From an uncultured Methanomicrobiaceae archaeon (GTDB taxonomy: Archaea > Halobacteriota > Methanomicrobia > Methanomicrobiales > Methanoculleaceae): 64,000 nt of DNA. The position numbers and the translations under genes were made by a program. This document shows positions 1-64,000 of this stretch, piece by piece. The notes under the pieces were generated by a model. It was not told the origin of the DNA and searched no databases. It was given only the letters and a program-made list of their open reading frames with translations. The stretch lies in NCBI GenBank assembly GCA_963826525.1, contig CAWGXH010000005.1, forward strand, positions 192,001 to 256,000. Reading direction: 5' to 3'. The number at the start of each line of letters is the position of its first letter. Positions within the stretch are counted from its first letter, which is position 1.

Positions 1-1151
1 TCTCCGGTCAGACGTTTGAAACGCCTGCCGAATACGCAGAACGCCGGCTGGCGATGCAGAGTGAACGGGTAGAGGAACTCGGGCTCAAGCCGATAGCGAT
101 CCTTGAGATCGTCCGGGACGGCGACCTCGCCGGAGCAGTCGTCGCGCGTGCTGCCGACGAACAGATCCCGCTGATCGTCATCGGCGCGCGGGGAAAGGGG
201 ATCATCCAGGGATACTTCCTCGGCAGCGTCTCGTCAGACGTGCTTCGCAGAAGCACTGTCGATATCCTGATCACCCGCTACCGGGGTGCGGCCACGGAGG
301 CGTGCCGGATGAGTATCTTTTCACGGGTGCTCTGTCCGGTCGATTTCTCGAGGCCTTCCCGAATGGTGATCGATTTTGTCGGACGGATGGGGAATATCCC
401 GGAACTGATCCTGGTTCACGTCATCAAGAGCGCGGAGACAAAAGAGGAACTGGTAGCGGGGATCGAGGAGGCGGAAAGAAGGCTCCACGAGCTCGCGACG
501 GAACTCTCGCGCGAAGGTCTCTCTATCAGGACGTTCGTGCGGTTTGGAAACCCGAGTCAGGAGATCACCGATCTCGCCGAGGAAGAGGATGTCTCCCTGA
601 TTCTCATCTCCCGATATGGCGAGCAGGACTACTTCAGGGATATTCCCCTCGGAAGTACGGTGGCCGATGTGGCAAAGCGGGCCCGTCGTCCGGTCCTCGT
701 GAAATATCCCATTCTGTCACTGGCGGTGGAAGCCCGGGAGCTTTCTGCCGGCAGAGTTTCCGAAGGCAGAGAGGATCTGGAAGGGGTATCACCAGCAGAA
801 GGCGAATAGCGAGACCGACCGTATCTTCGGCGTTTTCCTTGACGGCAACCTCGTCAGCGTCGCCCGGTGCAGACGGCACCCGGACGGGAAGGAGGTCGAC
901 GGTGTCTTCACACCCGAAGATTTGATAGGGCGGGGGTACGCGAAGAGAGCAGTTGCAGCCCTCGTCTCTGCCTGCGGGAATGATGTGCTGTATATGCATT
1001 CGACAAGCGATCTCGTCCCATTCTTGATGCATCCTTCGGCTTTACACCCATCGGCGAGCGGGAACTGCCGCCCACAATCCGGGAGCGGTATGCCTTTGCG
1101 GGCGGCAACATGGAGGGCTCAAACGTCAGCCCGATGAAGCGGATCCCCTGA
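1..1151 (+). CDS. Tandem universal stress protein (USP) domains, apparently fused to a C-terminal GNAT-like domain (5'-truncated by the window, frameshifted near 750 and 1020)
   Basis: ORF 54-809 has two USP motifs (LIVIGARGKG..GSVSSDVLR; LILISRYG..GSTVADVAKRA). After a shift the sequence reads on as RIFGVFLDGNLVSVARC..VDGVFTPEDLIGRGYAKRAVAAL (acetyl-CoA motif A) to TGA at 1149-1151. Confidence 0.75.
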
Positions 1152-1153
1152 AG

Positions 1154-1640
1154 TTACCGCTCTTTTTTCATACTCCCGGCAAAGAGGATCCCGAGCAGCA
1201 CCCGCAGGACGAGCACGACGATCATCAGGATGCCGCCGAGCAGAATCCATGCGAGGGAGAACCTACTGACGGGGACGGCTCCTCCAGGGTTTTCCGAGGA
1301 TGAAAAGCCTCCGCCTGGAGAGTAGTGGTAGTAGTAGGTTCGGGCTTTCGCCTGCCGATACGCGGCGGACGCACCCCCACCCGGAGTGCGGTATGCCGAA
1401 TAGGCAGTGCCGGCCGCAAGGAGCCTGTCATACTCCGCCCTCTTCTCGGGATCGGAGAGGGTATCAGTACGCCTCCTGAACCTTCAGGGAGATTTCCTGT
1501 GCGCCCGGGGCGGTGCTGATATCGGGGTGATATTGTTTGGCGAGGCTCCGGTATGCGGCTTTAATTTCACCCGCGCTCGTTTCGACCGGGGCGATGCCCA
1601 GGACGTCGTATAATTTCCGGCAGTCTTCCCTACGTATTCA
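1154..1640 (-). CDS. J-domain (DnaJ-like) protein with C-terminal transmembrane segment (frameshifted; start approximate)
   Basis: Minus-strand manual translation gives YDVLGI..EIKAAYRSLAKQYHPD..KVQEAY..LSDPEKRAEYD (HPD motif), then hydrophobic LMIVVLVLRVLLGILFAG and a stop at 1154. Confidence 0.75.
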
Positions 1641-1679
1641 TCGTGATCCTTCGGTGACACCCATGATGGTATCAGTTTT

Positions 1680-2101
1680 TCGCCCGGTTTTTCGCACGTC
1701 GCATCGCCGCAGGCGAGTCCGCCGGTATCGCCGTTGACCGTCACGACGCTGCCGCCCGGAAGATCGCAGATGTCCATTGGAAGGCTGTCGATCATAGGAA
1801 TCCCTGCGATGATTGCTCCGACGGCGATGATCGTTTCAGCCTCCGTATTGATGATAGCAGCGGGAGCCCGGCCGCTTCGCGCCAGCGCATAGATGAACTG
1901 AACGAACCGACCGTCGATCCCTTCCTGTACGGGAATGCAAGGACACGACCGGCAACACTCTCGCCCTCGAGCGGATGACCTTTCTCGATGACGACGCCTG
2001 TCTCCGGGTCGACACCGGAGAGAAATGAGATCGGTTCAGGACTGACCAGGAGTTCTCCCCTGCCTGACCCTTTCGAAAATAGCTCTTCCCTTCAGAATCA
2101 T
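1680..2101 (-). CDS. DUF126 / aconitase X swivelling subunit (phosphomevalonate dehydratase small subunit family), frameshifted; 3' end approximate
   Basis: MILKGRAI..GELLVSPEPISFLSGVDPETGVVIEKGHPLEGESVAGRVLAFP..KGSTVGS..APAAIINTEAETIIAVGAIIAGIPMID. Confidence 0.8.
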
Positions 2102-2137
2102 GCGACCACACTAATAAGTGGTCGGAGAAACAACTAT

Positions 2138-3371
<1,234 letters not shown>

Positions 3372-3372
3372 T

Positions 3373-3814
3373 ATGGACGTGCTGCTGGTTCAGGCAGATG
3401 GGGTCGACCTCTACGCCACCCTTCGAAATCCGAGACCAGCCGCGGGGTTCTCCGGTTCTATCACCCCTCGCGCCTTGAGTTCGGCGTGCTGATCCGGACG
3501 GCATCCCTCGCAAGCAGTCTCTCTATTATCTCGGAGATCCGCTGGTATATCCGGCGCTACGTCGAGGTGGTGCTCTTCCGGTTATCAAGGAGACGTACTG
3601 TTCGTTCGAGCTCGCAAAGCAGGTCTATGAGCGGGATACGAAACTTGCCGCTCCCTGGGAGTATCGCCTGCTCTACGGTATCCAGGATGGACGGCTCGTC
3701 CAGTCGGTGAAGATGGATGCGGGCAGAGACCGGGACGGTTATGCCGACTCTCTCGAGGGTATGGACGACGTCCTCGAGGTCTGGTGCTCGGAGAGCGAGC
3801 ACGCCGAGGTTTAG
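3373..3814 (+). CDS. Conserved methanogen hypothetical protein (DUF5804-like), frameshifted
   Basis: ATG 1 nt after the pan stop. Reads MDVLLVQADGVDLYATL..ETSRGVLRFYHP..SLSIISEIRWYIRRYV..LEVWCSESEHAEV*. Family name is from recall. Confidence 0.6.
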
Positions 3815-3859
3815 CCGCCTCCTCTTCCGGGCGGGTTTCGTCCGGAAACGGTCTGGCAG

Positions 3860-4145
3860 GAGGGGGCTCTGCACCCTCCCCCGCGATGCGATTGCCGGTA
3901 ACGGTCGCCGTGCTCGTGATTCTGCCGTACGGCAGATCTTTTCCCAACCTCGACATATCTCCGATACGTTCGACGCTTTTGCGGGCATCGCACCTGTGGG
4001 GTGTTCTCCCTCGACGGGAGGGGTCGAGAGTCCCCCTGTCGCCCGTGGCGAATGAGGTCGTCCCAAAGCCCTCTGCCCGGGGGAGACTCCCTCCCGAGCC
4101 CTCCCCTGGTATGTGATTAGCCGGTAATGGCCGTGCTCGTGATCA
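3860..4145. repeat. Imperfect direct repeat / degenerate intergenic element between convergent genes
   Basis: GATTGCCGGTAACGGTCGCCGTGCTCGTGAT (~3890-3920) versus GATTAGCCGGTAATGGCCGTGCTCGTGAT (~4115-4143). Each copy is preceded by a G-run/C-run hairpin-like motif. Confidence 0.6.
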
Positions 4146-4289
4146 AACCCCTGTTGCGGTTCGGATAAACGTCACCATGCCCCCGACGGCATTCCTCGAT
4201 AGAGGCTGCAGACAGAGCCGGGGCGTGAGTATGGCGAGCTTTCGGGTATCGCACTCTGGAAAAGGTATAGGGAGAAAAAAAGGATCTCT

Positions 4290-5528
4290 TCAGGCAAACA
4301 TCGCACCGTACGAGGTGTTGATGTGATGCTTGTCGAAGTCCAGCGAGAGCTTGTCGATCGCTTTCATGAAGTCGTCCTGCGTGACGGTCTCGTGCTCGCT
4401 CCGAATCGCGAACATACCTGCCTCCATGCAGACCGCCCGAAGGTCGGCACCGTTCTTTCCCTCGGTGAGGCGGGCGACCTCCGCAAGATCGACGTTCTCG
4501 CCGAGGTTCATGCCCTTCGTGTGGATCTTCATGATAGACAGCCGTCCCTGGGGGTCGGGGAGCGGAATCTCGATGATCCGGTCGAACCGTCCCGGCCGGA
4601 GGAGGGCGCGATCCAGGATATCGATCCGGTTGGTGGCGCCGATGATCTTGACATCGCCGCGGTTCTCAAAGCCGTCCATCTCGGCGAGGAGCTGCATGAG
4701 CGTCCGCTGCACCTCGCGGTCTCCCGAGGTCGTCGAATCGCTCCGGTGGGCACCGATCGCGTCGATCTCGTCGATGAAGATGATCGACGGCGCTTTCTGT
4801 TTGGCAAGTTCGAAGAGTTCGCGCACGAGCCGCGCCCCCTCGCCGATATACTTCTGCACGAGCTCCGAACCGACGACACGGAGGAAGTGCGCGTTCGTAT
4901 GGTGCGCGACCGCCCGCGCGAGCAGCGTCTTCCCGGTTCCGGGAGGGCCGTAGAGGAGGACGCCCTTCGGCGGCGCGATGCCGATCTGCTCGAAGAGATG
5001 GGGCTTTGTGAGCGGGAGCTCGACTGCCTCCTGGATCTCTACGATCTGCGGCTCGAGGCCGCCGATACTCTCGTAGCGCTCTTCAGGGGATTCGATAAGT
5101 TCCATGCCGTAGACCTGCGAGTCGTAACTCGTGGGGAGGATGTCGACGATGGCAAGGGACTGCTGGTTTAAGGTACACCGCACACCCGGCTTGAGGAGAT
5201 CGGGATCGATGAGCTGCGATGTGCGGACGAGGAACCGCGGGCCTGCACTGCTCCGCACGATGACCCGGTTATTGTCAACGACGTCGGTGACCGTTCCGAT
5301 TACGAGAGGGGGGCTCCTGAGCTGCTCGATCTCGCTCTTGAGCTTCCGGAGCTCCCGCTGGTACCGGATCTTCTGGGTTTCGATATAGCGTTTTTCAGAC
5401 TCCATCTGCCTGAACTGCTCCCGCAGTTCCAGATTTCGGTTTTCGAGGTTGGTTATCCGTTCAAGCAGGTACTGGTAAAGATCTTCACCGGTATCCTTGT
5501 CTGGCGCTTGCCGAGCAATATCTCCCAT
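4290..5528 (-). CDS. pan: Proteasome-activating nucleotidase (PAN) paralog 2
   Basis: Intact ORF with coiled coil, [10 protein letters not shown] domain, [12 protein letters not shown] and SRH motif. Ends in GAMFA. Confidence 0.95.
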
Positions 5529-5585
5529 AGGTCTCCTCGAATAATTATATAGGGTAAAATGGATATAAAGTTCTTTGCGAGAATC

Positions 5586-6083
5586 ATGCAATGTGAATTA
5601 TGCGGCGCTCCTATCCACGGACCGTCAAAGACAGTCCAGGTTGAAGGTGCAGAACTCTGTGTATGCATCAAATGTGCAAAATACGGTAAGGAAGTCCAGC
5701 AATCACGGCGAGGCGGTGCTCCTGTGCGAAGGCCGGGAACACCGGCGGTCTCGACGCCGCAGCCCCGGAGAAGGCCGAGGGATGTCTTCGACCTGATCGA
5801 GGGCGATATCGTCGATGACTACCGCGAGCGGATTCGCGCTGCCCGGGAGGAGAAGGGATGGTCTACACTGGATCTTGCTCACGCGACGAAAGAGCGTGAG
5901 ATCCTGATCAAGAAGATCGAGAAGGGCGATCTCATTCCGGAGGACGCCGTTCGGAAAAAACTCGAGCAGGCGCTCGGCATCAAATTGATCGACTCCGCTG
6001 CCGACGAGACCGAGTCCCGCGGCGGCGGCAGAATGACGACGACCGTCGGGGATGTCATCTCCTTTAAGAAGATCCGGAAGTAA
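5586..6083 (+). CDS. mbf1: Archaeal multiprotein bridging factor aMBF1
   Basis: N-terminal Zn ribbon CELCG..CIKC, Cro-type HTH, and C-terminal TVGDVI motif. Divergent from pan. Confidence 0.92.
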
Positions 6084-6190
6084 CCGGCAGGAACAGAGTC
6101 TTTTTCCGGAAACAATAGAGCAGCGTCGATCGTTATCGGGAAAGGGTTGTGTCCCTTTTCCCCTCGCCATTTCTCATCCTGCGTGCTTAC

Positions 6191-6200
6191 CTTTTTATAG
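6191..6200 (+). promoter_or_regulatory. Putative TATA box of the aro operon leader
   Basis: CTTTTTATAG ends 24 nt before the ATG at 6224, the spacing expected for a leaderless archaeal transcript. Confidence 0.55.
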
Positions 6201-6223
6201 ATGGACGAAATATGATATTACCA

Positions 6224-6271
6224 ATGCGTGGTGAATGTTTTTTCGCCGGTGAATGCTTTTATCACTGGTAG
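6224..6271 (+). CDS. Putative aromatic-amino-acid leader peptide MRGECFFAGECFYHW
   Basis: ATG CGT GGT GAA TGT TTT TTC GCC GGT GAA TGC TTT TAT CAC TGG TAG: 3 Phe, 1 Tyr and 1 Trp in 15 codons, upstream of the aro/tyr/phe operon. Confidence 0.7.
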   Translation: MRGECFFAGECFYHW

Positions 6272-6455
6272 CGAAGGATCCATCCGCCGTGCAGGCCTGA
6301 ACAACGCACTTCTTCCGCAGGTTCACTCCACTACCGGATGGTGCCTGCCTGTTTGCAGTTATTTCCGCTTTTTTAGCACTTTTAGTTATTATCCCCGGAA
6401 CTGAAGCGTAATTCTACACCAGAATCGCTGACGTGCCGGATGAGGAGTTCTGATT
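6261..6455 (+). promoter_or_regulatory. Putative attenuator / structured 5' leader with alternative helices and U-tracts
   Basis: CTGGTAG (6265-6271) can pair with CTACCGG (6331-6337). CCATCCG (6280-6286) can pair with CGGATGG (6335-6341), which overlaps and so is exclusive. T6 at 6369-6374 and T4 at 6380-6383. SD-like GAGGAG at 6442-6447. Confidence 0.5.
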
Positions 6456-7247
6456 ATGAGAGGAAAAGAAATTCGCATGGAACGTATCATGGATCGTAAT
6501 ACCGGAAAGACCATCATCGTACCGATGGATCACGGTGTAACGGTCGGGCCAATCCCGGGACTGATAGATCTAGGAAAGACCATCGACCTCGTGGCGGGGG
6601 GCGGGGCAAACGTGGTGATCGGGCATATGGGGCTTGCCCTGCATGGTCACCGGCGGCACGGCAGAGATGTCGGGCTCATCCTCCACCTCTCGGCGAGCAC
6701 CGCCGTCGGACCCGACCCGAACGATAAGGTGCTCGTCAATACCGTCACGAACGCCCTCAAAATGGGGGCGGACGGTGTCTCGGTGCACATCAATGTCGGT
6801 GCGAACTCGGAGGCCAAGATGCTCGAAGACCTCGGACGGGTGGCGATCGAGTGCATGGAGTGGGGGATGCCGCTGCTTGCGATGATGTACCCCCGCGGTG
6901 CGAAGATCGCGGACGAGCACGACGTCGAACACGTCAAACTCGCCGCCCGGGTGGCGGCGGAGCTCGGCGCCGATATCGTCAAGACCGTCTACACCGGCGA
7001 TCCCGACAGTTTCCGCGAGGTCACGCGGGGGTGCCCGGTCCCGGTGGTCGTCGCCGGCGGGTCGAAGACCGACGATATGGCCATCCTCGAACTGATCGAG
7101 GGGGCGATGGAGGGCGGTGCTGCCGGCATCTCCATCGGGAGGAATGCGTTCCAGCATCCCGCTCCGGAGAAACTGATAAGGGCTGCGGCGCTCATCGTAC
7201 ACGAAGGAAAACCGGCACACGAAGCAATCGAGATCCTGAGGGCGTGA
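6456..7247 (+). CDS. aroA': 2-amino-3,7-dideoxy-D-threo-hept-6-ulosonate (ADH) synthase, DhnA-family aldolase
   Basis: PMDHG, ADGVSVHINVG, MMYPRG, ELGADIVKT (Schiff-base Lys), GRNAFQH. Confidence 0.9.
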   Translation: MRGKEIRMERIMDRNTGKTIIVPMDHGVTVGPIPGLIDLGKTIDLVAGGGANVVIGHMGLALHGHRRHGRDVGLILHLSASTAVGPDPNDKVLVNTVTNALKMGADGVSVHINVGANSEAKMLEDLGRVAIECMEWGMPLLAMMYPRGAKIADEHDVEHVKLAARVAAELGADIVKTVYTGDPDSFREVTRGCPVPVVVAGGSKTDDMAILELIEGAMEGGAAGISIGRNAFQHPAPEKLIRAAALIVHEGKPAHEAIEILRA

Positions 7248-7252
7248 AAGAG

Positions 7253-8038
7253 ATGATAGGAAAAGAGATACGTCTTGAACGAATCATGAACCGGAATACA
7301 GGAAGATCGGTGATCATCCCCATGGATCACGGGTTTACGCTCGGACAGATCGAGGGGCTCCGCAACATGACGGAGATTGTCTCCGAGGTCAGCGAAGCGG
7401 GTGCAAATGCCATCGTCCTCCATAAGGGGATGGTGAAGGGCGGCCACCGGAAGCATGGGCGGGATATCGGGCTCATCGTCCATCTCTCGGCGAGCACCTC
7501 GATGAACCCCGACCCGAACGACAAAGTGCTCGTCTGCACCGTCGAGGAGGCGGTCGCCCTCGGTGCGGATGCGGTCTCGATCCATATCAATCTCGGGGCG
7601 CCGAACGAATCACGGATGCTCGAGTCGGCGGGGCAGGTATCGAAAGAGTGCAACTGCTGGGGAATGCCGCTGCTCATTATGATCTACCCCCGCGGCGAAG
7701 GGATCGATCCCACGTCCCCGAAGGCGATCGGGCACTGTGTCCGGGTGGCGGAAGAGCTCGGCGCCGACCTGATCAAGACGAACTACACCGGGGATGCGGC
7801 ATCGTTCCGCCAGATCACCGATGCATGCTCGGTTCCCGTGATGGTCGCGGGCGGCGAGAAGGGCGGCGATATCGAGACGCTGACGACCCTCGGGGAGGCC
7901 GTGGCGGCCGGATCCGCCGGCGTCTGCATGGGCAGGAACGCGTTCCAGCGCGATAATCCGCGCCAGTTCATCCGGGCGATCTGCCGGGTAGTGCATGACG
8001 AAACCGACCCTGCCCGGGCGCTGGAGCTGGAAGGATGA
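7253..8038 (+). CDS. Second DhnA-family aldolase / ADH synthase paralog
   Basis: MIGKEIRLERI, PMDHG, MIYPRG, ELGADLIKT, GRNAFQR. Tandem paralog of the preceding gene. Confidence 0.88.
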   Translation: MIGKEIRLERIMNRNTGRSVIIPMDHGFTLGQIEGLRNMTEIVSEVSEAGANAIVLHKGMVKGGHRKHGRDIGLIVHLSASTSMNPDPNDKVLVCTVEEAVALGADAVSIHINLGAPNESRMLESAGQVSKECNCWGMPLLIMIYPRGEGIDPTSPKAIGHCVRVAEELGADLIKTNYTGDAASFRQITDACSVPVMVAGGEKGGDIETLTTLGEAVAAGSAGVCMGRNAFQRDNPRQFIRAICRVVHDETDPARALELEG

Positions 8039-9021
8039 AGGTCTTCTGGGTCGATATCCGGCCGTGGGATAAAGACCTCGCCACGACCGCCATCGAGAGC
8101 GGTGCGGATGCGCTGATGGTCGGCCGTGCTGATGACCTCCGTGAACTTGCCCGGACGACGGTCATTGCGCCCGATGGGGATCTCGTTCCCGGAGAGGATA
8201 TCTTCGAGGTGGCGATCGAGGATAAGGAGAGCGAAGAGGAGGCGGTCAGGCTTTCGCGGAAGGGATACGTGATCGTCAGCACCAGCGACTGGACGGTGAT
8301 CCCGCTCGAGAACCTGGTCGCGGCGTCCGACCGTATCATCGCGACGGTGACGAACCGCGCGGAGGCGGAACTCGCACTGACCGTCCTTGAGCGCGGCGTC
8401 GCCGGGATTCTGCTGAAGACCGGCGATCCGGCCGTCGTCCGTGAGGTTGCGTCGCTGATCGCATCCTCCGGCGGGAGCACCGATCTCATTCCCTTCACCG
8501 TCACCGGCATCCGGCCGGTCGGGATGGGAGATAGGGTCTGCGTCGATACCTGTTCGCTCCTCGCGGACGGACAGGGGATGCTCGTCGGCAACACCTCCTC
8601 GGCCTTCCTGCTCGTGCACCCGGAGACGCTGGAGAACCCCTACGTGGCTCCCCGGCCGTTCCGCGTCAATGCCGGTGCCGTCCATGCCTACATCATGCTC
8701 CCGGGCGGGAAGACGGCCTACCTCGCCGACCTGAAGGTCGGAGACCACGTCGCGGTCGCGGAAAGCGACGGCAGGACGACCGATGCGGTGGTCGGAAGGG
8801 TGAAGATCGAACGCCGGCCGCTCCTCCTCGTCGAGGCAAAGGCCGGCAGCGCCCGCGTCAGCCTGATCCTCCAGAATGCGGAGACGATACGCCTCGTGGG
8901 CGAGGACGGCGGCGCGATCTCGGTCGTCGACCTCAAAGAGGGTGACCGGATCCTCGGGGCTGCAACGGAAGGTGGCCGCCACTTCGGGATCGCGGTGAAG
9001 GAGACGATCCTTGAGAAGTGA
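8035..9021 (+). CDS. aroB': 3-dehydroquinate synthase II
   Basis: GDRVCVDTCS, ENPYVAPRPFRVNAGAVHAY, VGRVKIERRPL, QNAETIRL, GRHFG..ETILEK. Confidence 0.95.
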   Translation: MKVFWVDIRPWDKDLATTAIESGADALMVGRADDLRELARTTVIAPDGDLVPGEDIFEVAIEDKESEEEAVRLSRKGYVIVSTSDWTVIPLENLVAASDRIIATVTNRAEAELALTVLERGVAGILLKTGDPAVVREVASLIASSGGSTDLIPFTVTGIRPVGMGDRVCVDTCSLLADGQGMLVGNTSSAFLLVHPETLENPYVAPRPFRVNAGAVHAYIMLPGGKTAYLADLKVGDHVAVAESDGRTTDAVVGRVKIERRPLLLVEAKAGSARVSLILQNAETIRLVGEDGGAISVVDLKEGDRILGAATEGGRHFGIAVKETILEK

Positions 9022-9025
9022 GCGC

Positions 9026-9850
9026 ATGCTGGCAGGGATCATCGGCGGCACCGGAAAGATGGGGAGGTTCTTTGCGTCCGTCTTTTCTGCCGCCGGATGG
9101 GATGTCATCGTATCGGGGCGCGATACGCCTCTCTCCAACCGCGAGGTCGCAGAGCGAGCGGACGTGGTGATGGTCGCGGTTCCGATAGGGAGGACGATAG
9201 CCGTCATCGACGAGATCGCCCCGGTGCTTGCGGAGGAGCAGATCCTCTGCGACATCACCTCGCTGAAGGTGGAGCCCGTCCGCGCCATGCTCGCCTCGAA
9301 GGCCGGTGTCGTGGGGCTGCACCCGATGTTCGGCCCGGGCGCGGAGTCGCTTTTGAACCAGACGATCATCGTCACCCCCGCACGCTGCGACGGGGCGGCG
9401 CTCGACCGCCTGCTCGGTATCTTCCGCGAGCAGGGGGCGGTGCTGACCTTCGCCACGCCCGAAGAGCACGACCGGATGATGGCGGTCATCCAGGGGCTGA
9501 CACACTTTGCGACGCTCTGTGCGGCCGATACGATCCGGCGTGCCGGGGTGGACGTCGAGGAGTCGCTCGCGTTCACGAGCCCCATCTACCGTATCCAGAT
9601 GGGACTGATCGGGCGGCTGCTCGCCCAGGACGCCGACCTCTACGGCGATATGCTCCGGCTGAACCCGGCCGTGCCCGAGGTGCTGGCCGCGTTCGAGGAT
9701 GCCGCAAAGAGTCTCCGCACGATCGTGGAGGCGGGCGACCTTGCTGCCTTCCGCGATTTTTTCGCGAAGAACACCGATCACTATGCCTCCTACGGGAAAA
9801 CGGCCACGGAAGAGACCGACGATCTTATCAGATATATGGTGACGCGATGA
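9026..9850 (+). CDS. tyrA: Prephenate/arogenate dehydrogenase
   Basis: GIIGGTGKMG Rossmann motif, DITSLK, HPMFGP, EEHDRMMAVIQGLTH. Confidence 0.92.
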   Translation: MLAGIIGGTGKMGRFFASVFSAAGWDVIVSGRDTPLSNREVAERADVVMVAVPIGRTIAVIDEIAPVLAEEQILCDITSLKVEPVRAMLASKAGVVGLHPMFGPGAESLLNQTIIVTPARCDGAALDRLLGIFREQGAVLTFATPEEHDRMMAVIQGLTHFATLCAADTIRRAGVDVEESLAFTSPIYRIQMGLIGRLLAQDADLYGDMLRLNPAVPEVLAAFEDAAKSLRTIVEAGDLAAFRDFFAKNTDHYASYGKTATEETDDLIRYMVTR

Positions 9851-10644
9851 CCCTCCTGACACTCGGCCCTGCCGGAACTTTCAGCCACGAGCTCGCCCTG
9901 CGGCTCTACGGCGACGATATCGAACTTCTCCCGACGATCGGAAAGGTCATCGAATCGGTCGCCTCCGGCACGGCGGACGGCCTCGTGCCGATCGAGAACA
10001 GCGAAGCCGGCGGTGTCGGCTCGACCCTCCGGGGGCTCCAGGATGCCGGGGTCTTCATCGTCGAAGAGGCGTACCTGCCGATCCGTCACCATTTCGCAGC
10101 CCGGTGCGATCCCGGCGATCTTGCCGTGATCTATGCTCACCCCCAGACCCATGAGCAGTGCAGCGTGTTTCTCGACCGACTCGGGGTCGATGTCGTGCAT
10201 ACCAGCAGCAACGCGGCGAGCGCGCTTGCCATGCTCGAGCGTGAGCGTGCCGGGGCGATCGTCTCCTCGAGTGCCGCGGAGATCTACTGCCTTCCGGTTA
10301 TCCGGCGGGACGTGCAGAACAGCATGCAGAACGTCACCCGGTTCGTCCGGATATCGGCGACTCCGCGGGACGAAGCGGGCTGCACCAGGTGCAGCATCCT
10401 CGTCGACCCCGCTACGAACCGGGCAGGTCTGCTCCACGACATTCTCGGGGTCTTTGCCGTCCGCTCCATCAACTTAACGAGGATCGAGTCGCGGCCGTCC
10501 CGGCGGGGGATGGGGCGGTACGTCTTCTTCATCGACTTCGATCTCGCGCCCGGGTGGGAGGAGGCGAGGGAGGAACTTCGGAGAATGACCACGGTGAAGG
10601 AACTCGGCTGCTACTCGAGGAGGGAGATGCCGGCATGGACGTAA
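9847..10644 (+). CDS. pheA: Prephenate dehydratase with ACT domain
   Basis: LGPAGTFSH, VPIENSEAG, NVTRF, NLTRIESRPS, YVFFID. ATGA overlap with tyrA. Confidence 0.93.
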   Translation: MTLLTLGPAGTFSHELALRLYGDDIELLPTIGKVIESVASGTADGLVPIENSEAGGVGSTLRGLQDAGVFIVEEAYLPIRHHFAARCDPGDLAVIYAHPQTHEQCSVFLDRLGVDVVHTSSNAASALAMLERERAGAIVSSSAAEIYCLPVIRRDVQNSMQNVTRFVRISATPRDEAGCTRCSILVDPATNRAGLLHDILGVFAVRSINLTRIESRPSRRGMGRYVFFIDFDLAPGWEEAREELRRMTTVKELGCYSRREMPAWT

Positions 10645-11904
10645 CCGTCTCCCGGAGTCCCGCGGTGGACCTGACGTTCGCTGCTCCTCCCTCGAAGAGC
10701 TATACGCACCGGGCGCTGATCGCCGCCTCGCTCGCCTCGGGCCGGAGCCGGATTTGCCGCCCGCTCGATGCCGACGATACCCGGCTGACCGCCCGGGCGC
10801 TCCGGAATCTCGGCGTTCCGGTCGACTGGCAGGGCAGCGAGATCATCGTCGACGGAACCGGCGGGGAGCTCCCGACCGGAGATCCGGTCACGCTCGATTC
10901 CTCGGCAACTCCGGGACGAGCCTCCGGCTTCTCTCCTCGATAGCCCTCGTATCGCCGCGTCCGGTGGTGCTCACCGGGAACCGGCGGATGCTGGAGCGGC
11001 CGCTCGGGCCGCTCGTAGAGGCGCTCCGTGCCCTCGGCGGTGAGGCCGTCTACCTCGGGAAACCCGGCTTTCCCCCGATCCGGGTCGAGGGGAGGCTTGC
11101 CGGCGGGACGGCCGTCGTCGATGCAAGTATGAGCAGCCAGTTCATCTCGTCGATCCTGATGGCCGCTCCCTGTGCCGACGAGGACGTCGAACTCGAAATC
11201 CCGGAGATGCCCGCATCCCGGTCGTACCTCGACGTGACGGTCGACGTCATGGAGGCGTTCGGCGCACGGGTCGAACGGGACGGGTATACCCGCTTCCGGG
11301 TGCGGCGCGGCACCCGCTATACCGGCAGGGAGTACACCGTCGAGGGCGACTACTCGTCGGCCTCCTACTTCTTTGCCGCGGCGGCTATCTGCGGCGGCAC
11401 CGTCCGTGTGAACCACTTAAGCCCCGCATCGGTGCAGGGCGACCGGCGGTTCCTCGACGCGCTCGAAGCGATGGGGTGTCTCGTCGCGTCATCGGTCGAT
11501 ACGGTGACCGTCACGCGGAAGGGCGAGCTCTCCGGCATCACCATCGATATGTCATCCGCCCCCGATACGGTGCAGACGCTCGCGGTCGTTGCGGCCACGG
11601 CAGCGACGCCGACGACGATCACCGGGTCGGGCACCTGCAGTACAAGGAGAGCGACCGGATTGGGATCACGGCGGAGATCCTGCAGAGGATGGGAGCCAGT
11701 GTCTCGGTCGGCACCGACCGGATCACCATCACCCCGGCCCCGCTCCACGGCGTGGTCGTCGACCCGGTCGACGATCACCGGACCGCCATGAGTTTCGCCG
11801 TCCTCGGCCTCGGGGTCGGCGGAATGACGATCCGGGATGCGGAGTGCGTCGGCAAGTCGTTCCCCGGGTTCTGGGATGCCCTCACAGAGGCGGGACTGCT
11901 ATGA
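10635..11904 (+). CDS. aroA: EPSP synthase (frameshifted)
   Basis: APPSKSYTHRA, GNSGTSLR, SSQFISS, EGDYSSA, KESDRI and DDHRTAM spread over three frames. Confidence 0.92.
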
Positions 11905-13226
11905 AGATCGTCCTCGTCGGTTTTCGGGGCACCGGAAAGACGGCCGTCGGACGACGGCTTGCCGGCCGCTTCGGTCTTCCGTTTGTCGATACCGACGCTG
12001 TAATCGAGGAGAAGGCGGGCATCGCCATCCCGGCGATCTTGAGCGGTGGGGCGAAGCGGCGTTCCGGCGTCTCGAGCGGGAGGTTATCGCGTCGCTCCGG
12101 GACTGTGACGGTGTCGTCAGCACCGGCGGCGGGGCGGTCATCGACCCGGCAAACGTGGAGAGCCTTCGCCGGAACGGGACGGTCATTCTGCTAACGGCAG
12201 ACCCCGCGGTCATCGAGGAGCGTATCCGGGGCAGCGACCGGCCGGGGCTCACGTCCCTCCCGCTTCGGGACGAGATACGGGAGATGCTCGGGCAGAGACG
12301 GGTTGCCTACATGAGTAGTGCCGACGTCTGCATCGATACCGGCTCGCGCAGCGTGGAGGAGACCGTCGAACAGATTGCAGCCCTGCTCACGGCGCTGCCC
12401 GACGACCTCCTTGTTCCCGATGATCTTGCGGCGGTGCGAAAGCGCGACCCGAAGATCCGGATTTGCGGCATCGCCGGCAACCCCTGCTCGCACAGCAGGA
12501 GCCCCGCTCTCTACAACAGGCTCTTTGAGCACTACGGTTTACACTACTATTACACGAGGTTCGAGTGGCCCGCAATAGAACCCATCGTCAGGCTCGCACG
12601 CGCCCTCGACGTTCGGGGACTCTCCGTCACCATTCCGTTCAAGCAGGATATCATCCCGTTCCTGGACGAGGTCGACGCGGACGCGGCCGCCATCGGCGCG
12701 GTAAATACGGTCGTGCAGTGCGGCGGAAGGCTGCATGGGTTCAATACCGACTGGCTCGGGGTGAAGATTCCGCTCGAGCACCGGCGGGGAGCACGGGCGG
12801 TCGTGCTCGGTGCGGGAGGTGCGGCGGCGGCGACGGTCTATGCACTCCGCGACCTCGATATGGCGGTGACCGTGCTGAACCGGACTCCCTCGAGAGCCCG
12901 CCTCCTTGCGGAGCGGTTCGGGTGCGCGTGGGGAGGGCTCGACGACTTCCGGGGAGGAGACACCGATGTCGTCGTCAATACGACCTCGGTCGGGATGGAA
13001 GATGCGGGGCGGAGCCCTCTTCCGGCGGACCGGCTCGAACGGGGGATGACCGTCTTCGACCTCGTCTACACGCCCCCCGAGACGAAACTCATCCGGGAAG
13101 CGCGGCTTGCCGGCTGCGAGGCAATCCCCGGCACCGAGATGTTCGTCCACCAGGCCGCCTCCGCAGTTCCGCCTGATCACCGGCATCGCCGTGGAGGCAG
13201 AAAGCGTGCGGGAGATGATGCAATGA
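11901..13226 (+). CDS. Bifunctional P-loop shikimate kinase / shikimate dehydrogenase (frameshifted)
   Basis: GFRGTGKT..DTD..GEAAFRRLE..STGGG (AroK), followed in one frame by HSRSP..SVTIPFKQ..GAVNT..NTDWLG..GAGGAA..DLVYTP (AroE). Confidence 0.88.
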
Positions 13227-14225
13227 ATACGTTTGGGAGAAACTTTCGGGTCACGACATTCGGAGAGAGCCATGGAAAGGCGCTCGGAGCCGTCATCGAG
13301 GCTGCCCTCCCGGTATCGCGCTGACCGAGGCGGATATCCAGCCCTACCTCGACAGGAGGAGGCCGGGCACGAGCAGCCTCGTCTCTCCCCGCAGAGAGGC
13401 GGACAGGATCGAGATCCTCTCCGGCACCTTCGAGGGCGTCACGACCGGGACGCCGATCGCTCTTGTCGTCTATAACCGGAATCAGGAGTCCGGCGACTAC
13501 GATGCACTCCGCGACATTTCCGTCCCGGTCACGCCGACTACTCGTATGCCGCGAAGTCCGGTATCCGCGACCACCGTGGAGGCGGGCGGAGTCCGCCGGG
13601 AGACGCTCTCCCGCGTCGCGGCAGGCGCGGTTGCGGCGAAGTGCCTCGAGCGCTACGGCATCGGTGTTGCCGGGCGGATCTGTGAGATCGGCGGAGAGAC
13701 CACCCTCGAGGGAATGGAAGAGGCGATCCGCACCGCACGGCAGGAGGGCGACTCCGTCGGCGGGATCGTGGAGGTCGTCGTCTCCGGGTGTCCGTCGGGG
13801 CTCGGCGACCCGGTCTTCGGGAAACTCGACGCAATGATCGCCGCCGCCCTGATGGGTATCGGTGCGGTGAAGGGCGTCGAAATCGGAGCCGGTTTCGCCG
13901 TAGCACGGATGCGCGGGAGCGAGAATAACGACCCGATCACCCCGAAGGATTCGCTGGCAATAACGCCGGCGGCATCCTCGGCGGGATCAGCACCGGTCAG
14001 CCGATCGTGGCCAGGATCGCCGTCAAGCCCACGCCCTCGATCGAAAAAGAGCAGACGACGATCGATACGGCTGGAAATGAGCGGCGGATACGGATACATG
14101 GCCGCCACGACCCCTGCATCGCGGTGCGGGTCGTGCCGGTCGCGGAGTGCATGCTGGCGCTCGTGATCCTCGACGCTCTCCTCGAGCAGGAGAAGTACCG
14201 CGGTTTCGCCGTGAGAAAAGAGTGA
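13223..14225 (+). CDS. aroC: Chorismate synthase (frameshifted)
   Basis: [53 protein letters not shown]. Confidence 0.93.
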
Positions 14226-14227
14226 GT

Positions 14228-14857
14228 TTACTGGAGCATCTCGAGGAGTTGCTTGAGTTCCTCGACGTGGTACTGCCCCTTCGCCGTCGGGGTTCCGGCG
14301 TGGCAGTAGGCTAACTCCGAACCGAAGAGCGGGAGGAGGGCACGGGTATAGCGGTACTCGTCCCCCACGATGCTGACGCAGATCGGTTTTTGCGCTTCAG
14401 CAGTGAATGCAAGGAGCGCGAGCACGTCGGCTTGCGATTTTGGGCTGACGGCGATCTTCGGGATATCGCCGAACGACCGCAGGTCGCTCACGAGTGCGTC
14501 GAGATCGGATCTCCCCGGCATCTCCGGGCGGTGATGCGAAGCGATGATCTGCACGCCGTGTGTTTTTATGTCAGGCGCATGCTCCCGGTATCTCATCTCC
14601 ACGTCGACGATATCGACATGCCTGATGAGCGGCCCCACAATCTCGAACCACGCATCCGCGTTCCCGGTGAACCGCCCCCCTTCCTCTCTGCTTCGAAGCG
14701 TCGCGATTATTGGAATGATGGTTCGCGCCCGTATCAGTTCGACGGTATCCGCAAGGTCGCCTTCAATCAGGTCCAGGCGGAGCTCGATGAAGTTCACACC
14801 TGCTGAAACGGCCAGGTCAAGCGTATCGGGATCGTGAATGGAGGCGACGAGCTTCAT
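14228..14857 (-). CDS. aroD: Type I 3-dehydroquinate dehydratase
   Basis: IELRLD, TLRSREEGG, IASHH, DIPKIAV, TAKGQ. Confidence 0.88.
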   Translation of the reverse strand: MKLVASIHDPDTLDLAVSAGVNFIELRLDLIEGDLADTVELIRARTIIPIIATLRSREEGGRFTGNADAWFEIVGPLIRHVDIVDVEMRYREHAPDIKTHGVQIIASHHRPEMPGRSDLDALVSDLRSFGDIPKIAVSPKSQADVLALLAFTAEAQKPICVSIVGDEYRYTRALLPLFGSELAYCHAGTPTAKGQYHVEELKQLLEMLQ

Positions 14858-14900
14858 ATCTCTCGGGTGGTATTCAGTCGGTATTCGGTATTAAGTCTGT

Positions 14901-15736
14901 TCATTCTCCGGGAGCGCTCTTTCGATCGGCCGCAAGGGCGTCGTTTCGTGCACGTGCCCGCTCGAACATGCGGTCGAAGGCTGCCGGGAGGTCTTCCCGT
15001 AGCGACGATACCCCCACCTCGGTGATGCCGCCCGGCGTCGCCACCCGTTCTATCAGGCAGGCGGCGCTCATATCCGTCTTCTGCAGGAGCGCGGCAGTTC
15101 CGATGAATGTCTCCCGGGCGAGGCTTGCGGCCTCCTCGGCAGAGAGGCTGCTCTGCCGACGGGCTGCAGCGGCGAGTTCCTCCAGGATCGCTGCGATCAG
15201 CGCAGGTCCGCAGCCGGAGACGACGGTGGCGGCGGGGAGATCCTCCTCGCTGACCTCGATCGCCCTGCCGAGCGCGGAGAGGAGGTGTTCCACCCGGTGT
15301 GCCGCATCTCCGGATACCTTCCGCCCGTGACAGACGAGCGTGATCCCGCGGCCGGCCTCGGAGGTTATGCTCGGCATAGCACGCGAAAGCGGGCCGGCAT
15401 CCGCCTCTCCAGGCGCTCAAGAGGTATTCCCGCCGCGATCGAGACGATATGTTCGTTCCCGGAGAGCGCCGGGAGGATCTCGCCGAGCACCCCGTCGATA
15501 TCCGGCGGCCTGACGCAGAGGAAGATAAGGCTGCAGAGGCGTGCGAGGCCTGGATTGTCGGGGGGAACCGTGATATCCGGCCAGCGTTCCCGGAGCGGGT
15601 CGGTTCCTCTCCGCGACCGGGAGGCGATGGCGAGTTCGCCGGGCAGAAGCGCGCCTGAGGAGAGGAAGCCTTCCGCCAGCATGCTCCCCATATGCCCTGC
15701 GCCGATGATACCGACCTGCGGCCGCCTGTTAAGCAT
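14901..15736 (-). CDS. proC: Pyrroline-5-carboxylate reductase (frameshifted)
   Basis: GIIGAGHMG, VSIAAGIP, MPSITS, VSGCGPA, VATPGGIT. Confidence 0.88.
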
Positions 15737-15844
15737 ACGTAAAAGGTGGAGTCTCTCTCCTCATAAGCCCTGCTCTCCTCTCCGGTCGGGCATACGCATA
15801 TAGTGCCGCCCCTCACACGTACCTGCATACTTTCCGGAGAAACT

Positions 15845-18404
15845 ATGAGCACGGAAATCTCGCAAAGACAGTCACGACGGATCGGATCGCTGCCGGACCT
15901 CCTCGCCCCCGCAGGCTCTTTCGACGCGCTCGTCGCGGCGGTAGCGGCCGGAGCGGATGCCGTCTACCTGAGCGGAACCCGGTTCGGTGCCAGACGGTAC
16001 GCGGCGAACTTCACCGACGAGGATCTGGTCCGCGCGATCGAGTACGCCCACCTCCGGGGCGTTTCTGTCTACGTCACGGTCAACATACTGATACGGGATG
16101 CCGAACTCGCCGATCTGGCCACTTACCTCGTCCGGCTCTATGAGATGGGTGCCGATGCCGTGCTGGTGCAGGATGCCGGCGTGGCGGGGCTTGCCCGGGA
16201 GCTCGTCCCGACCTCCCACTCCACGCATCTACCCAGATGACGATCCATAACCGGGAAGGGGTGGCGTTTGCCGCCGGAGAGGGTTTTTCCCGCGTGGTGC
16301 TCGCACGCGAGATGCCCCTCGCCGAGATCGAGGGGACCGGCAAGGAGGCGGAGAGATACGGGATCGGGCTTGAGGTCTTCATCCACGGTGCTCTCTGCTA
16401 CTGCTACTCCGGCCAGTGCCTCCTCTCGTCGGTCATCGGAGGACGGAGCGGAAACCGGGGGATGTGCGCCCAGCCGTGCCGAAGGCAGTATGACCTCCTC
16501 GTCGGCCGAAAGGACGAGTACGGGAGACCGGTAGATCTCCGTCCGGTTCCTCTCGATGAATCGTACCTCCTCTCGACCCGGGACCTTGCGGTCTACCCGC
16601 ACCTCGACAGGATCGTGGCCTCTCGCGTCGCATCCCTCAAGATAGAGGGGCGTATGCGGTCGCCGGAGTACGTCGCGACGGTGGTGAACATCTACCGTCG
16701 CGCGCTCGACGCCATCAGCGCCGGGACCTGGTCGCCTTCTCCGGAGGATATGCAGGATCTGGCGCTCGCCTTCTCCCGGGGTTTTACCGCAGGATACATC
16801 CTCGGCGACGAGTCGATCATGGGCCGGGACCTTCCCGGAAACCGGGGTCTTCTCATCGGCACGGTGACCGGGTACGACCCCGGGAGACGGGAGGCGACGG
16901 TGCTCCGTGCCGGAGACCTCATCCTGGCGCCGGGCGACGGGCTCGTCTTCTGCCGGGACCGGCCCGGCGGCGAGGAGGGACTGGTGCTCCGGTCACCTCC
17001 GGTCGTTCGGGGTGACCGGATACTCCTTCCGGCCTCCGGTGCCGGTCGGCCGGGGAACCCGGGTCTTCCTGACGAAGCGGGCGGCACTCGAAGAGCGTGC
17101 CCGGAGCATCATCGCCCGCGAACTCCCGGCGCTTCCGCTCGATATGCGGGTATCCTGGGAGGAGCGCGTCCCCGTCTTCGAGGGGGCGGTCGTTGCCCCG
17201 GACGGGCGGGAGATCCGGTTCTGCATGCGCTCCGACGCTCCGATGGAGCCGGCACGGAGCCGCCCGCTCACCGAGGATCAGATAGCGACCCAGCTGACGA
17301 AGACAGGTGGAACGGTGTTCACGGTCCGGAACCTTCAGCTTGACTACCCGGGTGGGCTCTTCGCACCCATCGGTGAGCTGAATAGAATGCGAAGGTCGTT
17401 TCTCGACCGCGCCGCTTCGGCGCTCGCCGCCGCGTACAGGCCTGACGATGCAGCGGTCGGAGCGGCCGAGGAGCGGCTCGAATCGCTCCTCCCCGCACTG
17501 ACCGCAGATCCTGCGCCGCCGGGAGAGCCGCGGCACCCCGCCGTCGCCGTCTATGCCGCGACGCTCGACGAAGTGCGGGGCGGGGCGGCAGGCGGTGCCG
17601 CTACCGTCTTCTTCGAGCCACAGGTCAGGATAGATGCCGGGGATCTCCTCGCCCTTCTCTCCGAAGCAGCGGCAGTCTGCCGAAGCGAAGGGGCGGAACT
17701 TGTCTGGAAGTGGCCGCCGATCACCCCCCGCGGATTTCTCGATTCGGCCGTCCCCCTCCTCCCCTCGCTTGCCGGGGCAGGAGTCGGCGGGGTTATGGTG
17801 AGTGGCACCGGGGCAGCGGCAGCAGTAGTAATGGCCGCGCCCGAGCTCCCTCTTTACGGTGCGGCGGGCATCAACATCTGGAACCACCGCGCGGTCGCCG
17901 GGATGAGCCCGCTCTTTCGGTATCTCACGCTCTCCCCGGAGCTCCCCGCCTCCGATCTTGCAGGCCTCGTCGCACGGTCGCGGCAGAACAACTCCGGCAC
18001 ACTCTTCGGGTTCATCGTTCAGGGCACCCTCGAGGCGATGGTCACCGAAGATCGCCTTCTCCTGCTTGCGGGGACAGGGACGGGGGATACCTTCTACGGC
18101 CTCCGGGATACGACCCGTCATATCTTTCCGATCAGAACCGACGGTGAAGGGAGGAGCGTACCTTTCGAACGCGGTCGAGACATCCCTGATCGATCACCTT
18201 CCCGCCCTTATCGGAGCCGGTCTTGATTCGCTCGCGATCGATGGCCGCGGCAGGGGCGAGCGGTATGCCCGTGAGATGGCTGGATTTTACCGCACGGCGA
18301 TCGAGTCGGGCGCCGTCACGCCTCGCCTGAAAGATGCGGTGAAGCAGCGTTCGTGCGGGGGGATCACCGCCGGCCACTTCCTCCGGGGCACCCCCGATGA
18401 GTGA
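15845..18404 (+). CDS. U32 family peptidase-like Fe-S protein (RlhA-like, DUF3656), frameshifted
   Basis: LLAPAG, GADAVY, EVFIHGALCYCYSGQCLLSS..GRSGNRGMCAQPCR, LKIEGRMR, C-terminal TAGHFLRG. Confidence 0.88.
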
Positions 18405-18440
18405 CACCCTTCTCCCGAGGGCTATCGTTTATTAAAATGA

Positions 18441-19136
<696 letters not shown>

Positions 19137-19691
19137 TCAGACGATCAGCGAGATCAGGTCGTGCTTGGTGATCACACCCTGCACCTTTCCTTTATCGGCC
19201 ACGATCACCGCATGGTTCTGCTGCAGGATATGGACGACCGTCTCTATCGGCATGGATGGCGGGACGGTCGGAAAACCGGGTTCCATGAAGTCCCTGACGC
19301 TGTGGATCTGCGTCTTCTGGAGGCCGCCTTCTTCCATCGCGTTGATGATGGCCGACTCCGAGATGCACCCCACCGGCACGCCGTCCTCGATCACCGGGAG
19401 CTGGGAGATCCCGTTCTTCCCCATGATCTCTACGGCCCGGCTGATCGGTTCGGACGGAGAGACGCTATGAACCGGGGTGTGCATGAGATCCGCGGCCGTG
19501 ATGGCGGAGTTCTCTGCGGCCTTGAGGACGTTGACGATCTTGGTGAGCGTGCTGGCCCTCGGATCGACGCTGCCTGCCTCGATGCGGGCGACCATCGACT
19601 GGCTGATTCCCGCCATACGGGCTACGTCAGCCTGTTTCAGTCCAAGATGCGTCCGTTTTTCCCGAAGTTCCGCTGGCGTCGGTATGTCCAT
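19137..19691 (-). CDS. XRE-HTH + tandem CBS-domain transcriptional regulator
   Basis: LKQADVARMAGISQSMVARIEAGSVDPR followed by two CBS repeats. Confidence 0.9.
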   Translation of the reverse strand: MDIPTPAELREKRTHLGLKQADVARMAGISQSMVARIEAGSVDPRASTLTKIVNVLKAAENSAITAADLMHTPVHSVSPSEPISRAVEIMGKNGISQLPVIEDGVPVGCISESAIINAMEEGGLQKTQIHSVRDFMEPGFPTVPPSMPIETVVHILQQNHAVIVADKGKVQGVITKHDLISLIV

Positions 19692-19845
19692 GATATTAGC
19701 AATGGTAATTTGAATATCTAAAGGTTATGCATCATTATGCATGCGATGCGAGAATATGCTCTTTTCGATCGCCCCGGTCTACGGCTCGATGCAGGTAGAT
19801 TTTCAGCCTCGGAAGATTTATACGAGCATGGGCATAGGAGAAGGT

Positions 19846-20109
19846 ATGGCCGTCGATAAAGAAGACCAGCAGCGGACCCTCCAGAAAGTGCACGATATCT
19901 TCTCTGCCTACGGAACGGTCGATGCCGTCAGGAACGAGCTCAAGTCCGAAGGATTCGTCGTCAAGGCCGAGCACGGCGAAGTCGTCTCGATGGAGAATGC
20001 AGACGCGGAGATATTCGTGCTGATCCGGATGGGCGAGGACGGTCAGGTCGTCGGCGATCACGTGACGACCTTCGACGAGATCGAGCTCAAGCCGGCGAGG
20101 AAGGCGTGA
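19846..20109 (+). CDS. Hypothetical protein
   Basis: SD-like AGGAG/AAGGT before the ATG and host-like codon usage. No motif recognised. Confidence 0.6.
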   Translation: MAVDKEDQQRTLQKVHDIFSAYGTVDAVRNELKSEGFVVKAEHGEVVSMENADAEIFVLIRMGEDGQVVGDHVTTFDEIELKPARKA

Positions 20110-20222
20110 CGAAGACCGGATAGCACTTCACCTGCAGATACCGTGAGCGGTGATATCGCACAAGCCGAAAGACCGATATTCACGGTTGGAAGTCGAAACT
20201 ACGAGAATAGACGTTCGATAAT

Positions 20223-20552
20223 AGGAGTGGGAGGAGTAAGCCTCCTTCTGTTCGTGGCGGCATTCGAGCTAAGCGCCATACCCGGGCGGATACCAGGCGA
20301 TCCATATGCCCTGTTTTGGCTTGCACCCGCAGGGATTCACCGTTTCATCGTATCCCATCGCTACGTTCAACGAGTTAGGTATCGCCCCGAAGGGCTCGAT
20401 CGTTTCATTACTGACGATGGGCCGTGTCGTTTCTGTGCCATTGCCGTGACTCTCGCCACCCGCACTTGCATGCGGCTGCGTTCCCGGTCGGTGGGAGGAC
20501 TTTCCTCAGCAGCACATTCGTGCCACCGTCGGCCGCCCTCTCCCTCTCCCCC
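20223..20552 (-). ncRNA. rnpB: RNase P RNA
   Basis: The minus strand carries the universal GAGGAAAGUCC (plus strand GGACTTTCCTC ~20497-20507), GCAAGCCAAA, and 3' AACAGAAGGAGGCUUA. The termini pair as P1 (GGAGAGGGAG / CUCCCACUCC). Length ~330 nt. Confidence 0.92.
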
Positions 20553-20659
20553 ATTCTATTGGTGCGCCAGCTACATATTGGTGACGGTACCGGGAGAGTT
20601 ACTTTTGGGTAACACAATCATTAAATATCAGTATTAAAATCTTACGTTTTGATTCTACC

Positions 20660-21194
20660 ATGGCTCTCCGAGGCACATCCGACGCCAGCACCCAGCTGGA
20701 ACTTGCCCTGGTCTTCGGGGCGTTCATCGCCGTGACCTCCCTCTTTTCGTGTCTTGCCCTCAGTGCAAGCACGGCCCCGATTGCAGGCGGCAGCGATGCA
20801 TCTTATCCGTCATCTCCGGTCGGCGATCCGTGCCTCACAGTCGTCGGAGACGTCGCCGGTATCAGGGTATGCCCGGATACCCCGTCTCCCCTGTTCGACA
20901 CCCTCAGACTGACGGTCGCCCCGGTAGAGGCCAGGGCGGTCTCTCGATCTCGAGCAGATGACCGTGACCGTCATGGCAGCGGATCGGATTGCCATCCTCT
21001 CCTACGCCGATACGGAGATCCCCGGGCGAGGTGAGTGGACGAGTGACAGCACCCGCGCCGCCGGCGAGGCGTTCGATATGCTGATCGGCCTGCCGGAACC
21101 CCTGGCACGGGATGGGGATGTCAGCATCGTCCTTCGCCCGGAGGGTGCCGGCCCGACGATCATCCGGCACGCCACCCCCATCTCCCCGGTCTAG
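20660..21194 (+). CDS. Divergent archaellin-like protein (frameshifted ~20940)
   Basis: N-terminus DASTQLELALVFGAFIAVTSLFS resembles the archaellin AFTGLEAAIVLIAF motif. C-terminus GEAFDM..IVLRPEGAGPTIIRHATP resembles the archaellin C-terminal strands. Confidence 0.55.
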
Positions 21195-21261
21195 ATCTCC
21201 GGCACTCTTCCGCTACCGCCCGCAAAAGACTAAAATATTCAACGGTATACGACCCACTCTG

Positions 21262-21828
21262 ATGAATATGCTGACCCCGGAAGAAGGAACACTCGCACTG
21301 CAGGTTGCCCGGAAGGCCATCGAGCACGCGGTCAACAAAGAGCGGTATACGGCCCCGGCGCTCCCTCCGATCTTTGGTGAGAAACGGGGCGTATTTGTGA
21401 CCCTTAAACGGCAGGGCTCGCTACGCGGCTGTATAGGGTTGCCCTACCCGGTTCGCCCGCTCGGAGAGGCCCTGGTCGAGGCCGCGGTCTCCGCAGCGCT
21501 TCAGGACCCGCGCTTCCCGCCGATATCAGGGCGGGAACTCCCCGATCTCGACCTCGAAGTGACCGTGCTCACGCTGCCCGAACCGCTCACCTGCCCGCCG
21601 GCGGATCGGCCGGAGAAAGTCGTCATCGGGAAGCATGGCCTGATCGTCAGCGGCATGGGCACGAGCGGCCTTCTGCTCCCCCAGGTGCCGGTCGAATACA
21701 ACTGGGAGAGCAGAGAGTTCCTCGATCACACCTGCCAGAAAGCGGGGCTGAGCCCCGGCTGCTGGAAGCGGGGTGATGTCAACGTACTTACCTTCGAGGG
21801 GCAGATATTTGAGGAGCAGGCGGTTTAA
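21262..21828 (+). CDS. AMMECR1-domain protein (TIGR00296)
   Basis: GVFVTL..LRGCIG, AALQDPRFPP, GKHGL, GLLLPQV, CQKAG. Confidence 0.93.
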   Translation: MNMLTPEEGTLALQVARKAIEHAVNKERYTAPALPPIFGEKRGVFVTLKRQGSLRGCIGLPYPVRPLGEALVEAAVSAALQDPRFPPISGRELPDLDLEVTVLTLPEPLTCPPADRPEKVVIGKHGLIVSGMGTSGLLLPQVPVEYNWESREFLDHTCQKAGLSPGCWKRGDVNVLTFEGQIFEEQAV

Positions 21829-21833
21829 CTCGA

Positions 21834-23287
21834 ATGGCAATCAGACTTTGAAATCATCCATAAAGATATTGCAGGACGCATCGGCAAGCTCAAAGTCGGG
21901 GAAAAGACGATCCGGACGCCGGCGCTCCTGCCCGTCGTCAACCCCCACCTCCCGCTCGTGACGCCCCGCGAGATGCAGGAGATGGGCGTCGAGGCGCTGA
22001 TCACGAACGCCTACATCTTCAACCGGAGCACCCAGTTCCGGGAACGGGCGCTCGCCGAAGGCCTCCACGCCGTGCTCGACTTCGACGGCGTGATCATGAC
22101 CGACTCAGGCTCGTTCCAGCTCTCGGTCTACGGCGAGGTCGAGGTCACGAACCGGGATACCCTTGAGTTCCAGCAGGCGATCGGCAGCGATATCATCGTC
22201 CCCCTCGATATACCGACGCCGCCCGGCACCGACCGCGAGACCGCACAGGCGGAACTTGCGATCACGATGGAGCGGATCCGCGAAGGGCAGGCGCTCTTCC
22301 CGGAGGCGCACCTCGCAGGGCCCGTGCAGGGCGGCATCTACACCGACCTTCGCGAGGAGGCGGGAGCGGCGGTGCAGGAGCTCGGGTTCACCTTCTGCCC
22401 GATAGGCGCGGTCGTCCCGCTGATGGAGAGCTACCGCTACAAGGAACTCGTGCAGGTCGTCCTCGCCGCAAAACGCGGCCTCTCCCCGGCGACCTGTATC
22501 CACCTCTTCGGTGCCGGCCATCCCTCGATGTTCGCACTCGCCGTCGCGATGGGATGCGATCTCTTCGACTCGGCCGCATACGCACTCTTCGCCCGTGAAG
22601 GCCGGTATATCACGACGCACGGGAGCCTGAAGATAGACGAACTCGCGGAACTCCCCTGTGCATGCCGGGTCTGCCGGACGCACACCGCCGAGGAGCTCAA
22701 GAAGTCCCCCGACCGCGAACGGCTGCTCGCCCTCCACAACCTCTACGTCACGCTCGCGGAGATCGCCCGGATACGGCAGGCAATCCAGGACGGCACGCTC
22801 TGGGAACTCGTCGACGAGCGGTGCAGGAATCACCCGCGGCTCCTCTCCGGCTACCGCGAGTTGCTCCGGCATGCCCCGGAGCTCGAAGTCCAGGACAGAG
22901 CCTCAAAGCGCCGGTTCTTCTACCGGGGCGACGGAGAGCTGCCTCCGCACGGAGGTGCTCCGCTACCACCGGATGATCCCCCGTATCACGCTCGGCGAGC
23001 GGGTGCTCATCTCCTTTGACGGCAGGGATCTGCCCGGGTTCGATACGGTGCTCGGGTTCAAGCCACCCTTCGGCCCGTACCCGCCGGAGCTCGGCGAGAC
23101 CTTCCCGGTCGGCCAGAGCGAGATACCGGAGTACGACGACGCGATGGTGCGGAGCGGGTGCGCCGGAATTCGGAGCCTGATGGCTGCCCACCCGGAGAGC
23201 CGGTTCACCGTCCGGTGCGGTGCAGCCTGGGCGGCGATGGTCCGCGAGGAAGTGCCCGGTGCGGAGGTGTACGATGAGCAGGTATGA
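21834..23287 (+). CDS. tgtA: Archaeal tRNA-guanine(15) transglycosylase (frameshifted)
   Basis: [44 protein letters not shown], and Zn site CACRVC..HNL. Confidence 0.93.
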
Positions 23288-24910
23288 GGCAAAGAAGCGG
23301 GACGGCCTTGCGACGGATCGGCCTCTTCGAAGACGGCGACCGGAGTCTCTCCCTCCCGGCGGCGGTGGAGACCGAAGCCCTCTTCCCCGACCTCGCCGCC
23401 CGGGCGTTCTCGAACGTGCCCCTCGCCGCCGATCCTTCGTTCGTCCGCCGCTACCTCGCGGTGGGCGGCGGCCAGCCGGTCACCATTCACCCGGCCGCAG
23501 AGAACACCGCATCGTCCGGCGACTGCGTGATGGCCGCGAACTGGCACACGGCGCCTGGCAATCCCCGGAACTATGTCGAGTGGCTTATCGCCCTCAAAGA
23601 GCAGGTCGTTCCCGATACCGCATGGTATGCACCGGCCGCGGCGCTGCCGTCGACGGCCGCTCTCCTCATCTACTCGGGGTTCGATCTCTTCGACTTCCGG
23701 GGAGTCAATCTCGCGACCGCCCGGGGCGTCTTCTGCACCCCCGAAGGGGAGTTCCCGGCGGCGGCGATGGACGACGGGCTCTGCGGCTGCGTCGGGTGCC
23801 GGGAAGGCGACCTCAAACAGCATAACCGCCTCGCGCTCGAGCGGGAGATCGCCCTTGTCAGGCGGTTCGTCGAGGCAGGGCAGCTCCGCGAACTGATGGA
23901 GGCGCGCTGCCGGATGGACGCAAGCCAGGTCGGCATTCTCCGGTTCCTCGACCGGAAGTACGCCTTCATGGAGCGCCGCCTTCCCATCGCACGGGATGTC
24001 ACGATGCGGGCGAACTCCGCCGAGTCCCAGAACCGTCCGGAGGTGCGGCGGTACGCCGAGCGTGTCATCGAACGGTTCATCCCCACGCGTACCGACGTCG
24101 CGGTGCTCCTCCCCTGCTCTGCGAGGAAGCCCTACTGCCTCTCCCAGAGCCACAAGAAGTTCATCGCTGCGGTGGCGAACCGCGGCCACGAGTTGATCGT
24201 CACCTCGCCCCTCGGGCTCGTGCCGCGGGAGCTTGAACGGGTCTACCCTGCCGCCCACTACGACGTGCCGGTGACCGGCTACTGGGACCGGGAGGAGTGC
24301 GCGTTCATCGCCGATATCCTCGCCCGCTACCTCGCAAAGCACGCCTACCGGCGGGTTATCGCCCATCTCGAGGGCGGAGCGCTCACGGTGGCGGAGATGG
24401 CTGCGGAGACGCTCGGGATCGACCTCGAAGTGACCTGCAACGACCGCCCGACGAGCGGGACATCGCTCCGGGCGCTCGATGCGGCGCTCCAGGGCGAGCG
24501 GCGGATACTGCCCGATATGGTGCGGGGAACGATCTCGTGGCAGTTCGGGACCGATATCGATATGAGAGGGCTCCGCGTCCGGAGTAAAGGGCCGCAGGTC
24601 TCGGTGCTCAAAGGCAAGCAGCAGTTCTTCAGCCTCGACCCCGGGACGGGACTCTTCCGGCCGACCTTCGAAGGGTGGCAGCTGATCCCGGAGGGCTACC
24701 GGGTGACGATCGACAACTTCGTGCCGCAGGGGGACGTCCTCGCCCCCGGCGTGACGGATGCCGACCCGGCCATCCGGGAGGGCGACGAGGTGCTGATCGT
24801 CGGCGAGTCCGCTCTTGCCACGGGGAGAGCGATGATGAGCGCCGAGGAGATGCTGCGGTCAAAGCGCGGTGTCGCCGTCAAGGCGCGGAAGGTGCGCGAA
24901 GCTCGAGTGA
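23274..24910 (+). CDS. arcS: Archaeosine synthase with C-terminal PUA domain (frameshifted at the ends)
   Basis: LLPCSARKPY..SHKKF, TSPLGLVPRELE..YPAAHYDVPVTGYW, PUA domain APGVTDADPAIREGDEV. Confidence 0.9.
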
Positions 24911-24962
24911 GGCCGGCGGCCGGAGTGCCCGCACTTTCGCCCCCTTTTGAAGGAAAGAAAAA

Positions 24963-25289
24963 TTATTTTTTGGGAGTCAGCTTCACCGCTGTCCCGTAGG
25001 CGAGCATCTCCGCCGCGCCCGGCATCGTCTCGGAGGTGGTGAACCGGATAGCGACCACCGCATCCGCTCCCATGCCTTTTGCGGTGTTTATCATGCGGTT
25101 GATCGCCTCGAGCCTTGACTCGCTGAGCATCTCGGTGTATGCCTCGAGTTCGCCGCCGACGATGCTCTTGAGCCCCGACATGATGTCTTTTCCGATATGT
25201 TTCGACCGGACGGTGTTGCCGTAGACGATGCCGATGACGGATGTGTCGTAGCCCGGTATGAATTCTGTCGTTGATAGAAGCACTCTCAT
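24963..25289 (-). CDS. YbjQ / UPF0145 family protein
   Basis: GNTVRSKHIGKDIMSGLKSIVGGEL..GADAVVAIRF..AYGTAV. Confidence 0.92.
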   Translation of the reverse strand: MRVLLSTTEFIPGYDTSVIGIVYGNTVRSKHIGKDIMSGLKSIVGGELEAYTEMLSESRLEAINRMINTAKGMGADAVVAIRFTTSETMPGAAEMLAYGTAVKLTPKK

Positions 25290-25457
25290 TCACTCCTGTA
25301 TCTGCTCGATCTGCTCCTCCCGTGAGCGGAATACGACGAGCGCGATTCCGATCAGGATGAGGGGGACGGCGTAGAAGAGGAGAAAGGGAAAAGCAAAGGG
25401 CGCCAGAACGGCTCCGAGGACGATCAGTGCGGCTCCCCACTTCACCTGACTCTTCAT
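25290..25457 (-). CDS. Small two-TM membrane protein (55 aa)
   Basis: Manual translation MKSQVKWGAALIVLGAVLAPFAFPFLFYAVPLILIGIALVVFRSREEQIEQIQE*. Its stop abuts the ybjQ start. Confidence 0.65.
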   Translation of the reverse strand: MKSQVKWGAALIVLGAVLAPFAFPFLLFYAVPLILIGIALVVFRSREEQIEQIQE

Positions 25458-25675
25458 GCTTTTACTATCATGCTACGGATGAATAATGGCTTTTCCATAC
25501 GATGTGGCGCGGGCCGTACCAGGTCACAGCCATTCCCGGGGTTCTGTTCCGGGTCGGGGCCGTTCTCCATCTTCGGAAGGCTCGGCGAAGGCCGTATGCC
25601 GGGGATGCTTCGACAGATGCAGTAAAGAGACAGAAAGCACAATAGATACCCACGATTCACAAGGCACTAACAGGA

Positions 25676-26536
25676 GTGACGCGGTTGTATAAAGTGAATA
25701 TGGCGACCGAGATCGCCGAAAGGATCTATGAGTTCTGGATACGTGCCCCCCAGGTGGCGCGCAATGCACGTGCAGGGCAGTTTCTGATCCTGCGCATCGA
25801 CGAACAGGGCGAACGCATACCCCTCACCATCTCCGCCGTGAACGGCGACGCCGTGCGGGTGGTCTTCATGGCAGTCGGGAAGACGACCCAGCACCTGGCA
25901 ACCCTCAAAGCAGGGGATGCTCTCGCGGACGTCGTGGGACCGCTTGGGAAACCGAGTGAGATCGAGAATTTCGGCACCTGCTGCCTCGTCGGCGGGGGTG
26001 CCGGGATCGCCTGCCTGCCGATCATCGCACGCGAACTGAAAGAGGCAGGTAACCACGTGATCGGGATTATCGGTGCACGGAACGCGGGCCTCCTCATCCT
26101 CGAAGACGAGATGCGGGAGATCTGCGACGAGCTCTTCATCACCACCGACGACGGCAGCAAAGGGTTCCACGGATACGCTGCCGACGTCCTCAAGCGGGAG
26201 CTCGACCACCGGACGATCGACCGTGTCTGGATCATCGGGCCTGCGATCATGATGAAGGTCACCTCGGCCGCAACCGTCCCCTACGGCGTCAGGACGTTCG
26301 TCAGCCTAAATCCCATCATGGTCGACGGCACCGGGATGTGCGGGTCGTGCCGGGTGACCGTCGGGGGCGAGACCAAGTTCGCCTGCGTCGACGGCCCCGA
26401 GTTCGACGCCCACCAGGTCGATTTCGTCGAGCTGATGCAGCGGCAGCGGATCTACACGGATCAGGAGAAAGTGGCGGTGGAGCGGTTCGCCGAACATGCC
26501 TGCCGGTGCGGTGAAGGAGGCCACCACCATGGGTGA
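25676..26536 (+). CDS. nfnA: NfnA/SudB: FAD/[2Fe-2S] small subunit of NADH-dependent ferredoxin:NADP oxidoreductase
   Basis: GERIPLTI, GPLGKP, SLNPIMVDGTGMCGSCRV, FACVDGPEFD. Confidence 0.9.
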   Translation: MTRLYKVNMATEIAERIYEFWIRAPQVARNARAGQFLILRIDEQGERIPLTISAVNGDAVRVVFMAVGKTTQHLATLKAGDALADVVGPLGKPSEIENFGTCCLVGGGAGIACLPIIARELKEAGNHVIGIIGARNAGLLILEDEMREICDELFITTDDGSKGFHGYAADVLKRELDHRTIDRVWIIGPAIMMKVTSAATVPYGVRTFVSLNPIMVDGTGMCGSCRVTVGGETKFACVDGPEFDAHQVDFVELMQRQRIYTDQEKVAVERFAEHACRCGEGGHHHG

Positions 26537-27872
26537 CCGGCCGGCCGACGTCCGGGTTCACGACTTCAAGGAAGTCGATCTCGGCATGACCGTCGACGAG
26601 GCCATCGCGGAGGCCGAGCGCTGCCTGCAGTGCAAAAAGCCGCTCTGTGTCGGCGGATGTCCTGTCTGCATCGATATCCCGGGTTTCATCGCCGAGGTCG
26701 CGAGCGGCAACTTCCGGAAAGCGGCGGCGATCGTGAAGGAGCAGAATATGCTCCCCGCCATCTGCGGCCGTGTATGCCCGCAGGAGACCCAGTGCGAGGG
26801 CGTCTGTATTCTCGGCAAGAAAGAGACCCCGATCCGGATCGGCGCCCTCGAACGGTTCGTGGCGGACTGGGAGCAGCAGAACGGGCTCGTCTCCCCCGAG
26901 GTCGCCGGGTCGACCGGAAAGCGGGTCGCCGTCGTCGGGTCGGGACCCGCCGGGATCACCGCTGCGGCCGAACTCGCCCGTGCGGGCCACGCGGTGACCA
27001 TCTTCGAGTCGCTTCACGAAGCCGGCGGCGTCCTCACCTACGGTATCCCCGCGTTCCGCCTGCCGAAGGAGATTGTGAAGATCGAGATCGATCAGGTGCT
27101 CGAGATGGGTGTCGGGCTGAAGAAGAACTATCTCGTCGGAAGAAGCCTGACCGCTGCCGATCTCCTCAAGTACGATGCAGTCTTCCTCGCCACGGGAGCG
27201 GGGCTTCCCTCGTTCATGGGCATTCCCGGGGAGAACCTTCCCGGCGTCTACTCGGCGAACGAGTTCTTAACCCGCGTCAACCTGATGCACGCCGATAAGT
27301 TCCCCGTCTTCGACACGCCGGTGAAGCACGGCGCACGGGTCGCGGTCGTCGGCGGCGGCAACGTCGCGATGGACGCCGCCCGGGTCGCCCGGAGGCTCGG
27401 AGCGAAGGTCACTCTCATCTACCGCCGCCGCGAGGAGGATATGCCCGCACGGCTCGCCGAGGTGCACCACGCGAAGGAAGAGGGGATCGAGTTCGCCACC
27501 TGCACGAACCCGACCCGGATCATCGGCGACCAGTTCGTCACCGGTATCGAGTGCGTGAAGATGGCGATGTGCAAGCTCGACGCAAGCGGACGCCCCTCCC
27601 CGAAGGAGGAGGAAGGAAGCGAGTTTACTATCGACGTCGATATGGTCATCATCGCCATCGGGACGAGCCCGAACCCGCTCCTCGTCTCGCTGATCCCCGG
27701 GCTTGAGCGGAGCCGGAAGGGAAACGTCGTCGTCGACAAGGACGGCAGGACCTCGATCGGCCACGTCTATGCCGGCGGCGATATCGCCACCGGAGCGGCG
27801 ACGGTGATCTGGGCGATGGGCTCTGCGAAGAAGGCCGCCGCCGCGATCAACCGGATGCTCAAGGAAGAATAG
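26529..27872 (+). CDS. nfnB: NfnB/SudA (GltD-like) large subunit
   Basis: RCLQCKKPLCVGGCPV, CGRVCPQETQCE, GSGPAG, GGGNVAMD, AGGDIATGAATV. Confidence 0.9.
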   Translation: MGDRPADVRVHDFKEVDLGMTVDEAIAEAERCLQCKKPLCVGGCPVCIDIPGFIAEVASGNFRKAAAIVKEQNMLPAICGRVCPQETQCEGVCILGKKETPIRIGALERFVADWEQQNGLVSPEVAGSTGKRVAVVGSGPAGITAAAELARAGHAVTIFESLHEAGGVLTYGIPAFRLPKEIVKIEIDQVLEMGVGLKKNYLVGRSLTAADLLKYDAVFLATGAGLPSFMGIPGENLPGVYSANEFLTRVNLMHADKFPVFDTPVKHGARVAVVGGGNVAMDAARVARRLGAKVTLIYRRREEDMPARLAEVHHAKEEGIEFATCTNPTRIIGDQFVTGIECVKMAMCKLDASGRPSPKEEEGSEFTIDVDMVIIAIGTSPNPLLVSLIPGLERSRKGNVVVDKDGRTSIGHVYAGGDIATGAATVIWAMGSAKKAAAAINRMLKEE

Positions 27873-27879
27873 AGCAATA

Positions 27880-30430
27880 AACATAATTCTTCATTTGATA
27901 GCGCACGAGGTTCACTGCTAGCCTTTTCCAATAATAATTGGTAATCGGTACATCCATTATTTTTACATGGAACGGCTATTCTCTGTAATAATGGTGGAGA
28001 GCCTTCCCATGGTGGTTCAAGAAATCTGATCTTTGAAACTTGGTGAGAATCATTTAGAGGATAATACCATAACTGATCAGCGCCAATACACTTGCTGTTG
28101 TATAATCATCGCCTACCCCTATTGCAGCGCACATATCTCCCTGCCAGTTCCTAACTCACTCTCTTCTGCCAATGAGGGAAAAAGAACGAATTAAATAAGA
28201 TTGCTAGTTCTCTTCCAAATCCAAAACTCTCATCGTCAATGTGACACTGGAATGACTGGTGGGAGATTAATTTCACTTGAGGATATATCCTTCCATTCTA
28301 CGAATGTCAGACTTCCAGCGCCATCCAACAACGGAACAGGTAAACGATCGTGAGGGACAAGACTCCAGAATGTTTCAGAGGGTATTCCGAAATATGCGTT
28401 TATACGTCCTAACTGATACCACTTTCAGCGGGACCGAGTTCGAATATTTCGTCGATATGATCTGATAACATTTAATCTAGTATACTGGCGAAAAATCGGC
28501 TCAAACCAATGTTCATTGGAACCGATTATTTCAATTCTCCCAACATCGACTTTAAGTTTCTTCTTGGGTATATTCACTAGTAATTTTAGGTGGATATATA
28601 GGAGAAATCTCCGTGCTTGCGACTTACTGCGATACTAAAGATAATGGGGTTTATCTACATTTGACAGCATGATTCCGTCACGGTAGACAGAAAATTGAGA
28701 GGCATGATTACAACTTGGACTTGAGTCTCTACATATAAGGATGCTTCATCTCCGTTTTGTTCGAATGTTGGTTGCATTCCAAGTCAGAATCGTTCCTCCG
28801 AACGTAATTAGACATTTCCTTGTCAAAATCAATATCATCCTTTGGGACTAATAGTGAAAAAATACCCTCGTAACCTTCCAGTTTAAGGTTCTCTCTTAAG
28901 TAAAAAGAAACCTCGTTAAGTAATTCTTTGGCGAAGGGAACGGTATGCGGTAAGAAAGCCTCTTCAAATGGGTAAGTAAGGTCTAACTGTTGAATTTGAT
29001 ATTCAAAACCGTATCTGTGTCTAATCTTTTCTGCATCTTCATTGGGATGAATTATTATTGTTTTTTTATCACTCTCATCGATTATTATTGGAAATTCGGC
29101 AAATCCGGCTATAATCGATAAATATATTGTAACATCGAATTCCTCACTTGATATGCCACCTTTCCTTAATTTATTGCTGTACACGCGGACACGGACAGTA
29201 GTTACTATGGATCTGATGTCCTGTGGGCGCTTCGAAATTCTAAAATGCCTCAATACATCCGGGATGGTTATTTCAAGAGAATGTCCGTAATTAGAAAAAT
29301 ACGGATCAACGCATGTGAATATTTCGACTTTTTCAGCGACTTGGAAGCGACTTAATATCAATTCCGAACTGAGAAATCAGGGTATAAACTGATACCTAAA
29401 CTGATTTCTTTCTTCTTAAAGTCTTCACTTTGGTAGTAACTTCTTCCAGCGACTGCAAGATAATTTTTGACAATATATTCGTCCATCCCAATTCCATTAT
29501 CTTTCCACGTTACAATTACGTCTCCATCTGCTTGATGCTCAACATTTACGAATATCGCTCCGTCTGGGCCACCTTTCAGCAACTCTTTTCGCATTCGAAT
29601 AGCATCGATGCTGTTTTGAAGAAGTTCACGAAGAAATACATAATAATCGCCATGGTATATCTCATTCGCTAAGGATTTCAAAGATATTTTGACGATCAAA
29701 ATCAAACAGAATAACTACGGGTTCAAAACCGTTTGTCTCAATTTTAAAATCGATATGAGAAAGATCGAGCATGTATTTTTCTTCTCTCATCCTTGCGAGG
29801 ATATCGTTGCAACCCTTTAACTGCTCCTTGCAATAATCTTCCAGATCTTTTAAAGCGGCATAGACTTCGTGGTCTTCAGTAGAACCACTTACCTGAACGT
29901 ATCGGCCATTTTGATAGGGTGGAAAAGTAACAGGTCTTATTGCGCGATGTTTTTTCCATTCAAGTTGAGACTTTGAGTTTTTTGGAGCATACAAATTTGT
30001 ATAGTACGAGTGGAGTTCTGCCCTCGGACATATCAAATAGGTCGATAAGGCGAACGTATAGCGTTAAAGCACAAATATTGACACTGTTTTCTAGAATAGA
30101 ATCTTGCAGCGGATATCGTTTCGTATTGTTGCAGTTCCTCAAATGCTGCTCCATGCCCGACACATATTTTTGAAATTGCTTCCCCTACACTCGAATTTAT
30201 CGGGTTGAAATAATGGCGTATGCGAAGCCCGCTCCGTTCAGCGTGGGTTTCTCTGACATATGCCTGCCATGTTTTTGTCGAATTCCTCTCCTTCAAATAC
30301 CGAAACATTATGATCTTTTGCAAATTTACTAAACTTATCGGGTTCATCTTGGAGCACCGGATGAGGAAGGTCATCGATAGACCCATAGGTATCGTCTGTG
30401 AAGAGGCCGTTCTCTCTTATCACCATTTCA
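27880..30430 (-). pseudogene. AT-rich islet encoding a fragmented HD-CE + Hsp90-like (HATPase_c) protein
   Basis: Fragments RETHAERS..ICVGH..RLIDLFDMSEGRTP..SQLEWKKH, then IYHGDYYVFLRELLQNSIDA..DNGIGM (GHKL ATPase motifs). There is a sharp compositional shift, and no N-terminal HD motif is visible. Confidence 0.7.
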
Positions 30431-30588
30431 TGGAGTGGAGATCAGGAAGCCCCCCTCCCTGATACAGTTGCCGCCGGTCCACGCGTATGCAGTGCGTGCC
30501 ACAGTAAGAATACCGTCTGGTGCGACAGGATGATTGACAGGTTGTTGTCTTCTCCGCTGGCGATGGTTGCCGAGGCCGTATCGGTCTA

Positions 30589-31311
30589 TCACAGCTCCCC
30601 GGCAATCTCCATGAGGGCGCGGGCAAGGAGGGCGGGGTGGGTAACCATCGCGTCGTGGGAGGCGGGAATCGTCCGGCACGACCAGCCCTCTCCCTCTGCC
30701 TCGTCGCAGAACCTCCTGAATTTCGGGGCAAGAGGGGACTTCGTGCAGTGGATATATCCCTTCGGGACTTTCTCGTATCCGCCGGAGGTCAGGCAGAGGG
30801 GTTCGTGCTGGCACCTGACGGAAAGTCGGTGAGGTGGGACCGTGCCCATGCACGTTCCTCTTCGTCGGCGATGCCGAGCGCTGCGACGAATGCGTCGGTG
30901 GGGGGGAGGCGCCAGCCGTCGCCGCCCTCCGCTGCCGCCTTCGTGTACGCAGAGCGGGTCGCTTCGGGCTGAAAGTCCCACATCGCCATTCCGTCGCGGC
31001 CGGTATAGGCGTCGAGGAAGATGAGCCCGGAGAGGCGGTCATATGTCCGGTCGGCAAGCTGCGAGATGACCAGCCCGGCGTACGAGTGGCCGACGGCGAT
31101 GACGTCGGAGATCTTCGAAGGAGAGGACGCTCTGGAGGTCGAGGACGTGGGTGGCAAGGCCCGTCTCGTGGGTGAGGAGGTGGGAGCGCTCGCCCATCCC
31201 GGTCAGGGTCGGCGCAAACGCCCGGTGCCCCTCCGCCTCAAGGAGGGGCGAAAGCCTCCTCCAGCACCAGCCGCCGTGCATCGCCCCGTGGACGAGAAGA
31301 AAGGTCGCCAT
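30589..31311 (-). CDS. Alpha/beta hydrolase (esterase), frameshifted
   Basis: MATFLLVHGAMHGGWCW, VGHSYAG nucleophile elbow, IPASHDAMVTHP. Confidence 0.88.
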
Positions 31312-31608
31312 ACTGCTCTTCTCCCCCATTAGCCCCGGGGGCCAGTGCGGCCCTCCCTCTTCGCTGCTTCGCGCCCAATTGTCTGTATCACCCGCATCAT
31401 ACTGCACTCCGTCCTTCCGGCCACATCCCGATACGTATTCTAGGGGACGGGGGCGGATATACTCTCTGCGTTTTTCAAGCGCCGGATTGCCTTCAACAAC
31501 TCTCCGGCAGTGCATTGCGGCGCACTTCTGTCCGGAATATACAGATCGGGCGCTGCAGGCTCGTTTCAAAAAAGAAATCCTTATCCCGGCACCTGCGATA
31601 TGCTGATT

Positions 31609-32115
31609 ATGGATAAGCCTCAAACGACATCCCCACGCCCTGCGGCCATCCTCTTCCGGCTGACGATGGCGATCGGTTTCGTGGGCGTCTTCTTCGGGAT
31701 CTACTTCGCCTTCATCGACCCGGCCCTCGGCGTGCAGGTCGCAGCCCTCCTCCTCGTCGGGATAACGGGTATCATCAGTTTCCTCCGGCACTCCGTCTTC
31801 TGGCGGTCGGACCAGGCCCGGATGGGGTGGAGACCCGGTAGCCCGCAGTTCCAGATGGAAGTCGGGTTCGCGAATCTGGCGGTAGGCGTTGTGAGTATCG
31901 CTGCAGTCGTGCTCGCCTGGGGGACGGCCGCCGTGGGAACAGCGCTCCTCATCTACGGGATCTATATTGCGGGCGCCGCTGTGGTTCACGTGCGTGATGC
32001 CCTGGGCGAACCGGAACGGCGACCGGCGATCCTGAAGAAGACTCTCTATACTGGTTTTTTTGCAGTCGCTCTTCTGGCGTTCGGGGTGTTTGCCATCCTC
32101 AACGTAGCCTCTTGA
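31609..32115 (+). CDS. Membrane protein (DUF6790-like)
   Basis: Several hydrophobic helices; ARMGW..SPQFQMEVGFANLAVG. Confidence 0.7.
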   Translation: MDKPQTTSPRPAAILFRLTMAIGFVGVFFGIYFAFIDPALGVQVAALLLVGITGIISFLRHSVFWRSDQARMGWRPGSPQFQMEVGFANLAVGVVSIAAVVLAWGTAAVGTALLIYGIYIAGAAVVHVRDALGEPERRPAILKKTLYTGFFAVALLAFGVFAILNVAS

Positions 32116-32143
32116 TCGCGTACGGCGGATCAGAACCGAGCCC

Positions 32144-32656
32144 CTATTCTTTTAGATAAAACCGCCACTTGCAGAAGATATTCTCGGGATGCGGATCGGG
32201 AGGGGCAAAGAGGCACTCGACGCAGATCCGCTCGTCGATCTGCCGTGCAAAACCCGTGAATTCCGCCCGGTGCATCTCGCGGCAGACGTACTCGCCGAGG
32301 CCGCGCCGCAGCCGTGCTTCCTGGCTCGGGCACGAGGGGACGGTGATGATAACCTCGTTGTCCCTCTCCTCGATGTCGTAATCGACGATGATCGCCCAGG
32401 GAAAGAACTTCAGCGCCTTCACGAAGCCGCGCAAACCTTTCTCCCGAATATCGAATCTGGCAACGAGGTCTTTCGCAGCCATCGGGGCGACGCGCCCCCA
32501 GACTCGTTCGTTGACCGCTTCCGCAGTCGGCTGGCCGAACTCCTCGGCGATATTGATGAACCAGAATGCGTCCACCACACGGTAATGCCAGAGGAGGAAT
32601 GCAAGATACTCTCTCATCTCCTCCGGGGTCATTCCATCAAATATGTCACTGGCCAT
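32144..32656 (-). CDS. DUF6125-like (V4R/ATC-hydrolase-like) protein
   Basis: [50 protein letters not shown]. Confidence 0.7.
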
Positions 32657-32683
32657 GGAGAACACCGTTGTCGTTCGACCGGT

Positions 32684-33094
32684 TCAGGCGCGCTTGGGCG
32701 TCTTCCGGTAGACCATTCCCTGGAAGATGGCGATCTTCTCCGCGGCGTCGTTCGTAATCCTGACGGTATACGATGCCAGTTTCGGGTTTAAGGCATACTC
32801 CTCCGCCTCGGCGTAGAGCGTCCCCTCCCGTGCGGCCGTGAGGTAGGAGATCTCTGCGTTGATCGCCGCCGCCGGAATCCCGTGGGAGTTCGAGGCGAGG
32901 GCGAAGGCCGTATCGGCGAGGGTGAAGAGCGCCCCGCCGTGGACGGTTCCGTGGCTGTTTTTGTGGTAGTCCCGAACCTCCATCTTCACTACGGCCCTGC
33001 CGGGAGCGACCTCGACGCATTCCATCCCGTTGTGTTGTGCAAAGGCATCGGCAGCGAAGAACCGCGCCGAATCTTCTGGTACGACCATATGCAA
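32684..33094 (-). CDS. paaI: PaaI-family hotdog thioesterase
   Basis: HKNSHGTVHGGALFTLADTAFALASN. Confidence 0.88.
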   Translation of the reverse strand: MHMVVPEDSARFFAADAFAQHNGMECVEVAPGRAVVKMEVRDYHKNSHGTVHGGALFTLADTAFALASNSHGIPAAAINAEISYLTAAREGTLYAEAEEYALNPKLASYTVRITNDAAEKIAIFQGMVYRKTPKRA

Positions 33095-33175
33095 TAGTCT
33101 CTTTCGGGCGGCCGTAATAAGCCTGTCAGTCCGTGCCGGTGCGGAGGGTGAAGAGCGGTGTGCCGGAAAGGCGGA

Positions 33176-34107
33176 TCAGGCGAGACCCTGCATCTCGGCG
33201 GGATCGACCGCCCAGACGTAGCGCATCACCGATTCCCCGCCCAGGGTCACGCACGAGAACGCATAGACCGGCAGCACGTACTGCTGTGGTTCCGTCTTTG
33301 TCTCTATCCAGTAGCCGAGCGAAATGTTGCGCACCACGCAGAATTGCATGCAGCACGCCGGCTGAATCACGAGTTCGCCGGAGCAGAGCCGCCGGTACGC
33401 CTGCTCCGGCGTCAGAATCGGAACAAAGCGGACAGGCTGCGGCTCCAGTTCCCGGAGAGACTTCGAAACCGCTACCACTTCGCCGTTTTCGCCGATCGAG
33501 ACTGTAATGCCTGCATTATAGACACGCACTCCTGGATCTCCTCCACGAAATGCACGTGCTTTGTAAGAATATATTCCGTGGCGGTTGGGCCTATGCTTCC
33601 ACATGAAGATCCGACGCTCACGTCCTCAAAGTATACGCCATCGGGAAGAAGACCTCGTTCCTGCAGGTAATTCGTCGCAACCGCACGGATCTCTTCGTCG
33701 GATGGGAGGTCCGGCTGCCGGTGAGTGGTGTAGGGGTACGCCTTTTCTGGGATAATGTACCTGGAACGCTCCGGAGTTCGCGTAATAGTGCAAACTTCCG
33801 GGAGACCTTTCAGGCTCCTGCACGTCTCCCGATACGCCGAACAGATTGCCGAGGCGCCGGATCTCCTCGGTGCTGTTGTCGGGGAGAACCGTCCGGTAGA
33901 CCGGATACGAATCGTTTACGTCCGGAAACGACGTGACACGGACGTACAGACCATGACAGTCCGGTTATGTACATACCAGAAACGATGCCGATCAGTACCG
34001 ATGACTGTGAGGAGGGCCTTTCTCTTCGCGATCATGCGTCGAAACCCCGTTCCTATGGTGAGAGATGAGTTTCGGAGTATATAGGTATTTCCGCGGTTCC
34101 CGTTCAT
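33176..34107 (-). CDS. Hypothetical protein (frameshifted; start uncertain)
   Basis: Coding-like fragments DLPSDEEIRAVATNYLQERGLLP and PILTPEQAYRRL..ISLGY..QYVLPVYAF. Confidence 0.5.
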
Positions 34108-34656
34108 CGTACCGGGGCGTTTAGGAATTAATCGGTTTTAGCAGCGCTTTTCCCAGAATCGAACGCAGGCGGCGGGCGAGCGGCTCACACGGAGCCTCCG
34201 GATCCGGGCGGCCGCGGGCGAGGGGAACGCATCCCCATCCCGTCCCGAACGAAGGGCAAATCGGCGTTCTTTTTCGAATTTTGTGCCCTCACCGGAGGGT
34301 GGATCGGGGCTATCGGAATTAACCGGCGCATCTCCCCCCGATTCCCGAAAAACGGCAGGATCGCAAGGGCATATCGGCGATATGAGCAGAGGTAATTTCG
34401 AGAGGATGTATATCATGCCTCGCCCGGAGATCGGTCGTCTGTGGGCGTCTGTGAGGGTCGAAAATTCAGGCAGATCGGTCTCGAATTGCTGGTATTTAAG
34501 CATTGCTTGACCGGCATTGCATTCTGCACCCCCGCCGGAGTTTCGTATCCGAGATTCCTGCCGTGCATATGTCCGGGTCGCCACCGGAACCGGGAGTAAA
34601 TATGAACCGGCCCTCCCTACCCGACCGCCGGAACTGTTGCGGAAACGTCCTGTCAA

Positions 34657-36021
34657 TCAGTTCTTGAAACTGTGAATCGGCGCGGGGATCCGTCCGCCGC
34701 GGTTTATGAAGTCCGCGCAGCCGAATCTGTTGACCTGCTGGATCGGTGCATGGCCTAAAAGTCCGCCGAACTCGACCGTGTCGCCGACGCCCTTTCCTAT
34801 CACGGGGATCAGCCGGACGGCGGTCGTCTTCTGGTTGATCATCCCGATTGCAGCCTCATCCGCGATGATACCGGATATTGTCGAAGCGGGTGTGTCGCCC
34901 GGAATTGCGATCATATCGAGGCCGACCGAGCATACGCAGGTCATCGCCTCGAGCTTTTCAAACGTCAGGGCGCCGCGGTTCACCGCATCGATCATCCCCT
35001 GGTCCTCGCTGACCGGGATGAATGCACCCGAAAGTCCGCCGACAAAGGAGCTCGCCATAACCCCTCCCTTCTTCACCTGGTCGTTTAAGAGGGCAAGTGC
35101 GGCCGTCGTCCCCGGTGCACCGACCGACTCAAGCCCCATCTCCTCGAGGATCTCGGCGACGCTGTCCCCGACGGAGGGCGTCGGGGCAAGAGAGAGATCG
35201 ACGATCCCGAACGGGATGCCGAGCCTCTCCGACGCCTCCTGGGCGACGAGCTGCCCTGCACGGGTGACCTTGAAAGCCGTTCTCTTGACGGTCTCGCAGA
35301 GCACCTCGAAGCTCTCTCCACGCACTCTCTCGAGTGCACGCTTTACAACACCCGGGCCGCTGACACCGAGGTTGATGACGGCATCGGCCTCGGTAACGCC
35401 GTGGAACGCTCCGGCCATGAACGGGTTGTCGTCGGGAGCATTGCAGAGGACGACCAGTTTTGTACACCCCATCGAGTTGTTTTCCTTCGTGGCTTCTGCT
35501 GTTCCCCTGACAATCTCCCCCATCAGTTTTACGGCATCCATGTTGATCCCGGTCTTCGTCGAGCCGATATTGACGGAGCTGCAGACCCTTTCGGTGCAGG
35601 ATAAGGCCGCCGGAATGGAGTGAATCAGGTTTTCATCGGCAGGGGTCATGCCTTTCGAAACAAGAGCGGAATAACCGCCGAGGAAGTTTACCCGGGTGTC
35701 CCTCGCGGCCTTATCGAGCGTCTTTGCAATCTCCACAAAGTCTCCGGGGGTCTTGCAGGCCCCTCCCCCGACAAGGGCGATAGGGGTTACGGAGATTCTT
35801 TTGTTAACAATAGGGATTCCATATTCGAGTTCGATCTGGCGGCCTGTCGAGACGAGATCCTTTGCCAGCCGGGTGATCTTATCATAGATATTGCGGTTCA
35901 GGGTATCGAGATCGGAATCGCAGCAGTCGAGAAGGCTGATGCCGAGCGTGATTGTCCTGACATCCAGCATCTCTTGCTCGATCATCGTGTTCGTCTCGTT
36001 TACCTCGAGGATGTTGATCAT
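34657..36021 (-). CDS. UPF0210 / DUF711 (PFL-like) protein
   Basis: [62 protein letters not shown]. Confidence 0.93.
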
Positions 36022-36031
36022 GAAATCTCCT

Positions 36032-36304
36032 TCAGATGCGGTGCATTTTTGTGAAGATATCTTCACGCTGGCATCGGATCTTCACGCCGATCTCATCGCC
36101 CAGGTTTTCAAGCTCGGTAACCATCTCACCGAACGGTTTTTCCGACCCGCTCGTATCGACGATCATCATCATATTGAAGTAGCCCTGCACGATCGTCTGC
36201 GAAATATCCTCGACGTTTACGTTACTGTTCGCAAGATACGTACAGACCCTTGCTATAATCCCCACGGTGTCCTTGCCGACGACGGTGACAATGGTTTTAT
36301 TCAT
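36032..36304 (-). CDS. UPF0237 ACT-domain protein
   Basis: [32 protein letters not shown]; the usual partner of UPF0210. Confidence 0.92.
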
Positions 36305-36415
36305 GCTCTGGTTCATCCCGCATTAGTGTTGGCGCTCATCCGGCATTAATACGGTTTTGCGCGGCGCCACGTAGGTATAAAGTACGCCTGAAAATTCCAG
36401 AACATTACTGCCCGA

Positions 36416-38728
36416 TCAACGGCCGCCGCCGTCCGTATCGACGCAGGTGACGTAGTACGACCGCCGCCCGTCCTCCTCCCGGACGACGATCCCGTGCATC
36501 TCGTTCTCAAAACCGGGATAGCGGTTGTCGAAATCCTCGCAGAAGGCGAGGTAATCGATGATCGCTCGCGTCTCCGCCGAACACTGTTCTCCGGGCATGA
36601 TGACGGGGATTCCGGGTGGATAGGGAACGACCATCATCGCGACGGGCTTCCCCGCGAGATCGCGGATGGGAACCTCCGTTACGCTGCCCCGGACGAGATG
36701 CCGGTAGGCCTCGGCCGGCGTCATCGCAGGCTCCGGGAGGTGGGCGTAGACATTCCGGACGACCCCGGTGATCTCCCCGGCCTTCAGGTACTCGTGCATC
36801 TCCTGGCAGAGATCGCGGATGCCCCGCTCCGCATAGCCGACGGGATAGTCGGGGGCGAGGTCGGGGAAGACCTCGGTGAGGGGGTGGTTGTCGTCGTAGA
36901 GCGCCTTGAACCGGAAGAGTTCGGCGAGGAGGCTCCCCGACTTGCCTTTGGTGATGCCGAGGGTGAAGAGCACCAGGAACGAGTAGTATCCCGTCTTCTC
37001 GACCACGATCCCGTGGTTCCGGAGGTACTTCGTCACGATGCCGGCGGGGATGCCCGACTCCTCCATCCTCCCCCCAACCTGTACGCCGGGGGTGAGGATG
37101 GTGACCTTGATTGGGTCAAGCATGACGTAATTCTCCTCAAACCCGCCGAAGGCATGCCAGTCATCACCCGGCCGGAGCGTCCAGCATCTCGCGGAGTTTC
37201 GAAGGAGGGTCTCGTCGGCCTCGCTGACGGAGACCTCGACGTCCTCATCCATGATACAGTCCGGCTGCCAGATGGTGAACCACCAGAGCATCTCCGGCGG
37301 CCGCCTGCTTGCCGCGATCTCCTCGCCGACCGTCACCATCTTCTTCCGGAATACTATCGCCTCTTCGATCGCCTCCTCGATCAGGAACTTGCCCGAGTGG
37401 CCGGCCATCATCTTGGTCGCGACGTCGAGCGATGCGACGATCATATACTGCGGGGAGGTGGAGGTGAACATCATGAACGCCTCGTTGAACCGCACGGGGT
37501 CGACGGGAGAGCTCCCCTGCCTGATATGCACCATCGATCCCTGCGAGAATGCGGCGAGGACTTTGTGGGTCGACTGCGTCGCAAAGACCGTCGGGCTCCC
37601 CTTTCCCACCGGGTGCATCCCATACCTCCCGGCATACAGCGGGTGGAATTTTGCGTAGGCGAACCACGCCTCGTCGTAGTGGATGAACGGAACGATCTCC
37701 TTCAGGTGCTCGTGGATCGTCCCGACGTTGTAGCAGAGGCCGTCGTAGGTGGAGTTCGTGATGACGGCGAGCCGGACCTGGTGCACCGCGGGGTCGGCGA
37801 TCAGGGGGCAGTCGGCGATCTTCCTTTGAATCGTCCCGTGATGAAACTCGCTGCTGTGGATCGGGCCGATGATGCCGTACTCGTTCCGCGAGGGGATGAG
37901 GTAAATCGGGATCGCCCCGGTCATAATGATCGCGTGCATGATGGACTTATGGCAGTTCCGGTCGACGAGGACGATATCCCCCGGCGTCACCGTCCCGAGC
38001 CAGACGATCTTGTTCGCTCCGCTCGTCCCGTTCGTCACGAAGTAGGTGCGGTCGGAGCCGAAGACGTCGGAGGCACGCCGTTCCGCCTCGCCGACCACGC
38101 CCGTATGCTCCTGGATCGACCCGAGCTCCGCCACCGAGACCGAGAGGTCGGCACGCAGCGTATTCTCCCCGAAAAAGTTGAAGAAAACCCGACCAGCCGC
38201 AGTCTTGAGGAACGCCACCCCGCCCATATGCCCCGGCGTATGCCAGGAGTACCTGTACTCGTCGACGTACTCCACCAGAGCCTTGAAGAAGGGAGGGAGG
38301 ACATCGGAGAGGTAGGTGCGTGCCGCCCTTTTGATATGTCCGGCGATGAAGTCGGGCGTATCCTCGAGCTTCCAGATATACCCCTCGATCGTCGAGATCA
38401 CCTCGAGCGGTATCGCGCTAATGGCAAGCCGCTCGGTATAGAGGAATATCGGGATCTTCCGGTTCCGCTCCCGGATAAGAGTGATGACGTCGGCCGCCGT
38501 CAGCATCCCGTCCCCCTGCTCGGGGGTCAGGTCCCAGTCGATGATGATGCAGCTGACGTGGGGATGCGAGAGGAATGCATGGATGCCGTCCCGGGCAGTA
38601 AGCGCCTCGATGACGGTAAAATCCTCTTTCTTCAGTTCTCCGACGATCTCCCGCGAGGCTCTCCCTTCGGCGGTCTCCGAGTGGAGCTCGTCGTCGATGA
38701 TCAGAATCGGAAACTCCTGGTACTCCAT
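36416..38728 (-). CDS. PLP-dependent Orn/Lys/Arg decarboxylase with N-terminal wing (receiver-like) domain
   Basis: HTPGHMGG, VTNGTS, DRNCHKS, HYDEAW, TQSTHK (PLP Lys), STSPQY, PYPPGIP, FENEMHG. Confidence 0.93.
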   Translation of the reverse strand: MEYQEFPILIIDDELHSETAEGRASREIVGELKKEDFTVIEALTARDGIHAFLSHPHVSCIIIDWDLTPEQGDGMLTAADVITLIRERNRKIPIFLYTERLAISAIPLEVISTIEGYIWKLEDTPDFIAGHIKRAARTYLSDVLPPFFKALVEYVDEYRYSWHTPGHMGGVAFLKTAAGRVFFNFFGENTLRADLSVSVAELGSIQEHTGVVGEAERRASDVFGSDRTYFVTNGTSGANKIVWLGTVTPGDIVLVDRNCHKSIMHAIIMTGAIPIYLIPSRNEYGIIGPIHSSEFHHGTIQRKIADCPLIADPAVHQVRLAVITNSTYDGLCYNVGTIHEHLKEIVPFIHYDEAWFAYAKFHPLYAGRYGMHPVGKGSPTVFATQSTHKVLAAFSQGSMVHIRQGSSPVDPVRFNEAFMMFTSTSPQYMIVASLDVATKMMAGHSGKFLIEEAIEEAIVFRKKMVTVGEEIAASRRPPEMLWWFTIWQPDCIMDEDVEVSVSEADETLLRNSARCWTLRPGDDWHAFGGFEENYVMLDPIKVTILTPGVQVGGRMEESGIPAGIVTKYLRNHGIVVEKTGYYSFLVLFTLGITKGKSGSLLAELFRFKALYDDNHPLTEVFPDLAPDYPVGYAERGIRDLCQEMHEYLKAGEITGVVRNVYAHLPEPAMTPAEAYRHLVRGSVTEVPIRDLAGKPVAMMVVPYPPGIPVIMPGEQCSAETRAIIDYLAFCEDFDNRYPGFENEMHGIVVREEDGRRSYYVTCVDTDGGGR

Positions 38729-38803
38729 TGATCCTTCTCCGGAGATGAGGAGGTAGCCGGAGTGGCTACATAAGCGTTGCTATCGGCGCGGCGGTTGCCC
38801 CGC

Positions 38804-39649
38804 TTACCCGAGCTCGAACGACGTGACGCCGAAGATCTCATGCAGGGGAAGATCGGGGACCGACTGCGTGTACATCCGTATCGTCTCGAAGACCGGCACC
38901 ATCCCGTGCCTGCGAGCGATATCGACCGCAGCGGGATTCGGCTCCGGCGTATCGAAGTAGACGCACTCCCCGGGTGCGAATGCCATCAGCCCGTGGAAGA
39001 TCGTCTCCGCATCAGCGGGGGTATCAGCGAAGAGCGGCCCTATCTTATAGCCGTTGAAACACGTCCTGATGACGCCGTAGCCGGCTAGCCGTCCGTCGTC
39101 ACGGAGGACTGCCCGTCCGATACTGTCCCCCTGCGAGAGCCACGCCCGGAGGAACGCCGGCCGCGGTGCGGGGAAATGCGCAGTGTCATATGCCAGCACC
39201 TGCTCGAAGGGGAGATCGGCAAGATCGACGAGGCCCGGTGGCTCGCCGCCGCCGCCGATACCTTCGAACCGGATGTTCCGGTATGCGAGGATAAACCCGG
39301 ATCGCTCGTTATACTTCTGCTGCATCTCGACGACACCGTCCCCGCCGATATTCCGGCCGGCCGCGTGCGCCATCGCCGCATCAAAGAGCCGGCTCCCGTA
39401 TCCCCTGCCGCGGAAAGCCGGCTTGATGATATAAAATCCGCCGAAAGCGAACGTATCGCCGTACACGACGGCGGACATGCACCCGATCGGCTCCCCGTCG
39501 AGCTCGGCGAGGAAGAAGCCTCGGGGATCGGCTGCATAAAAGCATTCCGCGTCGTGGATCCCGGGATTCCACCCTTCCTGCTCCGCCCATGCAACCGCGA
39601 TATCGACCTCCCGTGGCTCCATCCGCCGTACGACCAGCTCTTTACTCAT
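38804..39649 (-). CDS. GNAT acetyltransferase (tandem GNAT, YitH-like)
   Basis: WAEQEGWNPG, FRGRGYG, YKIGPLFAD, IFGVTSFELG. Confidence 0.88.
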   Translation of the reverse strand: MSKELVVRRMEPREVDIAVAWAEQEGWNPGIHDAECFYAADPRGFFLAELDGEPIGCMSAVVYGDTFAFGGFYIIKPAFRGRGYGSRLFDAAMAHAAGRNIGGDGVVEMQQKYNERSGFILAYRNIRFEGIGGGGEPPGLVDLADLPFEQVLAYDTAHFPAPRPAFLRAWLSQGDSIGRAVLRDDGRLAGYGVIRTCFNGYKIGPLFADTPADAETIFHGLMAFAPGECVYFDTPEPNPAAVDIARRHGMVPVFETIRMYTQSVPDLPLHEIFGVTSFELG

Positions 39650-39856
39650 GCATCTCTCCTGATGAAGTATGCATGCCGGGGGTATATCCGCTTTTTCAAT
39701 TGCAGCACCGGCAGCGTGCAGGGTGGGGCCGTGCCGACTGGAATCTTTATTGTGCCGGGAGAGTATCCGGTGTGATACCATGCACACTTCCAGGATCGCA
39801 TTTACGGACTCCGGCCGTCCCCACCGGGATTGCCGGGACGGCAGGGGTGGGAGGAC

Positions 39857-41359
39857 ATGATACTCGTCCGGGGAAGCGGCGTTCTCATGCACATAACGTC
39901 GCTCCCGTCCCGGTTCGGTATCGGCGATCTTGGGCCTGCCGCCTACCGATTTGCAGACTTCCTCGCCGATACCGGCCAGCGTTACTGGCAGATACTCCCC
40001 ATCAACCCGACGAGCCTGGAGTATGCCCACTCTCCTTACTCGAGCCCGTCCTCGCTTGGGTTCAATACCCTGCTCATCAGCCCCGAGGAGATGGTGGCTG
40101 CCGGCCTCCTCGACTCCGAGGATCTCGACCCCGCGCCGACGTTCCCGGCAGCGTCCGTCGATTACGCGAAAGCAGCCGGGTTCCGCGCCCGTATCTTCGA
40201 TACGGCGTTCGAGCGGTTCCGGGAGAGCGGCGGGGACTGTCGTTTCGATGCCTTTCGCCGGGAGAATCGAGACTGGCTCGACGATCACGCCCTCTTCGTC
40301 GCGCTCAAAGAGCATACCGGTGGAAAGGCCTGGAGCGACTGGCCGGCACCGCTCCGCGACCGGCAGCCCGAGATGCTTGCGCGGATGCGAGGAAGAGCTC
40401 GAAGAGAAGATCGAGCGGGAGATATTCCTCCAGTACATCTTCGCGGAGCAGTGGTCGTCTCTCCGCCGCTACGCCGCTGACCGGAAAGTCCACTTCATCG
40501 GCGACATCCCGATCTACATCGCCTACGATAGTGTCGACGTCTGGAAGACCCCCGGCATCTTCAAGCTCGACGAGAGGATGCGGCCGACGGTCGTCGCCGG
40601 TGTTCCGCCGGACTGCTTCAGCAGGACGGGGCAGCTCTGGGGCAACCCCGTCTATGACTGGAAGGCCCTCAAAGAACAGGACTACGCATGGTGGGTGCGG
40701 CGGATCGCTCGTGCTCTGGACATGTGCGATCTTACCCGTATCGATCACTTCCGGGGATTTATCGACTACTGGGAGGTGCCTGCAGGAGATGCGACCGCAG
40801 AGAACGGCTACTGGGTCGATGGCCCGGGTACGGACTTCTTCGACCGTCTCGCCGGGCACTTCCCCTGCCTGCCGATCATCGCCGAAGATCTCGGGGACAA
40901 CACCCCCGCCATCCAGACGGTTCTCGACCGTTTCGGGTTCCCGGGGATGCGGGTTCTCCTCTATGCGTTCGCGGGCGACCCGGCGACGAGCCCGCATGCT
41001 CCTCACAACCACATCCAGAACTGCATCGTCTACACCGGGACGCACGATAACGAGACGGTGCGGGGCTGGTTTGAAGAGTCGGCAGGAAAACAGGAGCGCC
41101 GGCGTCTCTTCCGGTATCTCGGAAGGCGAATATCCCGCCCCCAAAGTCCATCAGCGAGTTCGTCAGGATGGCACTCGGCTCGGTCGCCCGGATAGCGATC
41201 ATTCCCGTCCAGGACCTCTTCGGGATGGGGAACGCCGACCGGATGAACCGCCCGGCAACAGTGGAGCACAACTGGGTCTGGCGGCTGACTCCCGGGCAGT
41301 TCGCAAAAGCGCCTGCCGGGTGGCTCCGGGAGCTTGCGGAAGTGTACCGGCGGACCTGA
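39857..41359 (+). CDS. malQ: 4-alpha-glucanotransferase (GH77), frameshifted
   Basis: SGVLMHITSLP, GDIPIY, GQLWGNP, RIDHFRG, IAEDLG, YTGTHDN. Confidence 0.92.
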
Positions 41360-41504
41360 ACGGACGAATCGGTTTCATTCGGGAAGATTCCGGCATACCC
41401 GGGAGGCACCGCGGCTGGTTATTGATTCTGTGCCCGCTTATGCCGGGGAGAACTTAAATATGGGGCTGTACAACACTATGCCTATGAGGAACGGCGGGGC
41501 GGGT

Positions 41505-42907
41505 ATGGCGCGAGTCTGTTTTGTATTCTCGATGCACCACCCGTATCCCGTCCCTGGAGTACTCCGGATGAATGCGCCTTCGACCGGGGCGGGAGGGATT
41601 GGTTCCTGCAGATGGTCGCCGGGGCATACCTGCCCGCATTCGAGCTCCTGCAGGTCTGGCGTGACCGGGACGTTCCCTGCAGCATCAGCTGCTCGGGCAC
41701 TGCCGTCGAACACCTCGAACGGTGGGCGCCGGAGGCGTACGATCTCTTCCGTAACAGCGTAACGGCCGGAGAGACGGAACTCCTCGCCGGAACCTACTAC
41801 CACAGTGTTGTCGGCCTCTTCGCCGACCAGGAGGAGTTCTGCGAACAGGTCGAAATGCACCTCGGACTGATGGAGCGGTTGAGCGGCGATAAGCCCTGCA
41901 TCTTCGACTCCGCCAGTGTCCCGCTCACCCCCGCGATGGCGGCGAGCCTCCGCACGATGGGTCTCCGGGGGGCATACGTCGAGGGAACGGAGGCGACGCT
42001 CGCCGGGAATGACCCGGGATTTGTATACCGCTACGCCGACCTTCCGGTCCTGGTCAAACACTGCCCGCTCTCCGACGATATTGCGGAGCGGCTCCACCAT
42101 CCCGGGTGGGACAGGTACCCGCTCACCCCCGATACCTTCGCCGGGTGGATCGCATCGTCGCCGGGTGACTGTATCCATCTCTCCATCGATCTTGCCGCTT
42201 TCCGGACGAGAGACGGATGCCACTGCACCCTCATGGAGTTCATGCGCTCGCTCCCCGAAGCACTCGCCGATCACGGCATCACCCCGACTACCCCGTCGGA
42301 GGTCGTCAATGCTCTTGCCGATACCGCCGAACCTGTCGACGGGGTCTATGACACCTCTTCGGTCTGGCAGAAGAATATGTTCCAGCAGTCCGCACTCGAT
42401 GCCCTGGAGAGTGCAGGGCGGTGGCTCCCGGATAGACAACTCTGGCGCCGCCTCTCCGCGACCGACCACTTCCAGGCCATGGCGATGAATTCGGGAGGCT
42501 GCGGTGGGGCATATCGGCAGAAAAGCCAGCAGGAGGCGTTCGACTCCTTTACCGCTTTCATGCACGTGCTCTCGCGCCTCGAAGAGGCATCGCTACCCGA
42601 AGTCTCTTCGAAAGATGCTGCCCTGACTCTGCGGTCGGTTCCGCCCGAGACGGCCTTCTGTTTCTCCTCGAAGGAGAGACTCGCCGGATACTCCGCGTAC
42701 AGTCTTCAGGAACTCTCCGATCTGCTTGAATACGCATCCGAAGAGGTTATCGCGTATCACCGGGAGCGCGGCGACTTTGTCCGGTGGATCCGCGATGTGA
42801 TCGGCGATACGCGGCTCGGCGCGATAGCCCGGGACTGCACGAGCCGCGATGAACTCCGCACTGCCATACAGGAAAGGATACGGGAATCATGGGATCGCTT
42901 AAGATAG
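41505..42907 (+). CDS. GH57 amylase-like protein with C-terminal DUF5752-like domain (frameshifted)
   Basis: FSMHHPY, ELLAGTYYHS, LSDDIA..WDRYPLTPD; C-terminus AYSLQEL..YHRERGDFVRWIRDV. Confidence 0.75.
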
Positions 42908-44048
42908 CCTTCTTCAGGCTGGGAGTCGCTCTTCTCGGTCAAGGTCGGGGGTCTTGCGCCTGCCACGACGCACCTTGCGGAGGAGCTTGCACGCAAGCAC
43001 GAGGTTCACTTCTTCACCCGCGGCGAGGGGAAAGACCGGCAGATAAACAATGTTCACTATCACTACTGCCGGCCGACCGGCGACAACATCATCGACTACT
43101 GCCGGAACCTGAGCATCGAGGCGACCGGGAAGTTTCTCGAGCATGACCGGCCGCCGTTCGATATCCTCCACTTCCACGACTGGCACTTCACCGAAGCCCT
43201 GCACCTCCTGAAAGACCGGCAGACGGTGCTCTCTTACCACTCGACCGAGTACCGGACGAAACGGCAGTCAGTTCGGAGGCTGGTGGGAATTCCAAGAGGT
43301 CTCGGCGAAAGAGTGGTACGCCGGCTACATCGCAAAGACGATTACGACCGTCTCGAATCATACCAAGACCGAGATCATGTGGCTCTATGATGTCCCTGAG
43401 TGGAAGGTCACGGTCATCCCGAACGGCATCTACCCCGACCACTACCGGATGGACGTAGACCCGGGAGCGGTGAAGAAGCAGTACGGCATTCACCCGCTTG
43501 CTCCGACCGTCCTCTTCGTCGGGCGTCTCGTCTACCAGAAAGGGCCCGATCTCCTGATCGAGGCGATCCCGCTCATCCTCGAAAAAAGGTGGGACGTTCA
43601 GTTCCTCATCGCCGGCAACGGGCAGATGCGCGAGCACCTCGAGGCGATGGCGGCCGGCCTTCCCGTGCAGTTCCTCGGCTACATCTCCGATACCGACCAT
43701 CTGCGCCTCCTGAACGCAGTAGATGTCGTCGTCATCCCGAGCAGGAACGAGCCTTTCGGCCTCGTGCTGACCGAAGCATGGAGTGCCGGGCGCTGCGTGG
43801 TGGCGACCGAGGTCGGCGGCCTTGCCGAGAACATCGAGAACTTCAAGGACGGTGTCAAAGTGCCGGTCAGGCCCGATTCGATAGCGTGGGGGATCGAGCA
43901 CGTCCTCCAGGATCCGGCGACCGTCCGGGCACTCGGTGCGGCCGGGAGAAAGAAGGTCGAGGCGGAGTTTGACTGGAACACCATCGCGGCCGGTATGGAA
44001 GACCTCTATCGCCGGCTGCTCGGTGGCGGACACCCGGAGCGACGCTGA
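42889..44048 (+). CDS. GT4 glycosyltransferase (candidate glycogen synthase), frameshifted
   Basis: VKVGGLA, HFHDWH, FVGRLVYQKG, PSRNEPFGLVLTEAW. Confidence 0.85.
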
Positions 44049-44054
44049 AGCACC

Positions 44055-45936
44055 ATGATCAGCGCCTACGATACCTACCTCTTCAGACAGGGGTACCACT
44101 ACCGGCTCTACACCAAGCTCGGCGCCCGGGTTGTCGAGATCGACGGCCGGAGAGGGACGCAGTTTGCGGTCTGGGCACCGAACGCTCTGGCCGTCTCGGT
44201 CGTCGGCGACTTCAACGGCTGGAACGGCGGCGCCAATCCGCTTGTCCGGCGGCAGGACGGCTCCGGTATCTGGGAGGGCTTCGTCCCCGGCGCCCGTGAG
44301 GGTGCCCTCTATAAGTATGCGATAACCACCCCTGCCGGGTGCGTGCAGAAAGGCGACCCGTATGCACTCTTCTGGGAGACACCGCCCCGGACGGCCTCGG
44401 TCATCTGGGATCTTACGTATGCGTGGCACGACGAAGACTGGATGCGTTCCCGCCACCGCAGCAACGCGGTCGATGCGCCGCTCTCGATCTACGAACTGCA
44501 CCTCGGGTCGTGGCGGCGCCCGGAGGACGAGCCCGAACGGTTCCTGACCTATCGGGAACTTGCTGAAGAGCTCCCCGGGTACGTCCGGGAGATGGGGTTT
44601 ACCCACGTCGAGTTCCTCCCGGTGATGGAGCACCCCTTCTACGCGTCGTGGGGCTACCAGACGGTGGGCTACTATGCACCCACCAGCAGGTACGGCACGC
44701 CGCAGGACTTCATGTACCTGATCGACCGCCTCCACCAGGAGGGGATAGGGGTGATCCTCGACTGGGTGCCCTCGCACTTCCCTCTCGACGAGTACGGGCT
44801 CGCCTCCTTCGACGGCACGCACCTCTACGAGCATGCGCACGACGTTCGGGGGCTTCACCCGGAGTGGACCTGCAACACCTTCAACCACGGCAGGCACGAG
44901 GTTCGTGCATTCCTCATCAGCAATGCCCTTTTCTGGCTTGATAAGTATCACGTCGACGGAATCCGGGTGGATGCCGTCTCATCGATGCTCTACCTCGACT
45001 ACGCCCGAAAGGCCGGGGAGTGGACGCCGAACAGGTACGGCGGAAGAGAGAACCTCGAGGCGATAGACTTCCTCCGGCGGCTCAACGAGGCGATACGAAC
45101 CGACTACCCCGATACGCTCGTCATCGCCGAAGAGGCGACCTCCTGGCCGCACGTCACCGGCCCGGTTCCGGCAGGGGGGCTCGGGTTTGACCTGAAGTGG
45201 AATATGGGGTGGATGCACGACACCCTGCGCTACCTCGGACTCGACCCGATCTTCCGGCAGTACCACCATAACCTGCTGACGTTCAGTATCTGGTATGCCT
45301 TCTCCGAGCGGTATGTCCTCCCGCTCTCGCACGACGAGGTCGTCCACGGAAAATCCTCCCTGATCGGCAAGATGCACGGCAATCCCTGGCAGCGGTTTGC
45401 AAACCTCCGCCTCCTCTTCGGCTACATGTATCACCCACCCGGGCAAGAAACTCCTCTTCATGGGCGCCGAGCTCGGGCAGTGGAACGAGTGGGACCATGA
45501 TACAGGCCTTGCATGGTACCTTCTTGCATACCCCCTCCATGCCGGCGTCCGGAAGTACCTGCAGGACCTGAACCGCTTCTACCGGAACGAACCCGCACTG
45601 TATGAGCGTGACTCCGACCCGGAGGGATTTTCCTGGGTTGACTGCAGCGACGTGAAGAAGAGCATCATCAGTTATCTGCGGTCGGGCGACCCGGCGGCCG
45701 GCACCATCCTCGTCGTCTGCAACGCCACCCCCGTCCCCCGGTACGGCTACCGGGTCGGTGTCCCGGAGGGAGGAGTCTGGCACGAGGCGCTGAACAGCGA
45801 CGCCGACGTATACGGGGGAAGCGGGGTCGGAAATCTCGGCGGTGTTGCGGCCGATCCGGTTCCTCTTCACGGCCAGCCTCACTCCCTCGCGCTGACCCTG
45901 CCGCCGCTCGCAACACTCATATTCAAGCACGAGTGA
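44055..45936 (+). CDS. glgB: 1,4-alpha-glucan branching enzyme (GH13), frameshifted
   Basis: [51 protein letters not shown]. Confidence 0.95.
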
Positions 45937-45945
45937 GAGTGGTGC

Positions 45946-48366
45946 ATGAGCCGGTACATCTGCATCCACGGTCACTTCTACCAGCCGCCCCGGGAGAACC
46001 CGTGGTTCGGGACGGTGGAGGTGCAGGAGTCTGCTTACCCCTATCATGACTGGAACGAACGTATCGCTGCCGAGTGTTATGGCCCGAACACCGACGCCCG
46101 CGTCCTTGACCGGGACGGGCTGATAACGGATATCGTGAGCAACTACGGGCGGATAAGTTTCAGCGCCGGCCCGACGCTCCTCTCCTGGATGGAGCGCTGC
46201 CGGCCCGATATCTACGAGGCCATCGTCGCCGCCGACCGGGAAGGGCAGGAACGGTTCGGCGGGCACGGCCCGGCGATCGCTCAGGGCTATAACCACATGA
46301 TCCTCCCCCTCGCCGATACTCGGGATAAGCGGACGCAGGTGGTCTGGGGAATACGGGATTTCGAATCCCGGTTCGGCCGGAGACCGGAAGGGATGTGGCT
46401 CCCCGAGACCGCGGTCGATCTCGAGACGCTCGATATCATGGCCGCCGAGGGCATCCGCTTCACCATCCTCGCCCCCCATCAGGCATACCGGGTCAGATCC
46501 CCGGACAGCGGGGAGTGGAGAGGAGGTCGACGGCGGCAGCCTCGACACCACTGTGCCGTACCGCTGCAATCTCCCCTCGGGACGGTCGATCGCGCTCTTC
46601 TTCTACGACGGCGCCATCTCGCACGAGATCGCGTTCGGCGATCTCCTCGACGACGGCCAGCGTTTCGCCGAACGGCTGGTGAACGCCGTAACTCCCGACC
46701 TGCCGGGGCCTCGGCTCGTTCACGTCGCCACGGACGGGGAGACCTACGGCCACCACCGCCGGTTTACGGAGATGGCGCTCGCCTACTGCCTCCGAACGAT
46801 CGAACGGGTGGGGCGAGCCAATCTCACCGTCTATGGCGAGTACCCTGGAGCGCTTCCCTCCCGACCGCGAGGTAGAGATCCGTGAGAACACCTCCTGGAG
46901 CTGCGTCCACGGGATCGAACGGTGGCGGAGCGGGTGCACCTGCGGCACCGGGAAGTACCCGAACGGGACGCACGAGTGGCGGGTCGGCCTCCGCGAGGCT
47001 ACCGTTCGCCTCCGGGAGCGGCTACGTGACCTCTACGTGGGCCGGATCGCCTCACTGGTGCGCGACCCCTGGGAGGCACGCAATGATTACATCAGCCTCA
47101 TCAGGGATAGATCGGACGCGAGTGTCGATCGGTTTCTTGCCCGTCACGGAGCGGCGAACCTCCTGCCGGACGAGACGGCAATGCTGCTCCGGCTCCTTGA
47201 GATGGAACGGCAGGCGATGCTGATGGCTACCAGCTGCGGCTGGTTCTTCGACGACATCTCCGAGCTCGGCTCGGTGCAGGTGATGCGGCACGCGGCGCGG
47301 GCGATGCACCTTGCCGAGGAGATCTTAGGCGTTGACCTCGAGGACGAGTATGTGAGCCCGCTTTCAAGCGCTCCGAGCAATGCAGTAAAATATGGGAACG
47401 GCGCCGAGGTCTATGCTGCCTGTGTCCGGCCGTATCGGATGGACCTCTCCAGGGTCGCCGTCCACTTCGCCGCACTCACGCTCTCCGGCGATCTGCAGAT
47501 GCCGATATGCCGGCCGAGTATACCGGCACGTTCACGGCTGGAGAGGGATGATGGGCTGGCGATCGGCGGTTTACGGCAGGGACGTTCTCCCTTCGCTCCG
47601 CCGTGACTCAGGAGGTCGTCAGCCTCGACTGCGCCGCCCTCTCCACCGGTTCCGGTCTGTTCGTTCTCGGCACACGGCCGCATACGGATGGCGAGGCGGC
47701 GGCGGCTCCTCTTCCGGAATGCGGCGAAGGCTCTCTCGGAGACCGAGGATGAACAGATGCACGCAACCTTCGCCGATGTCTTCGGCGATGCGACTCTATC
47801 CGCTCCGGAGTCTCACCCGCGACGAACAGACGACCATCCTGCACCGCATCCTCGCATCCCGGCACCGGGCGGCGGAGCGTGCTGCCAGGGGGATCGCCCG
47901 GCAGCACGGCCCGCTGCTCCCGCTCATCGGCGAACTCGGGCAGAGGCCGCCTTCCGACTACGCCGGGTTCATCCTGGAGGCGGAACTTTCGACGCTGCTC
48001 ACCGGACGGGAGATCGACCCGGGGTCACTCGAGACAGTTCTCTCGGCGATGGAAGCCTGGGGGGTGCGGCCGGAGGGCCCGGGGACGAACCGGGCGGCGA
48101 CGGATCGACTGACCGCGTGCCTACAACGCCTTGCGCGGACACCCGGCGATCCCTCTCTGCCCGGCAGCATCGTGGAGAGTATCGGAGCCTTTGAGCGAAT
48201 ACCGGTCAGGCCCGACCTCCGCGAGAGCCAGGACATCTTCTTCTCGATATACCAGCAGCAGTATGCAGATATGCAGCGGCGGGCGGGCATGGGAGATCCC
48301 GCTGCCGCGGAATGGCTTAATACCTTTCAGCGACTGGGAGTATACCTGATGGTGAAGATCCGATGA
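45946..48366 (+). CDS. GH57 + DUF3536 glycoside hydrolase, frameshifted
   Basis: CIHGHFYQPPRENPW, GMWLPETAVD, ATDGETYGHH, SWSCVHGIERW, TSCGWFFDDIS. Confidence 0.9.
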
Positions 48367-48427
48367 CCGACCACGGAGAACCTGCAGACCCGATCGGATG
48401 CGTGCCCCACCCTCCGGCGGTGGGAGC

Positions 48428-49926
48428 ATGACCGTCCGGAAGAGCGGCGTCCTCCTCCCGATACCATCCCTTCCCTCCCCTTACGGCATCGGTGATCTCG
48501 GGCCTCATGCATACCGGTTTTGCGGATTTCCTCGCCCGTGCCGGGCAGACGCTCTGGCAGATCCTCCCCATAAATCCCATCAGCACGATCAACGGCAACT
48601 CGCCCTACCAGAGCCTCTCTGCTTTTGCGTTCAACACCCTGCTCATCAGCCCGGAACAACTGGTCGCGGTCGGTCTGCTCGATCAGGCCGATATCGAACC
48701 CTGGCCGGCGTTCCCCGAAGACCGGGTGGACTACCGCGGCATGGCCGAATATAAATCCGGGCTCTTTGATCGTGCCTATACCCGGTTTCGGGAGAGGGGG
48801 GAGGACGCGAACTTCAGGACTTTCTGCGATGCGAACCGCTCGTGGCTCGACGACTATGCCCTCTTTGTCGCGCTCAAAGAGAGTAGCGGCGGGCGCCCCT
48901 GGAACGAATGGGCGCCTGAAGTGCGTGACCGCGACCCGGGGGCACTCGAGCGGAAGGCCTCCGAGCTTGCAGACCGGATCGAGCGGGAGCGGTTCCTGCA
49001 GTACGTTGTCTTTCGCCAGTGGTCGTGGCTGAAGCGGTACTGCCGGCAGCGGGGCATCCAGATCGTCGGTGACATCCCTATCTATGTCACCTACGATAGC
49101 GCCGACGTCTGGACGAACCCGGGGCTCTTCAAGCTGGAGGACGATAAAACGCCGTCGGTCGTCGCCGGTGTCCCCGGGGACTATTTTAACCCCGACGGTC
49201 AGCTCTGGGGCAACCCGGTCTACGACTGGGATGCGCTCCGGGCACAGGGATATCGCTGGTGGATACAGCGGGTCGAGCATACCCTCTCTCTTGTCGACCA
49301 GGCCCAGGATCGATCACTTCCGCGGTTTTGTCGGGTACTGGGAGGTGCCGGCATCCGAGAAGACAGCACGGAACGGCTACTGGATGGCAGGGCCTGGTCA
49401 GGACTTCTTCATCCACCTTCTCCGTTCGCTCCCCTGCCTCCCCTTCATCGCCGAAGATCTCGGGTTCATCACCGCCGAGGTGCGTGAACTGATGCACCGA
49501 CTTTCCCTGCCCGGTATGCGTCTCCTCATCTTCGGATTCCTCGGCGATCCCGCCGGCAGTCCGTTCACCCCGCATAATTATCCGCCTCACGCCGTCGCCT
49601 ACACGGGTACGCACGACACCAACACCGTGCGGGGATGGTTCGAGGAGGAGGCCGGCCAGGATCAGCGGCGGGCGTTCTTCCACTACATCGGCAGGGAGAT
49701 TCCTACAGACACCGTTCACTGGGAGTTTGTGCGGCTCGTCATGATGTCGGTCGCGGAGACCGTGATCATCCCGATGCAGGATCTCCTCGGACTCGGCGCA
49801 GAAGCCCGGATGAACCGGCCGGGTATAGCAGAGGGGAACTGGGAATGGCGAGTGAAGGCGGATCAGTTATCAGACGATCTCGCCGGCCGCCTCTCTGCCA
49901 TGGCGACGGTTTACGGAAGGGCATGA
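48428..49926 (+). CDS. malQ: Second 4-alpha-glucanotransferase (GH77), frameshifted
   Basis: SGVLLPIPSLP, GDIPIYV, GQLWGNP, RIDHFRG, AEDLG, YTGTHDT. Confidence 0.92.
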
Positions 49927-50026
49927 AAATTGCAGCATTTTGCCGGATCTGCCCTCTACACTAATATACTGCGAAGTATATAATTATAAACACAGGCGTA
50001 AGGATGCGCCCCAGGTGGTAGCAGAC

Positions 50027-52176
50027 ATGGAGGACGGAAAGAGAGAGCAGTTTTCACGCGTTCCGGAGCGGATCGCAGGTCTCGTCGACCTTGCATACAA
50101 TCTCTGGTGGAGCTGGAATCCGGAAGCACGGTTCCTCTTCAAACAGACTGAATCAGCAGGCCTGGAAGGCGAGCACTCACAACCCGGTCAGGATGCTCCG
50201 CGAGATCCCGCAGGAGTTTCTCGACAGAGCCGCCGCACATCCCGAATATCTCCACCGCTACGATATAATCATGCACCGGTTCCGCCGGTATATGGAGGCG
50301 ACCGGGGGATGGTTCTCGGAGAAGTTCGGCGAGAGCGACATCCCGACGATCGCGTACTTCTCTGCCGAGTACGGTCTCCACCATTCGCTCCCGTTCTATG
50401 CGGGGGGGCTCGGGTTCCTGGCCGGGGATCACCTCAAGGAGTGCAGCGACCTCGGCGTCCCCATGGTTGCCGTCGGGTTCATGTACTCAAAGGGCTACCT
50501 CCACCAGCATATCCGTCCCGACGGCTGGCAGGACGGCATCAATGAGCCTCTCGACCGCGAGGCCGCTCCCATAACACAGGGTACTCGACGAGAGCGGCGA
50601 GCAGATTATCGTCCAGGTGCCGCACATCGAACCGCCGATCTATGTCGCGGTCTGGAAAGTGCAGGTCGGGAGAGTCCCCGTCTACCTCCTCGATACCGAT
50701 ATCCCGATCAATGACCCTGCTGCGAGGACGATCTCCTCGCAGCTCTATATCGGTGATAGGGAGCAGCGCCTCCGCCAGGAGATCGTTCTCGGGATCGGCG
50801 GTCGGAAAGTGCTGCACGCTCTCGGGATCGAGTACTCGGCGGTGCACCTCAACGAAGGCCATCCGGCGTTTGCGCTGCTCGAGCGGATCCGCGAGCGGGT
50901 CGAGATCGGCATGTCCTTCGAACAGGCGCTGGAATACGTGCGGGGCACCTCGGTCTTCACGACGCACACCCCGGTCCCGGCAGGCCACGACGTCTTCCCC
51001 TTCGACCTGATCGACCGCTACTTCGGGAGCTACTACCCGTCCCTTGGAATCGACCGGAACACGTTCTTCCAACTCGGCCTCCACCCGGAGTATCCCGAGA
51101 ACGGTTTTAACATGACGGCACTTGCTCTCCGGGCATCCGCGCACCATAACGGCGTCTCCCGGACGAACGGCGTGGTCGCCCGGGATATGTGGAAGTGCCT
51201 CTGGCCGGGAGCGCCGGAGGGGTGTGTTCCCATCGATCACGTGACAAACGGCGTCCACGTTCCCACCTGGATGAATCCCCGGGTGCGGGAGCTCTACGAC
51301 CGGCACATCGGGCCGGTCTGCCCGGACTGGATGGAGGTGCACGACGATCCGGCGATCTGGAAACTCGCCGATGAGATCCCGGATGAAGAACTCTGGCACC
51401 TGCACCAGTGGCTGAAGGCAAAACTCTTCAACCGGATGCGGGAGCGAAAACGGGTGAAGTGGAACGAAGGGCGGAACGAGCCGATCAACCTCGTGGCCGA
51501 GGGAGCGTTCTTGAACCCCTCCATCCTCACCATCGGGTTTGCCCGCCGGTTCTCGACCTACAAACGTGCGAACCTGATCTTTGAGGATCTCGATCGGTTA
51601 AAGCGGATCCTGACCAATCCGTGGCGCCCGGTGCAGATAATCTTCGCCGGGAAAGCTCACCCTTCGGACAACGACGGCAAACGCATCCTCCAGGAGATCT
51701 ACCGGTACGCACAGCAGCCCGAGTTCGGCGGGCGGATCGCCTTTGTAGAGGATTACGGCGAGCAGATGGCGCAGTACCTGGTGCACGGTGTCGATGTCTG
51801 GCTCAACAACCCGCTGCCGCCGATGGAAGCGAGCGGGACGAGCGGGATGAAGGCGTCCTTAAACGGCGTCTTAAACCTCTCCATCCTCGACGGCTGGTGG
51901 GTCGAAGGGTATAACGGCAGAAACGGCTGGGCGTTCGGCGGGGAGGCGGTCTCATGCAACCGCGACGAGGTCGACGCCGGCGCCATCTATCGCATCCTCG
52001 AAGAAGAGGTCATCCCGCGCTATTACTCCCGGTCGATCGACGGCATTCCCCATGACTGGGTGAAGATGATGAAGGAGTCGATCATGAGCAACAGTCCGCA
52101 GTTCTCTGCACGGCGGATGGTCAAGGAGTACGTCTGGAAGTCACTACCCCTCCCTCCAGAAGGCTGCCGAGGCTGA
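50027..52176 (+). CDS. glgP: Alpha-glucan phosphorylase (GT35), frameshifted; 3' end approximate
   Basis: LAYNLWWSW, YFSAEYG, HLNEGHPA, GFARRFSTYKR, EASGTSGMKA. Confidence 0.93.
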
Positions 52177-52345
52177 TTATCGTGCGGTCTGCGCCGTCTC
52201 GGAGAAGAAAACCGCATGGAACCTTGAGCGCAGGCGCGGCGGGAGTGAGGCGATCAAGTTTCCGGGCGAGACCGACTGAGGGCGGCACCCCCTTTCCTTT
52301 TTTATACGAGCAGCGGCACTATCCTCCAGCCCCATTGGCGAGGTG

Positions 52346-53483
52346 ATGGTGATGTCTGAAGTATTCATTCACGGTGTGCCCGCCGACGCACCGGCACGGG
52401 AACTCTCCGCTGCAATTACGGATGTCTTTCTGAAGGCTACCGGCAGCCTCTCGTGGCTCTCTCCCGGCGATACCGTCCTCTTAAAGCCCGCCCATAACTC
52501 GGGCGACCCGTATCCGGCGACGGCGAACCCGCTCGTCGTCCATGCGGTCGCCGATCTTCTTGCCGGGCAGGGCGCCGAGGTCGTCGTCGGCGACCAGGCA
52601 GGCGTCGCGGCCGTGGTGCAGAACCCGTCGGGCGTGGTCAAAGGCTCGACGACCGACCTCTTCCAGGAGAGCGGGATGAGCAGAGGCGGAGCCCACCGGT
52701 TCGTCGGCTTCGAGCGGGAAGGGTGGGATACGGGCTACTCGCACTTCCCGGCCGATCAGGCGCCCTCCTGGCCGAACGGGTTTTACTATTCGTCGTGGAT
52801 CGACCGGGTCGACCACGTCGTCGCCCTGCCGCGGCTCTCCACCCATTCCCAGGCAGGAGTAACCCTCGGGTTCAAGAACTGGGTCGGGATCCTCCGCGAC
52901 GACTCCAGGGTTGAGTTCCATGCGGAAGGCCCTTTCTACTCCTTCATCGAGAGTGCGGTGAAGGACGCGAACCTCAAGACCGACTACCGAAGCCGGGATG
53001 CGTTCTTCGAGCGGATCTGCGAGATCGCGCTTGCGGTGCGAGACAAACTCAGGGTGACGCTCTTTGTCGGCACGCAGGCGCAGGTTACATTCGGGCCGAA
53101 TGCCTATGCCGTGCACAACAGCTACGGCGGCCTCGGGGAGGCGCATGTGGTCACCCCCGATCCCGGCGTCGTCTTCGCGAGCGCCGATCCGGTTGCGGCG
53201 GAGATCGTGGGGCTTGCATTCCTCACGCACCTCTATGAGAGCGTGCCCTTCTACCAGAAGCTCTCCTGGAAGGCGGCACTCTTCGCGAACGGCCAGGCAC
53301 AGGAACTCGGTGAGCAGAGCGTCTGGGAAAACCCCTTCGTCGTTCACGCTCTCGCGCTCGGCTTCGGAAGTCGCGACGTGGAGGCACGGTACACGGCAGT
53401 GCCGGACGATCTACGGGAGCAGTTCGACGCGCTCATCGGGGATACCCGGGCGGTGGCACCGGGTGGCGTCAGGACCCGGGTGA
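52346..53483 (+). CDS. DUF362 domain protein (3' end uncertain)
   Basis: GDTVLLKPAHN, LPRLSTHSQAGVTLGFKNWVG, ASADPVA. Confidence 0.8.
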
Positions 53484-53664
53484 GCGACTCGAGCTCTTCC
53501 TGGATGGTCTTTCGGATCATCCGCTCGATCTTCTCGTATTCGGCCCGTGCCTTCTCGGTTCGGGCAATGATATCAGCCATTTTTATCACTCCCGCGGAGA
53601 GCGAGTCCCCGTAGGTGAGCGCAATTGCCAGTGCCTCTTCATCGATCCGGACGACCTTCGACAT
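53469..53664 (-). CDS. Small putative ribbon-helix-helix DNA-binding protein with coiled-coil tail (3' end uncertain)
   Basis: MSKVVRIDEEALAIALTYGDSLSAGVIKMA shows a beta-strand-helix-helix pattern, followed by EYEKIERMIRKTIQEELE. Confidence 0.6.
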
Positions 53665-53665
53665 T

Positions 53666-53740
53666 GTTACAGTAGTGTAACGCTCACGGATATAATGTTA
53701 CAGTTTTGTAACGGCATCCGGTGCGTTACAGAACTGTAAC
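53666..53740. promoter_or_regulatory. Three palindromic operators GTTACA-N4-TGTAAC flanking a TATA box
   Basis: 53666-53681 GTTACAGTAGTGTAAC; 53697-53712 GTTACAGTTTTGTAAC; 53725-53740 GTTACAGAACTGTAAC. Minus-strand TTATAT at ~53690-53695. Confidence 0.85.
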
Positions 53741-53776
53741 ATTCCCGCAGGAGCCCCGGATGAGACTCGCGGCGTC

Positions 53777-55330
53777 TTACTCCGCTTTGGCATAGAGCAG
53801 GAGGGGGTGACCCGTCTCATCGGTGAGCACGAGGCTCCTCTCCTCGAGGCGGTACCCGGTCACGCCTCGAGGAGCATGAAGACTGCTCCTCCTGCTCCAT
53901 CACGCCTGTGGGTTCGGTGAAGAGGATATCCGTCCGATAACCGGGTGCGAAGAGAGCGAGATGCTCGATCCGGTGATCGGGATAATAATTTCCCGCATTT
54001 CCGCCCATCCGGCCTCTCCAGAAGAAGCGGTGATTGCAGTACCGTCGAGGGAGACCGTCCAGAGGTCACTTGACCCCGGTAGGACTGCAGCGTCCAGTTC
54101 GACCCGGCGAGAATCGTCCAGGATTCACTGACTGCCTCGAAATTCCAGAATGAGTCCCTCCGGCATCGATGAGCGTCAGCCGGTCGCCCTCGATCCGGTA
54201 CTCCGCCGTCGTGCTGAGAAGGTTGAGGTAGCGAGTCTCCTGCTCCATCACGCCCGCGGGCTCGGTGCAGTGCATCTTGGTCGAACCGATCGAACCGATC
54301 GTCAGCCGGTTGCCGTCGACGGTGTAGTCCCCGCCGTAGGAATTGCACCCGGCAGACCCGCCGACCGAGCCGTTCCCGAATATCGCGGTGATCTCCGTCC
54401 CGGCGATGAGCGAGGAGACGGTATCGCCCGGCCCTCCGATGGTGGTCAGCGTCCAGGTCGTGTTCTCGAGCGGCAGCGGTGCAGATTCTGGCACCGCCCG
54501 GAACTCCAGCACCGCCTCACCCGATCCGCCCGTGAGCATCAGCCGGTCGCCCTCGATCCGGTACCCCGCCGCCGCGCCGAGAGGTCGAGGTAGCGGTCTT
54601 CCTGCTCCATGATCCCGGCCGGATCACGGCAGTACATCTCCGTCCGGAAGAGTGATCCAAAGGTGAGGGCCGACCCGTTCTCCGTATATTCTCCGCCGTA
54701 ACTGTTGCAACCGGCGGAGCCGCCGACAGACCCATTTCCGAAGATCGCCGTGACACGGGTGCCGGTGATGACCGATACCATCGTGGCATTACCGCTGCTA
54801 TATGACTGAAGCTCCCATGTCGGCCCTTCGAGATGCACCGTATCAGGGGCGCCTGCCCGTTCGTAGGTCAGGATCGGCCGTCCTTCGGGATCGAGGAATA
54901 CCAACTGGTCGCCCTCGACCCGGAAGGCTGCTGCCGATCCGAGAAGGTCGAGATACCTGCTCTCCTGGTCCATGATCCCCGGGGGCTCCGTGCAGGCCAT
55001 CAGCGTCGAGACGATCGAGGTGATCTCGATGGCGGTTCCCGAAACGCTATAGGATCCCGAGTAGCCGTTGCACCCGGCCGAGCCGGTGACGAGGCCGCCC
55101 TCGGTGAAGTTGGCGGTTATCGTCGTTCCCTGCAATACGGGAGTTTCAGTCCCGTTTTCGTCTGCGTACGAAAGGAGCGTCCAGGCCGAGCCGGCCAATG
55201 AGCCGGCGTCGGGGCCTGCCGTTGTTCCCCCCCACGTGCACCCGGCGGATACGATGCATGCAGCAATAATGACGAGCAGTGCCACCTTTGCCGCTCCATG
55301 CTGCCGGTTCCAGGCACTCTTTTGCACCAT
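53777..55330 (-). CDS. Lipoprotein with about four tandem META (HslJ) domains, frameshifted
   Basis: Lipobox-like VSAGC, then repeated GSAGCNxYxGxY..STxMxC..GIMEQExRYL units. Confidence 0.85.
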
Positions 55331-55427
55331 AGTCTGGGTATAAGGCCGTGGAGGAGAAAAAGGGATTGTTGACTTCGAAATTCTTCGGATCTATTCGTGT
55401 ACTATCGCCGGGCATGCATGATCCGGG

Positions 55428-55856
55428 TCACACTCCCGGATACGATCTACCCTCCGCCTGATCTGCCGCCGGCACGGAGAAGTGCGACTGGGCAAGGAGC
55501 CAGGCGTGCCCCGTACCGCGGAAGACCGCGGTATACCGACCGACGATCTGCAGGCGCTCGCCGCCGACAGTGGCACCGACCGTCATGCCGCACATCACCC
55601 AGGCGATCGTCCCCTCGGCGCTGATCCGGATATCCGAATATGCAACAGTGATCTCTGATCCTTCCCGTGTATCGCGCTCGAACTGTCGGCGGAATGCGTC
55701 TTTCCCGATTACCGTCTCATCCGCCCCGGTGCCGAAACCCCGGCACTCCGCGTCGACGAGCGCCATCATGCCCTCTGCGTCTTTTGTCTCGAGAGCCCCG
55801 GCGATCCGCTCGAGCATACGCAGTATCTGGTTTCTTGTCTGCTCACTGACCTTCAT
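55428..55856 (-). CDS. NTF2/SnoaL-like protein
   Basis: FGTGADE, GTIAWV, RYTAVF..WLLAQSHFSVP. Confidence 0.85.
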   Translation of the reverse strand: MKVSEQTRNQILRMLERIAGALETKDAEGMMALVDAECRGFGTGADETVIGKDAFRRQFERDTREGSEITVAYSDIRISAEGTIAWVMCGMTVGATVGGERLQIVGRYTAVFRGTGHAWLLAQSHFSVPAADQAEGRSYPGV

Positions 55857-55997
55857 ACCAGAAGTTCGCGCGTGAATGGGAGAAGTTCCTTTCGTTTTCT
55901 CTTCCCCGGAGGAGAAAACGGCGAACTCTTATGCTCCCGTCACCGATGGATGCTATGGACGCGTGCGGCTTTCCCGGGTGCACGCGGGTGATGAGCC

Positions 55998-57066
55998 ATG
56001 TATTTTCTCTCCGAACCTGAAAAAGCGCACTGGGCATCCCTTGCCCGGAGCATCGTAACATCCGGTATCGGTCCTGATGAGTTCGACGGCTATGTCAGGC
56101 CGCAACTTCTCCCGGTCTTCCAGGTACCACGTCGGCACCCTGCTTGCGGCGGAGGGGCAGGGAGAGCGGGGTATAGAGTGGTTGCAGGCAGGCACCCTCG
56201 GGGAGCGGGAAGGGCTCTTCTCCTCGACCTTCCTCCTCGGATTCCTTGAACGTCACGGTGGGCGGTTGCACGCCCCTGCCGTCTGCTTCGCCGACCCGCG
56301 CCCGTACATTCACTTCACCGGAGTTCCTGTGATGCGGAGCGCACGCGAGGCTTTTATCGAGCAGTGTGCATGCACCCTGCCGCCCTTCGACGAGCCGCTC
56401 CGGATGATGGATATCGGGTGCGGCGACGGAGGCCTCACGGCGGCGCTGCTCGCTCACCTGCAGGAGACCGGCACGGCGCCTGAGATAGGAGAGGTGCTGC
56501 TGATCGACTCGTCGCCCGCAATGCTCGAGCTCGCCGAAAAAACCGTGCGTGAACGAATTCCCGGGGTGACCGTCACCACCGCAAACCACACGATTCAGGA
56601 GATCTCTGCCGTGATCGACCGCCGGTTCGACCTTGCCGTCAGTTCGCTCGCATACCACCATATGCCGATCGAGGAGAAACGAATTCACCTCGCCCGCTTG
56701 AAGCCCTGGATAGACCACTTTATCCTCTTTGAGATGGATGCGAACAACGACACTCCCGATCTCGGGTCGCCGGATCTCGCGCTCGCGATCTACCAGTCCT
56801 ACGGTCGTATCATCGACTTCGTCTTCTCGCACGACGCTCCCGTCGACGTAGCCACCCGGTGCGTGGATAACTTCCTCATGACCGAAGTCGTCTCGCTCCT
56901 CACCGAGCCCCGGGGCGACCGTACGGATAACCATATGCTCCGCGGCCAGTGGCAGAGGCTCTTCGACGAGGTGCTCGGGCCTGAGTTCGACTGCCGGTGT
57001 GACGCCCCCTGCTATGCAGATGAGTATATCACCCTCTTCACGATGCATTACGGGCGGAGCGCCTGA
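55998..57066 (+). CDS. Class I SAM-dependent methyltransferase (N-terminus frameshifted)
   Basis: MDIGCGDG, LIDSSPAML, SSLAYHHM. Confidence 0.8.
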
Positions 57067-57271
57067 GCGATCCTTCTCTCGCTTGGGCAGGTACCGTCCC
57101 GTCCGTCACGCGGCTTCCGGCGAATATCCCATCAGCGTAAGGGGGCACCTCCCTCACCCTCATTGCGGTTTCCCCCGATCCACCGGATCTGATATTCCGG
57201 GAATGGTCGGCAGGATGGATTTTGTTATCAAACCCCGTGTGCATAAATAACAGACGATAGGATCGTTGTGT

Positions 57272-58174
57272 ATGAGGCATTTCCCGGTTTATTTCTTCCT
57301 CTCACTCCTTCTCCTGGTATCGGTCATCGGTGCAGCCGGGTGCTCTCGACACGGCATCGGTAAGAACGATGCAACCACGGGCGATACCCCGGACCATGGC
57401 GGATTGACCACGCCGTCATCGTTGTGCAGAATCTTACTGCATCGACGGACACATTCGGTGCAGCGGGATTCAACGTCGTTCCGGGAGGCGACCATGCGGA
57501 CAACCTCACCCAGAACGCACTTATCCCGTTCAAAGACGGTAGTTACCTGGAGATCTTCGCCCCTACCGATCCGGCCATGGCTGCCGAGATGCACGATCTT
57601 GTATCCTCCGGTAACGTTCGATACCGCTATGACGGGAACAGATGCGATGCAAAAGCGGTTCATGCGTCACCTCGCAGAGGGAACCGGCCTCGAAGACTTT
57701 GCTATCTCCTCTCCCGGACTCAATCTCTCTGAAGAACAGATGCTGGCAGAGCGCGGAGGCGTTATCCTTGCAGGGCCGATTCCAATGTCACGGACACGGC
57801 CTGACGGGATCTGCGTGCGATGGAATGTTGCTGTGCCCGTGTTCAATTATTCGACCTGTGTGCCGTTCCTCATCGTGGATGACACGCCACGAACCCTTCG
57901 GGTACCGGACGGAAACGTGACCGCACATCCGAACGGAGCGACCGGCATCAGGAGCATCGAGATAGCAACTTACGATCCCGTCGCAGTTACCCGTTGGTAC
58001 GATACGGTGTTATCCACGTCACCTATGGGTAACACTCCGACCACATACACGCTGAACGGATCTGTTATAATGGTGCGGGGAGTCGCCAGGAACGAAACCG
58101 AAGGGCCGGTCGGGATCCTACTGAATACCGATACGGGCGCTCCGTTCTCACTTCAGAATTTCACGTTCGAATAG
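57272..58174 (+). CDS. Lipoprotein with VOC / glyoxalase-like domain, frameshifted
   Basis: Signal/lipobox AAGC, GFNVVPGGDH..TQNALIPFKDGSYLEI, SRTRPDG..W, PFLI.DDTPR..HPNGATGI. Confidence 0.75.
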   Translation: MRHFPVYFFLSLLLLVSVIGAAGCSRHGIGKNDATTGDTPDHGGLTTPSSLCRILLHRRTHSVQRDSTSFREATMRTTSPRTHLSRSKTVVTWRSSPLPIRPWLPRCTILYPPVTFDTAMTGTDAMQKRFMRHLAEGTGLEDFAISSPGLNLSEEQMLAERGGVILAGPIPMSRTRPDGICVRWNVAVPVFNYSTCVPFLIVDDTPRTLRVPDGNVTAHPNGATGIRSIEIATYDPVAVTRWYDTVLSTSPMGNTPTTYTLNGSVIMVRGVARNETEGPVGILLNTDTGAPFSLQNFTFE

Positions 58175-58253
58175 TGTCGGAGGTCATCCCAATCTCTTTT
58201 ACAGGAGGGGGGGGTCTCCCCCTCTCCGCCGCAGAAGTTCCGAGACGACCTCT

Positions 58254-58512
58254 TTACGATATCGATCGTTCCGGGGCGCCGGCAGCGTCACCGGAGAGAT
58301 TGTCCAGGGATCCCGCTACAATCTCCCCCGTCCGGTCGGTCAGATAGTTCCACCGCTCGCGAAGACGCGAGGAGAAATCGGGTGACCCGAGAATGTTGAG
58401 TATTTCCGAAATCCCGCCGTCGTCACACACTTCCTGCCGGAACCAGAGCTCGGTACGACTCGGAGCCGAGCGGTACGAACCGGAGACCCGCAGCAGTGGC
58501 CGCACCGGGCAC
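58254..58512 (-). pseudogene. 3' remnant resembling the C-terminal substrate-binding domain of MoeA-PBP fusion proteins
   Basis: AATAAGLRFVPLGSESY/ELWFRQE..ISEILNILGSPDFSSRL..TDRTGEIV, matching from recall GLDFVPL.EERYDL..RTGEI. No 5' part is present. Confidence 0.55.
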
Positions 58513-58660
58513 TGCAGGTCGACCTCGAGGAGATGTTCGGCCAGAAGCCCGGCGTGGACATGACCTTGCCCGTCCTGGCACTTGTTGAAGAGAAGACCGA
58601 GCGGAAGCGCCTGCACGACACCGGCGACGACCAGATCTTCAACATCTTCATCAACAAATA
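58509..58660 (+). pseudogene. 3' remnant resembling formate dehydrogenase beta subunit (FdhB) C-terminus
   Basis: ALQVDLEEMFGQKPGVDMTLPVLALVEEKTERKRLHDTGDDQIFNIFINK*, with highly expressed-type codons, followed by a T-tract. No 5' part. Identification is from recall. Confidence 0.5.
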
Positions 58661-58893
58661 ATCTTTTTCGAAAAGACGCAAAACCTTGAACCATCCATGG
58701 AAAACCGCCCGCACAAGCGGGAACAGAGCGGCCGGCAGACCTGTAAAGCCTCGGAAACTTCACGGTTTCTCGGCCTCTTTTTCGTCGTCTTTCTCTACCT
58801 GCACTCGCATGTTAATACCACGGAAGAGAAACCTCTTCTCCGGTATACTCGCGGCAACCGATCTTCGCCTGCCGCCCTCGGACGTGAACCATC

Positions 58894-59784
58894 ATGCAGG
58901 TGACCGACCACATTCATGCCCTGAAGATCCCCTTTCGGCTATCCGCAGGTCCCGGAATAGCCATCGAACGGTTCGTCAATTGCTTCCTCATTTACGGCAG
59001 CGAGATCTGCCTTGTCGATGCCGGCGTTGCCGGAGCGGAGAAGGTGATCTTCGCGTATCTCCGAAAGACCGGACGGAGCCCGGAAGAGATCGCAGCGATC
59101 GTCCTGACGCACTCGCATCCCGATCATATCGGCGCTGCGAAGACTATTCGGGAGGCGACCGGATGCATCGTCGTTGCTCACCCCGCTGAGCGGGCATGGA
59201 TCGAGGATATCGACCTGCAGGCGCGTGAGCGCCCGGTACCTGATTTCCACGCGATCGTCGCCGGATCCGTCACGGTCGACCGCTTCGTCGGCGACGGCGA
59301 TACCATCCGTCTCGACGACGGTCTCGACCTGACCGTTCTCCACACGCCCGGTCATTCGAGCGGCTCGATCTCCCTCCACCTCCCGGCAGACGGTGCGCTC
59401 TTCTCCGGCGACGCCATCCCGGTGCCCCGGGATCTCCCCGTCTACGACGACGCCGCGGCATCCGTCCGATCCATCAGGAGCCTCCTCGGTGTCCCGGATG
59501 TCACGCATCTCCTCGCGTCCTGGGATGCTGCACGAGCGGGCGGCGACGTCTCCCGGACGATGGAGAACGGGCTTTCTGTCATCCAGCAGTTTCACACGGC
59601 GATCATGAGCGTGCGTGCCGGGGAGGGATCGGACCGGCAAGATATCTGTCGGCAGGTGGTCGAAGAACTGGGGCTCCCCCCGTTCGCGCTTCCGGTCATT
59701 GCACGAACCTGCAGGGCTCATCTCGCGGTCGGTGACGGTGCCGATCTTCTCTCCGGCAGCGCCTGCCGGGAGAGGGTAGAGTAG
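58894..59784 (+). CDS. MBL-fold metallo-hydrolase
   Basis: LVDAG, THSHPDHIG, HTPGHS, FSGD. Confidence 0.9.
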   Translation: MQVTDHIHALKIPFRLSAGPGIAIERFVNCFLIYGSEICLVDAGVAGAEKVIFAYLRKTGRSPEEIAAIVLTHSHPDHIGAAKTIREATGCIVVAHPAERAWIEDIDLQARERPVPDFHAIVAGSVTVDRFVGDGDTIRLDDGLDLTVLHTPGHSSGSISLHLPADGALFSGDAIPVPRDLPVYDDAAASVRSIRSLLGVPDVTHLLASWDAARAGGDVSRTMENGLSVIQQFHTAIMSVRAGEGSDRQDICRQVVEELGLPPFALPVIARTCRAHLAVGDGADLLSGSACRERVE

Positions 59785-60819
59785 TGACGCTGCACGGAGG
59801 AGCGCTTCCGGCATCCCGGCAATGGGGATGGGTCAATTGCCGCATGGGGTGGGGGATGCTCTCCTGCACCGGATAGCCCCCGGGTTCCTTCCGGCCGCGA
59901 AACCGGGCAGCGGCATCACGCGAAATCAGTGGCCGGGGCGTGCATCAAGGTTGCCGCTCCGGTTCAGTAACGCTTAAATGTCGTCAATCCCGGTTGAATC
60001 CGGCGAAAAAACCACCCTCACAGAAGCCTGTAGACGGCCGATCTCGAGGCGAGCTATGGTATCCATCCTCCGGAAATTACTCCTGCTCATATGGCCTTTA
60101 TATCTCGAAGAATATTTCGTTTTTCTGGAATCTGGATGATATACTCCGGGGAATTGTTCTGCCGGGATCCGCCGTCTGAAACCTTCGTTAAAATCGGAAA
60201 ATAACGTCAATCTGCCCTTCGTTCAGGGCGGAGAGAGGGTGGTTTCCCCACTCCCTTGCGATGATCGTAATTTCCCATCCCCGGGACGCAGCGTGAGAGA
60301 GGCTGTGATGGGAAATGGGAGAGCACACAAACCTGTCAATAGGCCTGCGAGAGGAATTCTGCACCGCTGCCTTATCCACACTGTATAGAGGCGCGGTCGG
60401 CAAAAGACCGTATTCCGGTCGGGTGTCGACAGTCAAAAAAGGATATGGCTGCAGAGATGCCACCGTCGGACGTAGTCCCAGCCCTGATGGGTGTCGCCCC
60501 GGACGACATCCTGATCCTTGATGTATCCACCGAACTGGCGACTCGTGTAGTCGTTTGTTTCCTTCTGATTCTCGCACAGGGCGCCTGACGAGAATCTCCG
60601 TGCTCCTCTTCTCTGCAATGCACAGAGGCATTCCGGGGGTGAAAGGTGGCCGATTGTCACGTGGGGAGGGAGTCTCGCCCCCTCCCGCAGGAGAGTGCCA
60701 GGAGAATACCGCAGCAAGCCAATGGTGAGAGCTTCGTAAGAGCCCGGATTCCCCAAACCAGAGTGTACTGGTTTTTATCGGAGGAATGCGAAGACCTTGT
60801 ATAAAGAACGAGAATCCGC

Positions 60820-61539
60820 ATGGCACCGCACGCTCTTCCCGCCGGGAACGATCTCCTTTTTCTCCTGGTCGTCGCCGCATTTGTCTGTATCGCCGGAATA
60901 TGGATGCTCTTCTCTCGGTGGGGACACGGCAGGGTACGGCGGTTTGTTGCCCTGTGGATAGATGAGGCATTCCGATACGGCGGCGGCAAGTTTCTTCGGG
61001 TGCTGATCCTGGACGTTCTCCTCTTTCGCCGTGTCTGGCGGCGGAGCAAAGGCCGATGGGCGTTGCATATGGCCATGTTCTGGGGATTTTGCATCTTTGG
61101 CGGGTTCATCGTCCTCGGTATACTGATCGGTCTCCTTGCACTCCTCGACCCTGCGGGCGTCGGCGGAGCACTTGCCCGCTTCCATGCCGGCATCCACATC
61201 CCCCTCGACCTGGTGGGCTACATCCTCCTCATCGGTTCGGGGCTTGCCCTCGGACGCCGGATCGTTTCCCGGAAGGTTCGGGAGCGAACGAACGCTGCCG
61301 ACCTCTTCCTCATCGGGAGCACCTTCGGTATCGTTCTCATCGGCATGATCGCCGAATGGTTCAGCGGATACGGGTCGTTCGTCGGCACGTCGGTGAAAAA
61401 CTGGGACCTTGCCCTGCAGTTCCTGGCAATCCATATCTACGCAGCGCTCTTTCTCTTCGTAATGGTGCTCCCCTGGAGTAAGTTCCGCCACATTCTGGCG
61501 ACGCCGCTGACGCTGCTTGCCCGACGGGGAGGTGAATGA
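60820..61539 (+). CDS. NarI/HdrE-like membrane cytochrome b subunit
   Basis: About five TM helices; RWALHMAMFWGF and IHIY..LPWSKFRH His motifs. Confidence 0.75.
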   Translation: MAPHALPAGNDLLFLLVVAAFVCIAGIWMLFSRWGHGRVRRFVALWIDEAFRYGGGKFLRVLILDVLLFRRVWRRSKGRWALHMAMFWGFCIFGGFIVLGILIGLLALLDPAGVGGALARFHAGIHIPLDLVGYILLIGSGLALGRRIVSRKVRERTNAADLFLIGSTFGIVLIGMIAEWFSGYGSFVGTSVKNWDLALQFLAIHIYAALFLFVMVLPWSKFRHILATPLTLLARRGGE

Positions 61540-62758
61540 TCTGAACGACCGCTCCTTCCCCGGGATACTCTCCCGCTGGTTCTCGCCGATCCAGATGCTG
61601 GAACTCGATGCCTGCACCCGCTGCCAGGAATGCATCCGAACATGCCCGGTCACCGCGATAGACCGCGACACCAATCCCATGGACCGCATCGACACCTGGA
61701 GATGGATAGTCGACCGTCAGACCGGTATCCGGGCACGGCTCTTCGGCCGGCCGTCGCTCGATGAGGAAACCATGCACGGCCTTGCCGACAGGGCATACTC
61801 CTGCACGACCTGCGGTGCGTGCGGTGTCGTCTGCGAGAGCGGCATTGCCACGGCTCGGCTCTGGGAGTCGATGCGGGGAGCGATCGTGGACCTCGATTGC
61901 AGCCGGGAAGGCGTTTTCGACGACGCTGCAGAGCGGATTGTCCGGCTCCGGAACCCTTACGGCGGCAGCCGGGAAAAACGCAGTGCCTGGATCCCGGACG
62001 ACATCGTCATCGCCGATACGGCACCGGTCGCCTACTTTCCGGGCTGCACGGTTTCATTCCGCCAGCAGGAGATCGGGATGGCGGCACTCCGCATCCTCCA
62101 GTCGCTCGGGACCCGGTTCTGTATGCTCGGGGAGGAGGAGTCCTGCTGTGGCTCCCTTCTCTTCCGGACAGGACACTGGCGGGAAGAGGCGGAGGCGATC
62201 CGGAACCTGATCCGGGCCGTGGCCGACCTAGGGATCACGACTCTCCTCTTCACCTGTGCCGGGTGTTTAAAGACAGCCACAACCGACTGGCCGCGGGTCT
62301 GGGGAGGCCCGCTGCCGTTTACGCCGGTACCGTTTGCCGCCTTCCTTCGAGACCAGATCCGGGAGGGAAACCTCTCCTTCACGAAAAGGATCGATCGGCG
62401 GGTTGTCTACCACGACCCCTGTCACGCCGGTCGGCACGTTATGCACGTGCTCGGCCGGGACCAGGCCTTCGAGGCGCCGCGTGAGGTTCTCCGCGCAATT
62501 CCTGGCCTCGAACTCACGGAGCTTCGAGACAACCGGGAGTTCCAGATCTGCTGCGGTGCCGGCGGCGGCCTGAAGCTCGGGAATCCCGACCTCGCGCTTG
62601 CGATCGCCGCACGGAAAGTCACTGACATCAGGGAGGCGGGAGCTGAAGTTCTGGCCACCACCTGCCCGTTCTGCCGGCGGAATATCCTGGACGCAGCCGA
62701 TGATACGTTCGAGGTCGTCGATGTCACCCAGCTTGTGGCCGAGGCTCTGGGGCTGTAG
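61536..62758 (+). CDS. HdrD-like Fe-S / CCG-domain protein
   Basis: CTRCQECIRTCP and CTTCGACGVVCE (two 4Fe-4S sites); YFPGC..CCG..CAGC and YHDPCH..CCGAGGG..CPFC (two CCG domains). Confidence 0.88.
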
Positions 62759-62813
62759 GCTGACGAACGATGGTGACCAGAGGTACTTTTTAAACCGCAG
62801 AAAAACGAAACGA

Positions 62814-62885
62814 CGCCCCGGCCGGGATTTGAACCCGGGTCAAAAGCTCCGGAGGCTTCTAGGATGTCCACTACCCTACCGGGAC
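62814..62885 (-). tRNA. tRNA-Arg(CCG), intronless, CCA not encoded
   Basis: GTCCCGGTAGGGTAGTGGACATCCTAGAAGCCTCCGGAGCTTTTGACCCGGGTTCAAATCCCGGCCGGGGCG folds as a cloverleaf with anticodon CCG. Confidence 0.95.
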
Positions 62886-62939
62886 TGCTATATCAGGTTG
62901 TATCGGATGGTATAAAAGGCCAGCGGAGGGCTCTGCCCT

Positions 62940-63972
62940 TCACACCCGCCGGGACTCATAGAGATGCCAGATTTTGCACGCTCCTTCGTGGCTCACCATG
63001 CAGGGGCCGACCGGGGTGCGCGGGGTGCAGACCTTCCCGAAGAGCTTGCAGTCCGACGGCTGTGCAATGCCGCGCAGCACCCGATCGCAGATGCATGCGG
63101 AGTGCTTATCGACATGCCGTATCTCGATATCGAACTTCTTCTGCGCATCGTACTGTTCAAACTCCGGCTTGAGCCGAAGACCCGACCCCGGGATGACCGG
63201 GAACCCGCGCCACTCGACGTCGCAGGATTCGAAGACGTCGTACATCAGCGCCTGCGCTTTTTGGTTCCCTTCCCGGCAGACCGCCCGGGGATACGCGTTA
63301 TCGATCCTTGCTTCGCCTTCGCGGATCTGCCGGACGAGCATCACGAGTCCGAGGAGGATATCCTCAGGCTCGAATCCGGCCACCACCTGCGGCACCGGGA
63401 ACTGTTCGGTACTCGTGGTATCCCATCACCGTGCAGACGTGGCCGGGGAGCATGAACCCGTGGAGCTTCGCCTCGCCCTGCTGGAGCAGCCACTCCATGG
63501 CCGGGGGAACAAGGCGGTGGCAGGAGAGGATCGAGAAGTTCTCAGGAGGTTTCGTAAGGATCGTCGCAGCGACGGTCGGCGCTGTCGTCTCAAAGCCCAC
63601 TGAGATGAAGACGACTTCTTTATCAGGCTCGCGGCGGGCGATATCGACGGCCTTGTGGACGCCCTGCACCACGCGCACATCGCCGCCCGAGGACTCGAGC
63701 GAGCCGTTCGCGCCCGGAACCCGGAGAAGATCGCCGTACGTCGCGATGACGCAGTCCTTCCCGGCGAGATCGAGAGCGGCATCGATCTCGCCCTGCGGCG
63801 TGATGCAGACCGGGCAGCCGGGCCCCATCACGATCTTCAGTTTTTTGGGGAGAATACTCCGGATACCGGCGCGTGCGATTGCTGCTTCGTGCGTGCCGCA
63901 GATATGCATGATGCAGATGTCCCGATCGACCAGGGAATCGAGCGTGTCCAGAATATCCTTTGAAACCGGCAT
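62940..63972 (-). CDS. hypD: Hydrogenase maturation protein HypD (frameshifted ~63400)
   Basis: MHICGTHE, GPGCPVC, GFETTAP, PGHV, GFEPED, CKLFGKVCTP..GPCMVSHEGAC. Confidence 0.95.
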
Positions 63973-64000
63973 GAAATCTCCTATTTATATTCGCTGCAAT

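Follow-up and report, generated by a model that had tools for sequence, protein, structure and literature searches.

The 64,000-nt stretch of DNA analyzed here (the window) contains an aromatic amino-acid operon made up of two ADH synthases, DHQ synthase II, tyrA, pheA, aroA, aroK-aroE, and aroC. Upstream of the operon lie a TATA box, a 15-codon open reading frame (ORF) in what we call frame A, a longer ORF overlapping it in the +1 frame (frame B), and a spacer of 184 nt between the frame-A stop codon and ATG 6456 of the first gene (Table 1). The first-pass annotation had described the short upstream ORF (uORF) as a candidate aromatic-rich leader peptide controlling the operon by attenuation, and its sequence claims, namely the uORF, the TATA spacing, the internal duplication, the 184-nt spacer, the T6 tract, and the downstream genes, all held on recheck.

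Table 1. Features of the aromatic-operon leader and the first downstream gene, in window coordinates
Feature	Coordinates	Strand	Remarks
TATA box (TTTTTATA), leader promoter	6192..6199	+	spacing to ATG conserved among relatives
Frame-A short ORF, 15 codons + TAG (6269-6271)	6224..6271	+	product MRGECFFAGECFYHW*; ATG is the presumed 5′ terminus; uORF of the first-pass annotation
5′ hairpin domain, 6225-6233 predicted to pair with 6285-6293	6225..6293	+	-26.7 kcal/mol, z -2.37, 3/200 shuffles as good
Frame-B (+1) ORF, 58 codons from GTG	6228..6404	+	open from one base past the ATG to TGA 6402-6404
Repeat unit 1: GGTGA, 4 nt, slippery TTT (6239-6241), Phe codon TTC (6242-6244)	6230..6244	+	89/89 type I loci
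Repeat unit 2: GGTGA, 4 nt, slippery TTT (6257-6259), Tyr codon TAT (6260-6262)	6248..6262	+	89/89 type I loci
Aromatic tail Y F R F F S T F S Y Y (TAT TTC CGC TTT TTT AGC ACT TTT AGT TAT TAT)	6360..6392	+	F/Y/W enrichment
Post-leader hairpin, ends 2 nt 5′ of the ribosome-binding site	6395..6439	+	-15.5 kcal/mol, z -1.12; weak here
Shine-Dalgarno-like GAGGAG of the first ADH synthase gene	6442..6447	+	8 nt 5′ of ATG 6456
ADH synthase (2-amino-3,7-dideoxy-D-threo-hept-6-ulosonate synthase), operon gene 1	6456..7247	+	NF005556 382 bits, TIGR01949 337 bits

The TATA box lies 24 nt from ATG 6224. Of 104 distinct promoter contexts scored against a TATA consensus, 88 had a TATA-like 8-mer starting 30–32 nt 5′ of the leader ATG, and 103 had one starting 29–34 nt 5′ of it. 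A bacterial promoter scan of the + strand of the spacer, which does not cover archaeal promoters, gave no match. The transcript is apparently leaderless, with its presumed 5′ end at ATG 6224; another in-frame ATG at 6212, 12 nt upstream, is not conserved.

We compared 109 orthologous loci from 107 genomes of Methanomicrobiales, representing six families; because these genomes are related, few independent changes stand behind each count. An ATG-led short ORF of 14–26 codons, at the same distance from the TATA box, is present at 89 of the 109 loci (type I), so that the uORF, whose absence from orthologous leaders the first-pass annotation had named as evidence against itself, is kept in most of them. 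This conservation is far beyond chance. The ORF contains the 13-nt unit GGTGAATGYTTTT twice, at 6230-6242 and 6248-6260, and the cassette formed by these repeats is nearly invariant in nucleotides across families whose ADH synthases are only 73–88% identical. At all 89 type I loci, the first site reads TTT or CTT followed by TTC or TTT, and the second reads TTT or CTT followed by TAT or TAC; a +1-slippery YTT followed by T is therefore found at 178 of 178 sites. Among 48 distinct cassettes, the leader ATG is invariant (48/48), and the slippery codon begins with T in 45 and C in 3 for unit 1, and with T in 43 and C in 5 for unit 2. This first base is restricted to T or C despite being the four-fold site of a frame-B Val/Ala codon, while all four bases occur at the four-fold site of a nearby Pro codon. 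Changes in the A-site codons that follow the slippery sites are synonymous in frame A (TTC/TTT, TAT/TAC) and non-synonymous in frame B. Overall, cassette variation peaks at the third positions of both frames, in a pattern resembling dual coding. Since CTT (Leu) can stand in for Phe at the slippery positions, the uORF, although conserved, is not conserved merely as an aromatic-rich peptide.

Frame B is open at all 89 type I loci. Over 2363 codons from 45 loci it contains 0 stops, compared with 104 and 140 in the other two frames, and an open frame B was expected, for each locus taken singly, in only 7–43% of shuffles (45 loci). Although the path can be as short as 118 nt or as long as 277 nt, the closing stop of the +1 frame invariably lies 33–127 nt before the gene. 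Its middle part is highly variable in sequence and length, and the four-fold third bases of its Pro and Ser codons vary freely. Every standard cassette has a frame-B GTG, located within the conserved GGTGA, at a distance of 4–7 nt from the ATG; ATG or GTG occupies the aligned position in Methanoregula-type leaders, and locus L090 has a frame-B ATG 5 nt upstream. The long frame could therefore initiate independently. The 58-aa product had no match in Pfam or NCBIfam, and its exact sequence is absent from about 15 billion called proteins; gene callers overlook this leader ORF, which is of consequence for annotation.

The most pronounced aromatic signal was found at the end of frame B. In 46 distinct tails, 47% of the last 15 codons encode Phe, Tyr, or Trp; the share is 6.8% in the long ORFs of genome G000 and 5.5% in the middle of the same frame-B ORFs. 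At least five of the last 12 codons are aromatic at 104 of 109 loci. At 29 loci where tails and adjacent ADH synthase genes could be compared, Phe is written as TTT in 75% of cases in tails versus 13% in the genes, and Tyr as TAT in 99% versus 3%. The tail is maintained in composition and not in sequence. The first-pass annotation had taken the T6 and T4 tracts of the spacer for intrinsic terminators, a reading that was not supported: T6 at 6369-6374 corresponds to the tail Phe codons TTT TTT, and T4 to a further TTT. In addition, a terminator scan of the + strand of 5900-6700 found no terminator-like site and no hairpin followed by a T run. T runs of at least five do occur in 54 of 105 distinct tails, and a transcriptional component is therefore possible. 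The proposed role as a Phe/Tyr/Trp control leader fared better, in that the leader is conserved, apparently leaderless, and rich in end-product codons, but its strongest aromatic signal belongs to the frame-B tail and not to the uORF. On this comparative evidence, the 15-codon uORF is only the 5′ entry cassette of what appears to be a larger element.

About 19 loci from at least seven genera (type II) lack the cassette; the same leaderless ATG leads in frame to the aromatic tail. The N-termini of these ORFs consist of frame-A residues (MCGE...) and not frame-B ones, and several of them resemble the predicted trans-frame product of type I leaders (MCGEC-VLPV, MCDGC-LPA, and MRGECF-LPV). In a wider survey of 20 genomes belonging to other families of the phylum, none had at least six aromatic residues in the last 12 codons of an ORF ending within 250 nt of the best ADH synthase homologue, which in those genomes may not be the first operon gene. 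Two of these genomes had five aromatics (L149 and L151), and L147 had seven, at -261 in an AT-rich spacer. A degenerate 18-mer of the repeat was matched in 34 of 401 genomes of a phylum sample, 32 of the 34 belonging to Methanomicrobiales. The two matches outside the order (G178, and G290 within an apparent long open frame) were regarded as chance-like.

We also examined the RNA structure of the leader. In the predicted 5′ hairpin, which is conserved, the strand carrying the start codon pairs with sequence shortly after the frame-A stop, the apical loop contains slippery site 2, and the fold displays Phe and Tyr codons in its loops. Order-wide RNAalifold on a MAFFT alignment returned 0 pairs, the arms being too divergent, and a second order-wide run returned only a local GGTGAA/TTCGCC hairpin without compensatory change; covariation was assessed instead by subgroup alignments and a strand-swap test. 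In the latter, 5′ strands paired with their own 3′ strands at -10.8 kcal/mol, with same-class strands at -10.7 kcal/mol, and with other-class strands at -8.5 kcal/mol, own or same-class strands pairing better than other-class ones in 60 of 66 cases. Nearly every relative has a hairpin at the post-leader position. Compensatory changes were seen at 3 of 14 and at 6 of 9 predicted pairs, and in many genera the 3′ arm overlaps or adjoins the ribosome-binding site. The leader, whose final codons are aromatic, stops 0–5 nt before, or within, the 5′ arm of this hairpin in most loci. Sequestration of the ribosome-binding site was unsupported, its pairing probability being 0.60 compared with 0.62 with shuffled upstream sequence across 91 loci (13 loci with spacers >100 nt were omitted), with p≤0.1 in only 10 of the 91; in the window's own fold, GAGGAG is free. 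Consensus folds gave two separate hairpins with no alternative or mutually exclusive pairing, and an Rfam cmscan with E up to 10 produced three chance-level matches to unrelated families, the best with an E-value of 3.

We interpret the spacer as the translated leader of a leaderless aromatic-operon mRNA, one through which ribosomes would gauge the supply of Phe, Tyr, and Trp, and we place the probability of this reading at roughly 70%. Such a sensor would probably act on translation and might be gated by starvation-induced +1 frameshifting. As the promoter geometry suggests, transcription would start at ATG 6224 or no more than about 3 nt from it, and ribosomes would load on the 5′-terminal ATG. 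The reading path would then extend for about 59 codons to TGA 6402-6404; its frame is shown by the comparison, and its use is what we propose. It would end in a run of Phe and Tyr (and in some cases Trp) codons written as the rare, wobble-read TTT and TAT. In this genome and at 88 other loci, following this path would take a +1 move inside the 15-codon ORF. We give about even odds to such a move at TTT_TTC (6239-6244) or TTT_TAT (6257-6262), where scarcity of Phe-tRNA or Tyr-tRNA would leave the A site empty and the P-site tRNA would re-pair one base downstream, as at the CUU_U of prfB. With both tRNAs plentiful, ribosomes would stop at TAG 6269-6271, and the 5′ hairpin could close over the start codon. 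A similar chance, close to one in two, attaches to the idea that long-frame ribosomes stall again in the tail and thereby raise translation of the operon. The tail adjoins the post-leader hairpin and the ADH synthase gene's ribosome-binding site, and a ribosome parked there would hold this region open, which would amount to translational attenuation comparable to that of the mycobacterial poly-Cys leaderless short ORFs and of ermC/cat. At the type II loci, where the ATG leads straight to the tail, the tail alone would therefore act as the sensor.

In its complete form, this scheme would be a two-stage sensor new to any domain of life: hungry codons for Phe and Tyr, each following a +1-slippery codon, would serve as specifiers that divert starved ribosomes out of a 15-codon decoy frame into the long one, and translation of the long frame would unzip the start-codon hairpin, reach the aromatic stall tract, and switch the operon on. 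We put this full version forward tentatively, at somewhat below even odds. We rejected a -1 shift on T_TTT_TTC as productive, since it leads into a frame that ends after two codons, at TGA 6250-6252. Sensing of free amino acids in the manner of TnaC was also rejected because it would presumably have the wrong sign for a biosynthetic operon.

The cassette could also be read without any frameshift, as two overlapping ORFs that are started separately. The long ORF would then begin at a GTG (6228 or 6231), the ATG-led 15-codon ORF would be a decoy or modulator, and sensing would depend only on stalling in the tail. The frame-B GTG of every standard cassette, the start codons (ATG or GTG) at the aligned position in Methanoregula-type leaders, the frame-B ATG near the 5′ end in L090, and the coding-like freedom of the frame-B Pro and Ser third bases all fit this arrangement. 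However, it leaves unexplained why the ATG at the presumed 5′ end is invariant, why 89 of 89 loci carry the unit in two copies whose slippery codons precede Phe in the first and Tyr in the second, why the first base of the slippery codon is limited to T or C, and why type II ORFs open with frame-A residues. We consider it unlikely, although it deserves attention. The model of the first-pass annotation, in which the 15-codon uORF alone senses and stalling controls intrinsic termination by the archaeal polymerase at oligo-T tracts, appears improbable. It is favored by the conservation of a uORF carrying F, F, F, and Y, by the T runs found in part of the tails, and by the 5′ hairpin, which would sequester the start codon, so that ribosomes might load only during RNA synthesis and thus be coupled to the polymerase. 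Nevertheless, the T tracts consist of Phe codons read in frame within an ORF that is open at all loci, half of the tails have no T5, two aromatic positions of the uORF can be Leu, and neither mutually exclusive helices nor a terminator-like hairpin was found on the + strand. Moreover, a ribosome stalled at least 100 nt upstream would leave the RNA naked, which lowers expression in known polarity systems and would likely be the wrong sign for a biosynthetic operon.

The near-invariance of the cassette among families with much more divergent ADH synthases, the direct repeats just downstream of the promoter, and the Phe and Tyr codons in the hairpin loops might also be expected of an RNA or DNA element with incidental ORFs, in which the repeats and 5′ hairpin serve as an operator or resemble a T-box or riboswitch, with a protein, tRNA, or small molecule as the binding partner. 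Such an element would not explain the +1 frame kept open over a hypervariable middle, the aromatic tail, or its TTT/TAT bias, and it is difficult to reconcile with the type II loci, which have lost the cassette and kept the leader ORF and tail, with variation that is highest at the third positions of frames A and B, as in dual coding, or with the lack of an Rfam match; we regard it as quite improbable. Least credible is that the long ORF encodes a functional, non-regulatory small protein of about 58 aa with an aromatic C-terminus. The ORF is indeed open and conserved in position, but its middle varies in sequence and length, its tail is kept in composition only, its product has no match in Pfam or NCBIfam and no exact counterpart among called proteins, and it always lies directly before the aromatic operon.

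Ribosome-mediated amino-acid sensing through leader peptides is a textbook mechanism in bacteria. In attenuators such as pheL-pheA and trpL of Escherichia coli, the ribosome senses charged tRNA at end-product codons, and these regulatory codons lie within a peptide of 14–30 codons. The leader proposed here likewise places end-product codons in a translated ORF before a biosynthetic operon, with the ribosome as the putative sensor. Unlike pheL and trpL, it showed no terminator/antiterminator pair, no hairpin followed by a U run, and no match to an Rfam leader family; it is apparently leaderless, without a Shine-Dalgarno sequence, and transcribed by an archaeal polymerase, and its regulatory codons stand at the end of a path of 40–90 codons. 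It also differs from T-boxes and riboswitches in matching no curated Rfam family.

The candidate frameshift can be compared with that of prfB (RF2), whose autoregulatory +1 shift occurs at CUU_UGA with an upstream Shine-Dalgarno-like stimulator at a spacing of 3 nt. Both have a YUU_U P-site codon, a purine-rich element complementary to the anti-Shine-Dalgarno sequence just upstream, a next codon that is, or here may be, slow, and relatives without the shift that read in frame. In prfB, the slow codon is a stop sensed through the release factor, whereas here it would be a Phe or Tyr sense codon sensed through tRNA charging; there would also be two tandem sites, and the product would be a leader peptide and not an enzyme. 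The position of GTGA, 4 nt before the slippery codon, counts against a prfB-type stimulator. The frameshift reading is also weakened by the observation that leader frameshifting can be incidental, as far as the account of pheL in PMC3082878 goes. According to PMC8211752, the cellular frameshift demonstrated in Archaea is a -1 event, in fucA1 of Saccharolobus. Our full-text search of the literature found no archaeal report of amino-acid sensing by ribosomes through leader peptides.

In the translational attenuation of ermC and cat/cmlA, the leader stall depends on a drug and on the peptide. According to the descriptions of ermC/cat-type systems in PMC5118997 and PMC5499644, the leader-stalled ribosome is considered to loosen a stem-loop located downstream, which would allow the following gene to be translated. 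The present proposal shares the opening of a downstream hairpin by a stall in a leader ORF, but the stall would come from a lack of charged tRNA. A nearer counterpart may be the polycysteine leaderless short ORFs of mycobacteria, presented in 10.1101/834739 as Cys-responsive attenuators exerting operon-level translational control. As portrayed in that source, they resemble our leader in having a leaderless mRNA whose short first ORF is rich in end-product codons. In contrast to those ORFs as portrayed there, the present element is archaeal, concerns Phe, Tyr, and Trp, and has its codon run at the extreme C-terminus; a two-frame entry cassette and a hairpin predicted to sequester the start codon are further present at most loci, and sequestration of the ribosome-binding site is statistically unsupported here.

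If the full two-stage scheme is true, both leader-peptide control and an amino-acid-regulated programmed +1 frameshift would be described in Archaea for the first time. Should the frameshift reading hold, it would extend recoding to a new regulatory purpose and supply a naturally occurring sensor for the charging of tRNA; if only tail stalling holds, leaderless archaeal mRNAs would still carry sensory upstream ORFs. The comparative support is unusually dense, comprising 107 genomes from six families, an open frame over a hypervariable spacer, extreme codon bias, and natural in-frame variants, and the element is therefore ready for direct testing.

Finally, we searched for further leaders of this kind in G000. 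A genome-wide screen for other amino-acid leaders was swamped by Arg-rich spurious frames, and a stricter screen combining a TATA box, an ATG, and an amino-acid-rich tail gave 12 candidates, none convincing; this screen is weak because the aro leader itself would escape it. The degenerate 18-mer of the repeat, which gives one match per genome, is matched twice in G000, where contigs C5 and C6 both carry the locus. A search with nhmmer detected the cassette only in three aro-leader copies, on C5, C6, and C7, and its weaker matches fall within apparently long open frames. The copy on C7 is fused; since aroA and aroC in the window likewise seem frame-broken, the fusion may stem from misassembly.

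We compared the 450 nt 5' of the orthologous ADH synthase (2-amino-3,7-dideoxy-D-threo-hept-6-ulosonate synthase) gene at 109 loci in 107 genomes. All loci come from one order, the Methanomicrobiales, which is the whole class in the genome sample used, and cover Methanoculleus, Methanofollis, Methanolinea, Methanoregula, Methanospirillum, Methanocalculus and Methanocorpusculaceae; the genomes are kin, and locus counts are not independent events. The first-pass annotation had read a 15-codon ORF in the window (frame A) as a leader-peptide attenuator, and its description of the sequence is exact: the TATA-like element, the 24 nt to the ATG, the ORF with its internal duplication, the 184 nt from the frame-A stop to the ATG at 6456, and the T6 tract. 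The aromatic operon is also present, with two ADH synthase genes followed by DHQ synthase II, tyrA, pheA, aroA, aroK-aroE and aroC. Upstream, about 110 nt separate the stop of aMBF1 (multiprotein bridging factor) from the leader promoter, and ends resembling the aMBF1 C-terminus occur in the upstream regions of several relatives, so that synteny seems to be kept.

Features of the leader region in the window, and loci of the second leader architecture
Feature	Position	Strand	Remarks
aMBF1	5559-6083	+	gene 5' of the leader, same strand
TATA-like TTTTTATA	6192-6199	+	24 nt, then ATG 6224
15-codon ORF (frame A), MRGECFFAGECFYHW	ATG 6224 to TAG 6269-6271	+	read in the window
5' hairpin domain	6225-6293		predicted; 6225-6233 with 6285-6293
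Long ORF (frame B)	6228-6404	+	58 codons from GTG; closes with ...CSYFRFFSTFSYYPRN, 51 nt 5' of the ADH synthase start
Repeat unit GGTGAATGYTTTT	6230-6242, 6248-6260	+	two copies, read in the window
Local hairpin GGTGAA/TTCGCC	6230-6235 with 6242-6247		predicted; alignment columns 9-14 with 21-26
Mini-ORF MFFRR*	6235-6252		third frame, ATG TTT TTT CGC CGG TGA
T6 tract	6369-6374		TTT TTT, two neighbouring Phe codons
GAGGAG	6442-6447		2 nt after the post-leader hairpin
aroA profile matches	10389-10943, 10754-11791		residues 3-83 and 72-321, overlapping frames
aroC	13233-14166		ORF 13546-14166 spans profile positions 180-263 only
Type II loci			L024, L028; L036, L126-L128; L131, L132; L133-L135; L115-L118 (Methanospirillum); L119, L120; L122; L042 (C7 copy in the window's own assembly)

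The short ORF is kept among relatives with nearly invariant nucleotides, as had been expected of an attenuator leader, and 89 of the 109 loci (type I) combine a frame-A ORF of 14-26 codons with a long ORF in the overlapping +1 frame (frame B). However, it is the +1 frame that carries the stronger signal. Among the first 49 loci, the most aromatic C-terminus belongs in 45 to an ORF that is shifted by +1 from the conserved ATG and open no later than one base past it; in the remaining four, the ATG itself is in frame with the aromatic tail. Between the leader ATG and the tail's stop, the +1 frame of the 45 loci contains no stop codon, compared with 104 and 140 in the other frames (2363 codons), while openness at a single locus arises in 7-43% of shuffles. 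The middle of the ORF is highly variable in sequence and length (118 to 277 nt from ATG to stop), and in type I loci the frame invariably closes 33-127 nt 5' of the gene.

An aromatic-tailed leader ORF was found at all 109 loci, with at least five F/Y/W among the last 12 codons in 104 and three or four in the other five. These residues make up 47% of the last 15 positions (F 26%, Y 18%, W 4%; 46 distinct tails), against 6.8% in long ORFs of the window's own assembly and 5.5% in the central part of these leader ORFs. Codon choice, which we also compared with that genome, is extreme: TTT accounts for 75% of Phe codons in tails versus 13% in the neighbouring ADH synthase genes, and TAT for 99% of Tyr codons versus 3% (29 loci). 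Since TAT does not extend T runs, we take this preference as a sign of selection for codons that are read by wobble and decoded slowly, not for oligo-T terminators. The T tracts previously taken for terminators are instead codons of the long frame, and runs of at least five T occur in just 54 of 105 distinct tails.

The distance from promoter to leader ATG is also fixed. Scanned with a TATA consensus, 103 of 104 distinct contexts have a TATA-like 8-mer that begins 29-34 nt 5' of the leader ATG, and in 88 the distance is 30-32 nt, a geometry that predicts a 5' UTR of 0-3 nt. In 19 loci (type II), the ATG is in frame with the tail; one further locus (L114) has the tail and an ambiguous start, and is counted in neither type. 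Several type II ORFs begin with frame-A residues and continue with frame-B-like ones (MCGEC-VLPV, MCDGC-LPA, MCGES-LPVV, MRGECF-LPV), and a fusion of the two frames at the first repeat would yield exactly such N-termini.

The comparison shows a fixed promoter-ATG geometry, a translated-looking long frame, a wobble-codon aromatic tail, a two-site repeat cassette and two predicted hairpins. On these sequence features, we consider it probable (roughly 0.7-0.8) that the leader is a ribosome-read aromatic sensor. The original proposal is partly supported: control by an aromatic leader peptide appears to hold for the region, with the sensor residing mainly in the tail of the overlapping frame rather than in the 15-codon ORF.

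How ribosomes enter the long frame is less certain. All 89 type I loci carry, in the frame-A repeat region (the cassette), two sites at which a TTT or CTT codon is followed by T. Site 1 precedes a Phe codon (TTT TTC in 66 loci, TTT TTT in 14, CTT TTC in 9) and site 2 a Tyr codon (TTT TAT in 50, CTT TAT in 22, TTT TAC in 15, CTT TAC in 2); a further CTT TAG stands at the stop in two type I loci. Each site is preceded by the 9 nt NGTGANNGY (ATGA in some), which puts a GTGA with complementarity to the 3' end of 16S rRNA 4 nt 5' of the slippery codon. In 48 distinct standard cassettes, every substitution in the codon that follows the slippery one is silent in frame A (C43/T5 and T35/C13) but replaces a frame-B residue (Ser/Leu, Ile/Thr). 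The slippery codon itself begins only with T or C (45/3 and 43/5), even though this base doubles as the third position of a frame-B Val/Ala codon, whereas the third base of a nearby frame-B Pro codon takes all four (G39, A4, C4, T1). Re-pairing in +1 on UUU needs T or C at the start of the slippery codon: tRNA-Phe then matches perfectly, and tRNA-Leu forms a G-U pair like that at prfB CUU_U. Variable columns are commonest at third positions of frame A (8) and frame B (7), as expected under dual coding. We read the cassette as two tandem sites where a +1 slip would become likelier while the A site is empty and awaits Phe-tRNA or Tyr-tRNA.

Entry by +1 frameshifting is nevertheless a tentative reading, to which we give even odds or slightly less. 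The long frame may instead be initiated independently at the GTG inside the first GGTGA, which is found in all standard cassettes; the aligned codon in Methanoregula-type leaders is ATG or GTG, and in L090 an ATG of frame B stands 5 nt 5' of the usual ATG. PMC3082878 describes 15% +1 frameshifting at E. coli pheL, apparently incidental, which calls for caution in the frameshift reading of the cassette.

Two other features of the cassette were observed. The mini-ORF MFFRR* starts after the TGA of the first GGTGA, and the second GGTGA supplies its stop. Most standard cassettes have it, beginning with ATG or GTG, and it is absent from Methanoregula-type ones. L095 and L096 (Methanoregulaceae-type) have three repeat units, a degenerate one (TCT TCC, Ser-Ser) followed by the Phe and Tyr units.

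In the window, the 5' hairpin domain is predicted to fold at -26.7 kcal/mol (z -2.37; 3 of 200 shuffles did as well), pairing a segment that includes the TG of the start codon with the strand directly 3' of the frame-A stop and placing slippery site 2 in its apical loop. The closing helix recurs in the consensus structures of the Methanoculleus group (39 predicted pairs, 4 compensatory) and the Methanoregula group (16 pairs, 2 compensatory). For the duplex of the first 14 nt with the strand after the stop, the mean z over 88 distinct type I leaders is -1.57 (below -2 in 33, below -1 in 61). When strands were swapped among 66 distinct standard cassettes classified by second codon, the 5' end bound its own 3' strand at a mean of -10.8 kcal/mol, same-class strands at -10.7 and other-class strands at -8.5, and the cognate strand was better than the other-class median in 60 of 66, although the classes track clades and few independent events lie beneath this result. 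The start codon was at least partly paired in the MFE folds of 14 type II leaders as well, with a duplex z below -2 in just three. A genera-wide alignment of 40 cassettes gave a single RNAalifold helix, the small local GGTGAA/TTCGCC hairpin, with slippery site 1 predicted to lie inside it. Its changes are all one-sided, and it competes with the long-range helix that closes the 5' domain.

A second hairpin is predicted immediately 3' of the leader stop, with arms that vary among genera (mean MFE z -1.53; below -2 in 16 of 49). Compensatory pairs number 3 of 14 predicted in the Methanoregula group and 6 of 9 in the Methanolinea group, the latter with a weak consensus energy. In many genera, the hairpin's 3' arm overlaps or adjoins the ribosome-binding site, but the pairing probability of that site was no higher than in controls, 0.60 against 0.62 with the upstream sequence shuffled (p<=0.1 in 10 of 91 loci, 13 long spacers excluded). 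The window's own copy is weak (z -1.12) and stops 2 nt short of the ribosome-binding sequence GAGGAG.

These elements suggest a mechanism. Ribosomes would load at the 5'-terminal ATG and, with ample Phe and Tyr, finish at the frame-A stop, so that the 5' hairpin would shut over the start codon. When Phe-tRNA or Tyr-tRNA is scarce, a +1 slip would carry translation through the 3' strand of this hairpin, keeping the start codon free; the slipped ribosomes would then stall in the tail, beside the second hairpin and the ribosome-binding site, and increase translation of ADH synthase and the downstream genes of the operon. This final step is modelled on mycobacterial poly-Cys leaderless sORFs as outlined in 10.1101/834739. 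We regard a translational output through the post-leader hairpin as an even bet. Termination or polarity models would seem to have the wrong sign for a biosynthetic operon, and a transcriptional component could act in addition.

Such a leader would work like bacterial attenuators based on a leader peptide and a stalled ribosome, but it does not have the defining features of a classical terminator-type attenuator. A possible regulated +1 frameshift and start-codon hairpin would set it apart as a variant and give the region high follow-up value. Full-text literature searches returned no paper on amino-acid sensing by a leader peptide or uORF in Archaea; in PMC8211752, the cellular frameshift demonstrated for archaea is a -1 event, in Saccharolobus fucA1, and a +1 event is suggested for a haloarchaeal virus. 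The leader had no match in Rfam, Pfam or NCBIfam, and the 58-aa sequence of the long ORF is absent from called proteins.

The window's assembly (GCA_963826525.1; 3.06 Mb, 16 contigs, 87.6% complete, 5.3% contamination) contains three copies of the locus: the window's on contig C5 (the window is 192001-256000 of it), and L041 and L042 on C6 and C7 (each at about 12070-12870), whose ADH synthase genes are 100% and 97% identical to that of the window. The C6 leader has a few substitutions, one of which turns a tail Arg codon into Trp, and its +1 frame is still open. The C7 leader has one base fewer behind the T run, so that its ATG reads directly into the long frame. The extra copies may reflect a strain mixture or assembly error. 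Since aroA and aroC in the window look frame-broken, likely through frameshifts or indel errors of assembly, the C7 copy may itself be an assembly error, and arguments from single-base indels in this genome are weakened.

Within the phylum sample, the cassette motif in its present form is limited to the order: an 18-mer version matched 34 of 401 genomes, 32 of them within the order, with one match per genome except for two (C5 and C6) in the window's assembly. The reversed control pattern gave 2 matches, and the two matches outside the order look like chance. In 20 genomes from other families of the phylum, a comparable aromatic-tailed ORF directly 5' of the best ADH synthase homologue was not found. 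At seven bacterial loci (L214, L221, L222, L225, L228, L229 and L235; Desulfobacterales, Syntrophobacteraceae and Desulfobacteraceae), short ORFs lie 100-200 nt before the ADH synthase homologue and contain an internal aromatic run, e.g. ...RRFFYFYWVYYY..., followed by 8-10 further codons; by their sequence, they look like classical aromatic leader peptides placed before the same archaeal-type entry enzyme.
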